From an uncultured bacterium (GTDB lineage Bacteria; Poribacteria; WGA-4E; PCPOR2b): a DNA stretch of 46,797 nt. The position numbers were made by a program, and so were the translations under genes. Each line of letters starts with the position of its first letter. Position 1 is the first letter of the stretch. The stretch spans positions 1-46,797 of the forward strand of contig CAZOAL010000060.1 in NCBI GenBank assembly GCA_964577695.1. Direction: 5' to 3'. The notes under the pieces were generated by a model, which saw only the letters and a list, made by a program, of their open reading frames with translations, searched no databases and was not told the origin of the DNA. Of this stretch, positions 1 to 46,797 are shown one piece after another.

Positions 1-120
1 CATGCACGGTTTGGAGGGGGGGAAAATTCCGCAAGGAATCTACCTATCCCTACGATAGCCTTTGCGGTTTCTTACCGCAGTGTGTTCTCGGTTGAACGTC
101 GAATGTTTTACGCATACAAC

Positions 121-172
121 GGTTGCCGTCTTTAGAACCTAAGACGGCGTTGGCTTCTAAAAGACGGCAACC
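121..172. repeat. 12-bp perfect inverted repeat hairpin (GGTTGCCGTCTT ... AAGACGGCAACC) with internal CCTAAGAC direct repeats
   Basis: Read directly from the sequence at 121-132 and 161-172. There is no coding support for the overlapping 61-aa ORF. Confidence 0.5.
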
Positions 173-316
173 TAAGACAACGTTACTGTATGCAACCTTA
201 TACATTCAGTTTTCAGAGAACATGGGTGCTTTTTTAACTGTTAGCTCCGATGAAAGAGAGGAGTGCCTTACACCAACAGATATTACTGACCCACGCATAG
301 AGGATTAATATCGTTC

Positions 317-379
317 TGTCATTCTGAGCGTAGCGAAGAATCTCAGCGTGGAGATCCTTCGCTACGCTCAGGATGACAA
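317..379. repeat. Palindromic repeat element, family B (28-bp arms TGTCATTCTGAGCGTAGCGAAGAATCTC / GAGATCCTTCGCTACGCTCAGGATGACAA)
   Basis: Near-perfect inverted repeat with a 6-nt spacer. A related copy of the same arm lies at 25479-25507 in the opposite orientation. Confidence 0.6.
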
Positions 380-499
380 GTATTATAAACTTGTGCGTGG
401 GTCAGTATACCACAAAAATGGCACACGGAACAATCCAATACAAGGAGTTGCGGCTTCCTCCCCGCCGTAAACGGCGAGGTTTCCGCCGCGAAGATTTCT

Positions 500-1903
500 A
501 TGAATTACGAAAAAATGACGAAAGCGGAGTTAATCAAGGCGCTCAAGTCTTATCAATCGACTGGCGTTGCCGAATTGCGGGCGGCGAATGAATCGCTACA
601 ACATGAGATTGCCGAGCGTATGCGAGCAGAGGACCACATTCGCTACCAAAATGCCCTTCTGAAAGCCCAAGCCGAAGCCGACATCGACGGTGTCTTGGTC
701 ATCGATAGAGAGCGCCGATGGTTCTCCTTGCAGAAGCGGATGGAGGAGGATTTGCGCCGATTCGCCACAGTCGTTCGTGACTCGAACGACGCGATTACAG
801 TACAGGGCTTTGACGGCGATATCATGGCTTGGAACCGTAGCGCAGAAAAGATGTACGGTTGGAGCGAGGCTGAAGCATTGAAGATGAATGTTGAGAAAAT
901 TCACCCCGACGACAAGCGGGCGGAAGCCTTGGCTTTTGTTGAAAAAATCAGACAGGGTGAAACATTGATTTCGTTTGAAACCCGGCGCGTCACAAAGGAT
1001 GGTCGGATTTTAGACATCTGGCTGACTGCCACCGCGTTAGTGGATAATCAAGGACGACCCATCGCCATTGCCACAACGGAGCGGGACATCACTGAGCGCA
1101 AGCAGACCGAAGAACAAGCGAAATTGCATCAGAGACAGTTACTCCAAGCCGATAAGATGGCCTCGCTCGGCGTTTTGGTCTCTGGCGTGGCGCACGAGAT
1201 CAATAACCCCAACTACTACATCACCATCAACGGAAAACTCCTGAAAAGAATCTGGGATGAGGTGGTTCCCATCCTTGATGAATACTATGAGGAAAATGGC
1301 GACTTCGATTTGGCGGGCATCCCCTTCAGCGAGGCTCATGAGAACATCGATCAATTGTTTAATGGAATCGCAGAAGGCGCGGCGCGCATCGGGAAAATCG
1401 TCGAGAGCCTGAAGAATTTTGCCCGTCAGGATACCGGCGAGTTAAATCAGCAGGTGGATGTCAATGCCGTTGTTGAGTCTGCAACGGTCATTATGAACAA
1501 CCTGCTCCGGAAATCGACCAATCATTTTTCGGTTGAACGCGCACAAAATCTGCCAACCATCAGGGGAAACGCCCAACAACTTGAACAGGTGCTCATCAAT
1601 TTAATCACGAATTCCTGTCAGGCGCTTTTAGACAAACAGAACAGCATTGTGGTAAAAACTGCGTATGACACGGATTCAGACAACGTTATCCTCACCATTC
1701 GTGACGACGGCACCGGGATTGCCCCTGAAGATCTCAAACGCATCATGGATCCCTTTTTTACGACCAGACCAGAAACTGGCGGTACTGGTTTGGGACTGTC
1801 CGTTTCCTACGGTATCATCAGAGCGCATGGTGGGGAATTGAGCTTCGATTCCGAACTTGGAAAGGGAACGACAGCCACTGTTTCCCTGCCTGTTGTGTCG
1901 TAG
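500..1903 (+). CDS. PAS-domain sensor histidine kinase (coiled-coil N-terminus, PAS, HisKA, HATPase_c)
   Basis: H-box HEINNPNYY and G2 box GTGLGLSVSYGIIRAHGGEL are present. PAS-like segment DAITVQGFDGDIMAWNRSAEKMYGW. 467-aa ORF. Confidence 0.9.
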   Translation: MNYEKMTKAELIKALKSYQSTGVAELRAANESLQHEIAERMRAEDHIRYQNALLKAQAEADIDGVLVIDRERRWFSLQKRMEEDLRRFATVVRDSNDAITVQGFDGDIMAWNRSAEKMYGWSEAEALKMNVEKIHPDDKRAEALAFVEKIRQGETLISFETRRVTKDGRILDIWLTATALVDNQGRPIAIATTERDITERKQTEEQAKLHQRQLLQADKMASLGVLVSGVAHEINNPNYYITINGKLLKRIWDEVVPILDEYYEENGDFDLAGIPFSEAHENIDQLFNGIAEGAARIGKIVESLKNFARQDTGELNQQVDVNAVVESATVIMNNLLRKSTNHFSVERAQNLPTIRGNAQQLEQVLINLITNSCQALLDKQNSIVVKTAYDTDSDNVILTIRDDGTGIAPEDLKRIMDPFFTTRPETGGTGLGLSVSYGIIRAHGGELSFDSELGKGTTATVSLPVVS

Positions 1904-1909
1904 GTAGAT

Positions 1910-2043
1910 AGGACTTACGCAGTGAATCAATGAGACGCTCTCGTAGAGCGGGCAGCCCCGCTATGCGGGATCTCGCTTCGCTAGAGACTTGCCCGCTTGA
2001 AACGGGCTGGCAGCCCGTTCTACTTCTGAATTGCGTAAGTCCT
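1910..2043. repeat. Intergenic nested inverted-repeat element (outer arms AGGACTTACGCA...TGCGTAAGTCCT, inner palindromes CGCTCTCGTAGAGCG and AACGGGCTGGCAGCCCGTT)
   Basis: Read directly. The structure is about 130 bp and lies between the kinase and the response-regulator genes. Confidence 0.55.
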
Positions 2044-2116
2044 AATAGACCTAAAATCGGCACGATAGCGAATGATTCGCCACTCAGATTTCCATAAAAC
2101 GGAGGGCGCGTGTTCT

Positions 2117-3538
2117 ATGAACAAAACCAAGTTTCCTTCTCTCCCAATTTTACTGGTTGATGACGAAGAGCAGGCTTTGATTAGTAGTCGCTTGCTTTTA
2201 AACTCGGAGGGGATTAACAATGTGGTCCAGTGTCAAGACAGCCGTGATGTCATGGCGACCATAGCCCAACAGGACTTCGCCGTCATCGTACTTGATATGT
2301 TGATGCCGAACCTATCCGGTTGGCAACTGCTGCCAATGATTCTCCGGGATTATCCTCAGATTCCGGTAATCATCGTCACGGCCGTTAACGAGGTTGAAAC
2401 AGCCGTTGGCTGTATCAAGCAAGGGGCATTCCATTATCTCGTTAAACCCACAGCGGAGGCCAATTTGGTTCCGAGCATCCGGCGTGCGCTCGAATTCAGC
2501 ACATTGCGGGATGAAAATGCCTTGCTCAAACAGTCGCTGTTTTCCGACGAGCTTAAGCAGCCCGAAGCGTTCGCCGAGATTATCACCCAAGACCGAACGA
2601 TGCACACCATTTTTCAATACGTCGAAGCGATTGCCGAAACTGTGCTTCCTGTGTTGATTACCGGCGAAACCGGTGTTGGCAAGGAATTGATTGCCACATC
2701 CATCCACCAACGGAGTGGTCGAACTGGCGCGTTCGTTCCGGTCAATGTCGCCGGGCTAGATGATCCGTTCTTTTCAGATACACTTTTTGGGCATCAAAAA
2801 GGGGCGTTTACTGGCGCGGATCGACCCCGCAGAGGCTTAATTGAACAAGCAAAAGGCGGCACGCTCTTTCTCGATGAAATCGGCGATCTGCGCCCTGAAT
2901 CACAGGTCAAGCTGTTGCGACTTTTGCAGGAAGGGGTGTATTATCCGCTGGGCGCAGATGTCCCAAAAGCCACCGATGCCCGAATTGTCGTTGCCACCAA
3001 CCGGGAATTGGAGGCCATCTTGGGAACGGGGCAGTTTCGTAAAGACCTCTATTATCGACTTCAAGCCCATCAGATTCACCTGCCGCCGCTCCGCGAGCGA
3101 CGGGATGATATTCCGTTACTGGTCGATCACTTCCTCGAAAAGGGGGCGAACACACTGGGCAAGAAAAAGCCAACACCACCCAGAGAACTTTTCACACTGC
3201 TTTCTGCCTATCATTTCCCCGGTAACCTCCGGGAGCTTGAAGGCATGATCGTTGATGCCGTTGGCAGACACAAGAAAGGCACCCTTTCTATGGAATCCTT
3301 CCGTGAGAAAATCGGTCACACACCACCGACTCACCCACCAGTTCAGCCCCGTCAATTAGAGGCCACGGAAGATTCGTCGGTTCTATTCAAGGAGAGACTA
3401 CCCACTTTGAAAGAAGTCGAGCAACGGTTAATCGCGGAAGCGCTGAAGCGTGCCGATGGCAACCAGACTATTGCCGCCCAACTTGTCGGATTGTCGAGAA
3501 GGGCATTGGCCGGTCGGTTGGCAAGAATCCATGAATAA
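2117..3538 (+). CDS. Sigma-54-dependent response regulator / transcriptional activator (REC + AAA+ sigma-54 interaction domain + Fis-type HTH), NtrC family
   Basis: Receiver segment LLVDDEEQ...DMLMP. Walker A GETGVGKE. Sigma-54 contact motif GAFTGA. C-terminal [19 protein letters not shown]. The ATG at 2117 follows GGAGGG, whereas the ORF track starts at 2072. Confidence 0.9.
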
Positions 3539-3762
3539 CTAAAATGGGGTGTACCATTTCTGCGCGAGTGTACCGTTTTTACATACCGCTAAACCGCTTG
3601 ATTGAAAAGGGCTTGCGGGAGCTGGCGAAAAATCCTCGCTTTCATACGGTGCACTCCATTTTTACCTGCCTGATTTCTTCATATTGGTCTCAATGCTTGT
3701 CATAGACGGCGTTGCGCGAAGTTTGTCAATTGGGCACACATTTTGCGCTAACTGGAAACATG

Positions 3763-4158
3763 GATAAGAAACATCTTCTTTTGGTCGACAACGATAAAAA
3801 CCTGCTAAACACCTTTGCATTTCTTCTGAAAGCAGCCGGTTACAAAGTCACCACCGCAATAAACGGCCAAGACGCTTTGAAAACAATCTCAGCGGGTTCA
3901 ATTGACCTTCTCATCACAGACATTCGGATGTCCGGTTTATCGGGTCAAAAACTTATCGATGAACTGAACCGATTGGAGGTAAAAATCCCCGTTGTGGTGA
4001 TTACCGGATTTGGGAATCGCAAACCCACTGCTGAACTGAAGCGTAAAGGTTGTGCGGCGTACTTTGAAAAACCGTTTAATGAAGAGGTCTTTGTCAGGTG
4101 TATCGGATCGATTCTTGAGAAATCAGCGCATGGTAGCTGTGGAGGAAACGATGTCTGA
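3763..4158 (+). CDS. Stand-alone CheY-like response regulator receiver domain protein
   Basis: LLLVDNDKN ... DLLITDIRMSGLSG ... receiver motifs. Start is probably the ATG at 3763, whereas the ORF track starts at 3712. Confidence 0.8.
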   Translation, partial: DKKHLLLVDNDKNLLNTFAFLLKAAGYKVTTAINGQDALKTISAGSIDLLITDIRMSGLSGQKLIDELNRLEVKIPVVVITGFGNRKPTAELKRKGCAAYFEKPFNEEVFVRCIGSILEKSAHGSCGGNDV

Positions 4159-4253
4159 CCTCATTCAACCTGCTATTGAATCTACCATTTCACCTCAGTT
4201 TCAAATGGCACTGACTTAACGAAAGAATTCAAAAATTCAAAAGGAGAAGCTAC

Positions 4254-4754
4254 ATGTTAGTAACAATTTTGATGAGATGCAGAAAACGATGTTTCACCAT
4301 AGTGATGGGGAGTGCAATTGCACTCCTGATGTTCACAGCGTCCTCCCCCGCGAAAGCAACGGGGAACAAAGTCGGTTTTCGCTTGGGCGTCTACACCGAT
4401 GCGGAAGCGCCCTTCCTCGGCGTTGAAGCACTGACACCGATTGGGCCTTCAGCCATCTACTTCAATCCGAACATGGAGTTTATCTTTATCGAACATGGCA
4501 CGTTCGCGACGTTCAATTTCGATTTTCATTACGATTTCCCGACGGCCAGTCCGACCCTGCTCTGGTGGGCCGGGGCTGGACTTGGCATGCTTTATCGCAA
4601 CCCGGCAGGGCCAATTGGCGGCAATGCGGACTTAGGAGCGAATCTGCTCTTCGGTATCGGATTCGGTCGTGGCCCAACAATTCCTTACCTCCAGGGTAAA
4701 GCCATCATCTCGGATAACACCGAATTGTCCATCGGTTTCGGACTGCGGTTTTAG
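4254..4754 (+). CDS. Outer-membrane beta-barrel protein (signal peptide, alternating amphipathic strands, C-terminal Phe)
   Basis: N-terminal signal sequence ending SSPAKA. Glycine/aromatic-rich strands. C-terminus IGFGLRF. RBS AAGGAG upstream. Confidence 0.6.
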   Translation: MLVTILMRCRKRCFTIVMGSAIALLMFTASSPAKATGNKVGFRLGVYTDAEAPFLGVEALTPIGPSAIYFNPNMEFIFIEHGTFATFNFDFHYDFPTASPTLLWWAGAGLGMLYRNPAGPIGGNADLGANLLFGIGFGRGPTIPYLQGKAIISDNTELSIGFGLRF

Positions 4755-4774
4755 AGAGGGGTTAAACGTTCAAG

Positions 4775-4936
4775 TCACTGTTGAAAATTAGAAAGGAGTT
4801 TACCATGTTTCGGAAAAACCTGTTTCAAAATAGTCGTCATCGCCAGTCGTTCATTTCACTGTTGAAAATCAGAAAGGAGTTTACCATGTTTCGGAAAAAC
4901 CTGTTTCAAAACACCCGTCATCGCCCGTCGTTCATC
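4775..4936. repeat. 81-bp tandem duplication (2 copies) covering the RBS, start codon and first 19 codons of the downstream OmpA-family gene
   Basis: Copy 1 at 4775-4855 and copy 2 at 4856-4936 differ at only about 5 positions. Both carry GAAAGGAGTTTACCATG. Confidence 0.85.
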
Positions 4937-5590
4937 ATGGTCGGGATGCTTGTCGCGCTGATTTTCGCCAGCCATGGATGCTCGCATTTCAGTAACAAGC
5001 AGAAAGGGGGAGTAATCGGTGGGACTACTGGAGGCGTTGTTGGGGGGGTCATCGGTAAGAAGGCTGGTCACACCGCCGTGGGTGCGATTTTAGGCGCAGC
5101 CGTCGGTGGGGCATCAGGGGCTTACATTGGCCATAAGATGGATAAACAAGCCGACGAGATTGAAAAAGAGGTCCAAGGGGCCAAAGTCGAGCGAATCGGT
5201 GAGGGAATTCACGTCTCCTTCGACTCCAATCTCCTTTTTGCTGTAAACGAAGCCACGTTGACCCATCAAAGTCAAACGAATCTCCAAAAGTTTGCTGGCA
5301 TCCTACAGAAGTACGCAGATACGGACAGCTTGATCGAAGGGCATACCGACTCGACGGGGACTGAAGCATACAACCTGACACTCTCCCAACAACGCGCTCA
5401 GTCCGTCGCCAACTATCTCACGACCCTTGGGGTCAGTCCGACTCGATTGACCATCAGGGGGTATGGCGAATCTCAACCTATCACCTCCAACGACACCCCT
5501 GAAGATCGTCAAGCCAATCGTCGCGTGGAAATCGCGATTGTGGCGAATGAAAAGCTGAAAGCGGAAGCGCAGGCGAAAACAACAGAGTAG
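4805..5590 (+). CDS. OmpA-family protein (lipoprotein-like signal, Gly-zipper region, OmpA C-terminal peptidoglycan-binding domain)
   Basis: OmpA_C signature NEATL...LIEGHTDSTGTEAYNLTLSQQRAQSVANYL...RRVEIAI. Alternative start at the ATG at 4886 in the second repeat copy. Confidence 0.85.
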   Translation: MFRKNLFQNSRHRQSFISLLKIRKEFTMFRKNLFQNTRHRPSFIMVGMLVALIFASHGCSHFSNKQKGGVIGGTTGGVVGGVIGKKAGHTAVGAILGAAVGGASGAYIGHKMDKQADEIEKEVQGAKVERIGEGIHVSFDSNLLFAVNEATLTHQSQTNLQKFAGILQKYADTDSLIEGHTDSTGTEAYNLTLSQQRAQSVANYLTTLGVSPTRLTIRGYGESQPITSNDTPEDRQANRRVEIAIVANEKLKAEAQAKTTE

Positions 5591-5768
5591 TTCATTCAAC
5601 CTCACGAGGGGCGGGGGTACGTAAGCGAAAAACAGATCCGATTTTAAGTTCGCAAATGTGAGGCAGGAAAACGAGCAAATAAGCAATCAAGTCTCTATAT
5701 AGCTTTACGAAATCTCCGATTTGCTAGACATTCGGAGGCAATCAAGCAGACAAAGAGGAGGATAAATT

Positions 5769-5834
5769 ATGCTTAACTCAGAAATTCAAGAAGCACTAGG
5801 GCGTGTTGACGAACTCGGGCAAATGCGCTCGTAG
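5769..5834 (+). pseudogene. 21-codon orphan fragment (MLNSEIQEALGRVDELGQMRS*) identical to the C-terminal end of the DUF1016 ORF at 46052-46786; encoded inside the family-A repeat arm
   Basis: The nucleotide identity to 46749-46797 was read directly. Confidence 0.5.
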
Positions 5835-5924
5835 CCCAAGTTTCTAACTTGGCACCTCGTCCCCAACCAAGATAGAATCTTGGGCTACAGTTAGATTGCG
5901 AAACAGTTCGTCAACACGCCCTAG
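5796..5924. repeat. Palindromic MITE-like element, family A (outer arms CTAGGGCGTGTTGACGAAC, inner stem GTAGCCCAAG/CTTGGGCTAC, two small internal hairpins)
   Basis: Nested inverted repeats read directly. Copies or partial copies lie at 8932-9001 and 46749-46797. Confidence 0.75.
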
Positions 5925-5949
5925 TACCCTGTCAATCGTCATTTGATGG

Positions 5950-6000
5950 GTAGTGACGACTTCAGTCGTTCATCGAAAAAGCGACTGAAGTCGCCACTAC
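5950..6000. repeat. 19-bp inverted-repeat hairpin (GTAGTGACGACTTCAGTCG ... CGACTGAAGTCGCCACTAC)
   Basis: Read directly. It is adjacent to the family-A element. Confidence 0.5.
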
Positions 6001-6129
6001 GAACCCCTCAATTCAGCCTTGACAAGGCACTAGACGGTTGAGTGAACTCTTGTTAGCCACCGAAAGGGTCAGCCGCACTGGAAATGGTAAGTCGGAACAA
6101 AAAGCAGGCAGGATAGGGAGGAGTTACGC

Positions 6130-6369
6130 ATGACGGTTAAACAAAATCGAAGCAATCACCCCAATTTTTATGAGTTCGCTCTACTCTTTGCTGACGGGCA
6201 ATCCCGCCCAAAGGAGGAGCGGCGGGGTACTTTTATCGACAATCTGTCCCGGATTTGCGACGAATTTGCTTCTCATATTTCGCTGAAAGAGCGACATGAT
6301 TTGACTCATTGCAATCAAGTGATTGTAACGCCTGAGTTTGGCAGCTTTAGTGATACGAATCGGGTTTGA
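6130..6369 (+). CDS. Hypothetical small protein (79 aa)
   Basis: A strong RBS GGGAGGAG precedes the ATG. No recognisable domain. Confidence 0.3.
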   Translation: MTVKQNRSNHPNFYEFALLFADGQSRPKEERRGTFIDNLSRICDEFASHISLKERHDLTHCNQVIVTPEFGSFSDTNRV

Positions 6370-6559
6370 ACCTTGATGAGTACGGAATTTATCGAGGTTC
6401 GAGCGAAGGAAAAGTATAGGATGCAGGATTTGAGGAGGTGACAAGTCGTGAAACCGCAGTTCAAACTGAACCCATTTGCAGTACCACAAGCTATTCCGAT
6501 GATTGGCGTTTATACACGGGCGTATTTTAAGCAATTTTCGCTCGAATTGGAGGCACACG

Positions 6560-6882
6560 ATGCAGAACGTCGCAACAGTTATCTTGGGTGGCGGGAACGG
6601 AACCCGTCTTTACCCCCTGACAAAAGACCGTGCAAAACCTAGCGTTCCGATTGCAGGGAAATTTCGCCTGATTGATATTCCGATGAGTAACTGCATTTAT
6701 TCGGAGTTAGCACAGGTTTTTATCCTGACACAATTTAATTCCGCGTCCCTGAACCGTCACATTGCACAAGCGTACCAGTTTGACACTTTTTCCGACAAAT
6801 CGGTGCGGATATTGGCGGCCCAGCAAACCAGCGGAGTGTTGCGAAATGGGCGGCTGATGCGTTGAAAGAGATCGGAGCGTGA
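6560..6882 (+). pseudogene. glgC: Remnant of glucose-1-phosphate adenylyltransferase (glgC), N-terminal ~100 codons then frameshift and stop
   Basis: [42 protein letters not shown]...[14 protein letters not shown] matches the GlgC N-terminus. After AAQQ the conserved W..GTADA continues in the +2 frame ([11 protein letters not shown]). The remaining ~300 codons are absent. Confidence 0.7.
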
Positions 6883-6928
6883 CCGCTATGCGAGTTTTAG
6901 TGACACGGAACAACGGGAGGAAAGCTAA

Positions 6929-7363
6929 ATGAAAGACACACTTCAATACGACAAAGAGATTGCCGACTTCAAAGCGGCTATCGACATCGCCCCTGATAAT
7001 GCAGAAGCATATTACAATCTGGGGATTGTCTACGCCAAGCAAGGCAAGTCGGACTTAGCGGTTGAGTCATATCAGGCGGCCATCAACATCAACCCTGACT
7101 ATGCACAGACACATTACAATCTGGGAAATGCCTACGGTAGGCAAGACAAGTTGGACTTAGCCATGGCGTCATTCAAAAAGGCTCTCCGCATCAATCCCCG
7201 TTATGCAAAGGCACATCGCAATCTGGGGGTGACCTACGCTAAACAGGGCAAGTCAGACTTAGCCATTGAGTCATTCAAAAAGGCTCTCCGCATCAATCCG
7301 GACCTTGATAGCCCCGAATGGCGGCGGCGTATCAACTCACTACAGAACAAAGGAAGAATATAA
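6929..7363 (+). CDS. Tetratricopeptide (TPR) repeat protein
   Basis: Four 34-aa repeats of the form AEAYYNLGIVYAKQGKSDLAVESYQAAININP. Confidence 0.85.
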   Translation: MKDTLQYDKEIADFKAAIDIAPDNAEAYYNLGIVYAKQGKSDLAVESYQAAININPDYAQTHYNLGNAYGRQDKLDLAMASFKKALRINPRYAKAHRNLGVTYAKQGKSDLAIESFKKALRINPDLDSPEWRRRINSLQNKGRI

Positions 7364-7368
7364 CTCAA

Positions 7369-8682
7369 GTGTCTCTACCTGATATTTCACATCATGCGGA
7401 TTCCGCTGACATCGTTTATCCGTCAACATTGCCCTTCATCCTCGTTCATCTGGTCTGTTTTGCGGTCATCTGGACCGGTTTTCAGACCACAGACATTATA
7501 CTTTGTGGTGTCTTGTACGCCATTCGCATGCTTGGCATTACGGCCGGCTATCACCGCTATTTTTCACACCGTTCGTTCAAAACCAGCCGTGTGTTCCAAT
7601 TCTTGCTTGCGGTTGTTGGACAAGCTTCCGCGCAGCAAGATGCGCTCTGGTGGGCAGCCAAACATCGTGAACATCACAGATACTCAGACACCCCACAGGA
7701 CGTACACTCACCCCTTCAAAGTGGCTTCTGGTTTGCTCATGTCGGTTGGATCTTTTCGGCGACCAAGTGCCAAGCGGATTACCGCCTGATAAAGGATTTT
7801 ATGAAATATCCAGAGCTGGTTTGGCTCAACCGATACAAACACCTCCCCCCCGTCCTGTTGGGAGTCGTGGTGTGGTTAGTTGCTGGTTGGTCTGGGCTGG
7901 TGGTCGGTTTCTTCATGAGTACCGTACTCCTCTTTCACGGCACATTTGCGATTAACTCGCTGGCTCACCTCATCGGCAAACAATCTTACGTCACCGGGGA
8001 TGACTCGCGCAACAACTGGTTTCTGGCACTGATCACCTTTGGTGAAGGGTGGCACAACAACCATCACTACTTTCAAAGTTCAACCCGACAAGGCTTCCAT
8101 TGGTGGCAAATCGATTTCACATATTACGTTTTGAAGCTCATCTCGTTTTTGGGAATTGTTTGGGAGCTTCGCGCCCCACCTGAGGCTGTGGTTCAAGGGG
8201 TACGTCGTTTGCCGCAAAACGTCATCGAACGGGTCGCCCAACGGTTGGCGGCGAGTTTCGAGATTGAACCGATCAGTGAGCAAATTCGCCAAGCGTGGGC
8301 ACACACCCCGAGATTTGAGGACTTCGCCCAATTTATCCGCCAATCCCGGTCAGACACTTACGCGTTTCTCACCGATATTCATCTTCCTCAGTTGCCAACG
8401 ATCACTTCTCTGAAACATCAGGCGCAAGAGATGTTTGCCCAGACTCAACATTTGGATCTGATTGTTATTCGAGCCCATCAGATGATCGTTGAGGCTATTT
8501 TAAGGCATCTGTTCCATGATTCACACCCCCCTGGTAATGCGATTTATGTGTTGGGTAAGATGGGTGAATCAGCGGTGCCTGCATTAATCAATGCCTTAAA
8601 TTCGGAGCATGTCGAAGTTCGCAGGTATGCGGAAATAGCATGGATTTATGCGAACGCTCAGGTGAAAGGTGCCGAATTTTGA
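7369..8682 (+). CDS. Acyl-CoA (stearoyl-CoA-type) fatty-acid desaturase with a C-terminal HEAT/PBS-lyase-like repeat extension
   Basis: Three His boxes (HRYFSHRSF, HREHHRYSDT, HNNHHYF) plus transmembrane segments. C-terminus GKMGESAVPALINALNSEHVEVRRYAE. Start is uncertain: GTG at 7369, while the ORF track begins at 7318 overlapping the TPR gene. Confidence 0.8.
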   Translation: MSLPDISHHADSADIVYPSTLPFILVHLVCFAVIWTGFQTTDIILCGVLYAIRMLGITAGYHRYFSHRSFKTSRVFQFLLAVVGQASAQQDALWWAAKHREHHRYSDTPQDVHSPLQSGFWFAHVGWIFSATKCQADYRLIKDFMKYPELVWLNRYKHLPPVLLGVVVWLVAGWSGLVVGFFMSTVLLFHGTFAINSLAHLIGKQSYVTGDDSRNNWFLALITFGEGWHNNHHYFQSSTRQGFHWWQIDFTYYVLKLISFLGIVWELRAPPEAVVQGVRRLPQNVIERVAQRLAASFEIEPISEQIRQAWAHTPRFEDFAQFIRQSRSDTYAFLTDIHLPQLPTITSLKHQAQEMFAQTQHLDLIVIRAHQMIVEAILRHLFHDSHPPGNAIYVLGKMGESAVPALINALNSEHVEVRRYAEIAWIYANAQVKGAEF

Positions 8683-8723
8683 GTATTGCCAAAACTGCAA
8701 TAAACGATGACAGGGACCATCCG

Positions 8724-8915
8724 ATGAATAAATCCGATCGCTGGGAAAGTGTAATTCTGCTCATATCGGCTGTAATTCTCTTACCAATATGGTTGGCGCG
8801 AGACAAACAAATACCTATACCTGGGGGCATTTTAACTGTTTTGCAGGCACTCTTGTTGGTTGTGCTTGTCGTCATTTTGATTCGTCGCTTGCGCCGTGGG
8901 TGCAATGTCACATGA
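8724..8915 (+). CDS. Hypothetical small membrane protein
   Basis: Two hydrophobic helices (VILLISAVILLPIWL, LQALLLVVLVVILI). Weak start context. Confidence 0.3.
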   Translation: MNKSDRWESVILLISAVILLPIWLARDKQIPIPGGILTVLQALLLVVLVVILIRRLRRGCNVT

Positions 8916-8931
8916 GAAATGAGATCCAATC

Positions 8932-9001
8932 GTAGCCTAACTTTCTAAGTTGGCCAACCAAGGGCACCCTTCGCAGAAACCAAGATAGAATCTTGGGCTA
9001 C
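8932..9001. repeat. Short/degenerate copy of the family-A palindromic element (GTAGCCTAAC...CCAAGATAGAATCTTGGGCTAC)
   Basis: Shares the inner core with 5831-5888. Outer arms differ. Confidence 0.6.
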
Positions 9002-9078
9002 AATCGAGCGTGACATTGTAGTGCTAAAAGGCTTTTGGCAAATGATGAGGAGCGCAAATCACAATGGGAGGTGTCAAA

Positions 9079-9444
9079 ATGACAGACGAAAAAAGCAGAA
9101 TGCCCGAACTCATCAAGCAACTGAAGGATGAGAATCAGTACATCCGTCGCGATGCTGCGAGTTGGCTCGGAAAAATCGGGGCGGATACGAGTCTCGCCGT
9201 CCCGGCGCTGATTGAAACCTTAGGCGATAAAAATGGAGAAGTTCGCTACTATGCGGCACGGGCGCTGGGTCAAATCGGTGCCCCTTCAGCACTGCGTCCT
9301 TTGGCAAAGCGGCTGTGGGATAAAGCCGCGTATGTTCGCGAAGCTGCTGCTGAAGCGTTAAAACAGATCGATACACCAGAAGCTGAACAGATGCTCCACA
9401 AGCCGCTGAGAAAGTTCTTAAAATTTATACTCAGGAGGAATTAG
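9079..9444 (+). CDS. HEAT-repeat (PBS lyase-like) protein
   Basis: Repeats IRRDAASWLGKIG, GEVRYYAARALGQIG, AYVREAAAEALKQI. RBS GGAGGTG before the ATG at 9079. Confidence 0.7.
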   Translation: MTDEKSRMPELIKQLKDENQYIRRDAASWLGKIGADTSLAVPALIETLGDKNGEVRYYAARALGQIGAPSALRPLAKRLWDKAAYVREAAAEALKQIDTPEAEQMLHKPLRKFLKFILRRN

Positions 9445-9508
9445 CCTCCAAACCACGACTGAAATCGGGGCTGACATTTTCTTTCCATAACTTGCCCTTA
9501 TTTTCACC

Positions 9509-9536
9509 TTGACTTGCTTCAGAATCGTGATATAAT
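9509..9536 (+). promoter_or_regulatory. Near-consensus sigma-70 promoter TTGACT-N16-TATAAT with extended -10 TG, upstream of nfeD-floA-floA
   Basis: Sequence ttgacttgcttcagaatcgtgatataat read directly. Confidence 0.6.
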
Positions 9537-9608
9537 GATAGTAAACGAAGATGTTAGGTAACTGCGTAAACGTTTTATTTTGACAGCTTACAATGAGAAA
9601 AATGTTCT

Positions 9609-10091
9609 ATGTCATGGCTTTCGATTTGCCTCATCGGTTTGGGTGTCTTACTGTTATTTATTGAAATTGTTTTACTACCGGGCTTTGGCGCGGCAGGCGT
9701 GCCGGGTGTTGTGCTCATCGTGATTGCTATCGGGCTTGTGTGGTCAAAGTCTGGATTAGGGAATGCCTTGATTTATGCTGGCCTTATGATGGCTGTAACG
9801 ATTCCGCTTGCCATTTTAGCCCTCTGGCTGGCCCCGCGGACGAAGTTTGGGAAATCTCTCATTCTGAGTACCACTGAAAGCAGCACTGATGGGTTTCAGG
9901 CTCCCCCACCAGATCTGGCCACCCTGGTTGGCAAATCCGGTCAATCAATTACGCCCTTACGCCCCGCCGGCGCTGCTTTAATCAACGGTCGGCGAGTGGA
10001 TGTTGTCACGCGGGGAGAATTTATTGAAGCCGAAACGGAAGTTGAAGTGATTTTCGTCGAAGGGAATCGTGTCGTCGTTCGTAATCTGTAA
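9609..10091 (+). CDS. nfeD: NfeD-family membrane protein (N-terminal TM helices, C-terminal OB-fold), partner of SPFH/flotillin proteins
   Basis: Hydrophobic N-terminus. C-terminus GKSGQSITPLRPAGAALINGRRVDVVTRGEFIEAETEVEVIFVEGNRVVV. Sits immediately upstream of floA. Confidence 0.75.
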   Translation: MSWLSICLIGLGVLLLFIEIVLLPGFGAAGVPGVVLIVIAIGLVWSKSGLGNALIYAGLMMAVTIPLAILALWLAPRTKFGKSLILSTTESSTDGFQAPPPDLATLVGKSGQSITPLRPAGAALINGRRVDVVTRGEFIEAETEVEVIFVEGNRVVVRNL

Positions 10092-10333
10092 AAGGAAACG
10101 GGATTAGGAAATTCGGCATGTTTCAAATTTCTCTGAAAAATACTTGACACTTTGGAAGGATGGAAGGTTTCGACAGGCTCAACCCAAGGAATGGAAGAAA
10201 AGGAAAGGAGCGCCCATTTTCTTCCATTCCTTCCCCTCCTTCCTTTCTTCCAACGGCAAATTGTGTAAAGAGGTGTCTGAAACATGCCCGGATTTGCTCA
10301 TTTTAATTCCTCGTCTTTAGAAGGAGATTTAAC

Positions 10334-11362
10334 ATGCCCTCAGAAATCCCAGTAAACCTGATCGCAATCATCGCGATTGCGGTACTGATTTTTGTATTGT
10401 TCCTCTTTTGGCTGGTCCCCGTTGGACTTTGGATCTCTGCCCTTGCTGCTGGCGTGCGCGTCCGTATTTTTGCGGATCTGGTAGGGATGCGACTGCGTCG
10501 CGTCAACCCCTCTGTAATTGTAAACGCACAGATTAGCGCGACCAAAGCAGGGCTGAAGTTGAAAATGTCCGACCTGGAAACTCACTACCTTGCGCGTGGG
10601 AATATTAGGCGAGTCGTCAATGCCTTGATTGTCGCCGACAAAGCGAAGATCGATCTCGACTTTCGGCAAGCAACCGCGATTGATCTGGCTGGTCGAGATG
10701 TGTTTGAAGCCGTACAGGTGAGCGTCAATCCTCGGGTAATCACGACGCCTCGAATTAAGGCGGTCTCCATCGATGGGGTTCAACTCATCGCGACGGTCCG
10801 CATCACCGTCAGAGCCAATATTAACCGGCTCGTCGGCGGTGCCGGCGAAGAGACGATTATCGCGCGTGTTGGCGAAGGGATTGTCAGTGCAATTGGTGGC
10901 TCGGAAACTTACGAGGATGTCCTCGAAAACCCCGACATCATCTCCAAAACAGTGTTAGATCGAGGGCTTGATGCGGGAACAGCTTATGAGATTCTTTCGA
11001 TCGATATTGCTGACGTCAACGTTGACAAGAACATCGGTGCCCAACTACAAGCGGCACAGGCTGAAGCCGATCTGGTCGTTGCACAAGCAAAAGCTGAAGA
11101 GCGGCGCGCGATGGCGGTCGCACGGAAGCAGGAGATGACAGCGAAAGTGCAAGAGATGCGTGCGAAAGTTGTTGAGGCTGAAGCCACTGTTCCTCGCGCC
11201 GTTGCGGATGCTTTCCGAGCCGGAAATCTAGGAGCTCGAACCGCTTCAGAATCTGATGATGGATTGACACTCTCGTTAAGGTCTTTACCAATCATCAGAG
11301 TTCAAACCGTTTCAGAATCTGATGGTGAATCAGAGAATGACGATTCCGAGCCGGAAATCTAG
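10334..11362 (+). CDS. floA: Flotillin-like protein FloA (SPFH domain, UPF0365/YqfA family), paralog 1 with a divergent acidic C-terminus
   Basis: [29 protein letters not shown]...[21 protein letters not shown]...[16 protein letters not shown]...[33 protein letters not shown] are hallmark FloA blocks. Confidence 0.9.
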
Positions 11363-11384
11363 GCACTCAAACCTAACCTTGATT

Positions 11385-11455
11385 ATTGAAGATTGTCGAT
11401 TGAAGATTGAAGATTTTCAGTCGTTTTCAATCTTCAATTTTCAATTCTCAATTCT
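11385..11455. repeat. Intergenic hairpin/tandem TTCAAT-GAAGATT repeats between the two floA paralogs
   Basis: attgaagattg ... caatcttcaat inverted repeat plus TTCAAT(T) x4, read directly. Confidence 0.45.
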
Positions 11456-11473
11456 TAACGGAGGTTTTATCAA

Positions 11474-12505
11474 ATGAATCCTACAATAATTCCTGCAATT
11501 TTAGCGATTGCTATTCTTGTTTTTTTCATCATGCTAACTTCATTTGTCCCCGTTGGTTTATGGATCACCGCTCGTGCGGCGGGCGTAAAAGTCCGAATTT
11601 TCGCCGATCTCGTCGGGATGCGTTTGCGTCGTGTCCCCCCGAAGGCCATCGTGGAACCACAAATTGCCGCAACAAAAGCCGGACTCAACCTCACGCTCGA
11701 CAATCTTGAAGCGCACTACCTTGCTGGTGGAAACGTGGGGACTGTCGTTTTTGCTCTCATCGCTGCCGATAAAGCGAACATTAAGCTGGACTTCGCTCGT
11801 GCCGCCGCCATCGATCTCGCTGGACGAGACGTGTTGAAGGCAGTACAGATGAGCGTCAATCCCCAGATTATTGATGTCCCTCCCAAGGAGGAGGCGAGAG
11901 CCGGCGGTATTGCTGCCGTTGCGCGTGATGGCATCCAGCTCCTTGTGAAAGCAAGAGTGACCGTAAGAGCCAATATCGATCGACTGGTTGGTGGCGCGGG
12001 AGAAGCGACAGTCATCGCCAGAGTCGGTCAAGGTATTATCACAACGATTGGCTCTGCGGCAAGCCATAAAGAAGTTTTGGAAAATCCGGCGCGAATCTCA
12101 AAGACGGTGCTCGACAAAGGCCTGGCAGCCGGCACTGCCTTCGAGATCTTGTCCATCGATATTGCTGACATCGACATCGGCGAAAACGTCGGGGCAAAGC
12201 TGCAAACAGATCAGGCGCAGGCCGAGCTGAAAATCGCTCGTGCCAAAGCCGAAGAAAGACGGGCCATGGCGCAGGCGCAGGAAGAAGAGATGAAAGCCCT
12301 TGTCGAAGAAATGACCATCAATCTCATTGAGGCCGAAAAGGAGATCCCGCTGGGTATTGCGGATGCGCTCGCGTCGGGCAGGATGAGCGTAATGGATTAT
12401 TACAATCTACGCAATGTCATCGCGGATACGGAAATGCGCCAATCTATTGCCAAACCCGCTGGTGCTGACACAACGCGCTCTACCGATTCATTAGGGGTTT
12501 TATAA
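11474..12505 (+). CDS. floA: Flotillin-like protein FloA, paralog 2 (full-length, conserved C-terminus)
   Basis: Same FloA blocks as paralog 1. Retains the C-terminal [24 protein letters not shown]. Confidence 0.9.
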
Positions 12506-12509
12506 GAAA

Positions 12510-12740
12510 GATACAGGATACAGGATACATTGAATTCTGAGCCCTCTATCCATTGAAGATGCAAGATTCAGGTCGAAGAGTCTCGCATAGCGGACATTCA
12601 AGATACAAAAGCGTCATTGATGCTCTTTCGCAGTATCAGTCGTCCGCAACCTTCCGAAGGTTTTATTCGATCATGATTGCGGAGTACTGAGTATACATTA
12701 GATTCTGAATCCTGTATCCTGAATCCTGTATCCTCGTATC
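12510..12740. repeat. Pair of imperfect inverted repeats rich in CAGGATA heptads (12510-12541 and 12694-12740) flanking the floA terminator region
   Basis: gatacaggatacaggatacattgaattctgag versus tacattagattctgaatcctgtatcctgaatcctgtatcc. Confidence 0.5.
12646..12668 (+). terminator. Rho-independent terminator (AACCTTCCGAAGGTT stem + TTTTATT)
   Basis: Perfect 7-bp stem followed by a T-run, 140 nt after the floA2 stop. Confidence 0.6.
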
Positions 12741-12804
12741 ACGCCTCATATAAAACAAGGTTCAACATACACGCATTCAATATCCTCCCCGAAAGGAAAG
12801 TATC

Positions 12805-13263
12805 ATGGAAGATCTCATTCGACTCATCCCTTTGATTATCATCGCGTTATTTTGGGTACTGGGCAGGGCGCGGAAACTGAGGCAACAACAATCCGATCCG
12901 GAGGTAATGCAGGAGCGTGAACCAGAAATAACCCTGCCGCCCTGGGGTAACCTACCAATGGAGGAGGGAAAACCTCCTCGTCAACAGGGTGCTCCTGACA
13001 TGTTCCAAATTGAATCCGAACCTTTTCCTGCGTCGCCCCCCGCTGTTCCCACGATATATCCAACGACGCCTCCGCCAATGCCCCATAGGGTCCGGGCAAT
13101 GCGGGACACGGAACCCCCGACAAGCAAAAGCGGATCGGATTCGCCTACCCCCAAGGTGCCTACAATCTCAGGAATTCCTTTGTCACCTCAGACGTTTCGT
13201 CAAGGGATCATTCTTTCTGAGATTCTCGGACGGCCCAAATCGCTCCGAAGACGTGGAACGTGA
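12805..13263 (+). CDS. Hypothetical membrane-anchored proline-rich protein
   Basis: N-terminal TM helix LIPLIIIALFWVLG, then a P/T-rich low-complexity region. No domain recognised. Confidence 0.45.
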   Translation: MEDLIRLIPLIIIALFWVLGRARKLRQQQSDPEVMQEREPEITLPPWGNLPMEEGKPPRQQGAPDMFQIESEPFPASPPAVPTIYPTTPPPMPHRVRAMRDTEPPTSKSGSDSPTPKVPTISGIPLSPQTFRQGIILSEILGRPKSLRRRGT

Positions 13264-13288
13264 GAGGTCATGGGTCATGATTTAAGAG

Positions 13289-13332
13289 TGCCTAAAGTGT
13301 AGCTAAAGTGTGCTAAAGTGTACTAAAGTTTG
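13289..13332. repeat. Tandem ~10-bp repeat (CTAAAGTGT) x4
   Basis: cctaaagtgtagctaaagtgtgctaaagtgtactaaagtttgctg, located between convergent genes. Confidence 0.6.
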
Positions 13333-13352
13333 CTGACCCCTTTGTCGCGAGT

Positions 13353-13655
13353 TTATGGACGGCTCTCTGAAGATTTCTGCCTATGCTTCTTGCGGTTTGA
13401 TGTCTCTTCACTCAAATCCTGGCGTACTGGCAACAGTAAAACGGGCTCACCTTCCAGTACACACTGTTTGGCTAAAACCAGATTTTCTTCAAGAAGCCAT
13501 TTATCATACAGCGGGAGATGAATGACATAGGCACCGTTCGGAATGCTATCGACCTTTTCAGGGTGTTTCAAAATCTCCTGTAAATGGTGATGGATGAGAT
13601 CAAGGTTTTTTTCGGCGCGTATGTTTTTTTTGATATTTATTTTTCTCACTTTCAT
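13353..13655 (-). CDS. Hypothetical protein (100 aa), downstream member of an overlapping two-gene minus-strand pair
   Basis: ORF only. Overlaps the upstream gene by 56 nt in another frame. Confidence 0.35.
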   Translation of the reverse strand: MKVRKINIKKNIRAEKNLDLIHHHLQEILKHPEKVDSIPNGAYVIHLPLYDKWLLEENLVLAKQCVLEGEPVLLLPVRQDLSEETSNRKKHRQKSSESRP

Positions 13656-13947
13656 AATTCTCCTTGTAACGGTGATAATTCCCTTTAATATCTGCGATGG
13701 CTCGATTTAACACTTCGCTCGGCGTCTCGTGATAAAACCACTCTTTGTCTTGCGCTCCATCAGGGTGGAGTGTATCCTTATGAGGTGTTCCATGAGCACA
13801 ATTATATCGGACAATTACTTGCCAACGATCTTGGATGAAGGATTCTAGCTGAACAACAAAATCAATCACCTGACCGCGTTCAGTTTGAATTTGGGTTCTC
13901 AGACGATGTTCTGCGTCAAATTGATTCAGGTATTCTTTGGTCATCAT
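13600..13947 (-). CDS. Hypothetical protein (115 aa, His-rich core ...RYNCAHGTPHKDTLHPDG...)
   Basis: ORF only. Possibly a small toxin-antitoxin-like pair with 13353-13655; this is speculative. Confidence 0.35.
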   Translation of the reverse strand: MMTKEYLNQFDAEHRLRTQIQTERGQVIDFVVQLESFIQDRWQVIVRYNCAHGTPHKDTLHPDGAQDKEWFYHETPSEVLNRAIADIKGNYHRYKENYESEKNKYQKKHTRRKKP

Positions 13948-14180
13948 AATACCTTGCGCTGTTGGAGAGGTTATGTTATAGTAGATGATAACATTGAAGC
14001 CAAGCCGGTGTCAACACGAAATCGAAAACTGATTATTGCCTCAATCCAACCCTTGCGAAGGTTTAAAACCTTCGCAAGGTTGCTTCACCCTTTGCAAGTC
14101 AAGAACCATCCGATGGATGGTTCCCCACAACCGAGTGCGCAGGCCACTGCGGAACTTACCACTCACTCAAGGAGGTAACA

Positions 14181-16115
14181 ATGTACCACCCATTCTTTCA
14201 CCCATTGCTTCACCAGATTCTTTCGTTGCTCAAACGCAGGCGACTGCCCCTTGGGGGGCTGATGCGCCTTGCGGTCTGCTGTGTTATCCTGTGTGTGACC
14301 CAGGGGGTGGCCCACGCCCAGTTCACGCTCACGCAGACGTTCCTGAACCCGATGCCGGTAGTCAATGACTGGTTCGGCAACTCGGTCGCGGTCGATGGCA
14401 ACTGGATCCTCGTCGGGGCACCCTTAGACGGCACGACGGGGGCCGCCTACCTGTTTGACGCCACCACGGGGGCGCTGGTGCACACCTTCACCGATCCGAC
14501 ACCGGCCAGCAATGGCTACTTCGGCGGCTCGGTCGCGGTCGATGGCAACTGGGTCCTCGTCGGAGCAGAGCGCGACAACAGGAGGGTACCTGACGCGGGG
14601 GCCGCCTACCTGTTTGACGCCACCACGGGGGCGCTGTTGCACACCTTCACCAACCCGACACCAGCTCCGTATGACTCCTTCGGCTACTCGGTCTCGGTCG
14701 ATGGTGACCATGTCCTCGTCGGGGCAAACGGGGACAACACGGGGGCACCTGAGGCGGGGGCCGCTTACCTGTTTGACGCCACCACGGGGGCGCTGGTGCA
14801 CACCTTCACCAACCCAACACCGGCCGCTAGTGACAACTTCAGTATCTCGGTCTCGGTCGATGGTGATCATGTCCTCGTCGGGGCAGACCTCGACGACACG
14901 GGGGCACCTAACGCAGGGGCAGCGTACCTCTTCGACGCCACAACAGGGGTGCTGTTGCACACCTTCACCAACCCAACACCGGCCCAGGATGACGTATTCG
15001 GCTTCTCGGTCTCGGTCGATGGCGACCGTGTCCTCGTCGGGGCAGACCTCGACGACACGGGGGCACCTGACGCGGGGGTCGCCTACTTCTTTGACGCCAC
15101 CACGGGGGCGCTGGTGCACACCTTCACCAACCCGACATCGGCAGGCGGTGACCAGTTCGGCTACTCGGTCTCGGTCGATGGCGACCATGTCCTCGTCGGG
15201 GCAGACCTCGACGACACGGGGGCACCTGACGCGGGGGCAGTCTACCTCTTTGACGCCACCACGGGGGCGCTGGTGCACACCTTCATCAACCCGACACTGG
15301 CCGGCTTTGACGCCTTCGGCTACTCGGTCTCGGTCGATGGCGACCATGTCCTCGTCGGGGCACCCTTTGACGACACGGGAGCACCAGCCGCGGGGGCAGC
15401 CTACCTCTTTGGACCATCCCCCTTCACACTCGATTTGCGCTTGAACAAAGAACCGCCCGTTTATCAGAAAGGGGATCGCATGCTTGTGACGGCGCACCTC
15501 TTCAACCCCGGTCCGACGCAGACGGTACGGTATCTGCAGCAACTGTTCCTGCCAAATGGGAGCGAGTTTCTGCGTACCAGAATCGACCAAACGGTGTCCT
15601 TGACTTCGGGGGAGGATGTGGTAGACACGACCTTCAATCGGCACTTGCCCGCTATCCCCGCCGGGGACTACAGGTGGCGGGCGCGATTGCTGGACCCGGA
15701 GACTTCTCAGGTGTGGGTAGAAGACACCGCATCGTGGGAGTTTGTGGGGACAGGGGGCAGCCGGGCGAACCTGGCGCAACTGGTGGGCGGCTTAGACTTG
15801 TCCGCCTCCCCAGCGCGTCCGGTGGCAACGCAGTTACGCGCCCCTTATCCCAATCCCTTCAACCCGGAGACCTGGATACCGTATCACCTGGCGGAACGGG
15901 CGCACGTCCGAATCTTCATTTACGATCTGACCGGCAAGTTGGTCAGAACCCTTGAGCTCGGGGAAAGAGCGCCTGGGTCTTATCTTGACCCCAGCCGGGC
16001 GGCGCACTGGGACGGTCGTAATGACGCCGGCGAGCCAGTCGCCAGCGGGGTCTATTTCGTCCAGTTCCACGCCGGGGACTTCCGTGCCAGCCGCAAGATG
16101 ATACTGGAGAAGTAA
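14181..16115 (+). CDS. Secreted FG-GAP repeat (integrin-alpha-like beta-propeller, ~8 blades) protein with a C-terminal T9SS/FlgD-Ig-like sorting domain
   Basis: Eight ~54-aa repeats FGYSVSVDGDHVLVGADLDDTGAPDAGAAYLFDATTGALVHTFTNPTPA. Signal peptide MRLAVCCVILCVTQGVAHA. C-terminus PYPNPFNPETWIPYHL...IYDLTGKLVRTL...GVYFVQFHAGDFRASRKMILEK. Confidence 0.85.
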   Translation: MYHPFFHPLLHQILSLLKRRRLPLGGLMRLAVCCVILCVTQGVAHAQFTLTQTFLNPMPVVNDWFGNSVAVDGNWILVGAPLDGTTGAAYLFDATTGALVHTFTDPTPASNGYFGGSVAVDGNWVLVGAERDNRRVPDAGAAYLFDATTGALLHTFTNPTPAPYDSFGYSVSVDGDHVLVGANGDNTGAPEAGAAYLFDATTGALVHTFTNPTPAASDNFSISVSVDGDHVLVGADLDDTGAPNAGAAYLFDATTGVLLHTFTNPTPAQDDVFGFSVSVDGDRVLVGADLDDTGAPDAGVAYFFDATTGALVHTFTNPTSAGGDQFGYSVSVDGDHVLVGADLDDTGAPDAGAVYLFDATTGALVHTFINPTLAGFDAFGYSVSVDGDHVLVGAPFDDTGAPAAGAAYLFGPSPFTLDLRLNKEPPVYQKGDRMLVTAHLFNPGPTQTVRYLQQLFLPNGSEFLRTRIDQTVSLTSGEDVVDTTFNRHLPAIPAGDYRWRARLLDPETSQVWVEDTASWEFVGTGGSRANLAQLVGGLDLSASPARPVATQLRAPYPNPFNPETWIPYHLAERAHVRIFIYDLTGKLVRTLELGERAPGSYLDPSRAAHWDGRNDAGEPVASGVYFVQFHAGDFRASRKMILEK

Positions 16116-16132
16116 GGCGGTGTGATACCTGA

Positions 16133-16201
16133 GAACACGGATTTATAGGATTACACAGATTAGGCAAAGGTCAATCTGTGCAATCCTACTGATCCGTGTT
16201 C
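16133..16201. terminator. Long imperfect inverted-repeat hairpin (29-bp arms) after the FG-GAP gene, terminator-like without a T-run
   Basis: gaacacggatttataggattacacagatt ... aatctgtgcaatcctactgatccgtgttc. Confidence 0.4.
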
Positions 16202-16310
16202 TTAACATTTCACCCTGTTACCGTTTCAAACCGAGATTCTGTATCGACGATTTTGAGAACAACGTGCTATCATTTATCGCACTGGTAAAGAATCCATAAA
16301 GGTAAAAAAG

Positions 16311-16811
16311 ATGTATTCACCGGATTTGCTTGGGTCCTTTGAAAAAATTTCCAGCGAACGGTACAGTTTCTTGTTAAAACTTGCACAAGAAGGGCTGTTT
16401 CCTGCCTCAGAACTGGAAGGCATTGTCGAAGCGGTGACGATCCAACGTTACAAACTCGCGTTCAGCTTTCATGAATCGGCACAAGCAATACCGCTCAATT
16501 CAGAGATTAACGCTCGCAACGTGATTTCGCGCAATTATTACGCGATGTTCCAGGCGGCACGGACTGTCATCTTCCATGTTCACCGTGAAGATCTGGAGGG
16601 TCATGAAGCGGTGGCTACGAAAATTGGTCCCATATTGGGAACAAATTTTCAGAACTCGCTCAATAAGTGGCGCAATTATCGCAATAAGGCAGATTACTCT
16701 CCCTTTCCACCAATCGATCTGTTTAAGGAAGCAAACCAATCACATCAGGAAGTTTTAGTGTTTATAGCCGAATGTAAAACCCTTTTACAAAAGAGAGGTG
16801 TTCCCTTATGA
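16311..16811 (+). CDS. HEPN-like domain protein (candidate; Rx5H motif REDLEGH and C-terminal ...Y..ADYSP resembling the HEPN PF05168 end)
   Basis: RNYYAMFQAARTVIFHVHREDLEGHEAV ... LNKWRNYRNKADYSP. Assignment is by motif only. Confidence 0.4.
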   Translation: MYSPDLLGSFEKISSERYSFLLKLAQEGLFPASELEGIVEAVTIQRYKLAFSFHESAQAIPLNSEINARNVISRNYYAMFQAARTVIFHVHREDLEGHEAVATKIGPILGTNFQNSLNKWRNYRNKADYSPFPPIDLFKEANQSHQEVLVFIAECKTLLQKRGVPL

Positions 16812-17113
16812 GATTCTCTGACATCCCGATCCGTGGTTTCCGAATCGAGGTGGATCACTGGGCACTTGGGCAGTTTGTTCTCGAACGCTTCCAGGAAAAA
16901 TTTGGCCTGGAACAGATCCTTAACGTAGACTCCCAAAAGTATCCGGGGGAATACAATGTTGTCGTTCTCGTCAAGGAGGAAACCCCAGAGATTCGGGATT
17001 TTTCCCTTGCATTGATAGATGAAATCCAGGAAAAAGGGGTCAACGCGATTATCATAGCACTCCCCGCAGATCAATATGGACGTTCAAAGCCTGGGGGTAA
17101 GTTGTCGCCGTGA
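16808..17113 (+). CDS. Hypothetical protein translationally coupled (ATGA overlap) to the HEPN-like gene
   Basis: Start ATG overlaps the upstream TGA stop (cttATGAgattc). No recognised motif. Confidence 0.4.
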   Translation: MRFSDIPIRGFRIEVDHWALGQFVLERFQEKFGLEQILNVDSQKYPGEYNVVVLVKEETPEIRDFSLALIDEIQEKGVNAIIIALPADQYGRSKPGGKLSP

Positions 17114-17293
17114 AGGAGCGCGCGTATTTGTCTGATGGCTGTGCCCCCTCCGCGCCCCCTTCAATGACTTCGATGACACGATTTGCTTGAAGATGGGTGT
17201 ACCGATCGACCCTTCCAGACGGCCAAATCACTTCTAGCGACTTGACCTTTTTGTTTTGTCCTAGCCCGAAAGGGGTTCACAACCCTTCCAACC

Positions 17294-18730
17294 GTGCAGG
17301 TTTCCTGCTCTCATTCTTCCGATATTCATACGATGCAGTTTCAGTTTCAAATCACTTCAGTCATTGTCCATATTTTGCTGTGCCTCGTTTCTCCCTCCGC
17401 TTTCGGAGCGATTGTCATCAATGAGGTGATGGCAAATCCCCTCAACGAAGACACGGGTGAGTTCATTGAGTTGTTCAATACCGGTACAGAACAGATCGAT
17501 GTCCTCAACTGGCAGTTCACCGATGGTGATGCCACGGATATCATCCAACCCTTTCGAGACAGTGCGACAGCTATCCCCCCCAACGGTTATGCCCTGATTC
17601 TGGATGCGGAGTATGCCGATGAGTACGATCTGCCGCCGGGGACGATTTTGCTGACAACGAAGAATACGACCCTTGGCGATGGCTTGCAGACCAATGATCC
17701 AATCACGTTGTTCGACGAAAGCGGGACGAAGATTATCGGTACCTATTCTCCCCCTTTCGCTGCCAAAAACGGGATTTCGGTTGAGCGTGTCGATGTGGCT
17801 GTCGGAGATGTCCTTGAGAATTGGAAAGCGAGCCTCGCTCCGTCCGGTTCTACGCCGGGGCAGGTGAACAGCGCCACGGATACGGGTATCACTCCCCCTC
17901 CAACGGAGAAACCCGATACCGATTCAAAGGTTGAGCCACCACCGATTATCCGCATCCTTATCAACGAGATTATGCACAGCCCCGATACGACAGCCGGACA
18001 AACCGAGTGGATTGAGCTATTCAACCCGAATCCGCAGCCAGTGAAGCTTGGCAAGTGGCGCGTCGAAGATGCTTCAGGGAGGTCTGGGGAAATTCCTGAA
18101 GACACACAAATTGCCGGAGGGGGCTTTCTCGTCCTCACAAAAAGCAAATCGGATTTTCAAACGCAGTATCCGGTTGGGATTGAGGTTGTTGAAATCAACC
18201 TCCCCTCACTCAATAACGATAAGGATACGCTGACCCTCTATGATAACGCCGATCGACAGATCGACCTCGTGAGTTATGTTGGTTCCGGTTCAATCCGCGG
18301 CAGGTCTCTCGAACGGGTTCAAACTTCCCTGCCCTCCAATCAAGCGGGAAACTGGCTCCTGTCTATAGCGCTCGTCGGCGCAACGCCGGGAAAGATAAAC
18401 AGCCGCAGCCAAAACGTCGCGGGAAAACCCAAGCTAACGATCAACCCAACCCCCTTCAATCCACAGGTATCAGAGACGACCATCCGCTACGAATCGCCGA
18501 CGAACGCCTTGATTACCCTGCAAATCTTTGATTCCGCCGGACGCCCCGTCCGCATCCTTCTCGATCAGCGCGAAGCCGGCGGGGTACAATCGGTTAAATG
18601 GGATGGTCGAGATGAATACGGGGAGCGCGTGCCCGTTGGGGTGTACATCTGCCAACTCATCGTCTCTGGCAACTCGAAGCAGTCAGCGACGCGAGTCGCT
18701 AAAACGGTTGTCGTTGCGGAAAAACTTTAA
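17294..18730 (+). CDS. Secreted protein with two lamin-tail domains (LTD) and a C-terminal T9SS/FlgD-Ig-like sorting domain
   Basis: LTD blocks VINEVMANPLNEDTGEFIELFNTG...WQFTDGD and INEIMHSPDTTAGQTEWIELFNPN...WRVEDASG. C-terminal tail NPTPFNPQVSETTIRY...LQIFDSAGRPV...VKWDGRDEYGERVPVGVYICQL. The signal peptide probably starts at the internal Met near 17333. Confidence 0.8.
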   Translation: MQVSCSHSSDIHTMQFQFQITSVIVHILLCLVSPSAFGAIVINEVMANPLNEDTGEFIELFNTGTEQIDVLNWQFTDGDATDIIQPFRDSATAIPPNGYALILDAEYADEYDLPPGTILLTTKNTTLGDGLQTNDPITLFDESGTKIIGTYSPPFAAKNGISVERVDVAVGDVLENWKASLAPSGSTPGQVNSATDTGITPPPTEKPDTDSKVEPPPIIRILINEIMHSPDTTAGQTEWIELFNPNPQPVKLGKWRVEDASGRSGEIPEDTQIAGGGFLVLTKSKSDFQTQYPVGIEVVEINLPSLNNDKDTLTLYDNADRQIDLVSYVGSGSIRGRSLERVQTSLPSNQAGNWLLSIALVGATPGKINSRSQNVAGKPKLTINPTPFNPQVSETTIRYESPTNALITLQIFDSAGRPVRILLDQREAGGVQSVKWDGRDEYGERVPVGVYICQLIVSGNSKQSATRVAKTVVVAEKL

Positions 18731-18748
18731 TATTGCAGGTGATGATTC

Positions 18749-19978
18749 ATGCTCACTCGAATTCAAGTCAAAGGCTATAAGAGTTTTCGTTCTGTAGAAA
18801 TCAATCTCAAGCCATTCACGACGATTGTCGGGCCGAACAACGCCGGCAAAAGCAATCTCTTTGATCTGTTAGGTTTAATTTCCAGGGTTGCTCAAAAGCC
18901 GCTTGAGCAGGCATTTGCCGCCCACCGAGGGGATGCAATCGAATCCTTTTATTTGGCAAAACCAGATCAAAATCCCTGCATCGAAGTGACGTTAGATCTC
19001 GATCTCCGGGGTATGCGCCACCCTTACGATTCATCGAAAGAAGTTCCGTTTCCTTATGTCCGATACCAGCTTGCAATTGAATTTGATCCGACCCACGTTC
19101 TGCTCACGATAAAAAATGAAAAATTGGAGGACATCAATCCCGAAAAACGGAAACGGCGCAAAAATCCGTTTCTTGAGATAGCCCAGGAAAATGGTGAACA
19201 GTTTCTTAAAGTTGTACCAGAGCGGGGAGGAAAGCCTCGACAGTTTCCACTGGACAGCCAACGTTCCGTCATGACAGTTATTGACGATGTAGAATTTTAC
19301 CCAACACTGTGTGCGGTTCAACAGTCATTCGCATCGTGGCGTTTTTTTCATTTCGACCCACAGGCGTTGAGGGAGCCAAGCCCCTTGATGAATATCCACC
19401 AAATCGAGCCAAACGGCAGGGGATTGTCGGGGTTCCTTGATACCTTGAGCCGAACCGATGAAAAGCGATTCCGCGCAATCGAATGGGCGATCTGCACAGC
19501 CATTCCTGAAGTGGAACAGATTGATCTGGTTGAAACAGGCGATCGGAGGCGATTAATTGTCCTCCGACAAAGAGAGAACAGAAACCACACGGCGCGAGTC
19601 ATCTCCGATGGAACACTCCGATTTCTGGCTCTTGCTGCGCTTGCCTATGCCGCTGACCCCCCGGCGCTTGTCTGTCTGGAGGAGCCTGAAAATGGTGTCC
19701 ATCCCTGGCGGTTAGATTTCATTGTGAAACTCTTACGCGGCATTGCGCGAGAGCGTGAAAACGAGCCACGCGCGCAAGTTTTGGTCAATTCGCATTCGCC
19801 CTATTTAGTGGATTTGTTATATGCAGAAGAGATGGTCATCGCTGAGATGAAAAACGGCGAGACGATTTTCAGAAATGTCGATCTTTTCTCGCGCCCTGCG
19901 CTTCGAGAAATGTTGGAATCCGGAGAAATCACACTCGGTGAAGCCTGGTATCAAGGAGATTTGCATGGCTATCCTTAA
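18749..19978 (+). CDS. ABC-type/SMC-like ATPase of the AAA_21/AAA_15 family (RecF/SbcC-like predicted ATPase)
   Basis: Walker A GPNNAGKSN. ABC signature-like ISDGTLRFLALAAL. Walker B LVCLEEPE. H-loop VNSHSP. Confidence 0.85.
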   Translation: MLTRIQVKGYKSFRSVEINLKPFTTIVGPNNAGKSNLFDLLGLISRVAQKPLEQAFAAHRGDAIESFYLAKPDQNPCIEVTLDLDLRGMRHPYDSSKEVPFPYVRYQLAIEFDPTHVLLTIKNEKLEDINPEKRKRRKNPFLEIAQENGEQFLKVVPERGGKPRQFPLDSQRSVMTVIDDVEFYPTLCAVQQSFASWRFFHFDPQALREPSPLMNIHQIEPNGRGLSGFLDTLSRTDEKRFRAIEWAICTAIPEVEQIDLVETGDRRRLIVLRQRENRNHTARVISDGTLRFLALAALAYAADPPALVCLEEPENGVHPWRLDFIVKLLRGIARERENEPRAQVLVNSHSPYLVDLLYAEEMVIAEMKNGETIFRNVDLFSRPALREMLESGEITLGEAWYQGDLHGYP

Positions 19979-20576
19979 AATTGCTTATGCCCTGGAAGGC
20001 CCAAGCGATCACCGGATTGTGCCAATTCTCATCGAACGATTGATTGAGGACTACAGCAGCACCGCCCCAATTGAGGTCATGAGATCCGTTCGTCGCACAC
20101 GGAGGCGTGGGCACGGTTTTGTTAAAGAGCTTCCCCAGTTGGTTCGCAGTTTGGAATCAGACGAGACCGATATTTTGGTTGCAATTGTTGATGCCGATGC
20201 ACCGAAACTGATGAATGAGCGACTCAATTTATTGCGAGAGACGATCAAAGAGCTCCAGCCATCTCCGATCTGTTTTGTAATTGGTGTGGCGGTTAGATCA
20301 TTGGAAGCGTGGCTGCTTGCTGACGAGAATGCGATTCGATTGGCGGCAGACGTTGCTTATGTTCCGCAACAACCTGCTCCTGAAGGAATCGATGCTCCTA
20401 AAACATACCTTGATAAACTCATTAGAAGTTTAACTGATGGACGAGAGTTTTCGATAGGCAGACTCACAAATGAGATTGCATCTGCCCTTGATTTGCAGCG
20501 TCTCAAAGTCCGATGCCCCCACTTTGAACGAATTGTTCAGGAATTGAACCGGTGTTTACAAAGGTTTATCGCCTAA
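19965..20576 (+). CDS. Small TOPRIM-like protein (DUF4276-like) overlapping the ATPase gene by 14 nt
   Basis: N-terminal ALEGPSD (TOPRIM Glu motif) and ILVAIVDADAP (DxD motif). Start ATG at 19965 in the frame of track ORF 19875-20576. Confidence 0.6.
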   Translation: MAILKIAYALEGPSDHRIVPILIERLIEDYSSTAPIEVMRSVRRTRRRGHGFVKELPQLVRSLESDETDILVAIVDADAPKLMNERLNLLRETIKELQPSPICFVIGVAVRSLEAWLLADENAIRLAADVAYVPQQPAPEGIDAPKTYLDKLIRSLTDGREFSIGRLTNEIASALDLQRLKVRCPHFERIVQELNRCLQRFIA

Positions 20577-20629
20577 TAAAAAGGAATTCAATAACAATCA
20601 AGACCTGAACAACAATCCGGAGGATTAGA

Positions 20630-20929
20630 ATGAATCAAAGTCTTTTGTATCATGGATTAATCAGCAAAGAGGAAGACCGTTACTGTGCGCTCTGCGTCGA
20701 ATTTAACATTGCGACTGAAGGCAAGACGCTCGAAGAAGCCAAAATGAACTTGAAAGAAGCTATTGAAGGATACCTGGAAGTGGCTATGGAGTTGGAGAAT
20801 CAAGAAGGATTGATTCCGCGACATGCACCGGAATCTCTTGTAACAGAGTATGAAATGTCATTCCGGCAGGCCTTAACCCAGCAGACCCCAACTGAACTTT
20901 ACGTTTTCGGGGAAATCGTATATGCCTAA
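20630..20929 (+). CDS. hicB: HicB-family antitoxin (type II TA)
   Basis: YCALCVEFNIATEGKTLEEAKMNLKEAIEGYLE is the typical HicB N-terminal RNase-H-like block. Overlaps hicA by 8 nt. Confidence 0.8.
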   Translation: MNQSLLYHGLISKEEDRYCALCVEFNIATEGKTLEEAKMNLKEAIEGYLEVAMELENQEGLIPRHAPESLVTEYEMSFRQALTQQTPTELYVFGEIVYA

Positions 20930-21137
20930 ACGTCTTTCAACACGCCAAATTGAGCGTATCCTCCATCGCCATGGTTTTCAGTTTGTACGTCAAACGGGAA
21001 GTCATAGGCACTACAAAGGAATGGTTGAAGGGCGCACTCGACTTGTCACGCTGATTGCCAATCAGAAAGATTATCATCCAAAGACGCTAAAAAGCATTAT
21101 TGCTCAATCTGGTCTGCCTGAAGAGATTTTTGATTAA
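20922..21137 (+). CDS. hicA: HicA-family toxin (mRNA interferase, type II TA)
   Basis: HRHGFQFVRQTGSHRHYK...LVTLIANQKDYHPKTLKSIIAQSGL with the hallmark GSH motif. 71 aa. Confidence 0.85.
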   Translation: MPKRLSTRQIERILHRHGFQFVRQTGSHRHYKGMVEGRTRLVTLIANQKDYHPKTLKSIIAQSGLPEEIFD

Positions 21138-21168
21138 ATTCATACTTGACAATTAAAGAGATAAATCT

Positions 21169-22743
21169 ATGGAAAGTGCAACGTTTGCCGCAATTGATGT
21201 GGGTTCTAACGCGATGCGGCTGAAAATTGTTGAAGTGCGTGCGGACGGTGCCGTTGAACCGATTTATCAACACCGTGCCCCTGTCCGTCTCGGGCACGAA
21301 GTCTTCTTGACAGGTTTTCTGACCGAAGAGGCTATTCAGAAAGCAATCGAAGCCTTTGGAGAATTTAGTGAGGCTATTGAGAAGTCGAAAGTTCATGCGA
21401 TTCGCGCGATCGCGACGAGCGCGACACGGGAAGCTATCAACGGTGATCATTTTGTGGAGCGTATTTACAACAGCTCCGGCATTCAATTGGAACGCATTTC
21501 CGGGGTTGAGGAGGCACATCTGGTTCAACTCGCGGTGACACGCAAGATCAATCTCCGCAATCAGGTCGCCCTTGTCATTGACATCGGGGGCGGGAGCGTT
21601 GAGTTCGATGTCATCGACCCCGGCCCTTCAACTGTGTACTCCAACAGCCTGCGGCTGGGAACCGTGCGGTTGCATGAAACCTTTCTCCGAACGGATACAA
21701 TTTCTGACCTGCAGCTCTTATTGCTCAAGGCTTACATGGAGCAGTTGCTTGAAACCACACTGGAGTCCATCAACGCACACGAAATTGACCTGGTGCTCGG
21801 CACAGGCGGAAATGTCGAAGAGCTCGGGAGGCAGATTGGGACGGATGCAGAAAAGGAAGGCTTCCCGGAAGATGTCCGCTTTATTCCGCTCCGCGAGCTC
21901 CAGCGGTTCGTCAAGGAGATTTCCAAACTCAATGTGAAAGACCGCATGGATGGCTACGGCATGCACCCCGATCGGGCGGATGTCATTTTACCTGCGAGTC
22001 TCGTGCTCGCCCAAGTGGTGAGCAACGTTGCCGGCGCGAGAGGTCTGTATGCAGCGAACGTTGGACTCAAGGATGGCGTACTTGTGGAAATGATAGATCG
22101 CTTCCGAAACTCTTGGGACACCACTTCGGAGGAAGCGGAGATTATCAAAGCCGCAACCGCGCTTGGACACAAATACCATTTTCATTTGGGGCATGCGGAA
22201 CAGGTCCGTTATTTGGCAGAATTGCTGTTTGATCAACTGCGACCCATTCATCAGTTGTCCACTGAGTCTCGACTGCTGTTGCGTGCCGCTGCGACACTTC
22301 ACGAAATTGGCGGGTACGTCAACCCCTCCGACCATCACAAACACTCCTACTACCTGATTCGACATTCTGAGGTTGTAGGACTCAAGCCCAGTCAGCTTGA
22401 ACTGATTGCCAATATCGCCCGGTATCATCGCGGTGAATTTCCCAATGAACAGAAGCGCGATCATTTTCGCTCCCTCTCGTCCGCTGAAAAGAAACAGGTA
22501 ACGAAGCTCGCAGCCATTTTGCGAGTCGCGGATGCGTTAGACCATCAGCATAAATCGGTTGTCGAGGACCTGAGAGTCAAGATTCTCAATGACGCCATTG
22601 AGATTGACATTCGCTCCCTTGACGCCTGCCTCCTTGAGAGATGGCATCTTCAGGAAAAAGGTCAGTTGTTTACACGAACCTTTGGACGTTCGATTCGTCT
22701 GCTGGTGAATGGGAGGACAGGGGAAAATGTTGACTCAATTTAA
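21169..22743 (+). CDS. Ppx/GppA-family phosphatase (exopolyphosphatase / pppGpp phosphohydrolase-like) with C-terminal HD domain
   Basis: N-terminus AAIDVGSNAMRLKIVEV (ASKHA fold). HD region HLGHAEQV...LHEIGGYVNPSDHHKHSYYLI. Confidence 0.85.
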   Translation: MESATFAAIDVGSNAMRLKIVEVRADGAVEPIYQHRAPVRLGHEVFLTGFLTEEAIQKAIEAFGEFSEAIEKSKVHAIRAIATSATREAINGDHFVERIYNSSGIQLERISGVEEAHLVQLAVTRKINLRNQVALVIDIGGGSVEFDVIDPGPSTVYSNSLRLGTVRLHETFLRTDTISDLQLLLLKAYMEQLLETTLESINAHEIDLVLGTGGNVEELGRQIGTDAEKEGFPEDVRFIPLRELQRFVKEISKLNVKDRMDGYGMHPDRADVILPASLVLAQVVSNVAGARGLYAANVGLKDGVLVEMIDRFRNSWDTTSEEAEIIKAATALGHKYHFHLGHAEQVRYLAELLFDQLRPIHQLSTESRLLLRAAATLHEIGGYVNPSDHHKHSYYLIRHSEVVGLKPSQLELIANIARYHRGEFPNEQKRDHFRSLSSAEKKQVTKLAAILRVADALDHQHKSVVEDLRVKILNDAIEIDIRSLDACLLERWHLQEKGQLFTRTFGRSIRLLVNGRTGENVDSI

Positions 22744-22856
22744 GCGATACACATTGCTTCGCAATGGAGTACGCCTTGCGGGGCGAAAAAAGGCGACAGT
22801 ATGTATTGGGCTTTGTTATGGAGGTGGAACATTCTCTACCAACCTGAGAAAGACAG

Positions 22857-23486
22857 ATGTTCATAAATGAGATTTCACCAGAAAAGCGTTTGATTTTGGA
22901 AGAATTGCGCCGTCAGAGACGACTCCGCCTTGCTACTGACCTTTCCATTGATGTCACTAACCCGATAATTAGCGGAAAATTTGTCAGAAGACGAGATGTT
23001 GATTTAGAGCTAGACCATCAAGTGGCACAATTTCCGTTAGGACTCCTACAGTTTGTTACCCAGAACACCGGAAGCATTGAAGTCTGGAACCATACCAGCG
23101 GTTACAATCCGAAAGAGTGTTTAGCACGGGTTAGATTGCTTCATCTCGCTCAACGAACCGGTGTGCTTCACGAAGAGGTTCTCCATTTAGTCGATCATTT
23201 GCTTGGCAACTTAGGAGATAGGGTAAATCCTTTGAGGATGTCTCAAGAACACGGAATCAATGAAGGCATCCGAAAAATGGGTGAACAGCTTCGTGCGTTT
23301 TATTTGCGTCAATCGGATTTTAGAGATCTGAGCGCAGCAGAAAATGAACGAGAATACTTTGCTAGAGCTGGACGTTGGTATTTGCTGGATGCAGATTTTT
23401 TGGAGCAGGCAGATGCCGAAATCTGCCTGTTTCTTCAGCAAACTATTTTTTCAGAAACTTTTTGGAGGGAGGTTTTTCAACCTTGA
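22857..23486 (+). CDS. Hypothetical protein (209 aa)
   Basis: ORF only. No recognisable domain. Confidence 0.4.
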   Translation: MFINEISPEKRLILEELRRQRRLRLATDLSIDVTNPIISGKFVRRRDVDLELDHQVAQFPLGLLQFVTQNTGSIEVWNHTSGYNPKECLARVRLLHLAQRTGVLHEEVLHLVDHLLGNLGDRVNPLRMSQEHGINEGIRKMGEQLRAFYLRQSDFRDLSAAENEREYFARAGRWYLLDADFLEQADAEICLFLQQTIFSETFWREVFQP

Positions 23487-23746
23487 AAGTGCTTGAATTG
23501 AAACCATGGGGAGAATGGTGGTTCGCGGTGCTTCGTTCAGAGGAAAACTTTGTCAATGGGAGTTTTGAAACCGAAATCACGTTGTGGAGTGATACAGATA
23601 CCCCAACCCCTTCTCCGTTAGAAGGTGAAATGTACGGTATCGACAAAAACACGGGGGCACGGCAATTATACGCCCTGTTGTATAGCTGTCGGTTTGGGCA
23701 GAAATACGTCCAAAGGCTTGTGGAATTAAGTGATGTGGAGTCTTGA
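23483..23746 (+). CDS. Hypothetical protein (~88 aa) coupled to the previous gene (TTGA start/stop overlap)
   Basis: In frame with track ORF 23375-23746. A TTG at 23483 overlaps the upstream TGA. Confidence 0.3.
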   Translation: MKVLELKPWGEWWFAVLRSEENFVNGSFETEITLWSDTDTPTPSPLEGEMYGIDKNTGARQLYALLYSCRFGQKYVQRLVELSDVES

Positions 23747-23822
23747 GGTTCAGCAGGAGCCTTGCCCGCCCCAGCTAACTTGATACGGACTTAAGAAATG
23801 AACTCCTAATCAAGGAGAAACA

Positions 23823-24554
23823 ATGAAAGAACAGTTAGCATTTTTCAGCCAAAACGGTTATCTCCTCGTCCCCGGCGCACTATCCGCTGACGAGGTTCGT
23901 ACCATCAACGAGGCAATCGACCAAGACCTGGTCGAGAATGAGCGATTCTGGTATGGAAACAAGAACGGTCGCTATCAAAACGTCCATGCGTTGCTCGCAC
24001 AACCCGCCCTCGACGTCACCATGCGTCCACCTACGTTGCTGCCGTTGATGGAGGTAATCGTGGGGAGCGAGCTCTGTGCGGAGGAGCATTCGGTGATGAT
24101 TCGTGCCGCCAATCTTGATGGCCCTACGGAATGCCACTGGCACCGTGACACCAGCAGCACGGCCGAACCGCCCTACTACACGCGCTATCTGTCTGTCGTC
24201 TTCTACCTCACGGATGTGGATGACACGACACACACCTTTAGCGTTTTACCCGGAACAGCCCAGTCCGAAAATCTTCAGCCGATTGAGGCTTATGACCTTG
24301 CGTCGGCGAAGCACCTCACTGGCCCTGCAGGCACGGCGATCTTGTTCAACGCGGCAACCTTCCATGCCGGCAATGTCCGCAACACCACGTCGGAGCGTCG
24401 TACCATTCACATCTACTGTGGTCGCACCACGGAGCGATACTTGAGCAATCACACGATCTTTCCGCGCCGTTTGTGGGCGGGCAAGGGCGAAGCCACGCAA
24501 AAATACTATAGCCGCCCGAACCCAATTACCAAACTGCTCCTTGAACGATTCTAG
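23823..24554 (+). CDS. Phytanoyl-CoA dioxygenase (PhyH) family Fe(II)/2-oxoglutarate oxygenase
   Basis: FFSQNGYLLVPGALSADEV...HWHRD...TFHAGNVRN is the typical PhyH layout. Confidence 0.75.
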   Translation: MKEQLAFFSQNGYLLVPGALSADEVRTINEAIDQDLVENERFWYGNKNGRYQNVHALLAQPALDVTMRPPTLLPLMEVIVGSELCAEEHSVMIRAANLDGPTECHWHRDTSSTAEPPYYTRYLSVVFYLTDVDDTTHTFSVLPGTAQSENLQPIEAYDLASAKHLTGPAGTAILFNAATFHAGNVRNTTSERRTIHIYCGRTTERYLSNHTIFPRRLWAGKGEATQKYYSRPNPITKLLLERF

Positions 24555-24685
24555 GAATCAAGCAAATTTGCAAGAGATTATCAGCAAAGGCAAGGTATTG
24601 TATGAACGAACTCGTGACGGAGTGGATAACTAATGGTGCTCGTTCATCATCATCCTTGTGTCATGAGGATGCCAGCTAGACGTTT

Positions 24686-24712
24686 GTAGGGGCGAGGCAT
24701 GCCTCGCCCTAC
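24686..24712. terminator. GC-rich palindromic hairpin between convergent genes (GTAGGGGCGAGGC AT GCCTCGCCCTAC)
   Basis: Read directly. No T-run. Confidence 0.45.
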
Positions 24713-24776
24713 GGCAATCCGCATGATGACGAGTCAAGTGGTGATGATGACCGTCCACAACGAGCACCAAAGGTTA

Positions 24777-25331
24777 TTAGAAGCGCAGATGTATACCACC
24801 TCCCCAGAAGAAGCCGTTCAAATCGTAAGGCGCTTCCTCAAACGTGCCTTTGTGCACGCCAGCCTCCGCAGCGAGCTCAACGGACTTGCCTAGATGAAGT
24901 TCGAGCCCAACAGCGATACCTACACCCACGTCCATCTCTCGTGCCCCCAGTTCGGCAATACCATCACCTAATTGCCGTGTAAACTTGGCCCCCCAGATAC
25001 CAACGTGCGGCGCGATGTACGGCGCAACCGAAACGCTTTGCTCCCCGCTGCTTCGAGCGATGTAGAAAAGCAAACGACCAACGCCGGACCATAAACTTTC
25101 GATTTCAAAACCCAACAACTCCTCCGTTGCCCCAGCGATGACGATTCCCTGTAGGGATGCCGCAGGTCCTCTAAGCTTTGCACTGACTCCTAAGAGAGGG
25201 GGAGCGAAATGAACTCCATACGCTGTCTGCGGTGTACCGACTTCTGCACCTGCTTCTTGAACCCACAGAAGCGGGACTGCTCCCGATAGGAATATGATGG
25301 ACAGTCGAAGAGCCAACCTTGTCTTCCACAT
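24777..25331 (-). CDS. Outer-membrane beta-barrel protein (OmpA-like/porin-family barrel, C-terminal Phe)
   Basis: Signal-like N-terminus MWKTRLALRLSIIFLSGAVPLLW. Alternating strands. Ends GGGIHLRF. The track ORF extends to 25382. Confidence 0.6.
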   Translation of the reverse strand: MWKTRLALRLSIIFLSGAVPLLWVQEAGAEVGTPQTAYGVHFAPPLLGVSAKLRGPAASLQGIVIAGATEELLGFEIESLWSGVGRLLFYIARSSGEQSVSVAPYIAPHVGIWGAKFTRQLGDGIAELGAREMDVGVGIAVGLELHLGKSVELAAEAGVHKGTFEEAPYDLNGFFWGGGIHLRF

Positions 25332-25394
25332 AAGATTTTTCCTCCTTTCGAGGGGTGAACTGAATATACTGCGAACGGGCACAAAATACCATTT

Positions 25395-25507
25395 TTGTCA
25401 TCTTGAGCCCTTCGCTTCGCTCAAGAGCCTGCCCTGAGTGAAACGAAGGGGTAAACTCCGCGAAAGATCTCAGCCGATGAGATTCTTCGCTTCACTCAGA
25501 ATGACAA
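25395..25507. repeat. Cluster of family-B-related palindromic arms (TTGTCATCTTGAGC..., CCTGAGTGAAACGAAGG ... CTTCGCTTCACTCAGAATGACAA)
   Basis: gagattcttcgcttcactcagaatgacaa at 25479-25507 is the reverse complement of the arm at 317-344, with 2 mismatches. Confidence 0.6.
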
Positions 25508-25678
25508 ATAAAAGTTTCAATTTATGCCCGTGTTCAGTATTATAAAATGTCCAAGTTGCTTATATGCAGCTTTCAAAGTTTCCGGCTGAAACTGTAATAA
25601 CCAGTGGTGCTAGTTTTTTCCTCGGATACGATCCTACCACCAGTATAATCAAATTACATCCATAGAGCAAACTTCTTA

Positions 25679-26386
25679 TCATTCTTGGGAATCCTTCGGG
25701 GTTTTCCCAGAGCGCATCAATTGCAGGGTGAGTTTCCCAGAGCCGGTCATCAAGTTGTTGCTCCTTTCCGTGGAGATTTGTTTGAGAAGGCCCACATTTG
25801 GGGCGTACCAGAGGTGATATTCCACTTTGATTTTCACTATCCCATAGAATCCGAGGTTTTCTTGCGTCTCGGCCGTCGCCTGAATTCGTAGACAGTTTTC
25901 AAACGTTCCCGCAGGGACGGTCACGATGTCATCCACCTTCTCCACACGAAATGTCGCTTGTACCTCAGACTTGACCATCTCCAAGAGTGTAATCTCAACG
26001 GGAGCTTTCCATTCAGTGCCGACTTTGGCTGGATAACGAATCTGACAAATTGGATTGTCATGAACTGTTGGGTCAATATCATCGGTGTTCTGTCGGGCCC
26101 ATTCATACACCCCAGACTCATCTTCTGTAATGAAGATAAAATGGGATTGATTACTCCCTTCTCCTCTAAACTCAACCTTCTGAGGAGTGACCTCCTTCGT
26201 TTCCAACTTCCGGCGCGAAAAATTCTGAATCCCGAGTTCACCTTTCACAGAGGTCAATTTGGTACTCGCTGAGAACTGATAGAGCCATGTGCGACCCTCT
26301 TCAAGGGGATAATACAGCCCAGCAAACGTGTTCAGGCAGAATCCCCACAATGCGATGAACACCGATACAACGAAGAGACGCTTCAT
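25679..26386 (-). CDS. Hypothetical secreted protein (signal peptide)
   Basis: MKRLFVVSVFIALWGFCLNTFA signal sequence. No domain recognised. Confidence 0.5.
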   Translation of the reverse strand: MKRLFVVSVFIALWGFCLNTFAGLYYPLEEGRTWLYQFSASTKLTSVKGELGIQNFSRRKLETKEVTPQKVEFRGEGSNQSHFIFITEDESGVYEWARQNTDDIDPTVHDNPICQIRYPAKVGTEWKAPVEITLLEMVKSEVQATFRVEKVDDIVTVPAGTFENCLRIQATAETQENLGFYGIVKIKVEYHLWYAPNVGLLKQISTERSNNLMTGSGKLTLQLMRSGKTPKDSQE

Positions 26387-26428
26387 TTTACAAACCCTCC
26401 TTGATCCGTTGACCTAAGATACATTACG

Positions 26429-26980
26429 TTACTGCTTCTCGTAAACCATTGTGATATTCTCGCTTATTACGATGCCGTAGATTATCAGTCTGTTTCCGTC
26501 ACGTTTGACAGTAGTTTCTACCCAGGCAGTTGTTTCTCCCCGATCTGTTCTCACAGAGTTACCGACGTTTATCAGGGGAATTGGATCAGGCGGTCGGGCA
26601 CCAAAGAACCCAACGACTACCATCCCACCTTCAAAGAGCTTGCCTTCAGATGACACGGTGTTACCGGAGATTTTATAGGTGCCTGTCGCAACCGTGAATT
26701 TTTTGAAAGAACTCGTCGACGTAGTCGTCACACGCCATGTTCCATCAGCTTTGAAGATCAGGGTTTGTTCTAAGGGAGGCTCCCAACCCACCACCGAAAC
26801 CAGTTTCCATGTACCAACAATATCAATCTTGTTGCCACTACCGGTATTTGTATCATCATCATCACCACAACCAATCAAAATCACAGTACATAAAATGCCT
26901 AGAATGACTAAGGGCAATTGGATTCTTTTCATGACAATCAACATGGACACAAAAAAACGCATTATTCGCTCCTTTCTCAT
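26429..26980 (-). CDS. Lipoprotein with lipocalin-like domain
   Basis: Lipobox LIGCG followed by an Asp/Gly-rich linker, then the GTWKLVS motif typical of lipocalin-like (PF13648) domains. Confidence 0.5.
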   Translation of the reverse strand: MRKERIMRFFVSMLIVMKRIQLPLVILGILCTVILIGCGDDDDTNTGSGNKIDIVGTWKLVSVVGWEPPLEQTLIFKADGTWRVTTTSTSSFKKFTVATGTYKISGNTVSSEGKLFEGGMVVVGFFGARPPDPIPLINVGNSVRTDRGETTAWVETTVKRDGNRLIIYGIVISENITMVYEKQ

Positions 26981-27140
26981 TGTCCCACGCGGTTTTTTAG
27001 GGAATCATTTCGCAACAGTTACTTTCCCGGCATTATACAACTAACACCCAATATTTGTCAAGATAATCTTCTAAAAATACCCAATATTACTTTCTGGTTT
27101 TGCCCTTCATGTAATGTTAAGTTAAAACATGGAGGACAAA

Positions 27141-27473
27141 ATGAAGGACCAATTCAGGGTTAAACTTGGGGAAAGAATTAGGGCGCTAAGAAAGGAAGTC
27201 GAACTGACCCAAGAACAATTAGCAGAGAAAGCAGATGTCAGTGTTAACTTTATCGGAAACGCTGAAAGAGGTGAAAGTGCTGCCTCTGTTAAAACTTTGA
27301 GAAGGATTGCAAAAGCATTGGGAGTCAACCTAAAGGATTTGTTTGATTTTCCAGATGAAGATACTGGCGAGATTATAGATGAGATTATGATTTTGTTGAA
27401 AAGCCAAGAGCGGGGGATTGAAGATTTGAAGGTGATTAGAAATTTGATAAGGATGGTGCAACGGAAAAGATAG
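27141..27473 (+). CDS. XRE-family helix-turn-helix transcriptional regulator
   Basis: RIRALRKEVELTQEQLAEKADVSVNFIGNAERGESAASVKTLRRIAKALGV. RBS GGAGGA before the ATG at 27141. Confidence 0.8.
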   Translation: MKDQFRVKLGERIRALRKEVELTQEQLAEKADVSVNFIGNAERGESAASVKTLRRIAKALGVNLKDLFDFPDEDTGEIIDEIMILLKSQERGIEDLKVIRNLIRMVQRKR

Positions 27474-27503
27474 TGTCTTGAGGAAAACAAAAAACCGGAC
27501 AAT

Positions 27504-27538
27504 CAGACTTCCGAAGTCTCTAAGACTTCGGAAGTCTG
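27504..27538. terminator. Bidirectional terminator hairpin (16-bp perfect stem CAGACTTCCGAAGTCT / AGACTTCGGAAGTCTG, 3-nt loop) between convergent genes
   Basis: Read directly. Flanked by AAAAACCGGACAA / TTGTCCG outer pairing. Confidence 0.65.
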
Positions 27539-27641
27539 GAATGAGAAAAGATCGAAATGATTTTGTCCGACTATTTATCCGGTATGAAAAGGGAGAAATT
27601 GTCGGAATGAAAAACTCGCATCACGAAAGCTAGGCGAAGTT

Positions 27642-30600
27642 TCACCCGGTGCTTTCCTTTTCGATATTGACTTCCGCATCAATCTGGGTCAGCAACTGCT
27701 CAACGGCAACATCCAGTTGACCATCGATTCCGCGTTCAGATTCGCCAAGCGGGCGCTCCACCTCAACATCAACCGGTCGGGCAGCACCTTCCGTGTTTTC
27801 ACCGCTCAAGGTTGTGACTTTCAAGCGCGGCAACCGGAACCAGGTTCCATCCAACAGGCTCCATCCCCATGTCCAGATGACCGCGCCAGCGGTCGGCATG
27901 CCGACCACTTTGCCGAGCCCCAACCGTCGGAACCCTTCACTGAACATCTCCGCATTGCTCCCAGAGTGTTCGTTGGTAATCAGGATGACTGGCTTTTCCA
28001 GGATTCGGTTGCCTGCAAGGTTCGTGTCTGGTGTGGTCTTATGCCCACGGTAGCTTGATTGCGTGTAGGCTTTTCTATGCAAGACATCAAGGATAAACGG
28101 TGCAATATGCCCGCCGCCGTTGAACCGCACATCAATGATGACGCCCTCTTTGCTGTGCGTTTCCGTGTCGAGGTCGGCGATGAACTGGAGATAGGCTTCG
28201 TATGACATCGCACGGATATGGGCATACCCCAGTCGCCCGTTGCTCTTTTCATTAACATATTCCCCGTTACGACGCACCCAATCCTTGTAACGGAGGTCGG
28301 TGTGCTTGCCGCTATCAATCGGTTGGACGATCACTTCCCGTGCGCCCTCAAGTGCAGGCTTGTCGTTGAGTTTTAACCGCACCCGCTTCCCACTTTTCCG
28401 CTGGAGTTGTTCATCAAGGTTGACACGTCCGTTGAGTTCAACCCTATCGACTGCGACCAGATACTCCCCAACCCGCGCGGGTTCTTTCGGAAGTGCCAAC
28501 GGAGATTGCGGCAGGATGTAAGTTATCTTGAAATGACCATTGCTTTCCAACTCACCCCGATCAAAATCTGCCCCCAGATAACTATCCGGCGCACTCTCGT
28601 TTCCGCCGCCTGCGCCGAGGTGCGAAGCGTTCAGTTCACCCACCATGAGGTTCAAAATCTCGCGGAAGTCGGTCTGGGTTTGGGCACCCTGAACGATAGG
28701 GCGAAACCGGTCCCGTACTCCCTCCCAATCACATCCGTGGAAGTGTGGGTCGTAAAAATGGTTGCGTATCATGGTCCACGCCTCGTCGAAGGCTTGCATC
28801 TTTTCGAGATGGAAATTAACTTCAATCTCTGCTTTGGTGTCTAATGCTTTTGCGTCCCCATCTTTTGCCCCTTCTTCATTCATACCCAACGAATGAATCC
28901 GTCCGCCGTCGAGGTAATAAAGTTTCTTGCCCTCTGGCAGAAAATGGACGCTCCCTTTGCTCCCCGCGGTTGAAGTCAACTGCTTGGGAAGTTCACTTTG
29001 CTTATCCTCCTCAAGCGATAGACTCCATAGATTGGGTTGGCCTGTCATAGAGGCACAGAAGACCAGGGTTTTGCCGTCAGGGCGAATGCACATTGCCTGG
29101 GCATTGAGCTTAAAATCTGTGAGGAAACGGAGTCGATGCTTGATAGTCTCAAATTCAATTTCAACCGGTTCGATCTTCTTTTTCTTTTTATCTTTCTCCT
29201 TTTTGTCATCAGATTCATCGTTGGTTTTTTCTTTCGCAGGCTCGCTTTCTGTGTAGAACACGCTTCTAGCTGGTTCACAAACGACCTTGAACAAGCTGGC
29301 AGCTGGTTCTACTTTGTCATCAGATTCATCGTTGGATTTCCTTTCCTCGGGCTCGGCTTCTGCTGATGAGACACCGTTGTAGGATGAGCTGGCACCTTGT
29401 TCTACCCTGGGTTTCGCCTCAGGAGGTTGCGGTGTATCTTTGTCTTTCTCTTTTTCCTTTTCCTCTTCAAAGAGTTTATCAAAGTCCTCCTCTTTGAAGA
29501 GCGGTGGAATTGGCTTCAGGTCGACTCGTGCAATCTGAGTTTCTGTCCGATATTGTCCTGTGTTGAACACAATAAACTTTCCATCGGGCGACCAGAGGAT
29601 GCGATAGGACGAGATGTTACTCAAGAAGGTGAGGGGTTTAGGCACTTCCGCCTCGATCTGCTGGGCGTAGAGATTGCTGAAAAAATTTGCATCTTGCGCG
29701 ATGAAGGCAATCCATTTGCTATCGGGCGACCACTCAAAATCCGCAGGCACAGGCACCCCCGTAAACACCTGATCGGTGATAAAAGGACGCTTTTCCTGGG
29801 TTTCGGTGTTCATCAGCCAGATTGCGGTGTTGCCTTGAATATAAGCGAGCCATTTGCCATCGGGCGAAAAGGTGGGAGCATATTTCGGTTCCGGCGAATC
29901 GGTGAGTTGGGTTTCTAGGCGCGCTTTGAAATCATACTGGAAAATCTCATTGTGTCCCGTCCGGTCAGAGACGTACACGACGCGATCGCTTGCCGGGTGC
30001 CATTGTAACTGGCTCTCACGGGCGGAGGTGTCTGTGACCTTGAACGAATCCCCCCCTTTTTTGACCTTATCCCCTTTATCCGCGAGGTCCGCAAAGACCT
30101 CGCCGTGAACAATAAATGCGACCTTTTTGCCATCCGGAGAGAGCTCAAATTCGTTAATGTTCGCGGTATGGGTCTGATGGTTAATTGGGTTTGTCTTTTC
30201 GTCCGTCTGAACGATGATTTCTACTGGCTCGGCTTCCCGCGCTTCGAGGTTCAGGCACCAGAGCTGAAAATCGCGTTCAAAGGCGATCCGTTTGCCGTCT
30301 GCGGAGATTGATGGACGCAGCACGCGCCCGCTGGTAAAATGGGTAATTTGTTCCGCTCTCTCATCCCCTTCCAATGGCATATACCAGATATTCTCCTCAC
30401 CATCGCGGTCACAGAGGTAATAGACCCCGCTGCCGTCAGCATTCCACATCGGGCGGAGGTTTCTGCCGAGATAGCACGTCAACCGTCGGTGGTCAGCGGC
30501 TCCCAGCACTTCACTCATCACCCAGATGTCAGAATGCCCAGATGGATTTGGGCCGTGCCGCCACCACGGATGCCCGTTGTTATTAAACGCGAACCTTTTC

Positions 30601-31265
30601 CCATCGGGGGAGATTGCTAAATGATAGTGGGTCTCCAGCGCATCCCCCGCAATTCGGACGGGGGTGCCGCCATCGACATGGACCTTGTAACTGGCACCGC
30701 ACAACCCGTCATACCCCGATGTAAAGTAAATCCATTTTCCATCGGGTGACCAACAGGCAGGCGGGGCGGATGCGTTGTGATAGGTCAAGCGCCGGGGTGC
30801 GCCGCTCGATTTGAGCGGAATGACGTAGATATTTCCTCCACCTGTGCGCTGAGAGGCAAACGCCAATTGGGCTCCATCGGGCGAGAAGATTGGGAACGAA
30901 TCATAGTTTGCGTGAGCCGTGATGCGCCTCGCCCCCCCCCCAGTGGCAGGAACAATCCACAAGTCCCCCGCGTAGCAAAAGGCAATCTCCCCCCCATCAG
31001 GTGAAAGGGCTGGCTGGCGTAGATACGGGATATGGACTCGTTCCCACGCTCTGCGTGGGAATGCAGATGCGTTTTTAGCACGGTTATCTTCGCTCGTGTA
31101 AAGCGTTGATAACATCGTCAAAAATAGGCGACTGAGATTGGTCATACACGCTTCCTTTCTGTAAGAGCAGATTTCGTGTCTGCCTTGCGTATGATTTTTG
31201 AATTGACAAGCCGGGAGAATAGGCATCCCGTCGAAGTAAAAAGTGACATGATTTGAGGCTAACAA
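27642..31265 (-). CDS. Tricorn protease homolog (PD40/WD40-like beta-propellers, PDZ, C-terminal S41 peptidase) with an acidic Lys/Glu-rich low-complexity insertion
   Basis: PD40 blades (SPDGKRFAF, SPDGKKVAF, SPDGKWLAY, SPDSKWIAF, SPDGKFIVF). S41 core GGGHIAPF...LITNEHSGSNAEMFSEG. KE-rich insert near aa 590-700. A likely internal start is MTNLSR at about 31145. Confidence 0.85.
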   Translation of the reverse strand: MLASNHVTFYFDGMPILPACQFKNHTQGRHEICSYRKEACMTNLSRLFLTMLSTLYTSEDNRAKNASAFPRRAWERVHIPYLRQPALSPDGGEIAFCYAGDLWIVPATGGGARRITAHANYDSFPIFSPDGAQLAFASQRTGGGNIYVIPLKSSGAPRRLTYHNASAPPACWSPDGKWIYFTSGYDGLCGASYKVHVDGGTPVRIAGDALETHYHLAISPDGKRFAFNNNGHPWWRHGPNPSGHSDIWVMSEVLGAADHRRLTCYLGRNLRPMWNADGSGVYYLCDRDGEENIWYMPLEGDERAEQITHFTSGRVLRPSISADGKRIAFERDFQLWCLNLEAREAEPVEIIVQTDEKTNPINHQTHTANINEFELSPDGKKVAFIVHGEVFADLADKGDKVKKGGDSFKVTDTSARESQLQWHPASDRVVYVSDRTGHNEIFQYDFKARLETQLTDSPEPKYAPTFSPDGKWLAYIQGNTAIWLMNTETQEKRPFITDQVFTGVPVPADFEWSPDSKWIAFIAQDANFFSNLYAQQIEAEVPKPLTFLSNISSYRILWSPDGKFIVFNTGQYRTETQIARVDLKPIPPLFKEEDFDKLFEEEKEKEKDKDTPQPPEAKPRVEQGASSSYNGVSSAEAEPEERKSNDESDDKVEPAASLFKVVCEPARSVFYTESEPAKEKTNDESDDKKEKDKKKKKIEPVEIEFETIKHRLRFLTDFKLNAQAMCIRPDGKTLVFCASMTGQPNLWSLSLEEDKQSELPKQLTSTAGSKGSVHFLPEGKKLYYLDGGRIHSLGMNEEGAKDGDAKALDTKAEIEVNFHLEKMQAFDEAWTMIRNHFYDPHFHGCDWEGVRDRFRPIVQGAQTQTDFREILNLMVGELNASHLGAGGGNESAPDSYLGADFDRGELESNGHFKITYILPQSPLALPKEPARVGEYLVAVDRVELNGRVNLDEQLQRKSGKRVRLKLNDKPALEGAREVIVQPIDSGKHTDLRYKDWVRRNGEYVNEKSNGRLGYAHIRAMSYEAYLQFIADLDTETHSKEGVIIDVRFNGGGHIAPFILDVLHRKAYTQSSYRGHKTTPDTNLAGNRILEKPVILITNEHSGSNAEMFSEGFRRLGLGKVVGMPTAGAVIWTWGWSLLDGTWFRLPRLKVTTLSGENTEGAARPVDVEVERPLGESERGIDGQLDVAVEQLLTQIDAEVNIEKESTG

Positions 31266-31450
31266 CGTGCTATTTTATCACGTTTTGCGAGCCTTGTCAA
31301 TAGTTGGATCAAGACCAACCTTCTAAACGCATTGACACCGGAAAGTGAAGTATGCTAAACTATCGGTGGAAGTCTACTTCTCACGTTTTACGCAATAGAC
31401 ACACATGCGTCATCCTCGCGCTTGGCAACCGTAAAGGCAGGGGTCTCATC

Positions 31451-31870
31451 ATGGCAGAAATGGAACTGTATACCTTAGATCAACGGTTTGGCAAATTTGA
31501 AGGGGTCCAACAACAGCATGATCAACGTCTGGCAGAGATTGAACAACGACTCAGAACCATTGAGGTTTTAATTACCGATGTGCGCACGGAAGGGCACCGG
31601 GAACGAGAGGCGTTGCGTGCTGAACTGAGTGGCAAAATGGATGGGATTCGTACTGAGTTGTTGAATCAAATCAACGGCAACCGTAATGAACTCAATGGGC
31701 GAATCGATAGCCTGCGAGCGGAACTCAATGGGCGAATCGATAAGCTCAGTGAACGGATAGATAAGCTAAGTGATAAAATTGATGGTTTATACAAGTGGTT
31801 TATCGGTATCCTGATTGCGGTTGGAGCCAGCGTGATTGCGGCGATTCTCAGGGGCTTTTTTCAGGGGTAG
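31451..31870 (+). CDS. Coiled-coil protein with 11-residue repeats and a C-terminal transmembrane anchor
   Basis: LNGRIDSLRAE/LNGRIDKLSER/IDKLSDKIDGL hendecad-like repeats, then the WFIGILIAVGASVIAAIL helix. Confidence 0.5.
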   Translation: MAEMELYTLDQRFGKFEGVQQQHDQRLAEIEQRLRTIEVLITDVRTEGHREREALRAELSGKMDGIRTELLNQINGNRNELNGRIDSLRAELNGRIDKLSERIDKLSDKIDGLYKWFIGILIAVGASVIAAILRGFFQG

Positions 31871-31979
31871 TTGATAGCGTGTCGCCCCTACAACCGCTGC
31901 AAGATATGTTTGACTAACACAATCAAGCACAAAAACCAAACGCACTAAATAACCCAAAAACGGAAGGGAGAAGAACGGG

Positions 31980-32891
31980 ATGAACGTTATCGTCATTGTC
32001 ACAGACAGCTTGCGGGCTGACCATTGCAGTTGCTACCCAATGGCTGTGAGTTACAACGGCCAGAAAGTCGCTACCCCTCATCTGGATGGATTGGCGGCGG
32101 ATGGAACGATGTTCCTGCACGCCTACTCCGAGAGCTTGCCCACACTTCCGACGCGCACGACATGGTGGACCGGGCGCGTCGGGTTTCCCTTTCGCGGATG
32201 GCAAACCTTTGAACCCAACGACTACTTGCTGGCGGAAGTGCTATGGGATAAAGGCTTTACCTCTGCCCTCATCACTGATACTTACCATGCGCACAAGCCT
32301 GTTTACAACTGCGGATGTGGGTTTGACACTGTTATGTGGGTGCGCGGTCAGGAGTATGACCCCTGGATTGTCGACGCGCGTCCCGTTGACCTGAATCAAC
32401 TTCTAATTGAACCAGTGTGGAATTGAAACACGATTCTGGATGCGCTGGGCATCCCAACACCGTTGCCATTGATTTACCGTGCTCTAATTGAACCAGTGTG
32501 GAATTGAAACACGATTCTGGATGCGCTGGGCGTCCCAACGCCGTTGCCATTGATTTACCGTGCCCCCCAAACAACGGGCACCTTCCCGCAGGATATGTCA
32601 GTTTCTCAGAAGGGAATTGGGATGCACGGTCACAGCTTGCTGCCGCTGTTGCGCGGCGAGGTCGAGCGTGTGCGTGACTTCGCCTGCACAGGTCATTATC
32701 GCCAAACGTGGTCAATCCAAGACGCCGAGTGGCGATACCTGCTCTTCATTGATGGGAGCAAACCGTCAGAGCTCTACCATCGTCCTGATGACCCTTATGA
32801 CCAGCGCAATGTCATTGATGCGCACCGAGAAGTCGCTGACGCGCTGGAATTGGAATTGCGGCGCTGGGTCGCTAATCTAGCACATCTGTAG
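31980..32891 (+). pseudogene. Disrupted sulfatase-family (alkaline-phosphatase superfamily) gene: N-terminal 148 codons and C-terminal ~128 codons in the same frame, separated by two in-frame TGA codons; the central catalytic region is missing
   Basis: N-terminus VIVIVTDSLRADH...SESLPTLPTRTTWWTG. C-terminus NTILDALGVPTPLP...GHSLLPLLRGE...ELYHRPDDPYDQRNV. Stops at 32424-32426 and 32505-32507 are both in frame 0. Confidence 0.7.
32403..32564. repeat. 81-bp tandem duplication (2 copies) at the sulfatase deletion junction, each copy carrying an in-frame TGA
   Basis: Copies at 32403-32483 and 32484-32564 differ at 3 positions. Confidence 0.85.
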
Positions 32892-33014
32892 CCTGAAGGA
32901 AATCGTGCACAGAAACCGAGTTTTTCGGAAAAACTCGGTTTCTCCCAGCAAACTCGCACCTATTTTTGACATGAGTCGAATTTTTAATCTGGAAACATCT
33001 AAGGAGAGCTCGCG

Positions 33015-34031
33015 ATGAAAGTTGCAGCGATGTTGGGTGATGGGAAAGCGGGTCTGGTAGAGAAGCCGGACCCAACGCCCAAGGAGGATTTTGTCCTAGT
33101 TAAAGTCCGTGCTGTACCAATGTGCACCGAGTACAAAGGGTTCAAAGCCGGTCACACCGGTGACAATTTTGGACATGAAGCAGCGGGAGAAGTGGTAGAG
33201 GTCGCTCAACCTGGATTGGTTCAGGTGGGTGACCGCGTCGTTGTCCAACCCCAATATCCGTGTGGCAAATGCGCGCTGTGCCTCGCGGGTGAATACATTC
33301 ACTGTCAGCATGGGCGGAATGTGCGGGAGATCACGGGGTCAAGCACTGGCACCGCGACGTATGCCCAGTACCTGCTGAAACAGGATTGGCTGCTGTCACC
33401 AATTCCCGATGGCGTCAGCTACGAACACGCGGGCATGGCGTGCTGTGGGCTCGGCCCAACCTTTGGGGTGATGCAGCAGATGCAGGTCAATGCGCTTGAT
33501 ACTGTTCTCATTACCGGTTTAGGACCTGTGGGATTGGGCGGTGTCATCAACGCCCATTATCGCGGGGCGCGTATCATCGGGGTTGAGAGCCATCCGTACC
33601 GCGCGAATCTGGCGAAGGAATTAGGTGCCGAGGTGGTGCTCAATCCCAATGATGAGAATGTGCTCCAGCAAATCATGGACCTGACGGATGGGGTTGGAGT
33701 TGACAAGGCTGTGGACTGCTCCGGAGCGTCTCAGGCGCATCGACTCATGGTTGACGCGCTTCGGCGCAAGGGTCAGGCATGCTTTGTCGGTGAAGGCGGC
33801 GAGTTTCCCCTCGCAGCCAGCAGAGACATGATTCGCAAAGGATTAGTTCTGCGCGGTAACTGGCATTACAATCTCGGGGATTATCCGAAACTTATCAAGA
33901 TTATTCAGGGAGCACCGAAGCAACTTGATACGTTTATCACGCATACGTTCCCGATGAGTCAGGTGCAAAAGGCATGGGAATTACAAATCACTGGCGAGTG
34001 CGGCAAAGTCGTTCTTGACCCTTGGTCGTAA
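33015..34031 (+). CDS. Zinc-dependent alcohol/threonine dehydrogenase family (MDR) oxidoreductase
   Basis: Structural-zinc Cys cluster CGKCALCLAGEYIHC. Catalytic ...GHEAAGEVVEV. NAD fold GLGPVGLG. Confidence 0.9.
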   Translation: MKVAAMLGDGKAGLVEKPDPTPKEDFVLVKVRAVPMCTEYKGFKAGHTGDNFGHEAAGEVVEVAQPGLVQVGDRVVVQPQYPCGKCALCLAGEYIHCQHGRNVREITGSSTGTATYAQYLLKQDWLLSPIPDGVSYEHAGMACCGLGPTFGVMQQMQVNALDTVLITGLGPVGLGGVINAHYRGARIIGVESHPYRANLAKELGAEVVLNPNDENVLQQIMDLTDGVGVDKAVDCSGASQAHRLMVDALRRKGQACFVGEGGEFPLAASRDMIRKGLVLRGNWHYNLGDYPKLIKIIQGAPKQLDTFITHTFPMSQVQKAWELQITGECGKVVLDPWS

Positions 34032-34195
34032 ATCGACCAGATAATGCGCCAACATTTTGTTATATCAATTTAATTCCAATAGCACTCAACCATCTCTGCG
34101 TGCCTACGATGAGTCGGATGAAAGGGACAAAAGGGACTCTAAGTACACCGTATCTTTGACTCACTGAAAATGCGGGATTGCCTAAACTGGCTTTT

Positions 34196-34283
34196 GGGTG
34201 TTAGGGGTGTTAGGAGCATCGGGGTGTTAGGAGAAATCGCTCTCTCCTAGCACTCCTTAAACTCCGTCACTCCTAACACTCAG
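34196..34283. promoter_or_regulatory. Cluster of five GTGTTAGGAG-type 10/11-mers (3 direct, 2 inverted)
   Basis: gggtgttaggggtgttaggagcatcggggtgttaggag ... ctcctagcactcc ... tcctaacactc. About 135 nt upstream of the 34419 ORF. Confidence 0.4.
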
Positions 34284-34418
34284 ATACCAGCATGGTGACA
34301 GAACTGATTTCGATAAACTCAATCCAAGCAATAGTACCCAAAGTCGAGATTCAAAAAAGGGTCTCAAACAGACGGAATCCCAAGTTAAAAGTAACGTCTG
34401 GTCTATTACCGTTCAAAG

Positions 34419-34772
34419 GTGAATAGGCGGTTACGATATAACGAGGGAATCGCGGTGTCTACCCTATTCACGTTAGAAATTCCAAACGAGATTCTACGCC
34501 CCCTTGAAAGATTAGCCCAACATCAGCACAAGTTGCTGGATGAGCTTATCCTGGAGGAGTTAAAATGGATGGCAATTCGCGCTGAAGAGCCAAACCCAAC
34601 GCGAAAACGGATCGAACAGGCGTTGGTTGGTAGTGGTTTATTGAACCCATCACCCAAAGAACAGCCCTCTCCACCCCTATCGGACGCGGAGCGGGAAAAA
34701 CTGGCTCAAAAGCTTTCACAAGCAGGACTGCTATCCGAATGGATTCTGGCTGAACGCGAGGAGCGGGTGTAA
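34419..34772 (+). CDS. Hypothetical small protein, possibly an orphan antitoxin-like gene
   Basis: GTG start. Its stop overlaps the ATG of a 25-codon ORF (34772-34849, MSTYFLESSGLTKRDGCEIFTARSL*) in TA-like TAATG fashion. Confidence 0.35.
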   Translation: MNRRLRYNEGIAVSTLFTLEIPNEILRPLERLAQHQHKLLDELILEELKWMAIRAEEPNPTRKRIEQALVGSGLLNPSPKEQPSPPLSDAEREKLAQKLSQAGLLSEWILAEREERV

Positions 34773-34960
34773 TGTCGACTTACTTTTTGGAAAGCAGCGG
34801 CCTCACCAAACGAGACGGCTGCGAAATTTTCACCGCGAGGTCTCTATGAAAGCAATAGGTAAATAGTTTCAGAGGGGCGCAGACTGTTAGGTTATTCTCT
34901 TTTCCAATTATCGCCTTTTTGCCGCCTCATTCAGCATAGACTCCCCCAATTGACAATCAC

Positions 34961-34989
34961 TTGACATTTTGGTAACATAATAGTATCAT
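34961..34989 (+). promoter_or_regulatory. Sigma-70-like promoter TTGACA-N17-TATCAT upstream of the 35044 gene
   Basis: cttgacattttggtaacataatagtatcat read directly. Confidence 0.5.
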
Positions 34990-35043
34990 CTACTGCGTAC
35001 AATAATCGCGCGTTAGCGCGCAAATAGAGATCGGAGGGAAGTT

Positions 35044-36003
35044 ATGATGTCGAGGTTTCAACGTATTCCCCTTTTTATTAGTCTAATTATTGTGAGTCTC
35101 ATTTTTATCACCTCAAGCTGGGGGGAGCCAGCCATCCAGATTCTTGAAAAAGAAAAAAAGATAGTCTTGACCGGGGAGATTTCCAAAGCGCTCGGCATGT
35201 ATGACGAGCATTTGCAAGGTGCGGTGGAGTATCTGGTTTGTGCGAAGGGTGGCAAGGAGTACGAGAGCATTCTCGTCGTCGATAGTACGGCAAAGGAGAT
35301 TTATGATGCCATGATTAAGCTCGGCGTCGAGAAAGGGACTGCCCCTTCTTACGACGCAACACAGGAAAAGATGATTCCCCCGAAAGGGACGGGCACCCTG
35401 CTGTTCGTTGAATGGACAGCCAACGGTGAAACGAAACGGGTTCGCGCCGAAGAGCTCCTTTACAACATGCGGACCCAAAAGCCGATGGAGCATGTCGCCT
35501 GGACCTTTTCCGGTTCTCAAATGGTATATGACCTTGAGAATGAGAAGGAGGATGTCATGATTCCCCAGGCGTTCATGAGCCACGATATCGTTGCCCTCAA
35601 CTATCTCGATGGCAGCGCCTTATTTCAAAACCCGCTCCCAGAAGCGGCAAAGGAAAATACCTATAAGAAGAACGAAAAGTTACTTCCGCCACTTGGGACC
35701 CGTGTGAAACTCACCATTGAGGTCAGCCAGAAGATGCAACTGTATATTCTCATCAGCGGCCGGGTGCAGGGTGTTGGATTTCGTGATTTTACACGACAAA
35801 ATGCGATGAACCTCGGCATTCGCGGTTACGCGAAGAACCTGCCCAACGGCAAAGTTGAGGTCGTCGCCGAAGGGGAGAAAGCCGCGCTTGATGCGTTCGT
35901 GGCAATCTTGCGTAAAGGTCCCCCCGCTGCCCAGGTCGATGATGTCAAAATTGAAGAACGTCCATTTAGTGGCACCTATAACACTTTTGAAATCAAGTAT
36001 TGA
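35044..36003 (+). CDS. Secreted/membrane-anchored protein with an unknown ~220-aa N-terminal domain fused to a C-terminal acylphosphatase domain
   Basis: N-terminal hydrophobic helix. C-terminus LYILISGRVQGVGFRDFTRQNAMNLGIRGYAKNLPNGKVEVVAEGEKAALDAFVAILRKGPPAAQVDDV is an acylphosphatase signature. Confidence 0.75.
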   Translation: MMSRFQRIPLFISLIIVSLIFITSSWGEPAIQILEKEKKIVLTGEISKALGMYDEHLQGAVEYLVCAKGGKEYESILVVDSTAKEIYDAMIKLGVEKGTAPSYDATQEKMIPPKGTGTLLFVEWTANGETKRVRAEELLYNMRTQKPMEHVAWTFSGSQMVYDLENEKEDVMIPQAFMSHDIVALNYLDGSALFQNPLPEAAKENTYKKNEKLLPPLGTRVKLTIEVSQKMQLYILISGRVQGVGFRDFTRQNAMNLGIRGYAKNLPNGKVEVVAEGEKAALDAFVAILRKGPPAAQVDDVKIEERPFSGTYNTFEIKY

Positions 36004-36008
36004 CGAGT

Positions 36009-36064
36009 GACAATCGACAATTGACAATCGACAATTGACAATTGACAATTGACAATTGACAATC
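36009..36064. repeat. Heptanucleotide tandem repeat (GACAAT[C/T]) x8, i.e. TTGACAA x8
   Basis: gacaatcgacaattgacaatcgacaattgacaattgacaattgacaattgacaatc, 22 nt upstream of the 36086 start codon. Confidence 0.9.
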
Positions 36065-36085
36065 GATTTAAGGAGTTGATGCCCC

Positions 36086-37336
36086 ATGGGAAAAAGGACT
36101 TCGCGATACACCATCGTTGCCCTATTTTGCCTTTTAGGGCTATTGAGCATGAGCTTTCATGCAGAAGCATTTATTGAACGACGTTATACACTTCAGGAGG
36201 TGCTGAATGAATGTACCAACGTTGTCTTTGGCAAAGTGACGTCAGTGGATGGGAAGCGTATGACGGCAAGGGTCAAAGTGGAGGAGGATGTCAAAGGCAA
36301 GAGTGAATTCAAAGAGATTCAAATCAACGTTGCTGTTGGACAGGGCAATTTCCCTCAAGAGATGATGAAAAAGTTGGAGGTGAGTCTACCGATTATTATC
36401 TTCTATGCGAAACGAGGTGTAGGTATTCAAAGCATTGGACACGTCAACGGGACCTGGTTTCAGACCAATGCGCAGGATGAACCAGACAAAAGCCGGGTAT
36501 GGTGGAATTTTACCCATATTGAGGTCTACATGCACCGGACCTATAACGGCGTAACTCCTGACTTGCAGAAGCTTGTGCGTGACACGCTCCGATCTGTTGA
36601 CCCCAGGTTGCAACAGATCGGAGTCACGCCAACAGCGCCGCAAGACCCTAAGATACAGCCAAAGCCCCAAGCATCTAAGATACAGCGTCTCGCACAAGCC
36701 CCGAGCAGTACCCTTCGCACCCTCGTTCTCTCCGGCAACCACTACGATGTCGAATTTCCCATCCTTTCTGATTTTAATCAGGCTGGGGGACACCAGATGG
36801 TTTATCAAAAAACGACAGAACACGATTTGCTAGACCTCGGCCAGGCGGACATCCTCTGGCTTGGACAGGGGGAGATCTGTGAGTCCGAATATTCATTGAC
36901 AACCGAGCAGGAGAACTGGATTAAAGCCTTTGTCAAAAGTGGCGGTGTTGTTATCATTTCAGGACAAGACAGCGATGATGGCCGGCCGTGTGGTACAGGT
37001 TGGATCCCTGAACCGATGAAGGGCGTGGAAAGATGGGGGCGTAGCGATTTCCAGCCAACAGCCGCGACTGGTACACTGTTCAGCGAACCGAACGCAATTA
37101 AATCCGGCGAAGTTTTCATCGACGATAGTTGGACGGATTGGAGTAGTAAATACAAGATCCTTGCCACAACCAACGGCGGGAAGGAGATCGTCGTGGCGAT
37201 GCTGGAGTACGGTCAAGGGATGTACCTCGTCACGAGTTTTCAAAATGAGACGAGCGCGAACGTTTTTGTCAATCGCCCGATGATGGAAAACCTCATCCAT
37301 TTTGCCGTGAAATGGCTTAACGAGCATAGGAGATAG
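36086..37336 (+). CDS. Hypothetical secreted protein (signal peptide; C-terminal region resembles a class-I glutamine-amidotransferase-like/ThuA-DUF4159-type fold)
   Basis: Signal MGKRTSRYTIVALFCLLGLLSMSFHAEA. RBS AAGGAG. The domain call is low-confidence pattern recognition. Confidence 0.55.
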   Translation: MGKRTSRYTIVALFCLLGLLSMSFHAEAFIERRYTLQEVLNECTNVVFGKVTSVDGKRMTARVKVEEDVKGKSEFKEIQINVAVGQGNFPQEMMKKLEVSLPIIIFYAKRGVGIQSIGHVNGTWFQTNAQDEPDKSRVWWNFTHIEVYMHRTYNGVTPDLQKLVRDTLRSVDPRLQQIGVTPTAPQDPKIQPKPQASKIQRLAQAPSSTLRTLVLSGNHYDVEFPILSDFNQAGGHQMVYQKTTEHDLLDLGQADILWLGQGEICESEYSLTTEQENWIKAFVKSGGVVIISGQDSDDGRPCGTGWIPEPMKGVERWGRSDFQPTAATGTLFSEPNAIKSGEVFIDDSWTDWSSKYKILATTNGGKEIVVAMLEYGQGMYLVTSFQNETSANVFVNRPMMENLIHFAVKWLNEHRR

Positions 37337-37343
37337 AGCCATT

Positions 37344-37685
37344 ATGAACTCTCCTCAAACAATAGCAAATTTGTCAACACAAGAGATAACCTATTTACAA
37401 AATACGCGATTCCTGGAGAAGCTTGAACGACTTAAACGGGAGAAGACTGCTCATTCTACTGAAGAGCTGGATCGCTTGGGCTGGGCTCGCTATGCGGAGA
37501 TCCAAGGCGAATTGGAAGCCTTGCATCACGGGAACTATGTGATGATTGAGGTGGAAAGCGGGGATTATTTTGTGGGAAAAACCCCGCAGGATGCGCTATG
37601 TCAGGCAGACGCTACCCACCCGGATAAGGTCTTCTGCCTCATCCGTATTGGCTATAAGGCCGTACGCAAGTTGAAAATGGTATGA
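37344..37685 (+). CDS. Hypothetical protein translationally coupled (ATGA) to the downstream aspartic-protease gene
   Basis: ORF only. Confidence 0.45.
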   Translation: MNSPQTIANLSTQEITYLQNTRFLEKLERLKREKTAHSTEELDRLGWARYAEIQGELEALHHGNYVMIEVESGDYFVGKTPQDALCQADATHPDKVFCLIRIGYKAVRKLKMV

Positions 37686-38044
37686 TTGCAGGATATGTAA
37701 ACGAGTTTTTAGAACCTCTGGTGGAGATTGGACTCAAGCGCGGAGATGCTGTCACGAGCATCCCGGCGGTTGTAGACACCGGGTTCAGTGGATATTTGTG
37801 CTTGGCCGAACAGCATATTGATCAAATAGAAATGACCTTCAAGTTCGTAGAGCGATACGAACTTGCTAACGGTGAGGTCATTATCAAGGACGTATTTTTA
37901 GGGCGCATTATGTTTGATGGACGCGAGCAAGAAGTGGATTTCATCGTTACAGCTTCCCAGGATACGTTAATTGGGGCATTGCTTTTGAAAGACTACAAGC
38001 TCTCCATCGATTATCCTGAAGGCACCGTCCAAATCGAGACATAG
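37682..38044 (+). CDS. Retropepsin-like (clan AA) aspartic protease, single domain
   Basis: Catalytic motif AVVDTGFSGYLCL (D-T-G) and C-terminal LIGALLLKDYKLSIDY. 120 aa. Confidence 0.65.
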   Translation: MIAGYVNEFLEPLVEIGLKRGDAVTSIPAVVDTGFSGYLCLAEQHIDQIEMTFKFVERYELANGEVIIKDVFLGRIMFDGREQEVDFIVTASQDTLIGALLLKDYKLSIDYPEGTVQIET

Positions 38045-38052
38045 GAGACACT

Positions 38053-39591
38053 GTGATGAGAAGAAGAACTAGCTTCATTTTTGCGTTGACGTTCTTATAC
38101 CTTTGGTTTAGCACAGCGACAACCGCGCACGCTGTGATTCCCCAGCTCTTGGGGCCCCTTTCGGCATTAGCCAGTATTATCCCGCAGATCTTAGCCGTCG
38201 TTGGCATTGCGCTTCTCGCCATATTCAAGCGTGAGACTTATGGTATGCTCATCTTTCGCATCCGCGAATTCTCCTCCCGACACAAAGCGATTGCCGCGAT
38301 GCTTGCCCTTGCCATTGTGGGAGGAACCGGTTGGTTCGCTTATCAAGTCTTTCGATCCAGCAGCCCACCGATAAATGCAAAAGTTCCCCCAACCCAATCA
38401 AGAGGTCAATCAGCCCCTGTATCAGATAGTTGGTCGGCGTTTCGCGGAGGAGTCACACGGACCGGACATCTTGATAACATTCCCGGCCCCACAACGGCTC
38501 AAGTGGTGTGGCTTTTCAAAGAAGAGGGGGCAGTTGCGGTAGATTTTTCCTCGTCTCCCACGGTGGTTGGGGAGCGGGTCTATATCGGGTCTGCACAGGG
38601 CTCACTCTTTTCCAGCAGCGGCATGGTTTACTGCCTCGACGCAAACAGCGGTAATGTCATCTGGCGATATAGCTCACCCATTCAGATCTTCTCCTCCCCC
38701 ACTGTTGTTGGTGGGCGTGTTTATATTGGCGAAGGGCTCCATCACGACATCGATAGCCGACTCCGTTGCCTCGACGCGAATAGTGGGCAGGAGCTCTGGG
38801 CTTTCCCGACAGCCAGCCATGTGGAATCGAGCCCGTTTGTCACTCAAGGAAAGGTGTACTTTGGCGCAGGGGAAGATGGCGTTTACTGCGTCGATGCGCT
38901 CGAAGGGAGGGAGATTTGGCACCACCCATCAGTTCATGTGGATATGTCACCGCTCGTATGGAAGGGGGTCGTCTACTTCGGCACGGGCTACGGTGAGTAT
39001 CGTATCTACGCGATTGATGCGAATGGTGGGAAGGAGATGTGGTCGAAGGCGGTGGATTACCCCGTTTGGGGTAGCCCGAGTGCCCACGAAGATACCCTCT
39101 ATTTTGGGCTTGGCAACGGGGATTTTACCCAGAGCGCCAAACCGCCTAAAGGGCAGGTTATCGCCGTCAATACCAAAAACGGAGAGTCGCGCTGGGCGTA
39201 TGAAACGGGGGATTCGGTACTCACAGCGGTGTCATATCGCGAAGGGTTCGTCTATTTTGGCTCACGAGACGGGCACCTTTACGCCCTGAACGCCGCGAAT
39301 GGGGAGCTTCGATGGAAATCAAGCATCGGCCATCCGATTGTGTCCTCGCCGGCAGTCACGCCAGATTCGGTTTATGTCGGTGCCAACAACGGTGCCATCT
39401 ACTGCATTGACATCTCTACCGGCAACGTCAAGTGGTGGTACGATACAGATGAAGTCGTTGGCGGGCTGGAGATTTACTCCTCTCCTGCGATTGCGAATGG
39501 GAAATTGTATGTGGGTTCAACGGATCGGTATATCTTCTGCTTGGGGGAGAAAGGCGAGGCGGTCCCTAAATTGCCCCTTGAAGATCGATAA
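38053..39591 (+). CDS. Membrane-anchored PQQ-like beta-propeller repeat protein (BamB-like repeats)
   Basis: Repeated VYCLDANSGNVIWRY / LRCLDANSGQELWAF / VYCVDALEGREIWHH / IYAIDANGGKEMWSK / LYALNAANGELRWKS / IYCIDISTGNVKWWY. N-terminal TM helices. Confidence 0.8.
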   Translation: MMRRRTSFIFALTFLYLWFSTATTAHAVIPQLLGPLSALASIIPQILAVVGIALLAIFKRETYGMLIFRIREFSSRHKAIAAMLALAIVGGTGWFAYQVFRSSSPPINAKVPPTQSRGQSAPVSDSWSAFRGGVTRTGHLDNIPGPTTAQVVWLFKEEGAVAVDFSSSPTVVGERVYIGSAQGSLFSSSGMVYCLDANSGNVIWRYSSPIQIFSSPTVVGGRVYIGEGLHHDIDSRLRCLDANSGQELWAFPTASHVESSPFVTQGKVYFGAGEDGVYCVDALEGREIWHHPSVHVDMSPLVWKGVVYFGTGYGEYRIYAIDANGGKEMWSKAVDYPVWGSPSAHEDTLYFGLGNGDFTQSAKPPKGQVIAVNTKNGESRWAYETGDSVLTAVSYREGFVYFGSRDGHLYALNAANGELRWKSSIGHPIVSSPAVTPDSVYVGANNGAIYCIDISTGNVKWWYDTDEVVGGLEIYSSPAIANGKLYVGSTDRYIFCLGEKGEAVPKLPLEDR

Positions 39592-39611
39592 GCATATAAT
39601 AAGGATGAGAG

Positions 39612-42600
39612 ATGCCACGCTATTTCACAAAACACATCAAGATTATCCTCCCGCTCACAATCATCTGTGCGATCTGTGTGAGTCTTACAGCAGATGTGCC
39701 GGTAGCACAAGTTGTGAAAATCCCTTTTTGGCATGTCATAATCGACAATCATGGCCCCAAAGATCCATGGGTGAAACTCGTCGGTGATTTTAACGGTGAC
39801 GGATTCGTTGATGTCGCCATCGGCGGTCAAAGCGGTCCCCTGGTCTGGTATGCGTATCCAGATTGGACGAAAACCGTTATCGCCGAGGGTGGCTATCACA
39901 CGGTTGATGGCGAGGCAGGTCGAAGATTCTCGGAACGGAACGATGTCGATGGCGACGGCGATCTGGACATCGTTATCGGCGCAGAATTCTGGTACGAAAA
40001 TCCACACCCCGATGGCAATCCGGCCAAGGTCCCCTGGCCAGCGCATCGGATTAGCGACTTTCGCACGCACGATATTGAACTCGGCGACTTTGATGGTGAT
40101 GGTGACCTCGATCTGGTCGCTCGCGATCAATCCGGCTTCGGTCATGAAGCGGGGAACCGCATCCATTTCTGGAGGCAAAACGCGCTCGACAACTGGGAAT
40201 ACCACGCGATTGACTGTCCGCACGGCGAAGGGCTCACACTCGGCGATCTCGATCAGGATGGCGACCCTGACGTCATCATCGGCGGATATTGGTATGAGAA
40301 CGAGGGAGACATCGTGAGCGGGAAATGGACGGAACATCACTTCGCCACCTGGCATCAAGATGCCGCTGTCCAGATGGCTGATATCAACGGAGACAGTCGC
40401 CCGGACGTTGTTCTGACGCGATCGGAGGGTCCCTACAAAGCCTCGTGGTTTGAAGCACCGAAAGACCCGAAACAAAGCAACTGGAAGGAACACATCATCG
40501 ACGAATCGGTGGACTATGCACACGGCGTGGGGGTTTCCGATATGGACGGCGACGGAGACCTTGATGTCGTCACCGCAGAAATGCACCAATCCGCTCGCCA
40601 TCGCGTTCTTGTCTACATCAACGAAGGAAACGGTTTGCGATGGACGACTCAGATCGTTGCAACGACGGGGTCGCATGACCTCCATCTTGCCGATGTTGAC
40701 AGCGACGGTGATTTTGACATCATCGGTGCCAACTGGAGTGGGGACTATCAACCGGTCGAAATGTGGGAAAATCAGCGAATCAAGGGGAAATGGGAGTTGA
40801 CTTTTGAACATCACATTGTCGATACGGAGTTTTGGGGCGACTGCAAGGCAATCGGCGACATCAATGGCGACGGTTTTAATGATCTGCTCATTGCAAATCA
40901 GAGTTGGTTAATCTGGTATGCCTATCCGAATTGGACGCGAACGTTCATCTCACGGACCGGGGAGAATTTCACGACAGACATGGAACTTGACGACATCGAC
41001 AAGGACGGGGATGTGGATGTGATTGTGCCAGATGGGCCCACTGGAAAGCTGCAATGGTTCGAGAATCCCAGACCGACCAGCGACCCGGCCGAGGATGCTT
41101 GGAAGCCGCATCTCATTGGGCATCATGGCAGCTATGCCCATGACATCGAAGTTGGCGACCTTGACGGCGACGGTGCTCTGGATGTTGTCACACGCCCGAA
41201 GGGAACCCAAATCTATATTTGGAGGCAAGACACCCCTGACTTCTGGACGCAACGTATCATTAACTGTCCAGCGGGGGAGGGCCTCACCATCGGAGATATT
41301 GATACGGATGGCGACCTTGATGTGATTATCGGCGGTCGCTGGTATGAAGCGTCCGGTGATATTGTGAGCGGTCCCTGGACGGAACATATTTACGCAAACT
41401 GGCCACATGGAGACACATATCCCAAGATGGGCAACATCAATGGTGACGGACGCCCAGACATCGTCCTGACACCCTCTGAGGGGGTCTATCGGCTCTCATG
41501 GTTCGAGGCACCATCCGACCCCAGGACTGGCAGTTGGCCTGAACATGTCATTCAGGATCCTATCAGTTTCAGCCATAGTATAGGGATAGCCGATATGGAC
41601 CTTGACGGCGCTCCGGACATAGTGACGGCTGAGATGGCTCAATCACCGCCGCCGCACGAAGTGATAGTTTTCATCAACGGAGGTGGCGGAGTGAGCTGGA
41701 CGAAGCAAGTGGTCGCAACCACCGGGTCGCATAACCTCCGCCTGGGGGATATCGACAACGATGGCGATATTGACCTCTACGGTTCCAACTGGCAAGACCC
41801 CCCGGTGGGACAGGTTGAATTCTGGCGGAATCGCCTCGATCTGACCGGCAAACGTCTGCTTGATAAATGGACGTACATTCAGGTGGACGACAGTCGCCCC
41901 GGTCGAGCCTTTGGTCTGGCGATGGGCGACATCAACGGCGATGGCTATGGCGACATTGTTTCCAGTTCCTTTTTCTATCGCAATCCCGGTGGCGACATGA
42001 CCGGAAAATGGGACCGGATTACGCTTCCCGAGAACGTGGACGCGATGCTGATTGTTGATGTAGACGGCGATGCGTTCAGTGACCTCATCGCAGAGAAACT
42101 CCCGGACGTTTACTGGCTCGAAGCTGAAGATACATCAGGCAACTTCTGGCGGGCCAGAAAGATCGCTTCGATTCCGCAGACGAGTCACGGCAACGGACAA
42201 GGTTACGCGCTCGCGCAGATTGTGGCGGGTGGGAAGCCGGAGATTCTGCTCTCTAGCGGAAGGGGAATGTATGCGTTGATTATCCCTGACCAACCCGACT
42301 CCGGAACGTGGCCGGTCATCCACATCACCGATGAAACCTCAGAGGAGGGCATCGGCGTCGGAGACTTCGACAACGATGGCGATAGCGACGTCTGCGCCCC
42401 AACGGATAATAAGGAGGTCGCGTGGTGGGAGAACCCTCACCCCCGGCCCCTCTCCCAGAGGGAGAGGAGAGCAGGAGAGGAACGGGGAAACTGGACAAAG
42501 CATCACGTCGGTATGACGGAGAATGGTGGGGACCGCTTTGCCGTTGCCGACCTCAATCGAGATGGCCATCCCGACATCATTGTGACCGAGGAAACTCCGC

Positions 42601-43883
42601 AATCGGGCGCGAGCGTTTACTGGTTTGAAAACCCCACCAATCCGAATTCGGACTGGGTTCGTCATCAGATCGTCACGCAATATACCACGAACAATCTTGA
42701 CGTGGCTGACATGGACAATGACGGTGACGTAGACCTCATCACCGCGGAGCATCGTGGAACGAAGAAACTTCAGATTTGGGAAAATGTCAAGGACGGTCAG
42801 GTGTGGGTCGAACATATCGTCGATCAGGGAAAGGAAAGTCACCTCGGTGCCCGCGTCGCTGACCTTGACGGGGATGGCGCTCTTGAGATTGTGAGCATCG
42901 CCTGGGACAATTACCAGAACCTGCACCTGTGGCGGAATGACGCGGAGCGGTTCGCCCTCGCCATACTCCCGGCGCCTTTGATGTCTCCAAAGGGTGGTGT
43001 GTTCAGCGAAGTCCTTTCTGTCACCCTGACGATGGACGTCTCCGGTGCGGAGATTCGCTACACACGCGACGGAAGCGATCCAACCGCCGCCTCACCCCTC
43101 TATTCTTCGCCCATCCGCTTGACGGAGAGTACGACCATCAGAGCCCGGGCGTTTACGAGTGGCTCTCAACCAAGCGAGGTTGTCACCGCAAACTTTACAA
43201 AGTGCGCCCAATCCGTGGCCCGCCTCACGGACCACCTGATCGCTCTCTACACGTTTGCGGACGGACCGGCAAACACAATTCCTGATGTTTCGAGTGTCGG
43301 CGAACCGCTACAGTTCACGGTGACTCACACCGCCGCAATACAGAGAACCGCCGGAGGCGTTCGTTTCCGTAGTTCGGGCCTGATTGTATCCGAAGAAGCC
43401 GCGTTGAAGCTCACGCATGCCTGCCGTCAGACCAATGAGATTACGATTGAAGTGTGGGTTCAGCCAGAGAGCGTCAGTCTGAGTGGCCCGGTACGCATTG
43501 TAACGCTTTCCGCTGACCCGTACCACCGGAACTTCACGCTCGGACAGGAAGGCTTTCAATACAACGTCCGCCTTCGGACAACGATAACAGGAGAGAACGG
43601 GATGAATCCATCGCTCTCAGCAAGCGGTGTCGCGACCGAAATGACCCACATCGTCTACACGCGGGACGCATCAGGTGTTGCGAAGATTTACATCAACGGT
43701 CAGGAGCGAGCGAGCCAAGAGATTGCCGGGGACTTCTCCAACTGGGATGAGAACTATCGTTTCGCGCTTGGCAACGAATTGACCGGCGATCGCGCGTGGA
43801 AAGGGGAGATACGCCTCGTCGCTGTCTACAACCGCGCCCTCACACCTTCGGAAGTTGCGCGGAATTTCTGCGCGGGGTTGTAA
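39612..43883 (+). CDS. Giant secreted protein: ~3 FG-GAP/VCBS-type beta-propellers + chitobiase/hexosaminidase C-terminal (CHB_HEX_C-like) domain + LamG/concanavalin-A-like domain
   Basis: More than 20 repeats of the type DVDGDGDLDIVIG / GDFDGDGDLDLVA / DMDGDGDLDVVTAE. IRYTRDGSDPTAASPLYSSPIRLTESTTIRARAF (CHB_HEX_C-like). C-terminus IYINGQERAS...RLVAVYNRALTPSEV (LamG_3-like). Signal peptide MPRYFTKHIKIILPLTIICAICVSLTA. Confidence 0.9.
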   Translation: MPRYFTKHIKIILPLTIICAICVSLTADVPVAQVVKIPFWHVIIDNHGPKDPWVKLVGDFNGDGFVDVAIGGQSGPLVWYAYPDWTKTVIAEGGYHTVDGEAGRRFSERNDVDGDGDLDIVIGAEFWYENPHPDGNPAKVPWPAHRISDFRTHDIELGDFDGDGDLDLVARDQSGFGHEAGNRIHFWRQNALDNWEYHAIDCPHGEGLTLGDLDQDGDPDVIIGGYWYENEGDIVSGKWTEHHFATWHQDAAVQMADINGDSRPDVVLTRSEGPYKASWFEAPKDPKQSNWKEHIIDESVDYAHGVGVSDMDGDGDLDVVTAEMHQSARHRVLVYINEGNGLRWTTQIVATTGSHDLHLADVDSDGDFDIIGANWSGDYQPVEMWENQRIKGKWELTFEHHIVDTEFWGDCKAIGDINGDGFNDLLIANQSWLIWYAYPNWTRTFISRTGENFTTDMELDDIDKDGDVDVIVPDGPTGKLQWFENPRPTSDPAEDAWKPHLIGHHGSYAHDIEVGDLDGDGALDVVTRPKGTQIYIWRQDTPDFWTQRIINCPAGEGLTIGDIDTDGDLDVIIGGRWYEASGDIVSGPWTEHIYANWPHGDTYPKMGNINGDGRPDIVLTPSEGVYRLSWFEAPSDPRTGSWPEHVIQDPISFSHSIGIADMDLDGAPDIVTAEMAQSPPPHEVIVFINGGGGVSWTKQVVATTGSHNLRLGDIDNDGDIDLYGSNWQDPPVGQVEFWRNRLDLTGKRLLDKWTYIQVDDSRPGRAFGLAMGDINGDGYGDIVSSSFFYRNPGGDMTGKWDRITLPENVDAMLIVDVDGDAFSDLIAEKLPDVYWLEAEDTSGNFWRARKIASIPQTSHGNGQGYALAQIVAGGKPEILLSSGRGMYALIIPDQPDSGTWPVIHITDETSEEGIGVGDFDNDGDSDVCAPTDNKEVAWWENPHPRPLSQRERRAGEERGNWTKHHVGMTENGGDRFAVADLNRDGHPDIIVTEETPQSGASVYWFENPTNPNSDWVRHQIVTQYTTNNLDVADMDNDGDVDLITAEHRGTKKLQIWENVKDGQVWVEHIVDQGKESHLGARVADLDGDGALEIVSIAWDNYQNLHLWRNDAERFALAILPAPLMSPKGGVFSEVLSVTLTMDVSGAEIRYTRDGSDPTAASPLYSSPIRLTESTTIRARAFTSGSQPSEVVTANFTKCAQSVARLTDHLIALYTFADGPANTIPDVSSVGEPLQFTVTHTAAIQRTAGGVRFRSSGLIVSEEAALKLTHACRQTNEITIEVWVQPESVSLSGPVRIVTLSADPYHRNFTLGQEGFQYNVRLRTTITGENGMNPSLSASGVATEMTHIVYTRDASGVAKIYINGQERASQEIAGDFSNWDENYRFALGNELTGDRAWKGEIRLVAVYNRALTPSEVARNFCAGL

Positions 43884-43886
43884 TAA

Positions 43887-44008
43887 CCTTTGGTGCTAGT
43901 TTTGGGATGGCGATCCAGTGAAACGGGCATAAAGCCCTAGACTACGAACCATCCTGTTGTAGTCTAGCCCCTTGTGGGCGTTGGGTTTGTACGAACTAGC
44001 ACCATTGG
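43887..44008. repeat. Nested inverted-repeat element immediately after the giant gene (outer arms TGGTGCTAGTT / AACTAGCACCA, inner stem CTAGACTAC/GTAGTCTAG)
   Basis: Read directly. The motif CCANTGGTGCTAGTTTT also occurs at 25598-25615. Confidence 0.55.
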
Positions 44009-44111
44009 TTAATAGCGGCGATTCATGTTTGCCATTCCAAGTTTCGCTTGTTGTCAACAAAAAAGTAATCCATAAGAAAAGTGCAGATTTATTATACAAG
44101 GAGAGTTATCA

Positions 44112-44531
44112 ATGGATTTGACAAAACAGTATCCATGTAGCCCTTACGAGAAAATGGGTGGGTATGTCATGCTCGGCAGAACCGTCGACAAGGCGCGGGC
44201 AAAGCTCGAAAATGCGCTTGGGGAGTACATTTACAACTGCCCGCTGGATGAACGGTTGTTTGAATTTTTAAGGATTGATGCGGATGCGTTGCTTGATGCT
44301 GTCAAGACACGCTCGACTGATAATGAAATTGTGCAGTGGGTGAACGCACACCAACGCCCTCACAGCGAGGCTGAAATCAAAGGATTTAACACACGACTCA
44401 GCCAACTTGGGCCGGAGGATGAGGAGAGTAAGACCTATTTTGAAAACGCTCGTCGGAAGGCGGCTCCGAATCGTCCCAATCTGCGTTCCTGGTTCGATCT
44501 CATTGAAGCCGATGAAGGAAGGCTCAAGTAA
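44112..44531 (+). CDS. DUF5069-domain protein
   Basis: YPCSPYEKMGGYVMLGRTVDKARAKL ... LGIDAD-like block. The family call is by pattern recognition. Confidence 0.6.
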   Translation: MDLTKQYPCSPYEKMGGYVMLGRTVDKARAKLENALGEYIYNCPLDERLFEFLRIDADALLDAVKTRSTDNEIVQWVNAHQRPHSEAEIKGFNTRLSQLGPEDEESKTYFENARRKAAPNRPNLRSWFDLIEADEGRLK

Positions 44532-44626
44532 AGGAAACCATGGACCGGTTGATGCAACGACGAGATAATCGGATGCCCCGATCAGAGATCGGGGGTAATC
44601 CGAACCTATTTAATGTTACTACCTAA

Positions 44627-44785
44627 CTTGACTTTGGTAAATTCGGCTGATGATCTCATCGTAACGAAATCTGACTTGCGATCGGATCGTGCGCAAGGAG
44701 ACCCCGATAGATCGGCCTGTCCCGATCCATCGGGGGGCAGGCTATGCGCTAGAGGCAGATTGCTGTTTCAATTTACCAAAGTCAA
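44627..44785. repeat. Element bounded by perfect 16-bp inverted repeats (CTTGACTTTGGTAAATT ... AATTTACCAAAGTCAA) enclosing a GC-rich structured core
   Basis: Read directly. The core contains CCCGATAGATCGG / CCCGATCCATCGGG repeats. Confidence 0.6.
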
Positions 44786-44845
44786 ACTCAGAAGGCCCGC
44801 ATTTCGCTGACGAACTCCGACCAAACGTCAAGATAAAGGGTCCAA

Positions 44846-45253
44846 TTGGTGAAGCGATTACTAAAGATTAAAAGATGGATGCTTCTGAGAACCGTTCGAT
44901 TAAAAAAGGCTCAGAAAATCGGTAAGCAACCGCTCGTCCCTAATTCTCAAGTGATACAGAAGTTCCATCAACATGGGGCGCAAATTGGCATTCCGCCCCG
45001 CGGAAATTTAAGCAATCCGAATAATCCAGCCATCCAACAATTCCTTCTTCGGGTGAATCAGATCTGTCAGAACCCCTCGCGAATATACACCGGAATTTGG
45101 AGAGATGGCAGGCGAGTCGTTGGTTATATTGACCATGCGGGAACTGAGGTTCTCAGATACTATCCCTCCGGTGAATTTCTCACGGTAAGAGTTCATGTGA
45201 TTAACCAGGTTCAGCAGGCGGTCGCCAGTGGAAAGGCCAGATGGTTAAAATAG
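44846..45253 (+). CDS. Hypothetical protein (135 aa, basic N-terminus)
   Basis: ORF only. Relatively AT-rich compared with its surroundings. Confidence 0.35.
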   Translation: MVKRLLKIKRWMLLRTVRLKKAQKIGKQPLVPNSQVIQKFHQHGAQIGIPPRGNLSNPNNPAIQQFLLRVNQICQNPSRIYTGIWRDGRRVVGYIDHAGTEVLRYYPSGEFLTVRVHVINQVQQAVASGKARWLK

Positions 45254-45263
45254 GAGAAAGGTT

Positions 45264-46007
45264 ATGGCAGGGTTCATTACAGCCAGTTTTACATTAAAGT
45301 GGAACATCGCTACCCGGCGATTCTACAGCCAATTCCTTTCGGAGTTATCTCAATTTGGCTGTAAATACAATGTTTACAATCAAGGGAGTTATAGTTGCTA
45401 CGCCCCTTCTCGCCGATCGCCGGACATAGGACACCAGGAAACGGCAACAGACGTCGATCCGGATGGGTCAAAAATCGAAGCCGTCATCACTGACTTAGTT
45501 GACGTTGAAAGATCGACATTGAAGTTGGGCTATCCATTCCAGAATGCCTCTCCAGATGTTTTGGTTCATTATTGGCGTTCATTGGATCGCCGAATGAATC
45601 TGAGTCTTTCGGCTCCAGATGAGACATTGCTTCTTGATGAAATCATGGAGCAAAAAGCGGGAGCGAAAAATGTTGAAGCTTTCCTGGGGCTCACCAAAAT
45701 CTTCATAAAAATCGCTTTGCCAGTATATGGCCGAATTGACTTAGAGGTGCTCGCGCCTTCCTACGATGAACTCATCACGGAAGGTTTGCCTTCTGTTGCC
45801 TGGGGAAATTATTGGAGCCAGGAGATCCTTGATCAGGTTGGGGAAAGGGGGATAAATCAAATCATAAAATGGAGTGATCATTCAGAGTATATAGATAATT
45901 GGGGGTTATTATTCTTTGAGGGGGAATTAGAATTCCTGGGAGGACCATCACCGGAGGATAAATCCTTAAACGCGATATTGAAGGGATTAAAGTTAGAGGC
46001 GAAGTGA
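45264..46007 (+). CDS. Hypothetical protein (247 aa)
   Basis: ORF only. Sits 11 nt after the previous gene. Confidence 0.4.
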   Translation: MAGFITASFTLKWNIATRRFYSQFLSELSQFGCKYNVYNQGSYSCYAPSRRSPDIGHQETATDVDPDGSKIEAVITDLVDVERSTLKLGYPFQNASPDVLVHYWRSLDRRMNLSLSAPDETLLLDEIMEQKAGAKNVEAFLGLTKIFIKIALPVYGRIDLEVLAPSYDELITEGLPSVAWGNYWSQEILDQVGERGINQIIKWSDHSEYIDNWGLLFFEGELEFLGGPSPEDKSLNAILKGLKLEAK

Positions 46008-46051
46008 CGCATTTCTGAGTTATTCCATGACCGCAAAAACGCGAGGAGGCG

Positions 46052-46786
46052 ATGTCAATGAAAAAGAGTCCGGTAGCAATAGAGTATCAGCAGACACTCG
46101 AAACGATTGCGGCGCGCATCGAACAAAGCCGTCGAGAGACACTGCGGACGGTCAACCGTGCGCTGGTAGAACTCTACTGGTTTATCGGGCAGGTCATCGC
46201 CGAACGACAGGAACGCGCCGGCTGGGGCGATGCCGTTGTTGAACAACTCTCCAGCGACCTGCGGATGCGTTTCCCGGATATGCAGGGATTGGAGGTGCGT
46301 AACTTATGGCGGATGCGGCAGTTTTACCTCGCCTACCGGGACGAACCAAATCTGTCACCACTGGTGACAGAAATCAGTTGGACGAACCACCTGCTCATTC
46401 TCGGGCACACTGAGTCAGCGACGGAACGGGAGTTCTACCTGCGCGTTTTAGAAAGGTTAGTTCAATCTATACGGCTTCTGGCTGCGGATTATGAAACACA
46501 GATTCGCTCATTTCCAGGCTTTGTTCATATCCCTGATGAGTTAGCCTTGACATACAACGATTGTTTCTTGCTCGTCGATCAGATGGCAAATGCTGGATTG
46601 CTTAATGAGCACCAGTTAGCCAGATTGAAAGAACTTGACGGGGCTTTAGAACGAATGAGTGAAAAAGAGAGTGAAGAAATGTGGACCTTAGACGCCTTAA
46701 AAAAGAATGCTGAATGGCAAGACATCCGGCTCATGGCAAGTGAATTATTAGGGCGTGTTGACGAACTCGGGCAAATGCGCTCGTAG
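46052..46786 (+). CDS. DUF1016 (YhcG-like, PDDEXK-nuclease family) N-terminal domain protein, apparently truncated and fused to a non-homologous tail ending inside a family-A repeat
   Basis: ELYWFIGQVIAERQERAGWGDAVVEQLSSDLRMRFPDMQGLEVRNLWRMRQFYLAY is the DUF1016 N-terminal block. The PDDEXK C-terminal half is absent. The last 12 codons are encoded by the repeat. Confidence 0.65.
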   Translation: MSMKKSPVAIEYQQTLETIAARIEQSRRETLRTVNRALVELYWFIGQVIAERQERAGWGDAVVEQLSSDLRMRFPDMQGLEVRNLWRMRQFYLAYRDEPNLSPLVTEISWTNHLLILGHTESATEREFYLRVLERLVQSIRLLAADYETQIRSFPGFVHIPDELALTYNDCFLLVDQMANAGLLNEHQLARLKELDGALERMSEKESEEMWTLDALKKNAEWQDIRLMASELLGRVDELGQMRS

Positions 46787-46797
46787 CCCAAGTTTCT
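46749..46797. repeat. Left arm of a family-A palindromic element (identical to 5797-5845), cut by the window end
   Basis: tagggcgtgttgacgaactcgggcaaatgcgctcgtagcccaagtttct is identical to the copy near 5.8 kb. Confidence 0.75.

Follow-up and report, generated by a model that had tools for sequence, protein, structure and literature searches.

The nested palindromic element described here, which we call MITE-A, is very probably an ordinary non-coding MITE of 123 bp that an IS5-family transposase would move into TA sites, and the ends that it gives to open reading frames are then accidental. Within the 46,797-nucleotide stretch of DNA that was analysed (the window), one complete copy (copy 1) occupies an intergenic site downstream of an OmpA-family gene, the left part of another (copy 3) is interrupted by the window end, and the interior of the element also occurs by itself as a core of two hairpins. 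The features to which we refer are these:

5769-5834, plus strand: 21-codon ORF, MLNSEIQEALGRVDELGQMRS*, running into copy 1, with AGGAGG 7 nt upstream as a good Shine-Dalgarno sequence
5797-5798 (left) and 5922-5923 (right): TA target-site duplication of copy 1, every TIR-bounded element having TA at both of its ends
5799-5921: MITE-A copy 1, the complete 123-bp element, GGGCGTGTTGACGAAC...GTTCGTCAACACGCCC, recognised by its perfect inverted arms and its fold
5799-5814, plus strand: left terminal inverted repeat (TIR), GGGCGTGTTGACGAAC; the same 19-21-nt end bounds IS5-family insertion sequences (ISs) of 866-1061 bp
5831-5852, plus strand: core half alpha, a GTAG tag (GTAGC) followed by a 7-bp stem (CCAAGTT/AACTTGG) closed by the 3-nt loop TCT
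5867-5888, minus strand: core half beta, GTAGCCCAAGATTCTATCTTGG (minus-strand reading), inverted with respect to alpha so that the GTAG tags face outward
5906-5921: right TIR, the reverse complement of GGGCGTGTTGACGAAC
5921-6033: family B nested palindromic element, with outer arms CTAGTACCCTGTCAA.../...TTGACAAGGCACTAG, abutting copy 1 at its CTAG
8932-9001: core-only copy (alpha, a 26-nt spacer and beta, without the IS5-type TIRs), intergenic between the desaturase and HEAT-repeat genes
46052-46786, plus strand: chimeric DUF1016_N ORF of 244 aa (Pfam), the 3' end of which is MITE sequence
46751-46797: MITE-A copy 3, left 47 nt, interrupted by the window end and preceded by TA at 46749-46750

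The outer arms of copy 1 (5795-5815 and 5905-5925) are 100% complementary over 21 nt, slightly longer than the 19 bp at which they were first described, and the TIRs within them are perfect over 16 nt, or over 21 nt when the TA and adjoining bases are included. Nested inside these are inner arms of 22 nt (5831-5852 and 5867-5888) that are 91% complementary, and each inner half is a self-hairpin too, which agrees with the inner stem (put at 10 bp) and two small internal hairpins noted in the initial annotation. When folded, a 141-nt stretch at copy 1 formed one long hairpin of -74.9 kcal/mol (z = -11.45 against 200 shuffles, none of which was as stable). The TIR 18-mer occurs 3 times in the window against an expectation of 0.01, and the half-core pattern 4 times against 0.03. 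At 123 bp the element falls well within the size of a MITE (about 50-500 bp), and it contains no transposase gene, its longest internal open frame being 25 codons. Copies on four further contigs (L043, L007, L037 and L001) are 99-100% identical to copy 1.

Copy 3 can be compared with an empty site. The initial annotation had reported an identical left arm at 46749-46797, and this segment matches copy 1 at 49 of 49 nt; the complete copy was found on a metagenome contig overlapping the window end (L001; JGI 3300010391), where it occupies 8827-8949, has one mismatch to copy 1 and is followed by guaA. A syntenic Poribacteria contig (L067; GCA_016178185.1) carries the genes in the order PQQ ... DUF5069 ... 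247-aa gene ... DUF1016 ... guaA and has an empty site, which reads GTGAATTCT-TA-GTCTTGCTTGGA with one TA (with a longer left flank, ...ATGGCAAGTGAATTCT-TA-GTCTTGCTTGGA...). The filled site in the source reads GTGAATTAT-TA-[123 bp]-TA-GTCTTGCTTGGA with two (with a longer left flank, ...ATGGCAAGTGAATTAT-TA-[GGGCG...123 bp...CGCCC]-TA-GTCTTGCTTGGA...). Taking the element and one TA out of the source yields the L067 arrangement, and it is this comparison, for copy 3 only, that shows the TA duplication directly. TA was also present at 68 of 68 distinct flanks of elements with the MITE-A TIR, at one end of each match partly by construction, since the pattern used for the metagenome scan itself contained TA; the duplication is independently backed because the unconstrained ends and the L067 empty site show it. 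At position -3 of the target, these 68 distinct flanks have C in 39 cases, T in 22, A in 6 and G in 1, and with a pyrimidine thus preceding the TA in 61 of 68 the target looks like Y-TA-R. We also considered a 4-bp CTAG duplication, as for IS5 proper, and rejected it: the inner G and C never change but the bases outside them do, and the empty site agrees with a duplication of 2 bp, TA.

A search for an empty site for copy 1 through homologs of the desaturase gene gave none, two of the contigs being non-syntenic (L069 and L070) and a third ending before the site (L071), while another contig with a desaturase homolog (L072) begins exactly where the repeat nest ends. The OmpA-family neighbour offered no close ortholog for the same search, the next best being 64% identical. 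As a separate observation on target sites, the flanks of two elements, at L017 1616-2639 and L061 7687-7809, are mutually complementary (for example AGGGATTGGC-TA...TA-GAGCCAATCCCT), and it may be that the transposase favours insertion at the centre of palindromes already present.

The same 19-21-nt TIR that ends MITE-A also bounds ISs on nine contigs (L003, L013, L017, L024, L026, L039, L044, L046 and L052). These partner ISs measure 866-881 bp, with two of 1024 and 1061 bp, and contain two overlapping ORFs: orfA, which matches PF13340 (DUF4096, 'putative transposase of IS4/5 family'), and orfB, which matches PF01609 (DDE_Tnp_1) and lies one base behind orfA. A run of eight A residues (A8) is found at the overlap in nearly all IS copies and is absent there in the 1024-bp copy on L017; in L052 and L013, longer A runs bring both frames into one fused ORF (280 or 292 aa). 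When orfA and orfB were joined by a conceptual frameshift, the NCBIfam model NF033580, 'IS5 family transposase', matched the product along the whole length (276.8 bits; cut-off 110 bits), and the fused transposase was 44-46% identical to annotated IS5-family transposases, which match in two pieces too. The IS copies are only 64-72% identical to one another and have nevertheless kept the TIR, which marks it as the conserved recognition site of a diverged IS clade. With MITE-A they have only about 22 nt in common at each end.

TA flanks every partner IS copy. In the IS427-like group the duplication is typically short, 2-4 bp, at a TA-containing target. Members of this group are about 800-1000 bp long and have two overlapping ORFs joined by frameshifting, and the partner ISs, with their size and their two-ORF layout, fit published IS427-group members. 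Two examples are 860 and 899 bp long; a +1 frameshift joins the two ORFs in one of them, and in the other the transposase gene is interrupted (PMC3196728, PMC2516522). On L052 (1-966), the IS with the fused 280-aa ORF directly follows a MITE-A copy, with a single TA common to both (CGCCC-TA-GGGCG). As the two abut on this one metagenome contig, MITE and IS co-reside in at least one genome; no IS with MITE-A TIRs was found in the window or in L001.

We then considered the interior of the element. Across the collected cores, the alpha half has the consensus GTAGCCCAA[G/C/A]TTTCTAA[C/G/T]TTGG and is followed by a spacer and an inverted beta half, GTAGCCCAAGATTCTATCTTGG. The two are always paired and inverted, with their tags outward and 4-46 nt between them, and GTAG is kept in most halves, the variants being GTGG, GCAG, GTAT and TTAG. 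The stem positions covary, pair 10-18 being GC in 7 sequences, CG in 4 and AU in 2, and pair 11-17 UA in 8 and AU in 5, in a set that is small, hand-collected and biased, the beta half having served as the search key and owing its constancy to this. In the same set, stem cells were paired in 93.9% of cases, as compared with 81.2% in shuffles. The differences between alpha and beta preserve each self-hairpin and weaken the pairing between the halves.

The copy at 8932-9001 had been described as a shortened core of the element. The inner double hairpin is indeed present there (z = -3.7), but the copy has 9-bp outer arms of its own (8903-8911 and 9010-9018) and is not a shortened MITE-A; similar outer arms (ACAATGTYA...) surround the cores in L063 and L064. 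In L072 the orthologous site contains a divergent remnant of 46 nt and no clean gap, which suggests that the core insertion at 8932-9001 is old and decaying. The desaturase gene on one side of it has a longest ORF of 454 aa (7318-8682), of which homologs of about 396 aa cover only 82-86%, so that the true start is probably downstream of 7318. Core-only copies had unrelated flanks, were intergenic in all ten cases examined (nine distinct loci and that of the window) and occurred in either orientation with respect to the adjoining genes. At L063, for example, the core is flanked by obg and by an amino-acid kinase/PUA gene that is probably proB, and a Pfam search of ten genes beside cores returned housekeeping genes only.

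Just as the core exists independently of the TIRs, the TIRs exist with other interiors. In sister MITEs on L008 and L048, a different interior palindrome is enclosed by the TIR, linker and GTAG...GGCTAC boundaries of MITE-A, and MITEs of 115 nt and 398 nt (L011, L027 and L034) have the same TIR without a GTAG core. The TIR frame and the core are therefore separable modules. REPIN-type GTAG doublets are normally acted on by a single-strand HUH transposase (RAYT). It is conceivable, if on present evidence rather doubtful, that MITE-A is a chimera of two layers, in which a REPIN-like GTAG doublet sits in the TIR frame of an IS5-family MITE, so that two unrelated transposition systems spread it, or it switches between them, and GTAG...CTAC marks the junctions at which cores are exchanged. 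Such exchange is suggested by L008 and L048, where another GTAG...CTAC core is found between the same TIRs and linkers. If this REP-in-MITE architecture and core swapping held true genome-wide, it would be a modest but real addition to what is known of the relationship between REPs and MITEs, the boundary between REP-type and MITE-type elements being blurry in the literature.

A further alternative treats the whole element as a REPIN, a REP doublet mobilised via single-stranded DNA by a RAYT (an HUH tyrosine transposase), with the outer arms as a mere extension of the hairpin. The interior would suit it well, being a pair of inverted, GTAG-tagged hairpins (stem 7 bp, loop 3 nt) whose outward tags and variable spacer match published head-to-head heterodimers of GTAG REPs (PMC3733652); the covariation of the stem and the intergenic position of core-only copies in either orientation point the same way. 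However, young copies are identical across the full 123 bp, outer arms included, TA always flanks them and is duplicated, as judged from the empty site, and the outer arms have the very sequence of the TIRs that bound IS5-family DDE elements. Two weak tests, moreover, gave no RAYT, either among the genes neighbouring ten sampled cores or in about 340 kb of fetched DNA (phmmer, all ORFs, with an E. coli RayT probe). For the full MITE this reading is already disfavoured, and we regard it as improbable.

The initial annotation had singled out as unusual that the element provides a C-terminal peptide and a stop to genes it lands in. The translations quoted for the ORF at 5769-5834 and for the ORF end at 46786 (...ASELLGRVDELGQMRS*) are both correct, and copy 3 does end the DUF1016 ORF at 46786, supplying its last 11 codons, GRVDELGQMRS, and the stop. 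What the frames entering the element show is simpler. Stops lie at element positions -2, +8 and +33, one per frame: the first frame into the TIR meets an immediate TAG, formed by the TA duplication and the element's first G, the second reaches the TGA in GTTGAC after 3 codons, and the third is open for 11 codons (GRVDELGQMRS) before the TAG within the GTAG tag closes it. The flank could be read at about 14 copies, and only at the DUF1016 copy does a long ORF (233 aa) enter in the third frame; the remaining surveyed copies are intergenic or are entered by ORFs of 56-82 codons in other frames. With one copy in about 14 so placed, and every frame closing within 0-11 codons, the supply of a gene end by the element is incidental, neither unusual nor selected, and fusions between MITEs and ORFs have indeed been called 'not unusual' (review, PMC10969869).

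The ORF in which copy 3 lies was already a degenerate chimera, an N-terminal domain joined in frame to an unrelated C-terminal fragment. Pfam identified only DUF1016_N in its 244 aa (aa 19-149). The first 130 aa or so are 97% identical to a full-length homolog of 342 aa with both a DUF1016_N and a YhcG_C nuclease domain (P0003); beyond about aa 130 the sequence is unrelated to this protein, and the YhcG_C nuclease domain is missing. The ortholog on L067 (4392-5078) has another breakpoint, is joined to the same downstream fragment (...WTLDALKKN.EWQDIR.MASE.L...) and has lost YhcG_C too. If the MITE were absent from the source, the ORF there would continue for another 26 codons; in L067 it continues for 11.

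The 21-codon ORF that runs into copy 1 is most likely fortuitous, its Shine-Dalgarno sequence notwithstanding. No counterpart was found at the other MITE-A copies surveyed, and with both nested elements conceptually removed it comes to 12 codons. A conserved small ORF upstream of the MITE was also considered and rejected: the left flank in L025 matches that in the window at 13 of 21 bases but has no start codon, and this flank is found at no other copy.

These observations bear on a different possibility, namely that selection favours the element, either as a portable gene-end module or as a structured RNA (a terminator, an mRNA stabiliser or a small RNA). Its hairpin is very stable, the two ORFs of the window that end inside it do so in the same frame, and for other bacteria a role at the RNA level has been proposed for REP-type hairpins that follow genes (PMC3733652). 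Set against this, a long ORF is ended in that frame by only one of the roughly 14 copies, core-only copies have no consistent orientation relative to neighbouring genes, and a promoter and terminator scan of 5500-6200 revealed no U-tract terminator or promoter signal, nor anything else, above shuffled expectation. Rfam likewise yielded no credible family, either for the whole window at gathering thresholds or for 5700-6100 at E <= 1. We therefore give very little credence to selection for a role as a gene end or an RNA.

As to how widely MITE-A is dispersed, the TIR 19-mer TAGGGCGTGTTGACGAACT is found in 52 metagenome stretches, about 20 of which hold copies 96-100% identical to the whole element, many of them at contig ends, where repeats are expected. 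Where identity to the 123-bp element is 96% or more, the copies have 11 different flanking sequences on the alpha side and 12 on the beta side, which together indicate 13-17 independent insertion sites, and homology between copies stops exactly at the TA on both sides. The initial annotation's proposal of a dispersed, MITE/REP-like element is thus well supported, by the 13-17 unrelated contexts, the empty orthologous site and the autonomous ISs with the same TIRs, and the situation that it had named as fatal to the idea, a few copies confined to a single duplicated region, is not what these contexts and the empty site reveal. Although the window holds only two full copies and one core, a simple segmental duplication inside one region, involving no mobile element, has next to no chance of being correct, given the unrelated flanks across contigs, the precise end of homology at the TA on either side and the existence of an orthologous empty site in L067.

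Older, diverged copies were seen in other Poribacteria MAGs (L061, L065 and L055), and in a genome scan the core 20-mer occurred at no fewer than 13 loci in at least 4 MAGs of Candidatus Poribacteria. The nearest homolog of the DUF1016 ORF, on L067, carries the annotation Candidatus Poribacteria, and the host genome is itself a member of Candidatus Poribacteria. Searches of viral contigs and plasmids found no copy of the TIR or of the element. The copies in L036 and L043 have one MITE-A flank in common and the other different, a pattern produced either by recombination between copies or by an assembly chimera. Other MITE families with the same IS5-type TIR are found at L008 234-358 and L048 18-142 (a 125-nt family) and at L011 933-1047, L027 1264-1378 and L034 4583-4980.

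MITE-A is not the only repeat in the window. In the family B element that abuts copy 1, the outer arms are 31 nt long and 74% complementary, and the core (5950-6000) is an inverted pair of GTAGTG[A/G]CGACTTCAGTCG, each with a GTAG tag, a 5-bp stem and a TC loop. L008 and L048 have relatives of family B beside a MITE that shares the IS5-type TIRs, whereas L066 has one that stands alone. At 4767-4928, the OmpA-family gene has its ribosome-binding site, ATG and first codons twice over, in an 81-bp tandem duplication (91% identical), and two tandem 81-bp units that are 98% identical lie at 32402-32563. Six to seven 159-bp tandem repeats (14326-15377; 68-84% identical) lie inside a 644-aa ORF (14181-16115) and presumably encode a repeated 53-residue protein domain. 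Another dispersed palindromic family is represented at 317-378 by a 28-nt perfect-type palindrome (TGTCATTCTGAGCGTAGCGAAGAATCTC / GAGATCCTTCGCTACGCTCAGGATGACA), a related arm of which lies 25 kb off at 25475-25506. Finally, runs of the heptamer CAATTGA/CAATCGA at one site recur as the reverse complement 24.5 kb away (35990-36070 and 11385-11452).

For MITE and IS pairs with matching TIRs, mobilisation in trans is the standard inference. Under the reading that we favour, that of a MITE moved by an IS5-family transposase, MITE-A has no coding capacity of its own, and its 16-21-bp TIRs are the predicted binding and cleavage sites of a DDE transposase. This would be supplied from elsewhere, by IS427-like IS5-family ISs of about 870 bp with orfA (DUF4096), orfB (DDE_Tnp_1) and an A8 slippery run, and would insert MITE-A at Y-TA-R and duplicate the TA. 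One copy entered an intergenic region (5799-5921); the other (46751 on) came to lie 11-26 codons ahead of the end of an already degenerate DUF1016-type ORF, where GRVDELGQMRS and the stop are the TIR read in the sole frame not closed at once. The interior is not derived from the IS; it is a REP-like head-to-head heterodimer of GTAG-tagged hairpins, apparently captured by the MITE frame.

If correct, this reading accounts for a class of nested palindromes in Poribacteria MAGs, and the presence of the repeats at contig ends shows why Poribacteria assemblies break there. It also carries a warning for annotation, as C-terminal extensions such as GRVDELGQMRS and tiny ORFs beside repeats would be transposon-derived artefacts. 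For closely related Poribacteria populations, filled and empty sites offer a marker of recent activity.

Among known systems, Rickettsia palindromic elements (RPEs; PMC10969869) are similar to MITE-A in being palindromic repeats that add residues to a host ORF. However, RPEs stay open and the host ORF continues beyond them, whereas MITE-A closes an ORF within 0-11 codons in every frame, as seen in the DUF1016 ORF, which ends inside the element, and has no excess of intragenic copies. When judged by length without a transposase gene, TIRs, target-site duplication, dispersal and TIRs held in common with an autonomous IS, the element passes the sequence-level tests for a bacterial MITE of the kind predicted to be mobilised by an IS5-family element. 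Like the MITEs that derive from IS5-family elements or are mobilised by them, for example MITEAba12 of Acinetobacter (PMC6382973), and like bacterial MITEs in general (review, PMC10969869), MITE-A is small, non-coding and palindromic, has TIRs identical to those of an autonomous IS and a short target-site duplication, and exists as many near-identical dispersed copies that are mostly intergenic, with an occasional ORF fusion. It differs from known IS5-type MITEs in its presumed parent, an IS427-like two-ORF IS of about 870 bp, in a duplication of only TA at Y-TA-R, in an interior that is a separate hairpin-pair module and no deletion derivative of an IS, and in its host, Candidatus Poribacteria; a literature search found no paper joining Poribacteria with MITEs.

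The core, in turn, resembles a GTAG REP dimer or REPIN, a likeness drawn from sequence features, whereas for REPINs it is the association with a RAYT that defines the mechanism. GTAG-tagged REPs have a terminal GTAG beside a stem of 6-13 bp with a short loop, and REP dimers nested in longer palindromes occur in Anabaena variabilis and Halothiobacillus neapolitanus (PMC3733652). With GTAG REP dimers and REPINs (Di Nocera et al. 2013, PMC3733652; Bertels and Rainey 2011, PMC3116915) the core of MITE-A has in common the terminal GTAG, a stem and a loop whose lengths (7 bp and 3 nt) are among those published, and complementary substitutions in the stem, together with the arrangement as an inverted pair with outward tags, a variable spacer and unlike halves (a heterodimer), which in the core-only copies examined is intergenic. 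Unlike in the nested REP dimers, the longer palindrome around the core of MITE-A consists of IS5-family TIRs with a TA duplication.

Follow-up and report, generated by a model that had tools for sequence, protein, structure and literature searches.

What are the two overlapping genes at 18,749 to 20,576 of this contig from an uncultured Poribacteria-type bacterium, and do they form a defence module that can work alone? The window, by which we mean the whole stretch of DNA analysed (46,797 nucleotides), holds them on the forward strand. A first-pass annotation had read them as a split ABC-type ATPase with a TOPRIM-like partner, a candidate OLD/PARIS/AbiL-like module. The core of that reading held, and the two genes match both components of HEC-01. 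The coding features are as follows.

18749..19978, forward strand: ABC-type (SMC/Rad50-head-like) ATPase, 409 aa (Pfam AAA_21/AAA_15; PADLOC HEC-01A)
19965..20576, forward strand: DUF4276 protein, 203 aa (PADLOC HEC-01B; predicted TOPRIM-like)
18737..18742, forward strand: Shine-Dalgarno-like AGGTGA, 6 nt 5′ of the ATPase start (sequence reading)
19953..19958, forward strand: Shine-Dalgarno AAGGAG within the ATPase gene, 6 nt 5′ of the DUF4276 start (sequence reading)
19965..19978, forward strand: 14-nt overlap of the two coding sequences (ATGGCTATCCTTAA)

The ATPase and the DUF4276 protein are encoded by two ORFs in different frames, each with its own start and stop codons. The ORF listing gave the second ORF as 19875..20576 (+), which is 233 aa when counted from the first ATG. 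We dropped this longer start (ATG 19875) and preferred ATG 19965, because AAGGAG stands 6 nt 5′ of it, the equivalent methionine begins all homologues, the JGI annotation of the identical contig has the same 203-aa gene, and the resulting 14-nt overlap recurs in relatives. The ORF listing and the start-site evidence agree with the 409-aa and 203-aa proteins, overlapping by 14 nt, of the first-pass annotation. The −14 overlap was also found in relatives L001, L003, L008, L009, L054, L056, L057 and L058, and was kept across the close clade. Together with the internal ribosome-binding site it implies that the two genes are probably translationally coupled. The pair may also be co-transcribed with the upstream LTD-domain gene, because that gene's stop (18730) lies only 18 nt before the ATPase start and neither a sigma-70-like promoter nor a terminator turned up from 18281 to 18749.

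The larger protein carries the full set of ABC catalytic motifs.

18830..18856, forward strand: Walker A (P-loop) GPNNAGKSN, aa 28–36
19601..19624, forward strand: ABC signature-like ISDGTLRF, aa 285–292
19667..19690, forward strand: Walker B and D-loop LVCLEEPE, aa 307–314, of the EEPE type, as in Thermus scotoductus OLD
19784..19801, forward strand: H-loop VNSHSP, aa 346–351

These motifs, already pointed out in the first-pass annotation, are conserved in 63 ATPase homologues. Across that set, Walker A residues G28, N30, G33, K34, S35 and N36 were invariant, as were S286, G288 and L290 of the signature (D287 and R291 were at least 90% conserved) and H349 and S350 of the H-loop; E311 and E312 were nearly invariant. 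Pfam AAA_21 matched the ATPase at 3.3e-30, and the top PDB sequence match was TsOLD (7.5e-7). Alignment with 6p74 paired 'vcleepengvhp' of the ATPase with 'viieepemylhp'. The AF2 secondary structure showed an SMC/Rad50-like head with a beta-rich insert and without a long coiled coil.

A check proposed in the first-pass annotation, whether the small protein belongs to DUF4276, gave a clear answer. The profile search placed it in Pfam DUF4276 (PF14103) at 4.8e-15, with 56.7 bits against a cutoff of 30.2, over profile positions 2–191 of 192. Like the AAA_21 match of the ATPase, this lies well outside what chance would give. The nearest homologue, at 91% identity, was a 'DUF4276 family protein [Candidatus Poribacteria bacterium]'.

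19989..20009, forward strand: TOPRIM motif 1 ALEGPSD, aa 9–15, with E11 directly after beta1 and D15 four residues on
20184..20201, forward strand: TOPRIM DxD motif IVDADA, aa 74–79, at the end of strand beta3
20301..20327, forward strand: family signature LEAWLLADE, aa 113–121, in the first helix after beta4

ALEGPSD and IVDADA, both picked out in the first-pass annotation, proved to be conserved in 115 DUF4276 proteins. Among these, G12, D15, D76, E114 and W116 were invariant, E11 and D78 were at least 90% conserved, and E11 stood within an EGxxD context. Judged by these two alignments, the motifs of the ATPase and of its partner are family-conserved and not chance matches.

PADLOC models assigned both genes to one family. 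For the ATPase, the HEC-01A model PDLC04184 scored 6.2e-80 (267 bits) and seven more HEC-01A models were better than 1e-35; the runners-up were PDC-M07A (1e-34) and AriA (5e-30). The small protein matched the HEC-01B model PDLC04210 at 4e-18 over residues 1–200, and HEC-01B models made up 18 of its 21 listed matches. Genes A and B lie side by side on the + strand with the 14-nt overlap described above. On the strength of these profile matches, we concluded that the window pair is of HEC-01 type (ABC ATPase plus DUF4276), an already catalogued candidate anti-phage system.

HEC-01 is PADLOC's 'Hma-embedded candidate 01' (Payne et al., bioRxiv 10.1101/2024.01.29.577857). The window pair shares its gene order, with the ABC ATPase gene (HEC-01A) first and the gene for the small DUF4276/TOPRIM-like protein (HEC-01B) second, and the same structural reading of the ATPase, in which an insert extends the beta sheet of an ABC head. 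It differs in setting. The published form is Hma-embedded, whereas the window copy lies inside neither Hma nor another modification system, and its nearest relatives occur in type III restriction-modification (R-M) systems, a host system not analysed in 10.1101/2024.01.29.577857. The representative assayed by the discoverers of HEC-01 gave no protection against any phage used (10.1101/2024.01.29.577857), and in E. coli one HEC-01 representative conferred protection from one or more of the phages T4, T5 and T7. The two assays disagree, one being negative and one positive, and both were done on representatives outside the window pair's clade. The DUF4276 branch comprises about 3,600 clusters at 50% identity. 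With the family catalogued, already assayed and numbering thousands of members, the first-pass annotation overrated the novelty of the pair.

We examined the relatives of the pair for linkage and setting. The ATPase ORF lay directly upstream and on the same strand in all loci holding both genes (53/53), and these linked loci span many phyla, including Chloroflexota, Armatimonadota, Bacteroidota and Deinococcota. In five of the nine close-clade lineages examined, the pair sat between N6_N4_Mtase and ResIII/RE_endonuc genes, that is, between type III mod and res, and in the embedded relatives the Mod and ATPase genes abut or overlap. We took a Pfam census of the genes immediately next to the pair at 45 loci (76 neighbours), in which three Mod and three Res genes recurred, the rest being housekeeping. 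Because no other neighbour recurred in the census, we rejected a three-gene system. The relatives between mod and res suggest that the family can act as a back-up to restriction; the window copy would work alone.

The same embedding raises the alternative that the window pair is an orphaned R-M accessory, a cassette from a type III system (Mod-ATPase-DUF4276-Res) that is now a leftover unable to act by itself or the partner of an R-M system elsewhere in the genome. A route to such a state exists: just upstream of the solo pair in L001 we found a 46-aa C-terminal remnant of Mod, and solo copies can therefore arise by R-M decay. The nesting of five of the nine close-clade lineages also speaks for this alternative. 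So does the MADS system of Pseudomonas aeruginosa, whose AAA_21-type Mad3 is a homologue of the window ATPase (NCBIfam MAD3 1.3e-48; PADLOC mad3 2.4e-22) and whose Mad4 is a DUF4276 protein like the small partner, because both act within a methylation-based system. MADS has eight genes, of which mad6-8 are mandatory, and deletions of mad3 and mad4 reduce its defence. We rejected membership of the window pair in MADS, because the ATPase (166.2 bits) fell below the NCBIfam MAD3 equivalog cutoff of 420 and the mandatory genes were not found in the locus; mad6, mad7, mad8 and a methyltransferase were not among the window ORFs scanned.

Several results made an orphaned accessory unlikely. Flanking the window pair, tblastn found no remnant of Mod or Res. 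The window ATPase falls outside the R-M-embedded subclade, with 47–52% identity compared to 63–90% inside that subclade, and the three Mod and three Res genes are a small share of the 76 immediate neighbours. Furthermore, the catalytic residues are all intact. When compared with a sister Poribacteria genome, the DUF4276 gene had a dN/dS of 0.19, which matches that of the neighbouring ppx gene, and the ATPase C-terminus had 0 nonsynonymous versus 11 synonymous changes. The solo arrangement beside ppx is also kept in a second Poribacteria genome. In this uncultured Poribacteria-type lineage the copy is intact and evolves under purifying selection.

A second alternative concerns the small protein, which could be no nuclease but an adaptor of Rossmann-like build that binds a ligand or nucleotide and either controls the ATPase or is controlled by it, with any effector activity elsewhere. 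The AF2 model (pLDDT 93) has the order b1-a1-b2-a2-b3-a3-b4-a4; E11 follows the strand at residues 2–10, and D76-A-D78 lies at the end of strand 70–77. The predicted layout is a TOPRIM-like two-metal nuclease core (aa 1–120) followed by a C-terminal helical region (aa 121–203). The TOPRIM residues of BpOLD (B. pseudomallei OLD) are E400/E404, D455/D457 and E508 (PMC6755086); E11/D15 parallel the first pair and D76/D78 the second. By position, E114 would be the parallel of BpOLD E508 and of RNase M5 E110, and is a candidate metal-B ligand. In the model, the acidic residues E11, D15, D76-x-D78 and E114 fall at the two-metal positions of OLD and RNase M5.

The predicted succession of strands and helices is compatible with the TOPRIM assignment of the first-pass annotation (in TOPRIM, a four-stranded parallel sheet of order 2-1-3-4 between helices), and the conserved Glu and DxD stand where TOPRIM domains have them. 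Profile and structure searches spoke less clearly. The Pfam profiles Toprim, OLD-like_TOPRIM, DUF4435 and RloB did not match the window's DUF4276 protein. Foldseek of its model against the PDB gave nothing at E ≤ 1e-3, and the top matches were generic Rossmann-like folds that are uninformative for TOPRIM. An hhalign comparison of the DUF4276 profile with the single P2 Old sequence found nothing (probability 0.1), a result we did not count against TOPRIM because a single-sequence target is probably too weak. Searching PDB sequences with the DUF4276 profile built from 115 sequences returned only spurious matches to designed proteins; thus, there is no solved structure among DUF4276 relatives.

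An adaptor is nonetheless distinctly unlikely. The invariant or near-invariant residues are acidic and stand at the C-terminal ends of strands beta1, beta3 and beta4, which is a hallmark of the TOPRIM metal site and not of MID or PBP ligand sites. The longest structural alignments were to PH0156, OLD and AriB (145–159 residues), compared to about 115 for MID. Weak cross-matches among the 115 family members went to DUF4435 (three, best 0.0057), OLD-like_TOPRIM (two, 0.12) and RloB (five, 0.13). Two independent published analyses assign TOPRIM: HEC-01 is described as an ABC ATPase with a TOPRIM protein, and DUF4276/Mad4 and RloB are described together as new Toprim members.

Comparison with known ATPase and TOPRIM systems placed the pair near several of them and inside none, as the first-pass annotation had anticipated in noting that the small partner does not obviously match the OLD, PARIS or AbiL/RloAB families; by Pfam and PADLOC it is not DUF4435 (AriB), RloB or OLD-TOPRIM. 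The PARIS effector AriB is a DUF4435 protein of ~35 kDa (305 aa in chain 8v46_D), whereas the window partner is a DUF4276 protein of 203 aa. AriA has a coiled coil and helical inserts, and the window ATPase has a beta-rich insert instead. OLD-family nucleases and Gabija GajA (classes 1–4) resemble the window pair in combining an EEPE-type Walker B ATPase with a TOPRIM domain that has the E...E/D...DxD...E two-metal constellation. However, in OLD (classes 1/2) and GajA the two are fused in one polypeptide, in contrast to the two overlapping genes here. PADLOC matches to Old (2e-14) and GajA (7e-14) covered short ATPase stretches only, and no Gabija partner helicase (GajB/UvrD-like) was found near the window pair. 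AbiL/RloAB is likewise a split ATPase with a small TOPRIM-like partner (PADLOC AbiLi match of the ATPase, 1e-22), and both tend to nest in R-M operons. Its partner RloB (PF13707) is unmatched by the window's small protein, and it often lies inside type I R-M, whereas the relatives of the window pair lie in type III.

The genes flanking the pair encode LTD/FlgD_ig, HicBA, Ppx-GppA and PhyH proteins. The first-pass annotation had proposed a 'defence islet' that included HicBA and a HEPN-like cassette. HicBA was borne out (HicA at 1.9e-13; the adjacent HicB-like ORF matched weakly, at 3e-4, below cutoff), whereas the HEPN assignment was weak, its sole match being PADLOC HEPN_IX at E=0.021. The islet itself fared poorly: hicBA is an independent 579-bp indel missing from the sister Poribacteria genome (no direct repeats were evident by eye at its junctions), a secreted-protein gene lies between the pair and the HEPN-like cassette, and the remaining ORFs scanned in the window were housekeeping genes, secreted-protein genes or without a match. 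No R-M system, integrase or other PADLOC-recognised system was found next to the pair in the window. PADLOC on ten further window ORFs gave only a generic sigma-54 AAA match, to an NtrC-type response regulator. On the housekeeping surroundings and the ten-ORF scan, we rejected a defence island in the window.

The mobile hicBA toxin-antitoxin (TA) cassette next door, the compact overlapping two-gene build of the pair and the Pfam label of AAA_21 ('putative AbiEii toxin, Type IV TA system') would suit a selfish addiction module, in which the ATPase would neutralise a nuclease toxin and the main outcome would be self-stabilising rather than anti-phage. The boundary between TA and abortive-infection systems is blurred. 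We nevertheless regard such a module as very improbable, given that the pair shows no signs of mobility: its G+C resembles that of its surroundings, flanking repeats and an integrase are absent, and its position is conserved in the sister genome. With the small protein as query, tblastn matched none of 72,556 plasmids, although diverged copies could escape it. Antitoxins are typically far smaller and less conserved than this ATPase. A housekeeping role in DNA repair or recombination, with a RecF-RecR- or SbcCD-like build (an SMC-like ATPase head and a TOPRIM or nuclease partner), can be largely dismissed, since the neighbourhood differs from genome to genome with no recurrent repair partner, the family recurs within R-M operons, PADLOC defence-candidate models fit much more closely than the RecF or SMC models of NCBIfam, MADS defence drops on deletion of mad3 and mad4, and the AF2 secondary structure shows no coiled-coil arm on the ATPase.

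We thus favour, at a probability of roughly 0.6, a self-contained HEC-01-type module whose most likely role is abortive infection against phages or mobile elements. In such a module the ATPase would dimerise or oligomerise around ATP and serve as sensor and regulator, keeping the DUF4276 nuclease inactive as AriA does AriB in PARIS. An infection cue sensed by the ATPase would release or activate the nuclease, which may cut DNA (as OLD and Gabija do) or tRNA/RNA (as AriB and RNase M5 do), and this cleavage would stop phage propagation.

A more specific proposal is tentative, and we hold it to be possible rather than probable: the clade would be a PrrC-like 'restriction guard' that evolved between type III mod and res and repeatedly escaped as a two-gene Abi system, with the DUF4276 protein a two-metal TOPRIM ribonuclease acting on tRNA or RNA. 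The Poribacteria (sponge-symbiont-type) genome of the window would be a case of escape under this proposal, which likens the ribonuclease to AriB and RNase M5 and not to a DNase. In the literature surveyed, we found no report of type III embedding or of a substrate for HEC-01/DUF4276.

For the window, the outcome is that two 'hypothetical' genes can be labelled as a HEC-01-type candidate defence pair. The pairing of ABC ATPases with TOPRIM proteins (OLD, Gabija, PARIS, RloAB) is a design that bacterial immunity uses again and again, and a major one. The tight association of the relatives with type III R-M provides a concrete hypothesis, that of a back-up to restriction, which is testable in cultivable relatives.

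The pair comprises two overlapping genes on the forward strand, as follows.

ATPase and DUF4276 genes of the window
18749-19978, +, ATPase ORF, 409 aa (ORF scan)
19875-20576, +, small-protein ORF from its first ATG, 233 aa (ORF scan)
19953-19958, +, AAGGAG, 6 nt before ATG 19965
19965-20576, +, DUF4276 gene from the preferred start, ATG 19965, 203 aa
19965-19978, +, coding overlap of the two genes, 14 nt

The 233-aa start (ATG 19875) was rejected. We favored ATG 19965 because of the AAGGAG just upstream, because all homologues of the small protein start at an equivalent Met-x-I-L-K, because the JGI gene call on a metagenome contig 99.96% identical to the window (L055) gives the same 203-aa protein, and because the 14-nt overlap recurs in relatives. 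This bore out the two overlapping ORFs, 203-aa product and 14-nt overlap of the first-pass annotation, and implies translational coupling. Each motif it had quoted was found in place and is conserved across the family. ATPase residues K34, S286, G288 and H349 were invariant and E311/E312 nearly invariant among 63 homologues; in the small protein, G12, D15, D76, E114 and W116 were invariant and E11 and D78 at least 90% conserved (115 homologues). The predicted catalytic residue sets are intact in both window proteins.

Profile searches placed the ATPase in Pfam AAA_21 (3.3e-30) and AAA_15 (9.6e-19). The small protein matched DUF4276, one of the families originally named for checking, over its full length (56.7 bits, cutoff 30.2). 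In PADLOC-DB the pair corresponded to the candidate system HEC-01 in both parts, the ATPase matching HEC-01A (6.2e-80) and the small protein HEC-01B (4e-18). Other matches of the ATPase trailed far behind HEC-01A: AriA (5e-30), AbiLi (1e-22), mad3 (2e-22), Old and GajA. Against the NCBIfam MAD3 model of the methylation-associated defence system (MADS), the ATPase scored 166 bits, well under the equivalog cutoff of 420. The earlier reading of an OLD/PARIS/AbiL-like module was thus essentially right, and we put the probability that the pair belongs to the HEC-01 family (AAA_21 + DUF4276) at about 0.9. It is a typical member of this already catalogued candidate family, which forms roughly 3,600 clusters when grouped at 50% identity.

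The AAA_21 + DUF4276 pairing is already known, because it is described in the HEC-01, MADS/Menshen and PARIS publications. The HEC-01 authors (10.1101/2024.01.29.577857) reported an ABC ATPase paired with a TOPRIM protein whose metal-binding site resembles that of Burkholderia pseudomallei OLD (BpOLD); the representative they assayed conferred no protection. A later study reported protection of E. coli B by one HEC-01 representative, effective against at least one phage of the set T4, T5 and T7. A comparative Menshen study counted both DUF4276 and RloB as newly recognized Toprim proteins, and equated DUF4276 with Mad4 of MADS, in which mad3 and mad4 deletions reduce defence. DUF4276 also appears in the PARIS paper, in its list of partners for AAA_15/21 defence ATPases.

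The ATPase ORF lay directly upstream, on the same strand, in 53 loci with both genes from many phyla, including 47 of 48 loci in a scan of species-representative genomes. At the junction the two genes typically overlapped by 14, 4 or 1 nt or stood a few nt apart. Among 76 immediate neighbours typed with Pfam, N6_N4_Mtase and ResIII alone recurred (3 each), and no conserved third partner emerged. ATPases of the closest clade were 44–52% identical to that of the window, and 63–90% inside the main subclade. Five of its lineages (L003/L004, L005, L009, L056, L057) showed the type III restriction-modification (R-M) order Mod-ATPase-DUF4276-Res, with Mod (N6_N4_Mtase) abutting the ATPase start and ResIII + RE_endonuc on the Res side.

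Pair loci nested in type III R-M genes (locus coordinates)
L003, 4037-10562
L005, 3956-10432
L009, 1234-7822
L056, 3040-9500
L057, 2801-9455

The Mod frame of L005 is broken into two ORFs. Four lineages of the clade are solo (L001, L058, L059, and the window with its sister Candidatus Poribacteria contig, L054). Just upstream of the L001 pair is a 46-aa Mod C-terminal remnant (5845-5982, 48% identity), which suggests a pair left behind by a decayed R-M system; solo copies can therefore arise through R-M decay. An orphaned R-M accessory is the likeliest of the alternatives. In the window itself, a search that included remnants found no R-M genes, MADS genes or Mod/Res remnants, and we consider this explanation unlikely.

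The AlphaFold2 model of the small protein (alignment of 115 sequences; pLDDT 93.2, pTM 0.90) contained b1 2-10, a1 15-31, b2 36-40, a2 50-65, b3 70-77, a3 80-96 and b4 103-110, followed by a helical C-terminal region. In the model, conserved acidic residues sit at C-terminal strand ends (E11/D15 after b1; D76-x-D78 ending b3), and E114 lies in the first helix following b4. The two-metal site of BpOLD comprises E400, E404 (four residues on), D455, D457 and E508; E508 lies in the first helix past the Toprim core. RNase M5 carries an equivalent set (PMC6755086). From order and position, we infer that the two sets match one-to-one. The TOPRIM-like character first proposed is therefore supported by predicted topology, catalytic pattern and family links, which agree, although the fold-search ranking is ambiguous. 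A non-catalytic Rossmann-like adaptor is quite unlikely, given the conserved acidic residues.

The nearest named relative is Candidatus Poribacteria. An LTD/FlgD_ig gene for a secreted protein ends 18 nt before the pair, the G+C of the pair is unremarkable, and hicBA and ppx follow.

The hicBA segment
20630-20929, HicB-like gene, inside the indel 20575-21153
20922-21137, HicA gene, inside the same indel

In the sister genome the DUF4276 gene is followed directly by ppx: 15 bp replace the window's 579 bp (93–95% nucleotide identity on both sides), and the gene is 8 codons longer, its end 4 nt short of ppx. Inspection of the indel showed no direct repeats on its flanks. HicBA is therefore an independent mobile cassette outside the ATPase/DUF4276 module. 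The adjacency to HicBA, cited for the proposed defence islet, was borne out, but the islet itself is weak; the remaining window genes are housekeeping. A TA-like addiction module would fit two overlapping genes beside hicBA; we regard it as very unlikely. The pair is under maintaining selection, because dN/dS against the sister genome was 0.19 for DUF4276 (ppx, 0.19) and the ATPase C-terminus had 0 nonsynonymous and 11 synonymous changes. Separately, dS against L054 was 0.235–0.248 for the pair (19742-20574), about twice that of adjacent ppx (0.128; 21154-22726), which could point to separate histories, for example through recombination, in a small sample.

Structural comparison of the window ATPase (value for each structure)
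SMC head, 23.2
Rad50, 21
Retron Ec83 ATPase, 19.6
PtuA, 19.4
AriA, 16.9
Retron Eco8 OLD, 16.2
RecF, 15.4
GajA, 15.0
TsOLD, 14.1

TsOLD, the top PDB sequence match, shares the N-terminal strand, P-loop and EEPE Walker B with the window ATPase. A RecF/RecR-like repair module is the least likely reading, as the ATPase fits PADLOC defence-candidate models much better than NCBIfam RecF or SMC models.

A second two-gene cassette had been labeled HEPN-like.

'HEPN-like' pair, 4-nt overlap
16311-16811, first gene
16808-17113, second gene

It is kept on L055, and neither protein had a significant Pfam or NCBIfam match. The label is unverified, because its sole support is a PADLOC HEPN_IX match of the first protein (E=0.021). 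ORF 2072-3538 matched PADLOC 'RtcR_PspF2--CARF_AAA_HTH' (1e-91); we rejected it as a CARF defence protein because its Pfam receiver, Sigma54_activat and HTH_8 domains mark an NtrC-type response regulator, a false defence lead. Gene 14181-16115 (FG-GAP_2 repeat/FlgD_ig, secretion-tail-like) has G+C of 0.61–0.63 against about 0.47–0.52 nearby, and tandem DNA repeats (78–85% identity, offsets in multiples of about 147 nt); its 451-aa antisense and 329-aa out-of-frame sense ORFs are probably repeat artefacts. At 9609-12505, NfeD and tandem FloA (flotillin-like) paralogues (10334-11362, 11474-12505) form an ordinary membrane-microdomain operon with floA duplicated. Between nfeD and floA lies a 56-nt sequence with TTGACA (10142-10197), single-copy in the window, with an inverted repeat of 14-16 bp (about 10188-10232) behind it. 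The 56-nt sequence recurs 98% identical in L054 (2461-2516), downstream of ppx, and could represent a small repeat element or a module acting as promoter or terminator.

We lean toward a defence role for the window pair. An ATPase dimer or oligomer would sense an infection cue and gate the predicted DUF4276 nuclease, whose cleavage of nucleic acid, DNA or RNA, would abort infection. PARIS and OLD/Gabija serve as models for such gating; in PARIS, AriA sequesters AriB until a trigger frees it to nick tRNA-Lys. Sequester-and-release details are transferred to this pair only tentatively. The DUF4276/ATPase family has links to both R-M and MADS, and its R-M-embedded relatives suggest a possible back-up role once restriction is inhibited, as with PrrC. 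The HEC-01 paper (10.1101/2024.01.29.577857) covers Hma, BREX, DISARM and type I R-M as host systems; type III is not among them. What is new here is confined to one modest element: the closest clade is embedded in type III R-M, with evidence that pairs have escaped to stand alone.
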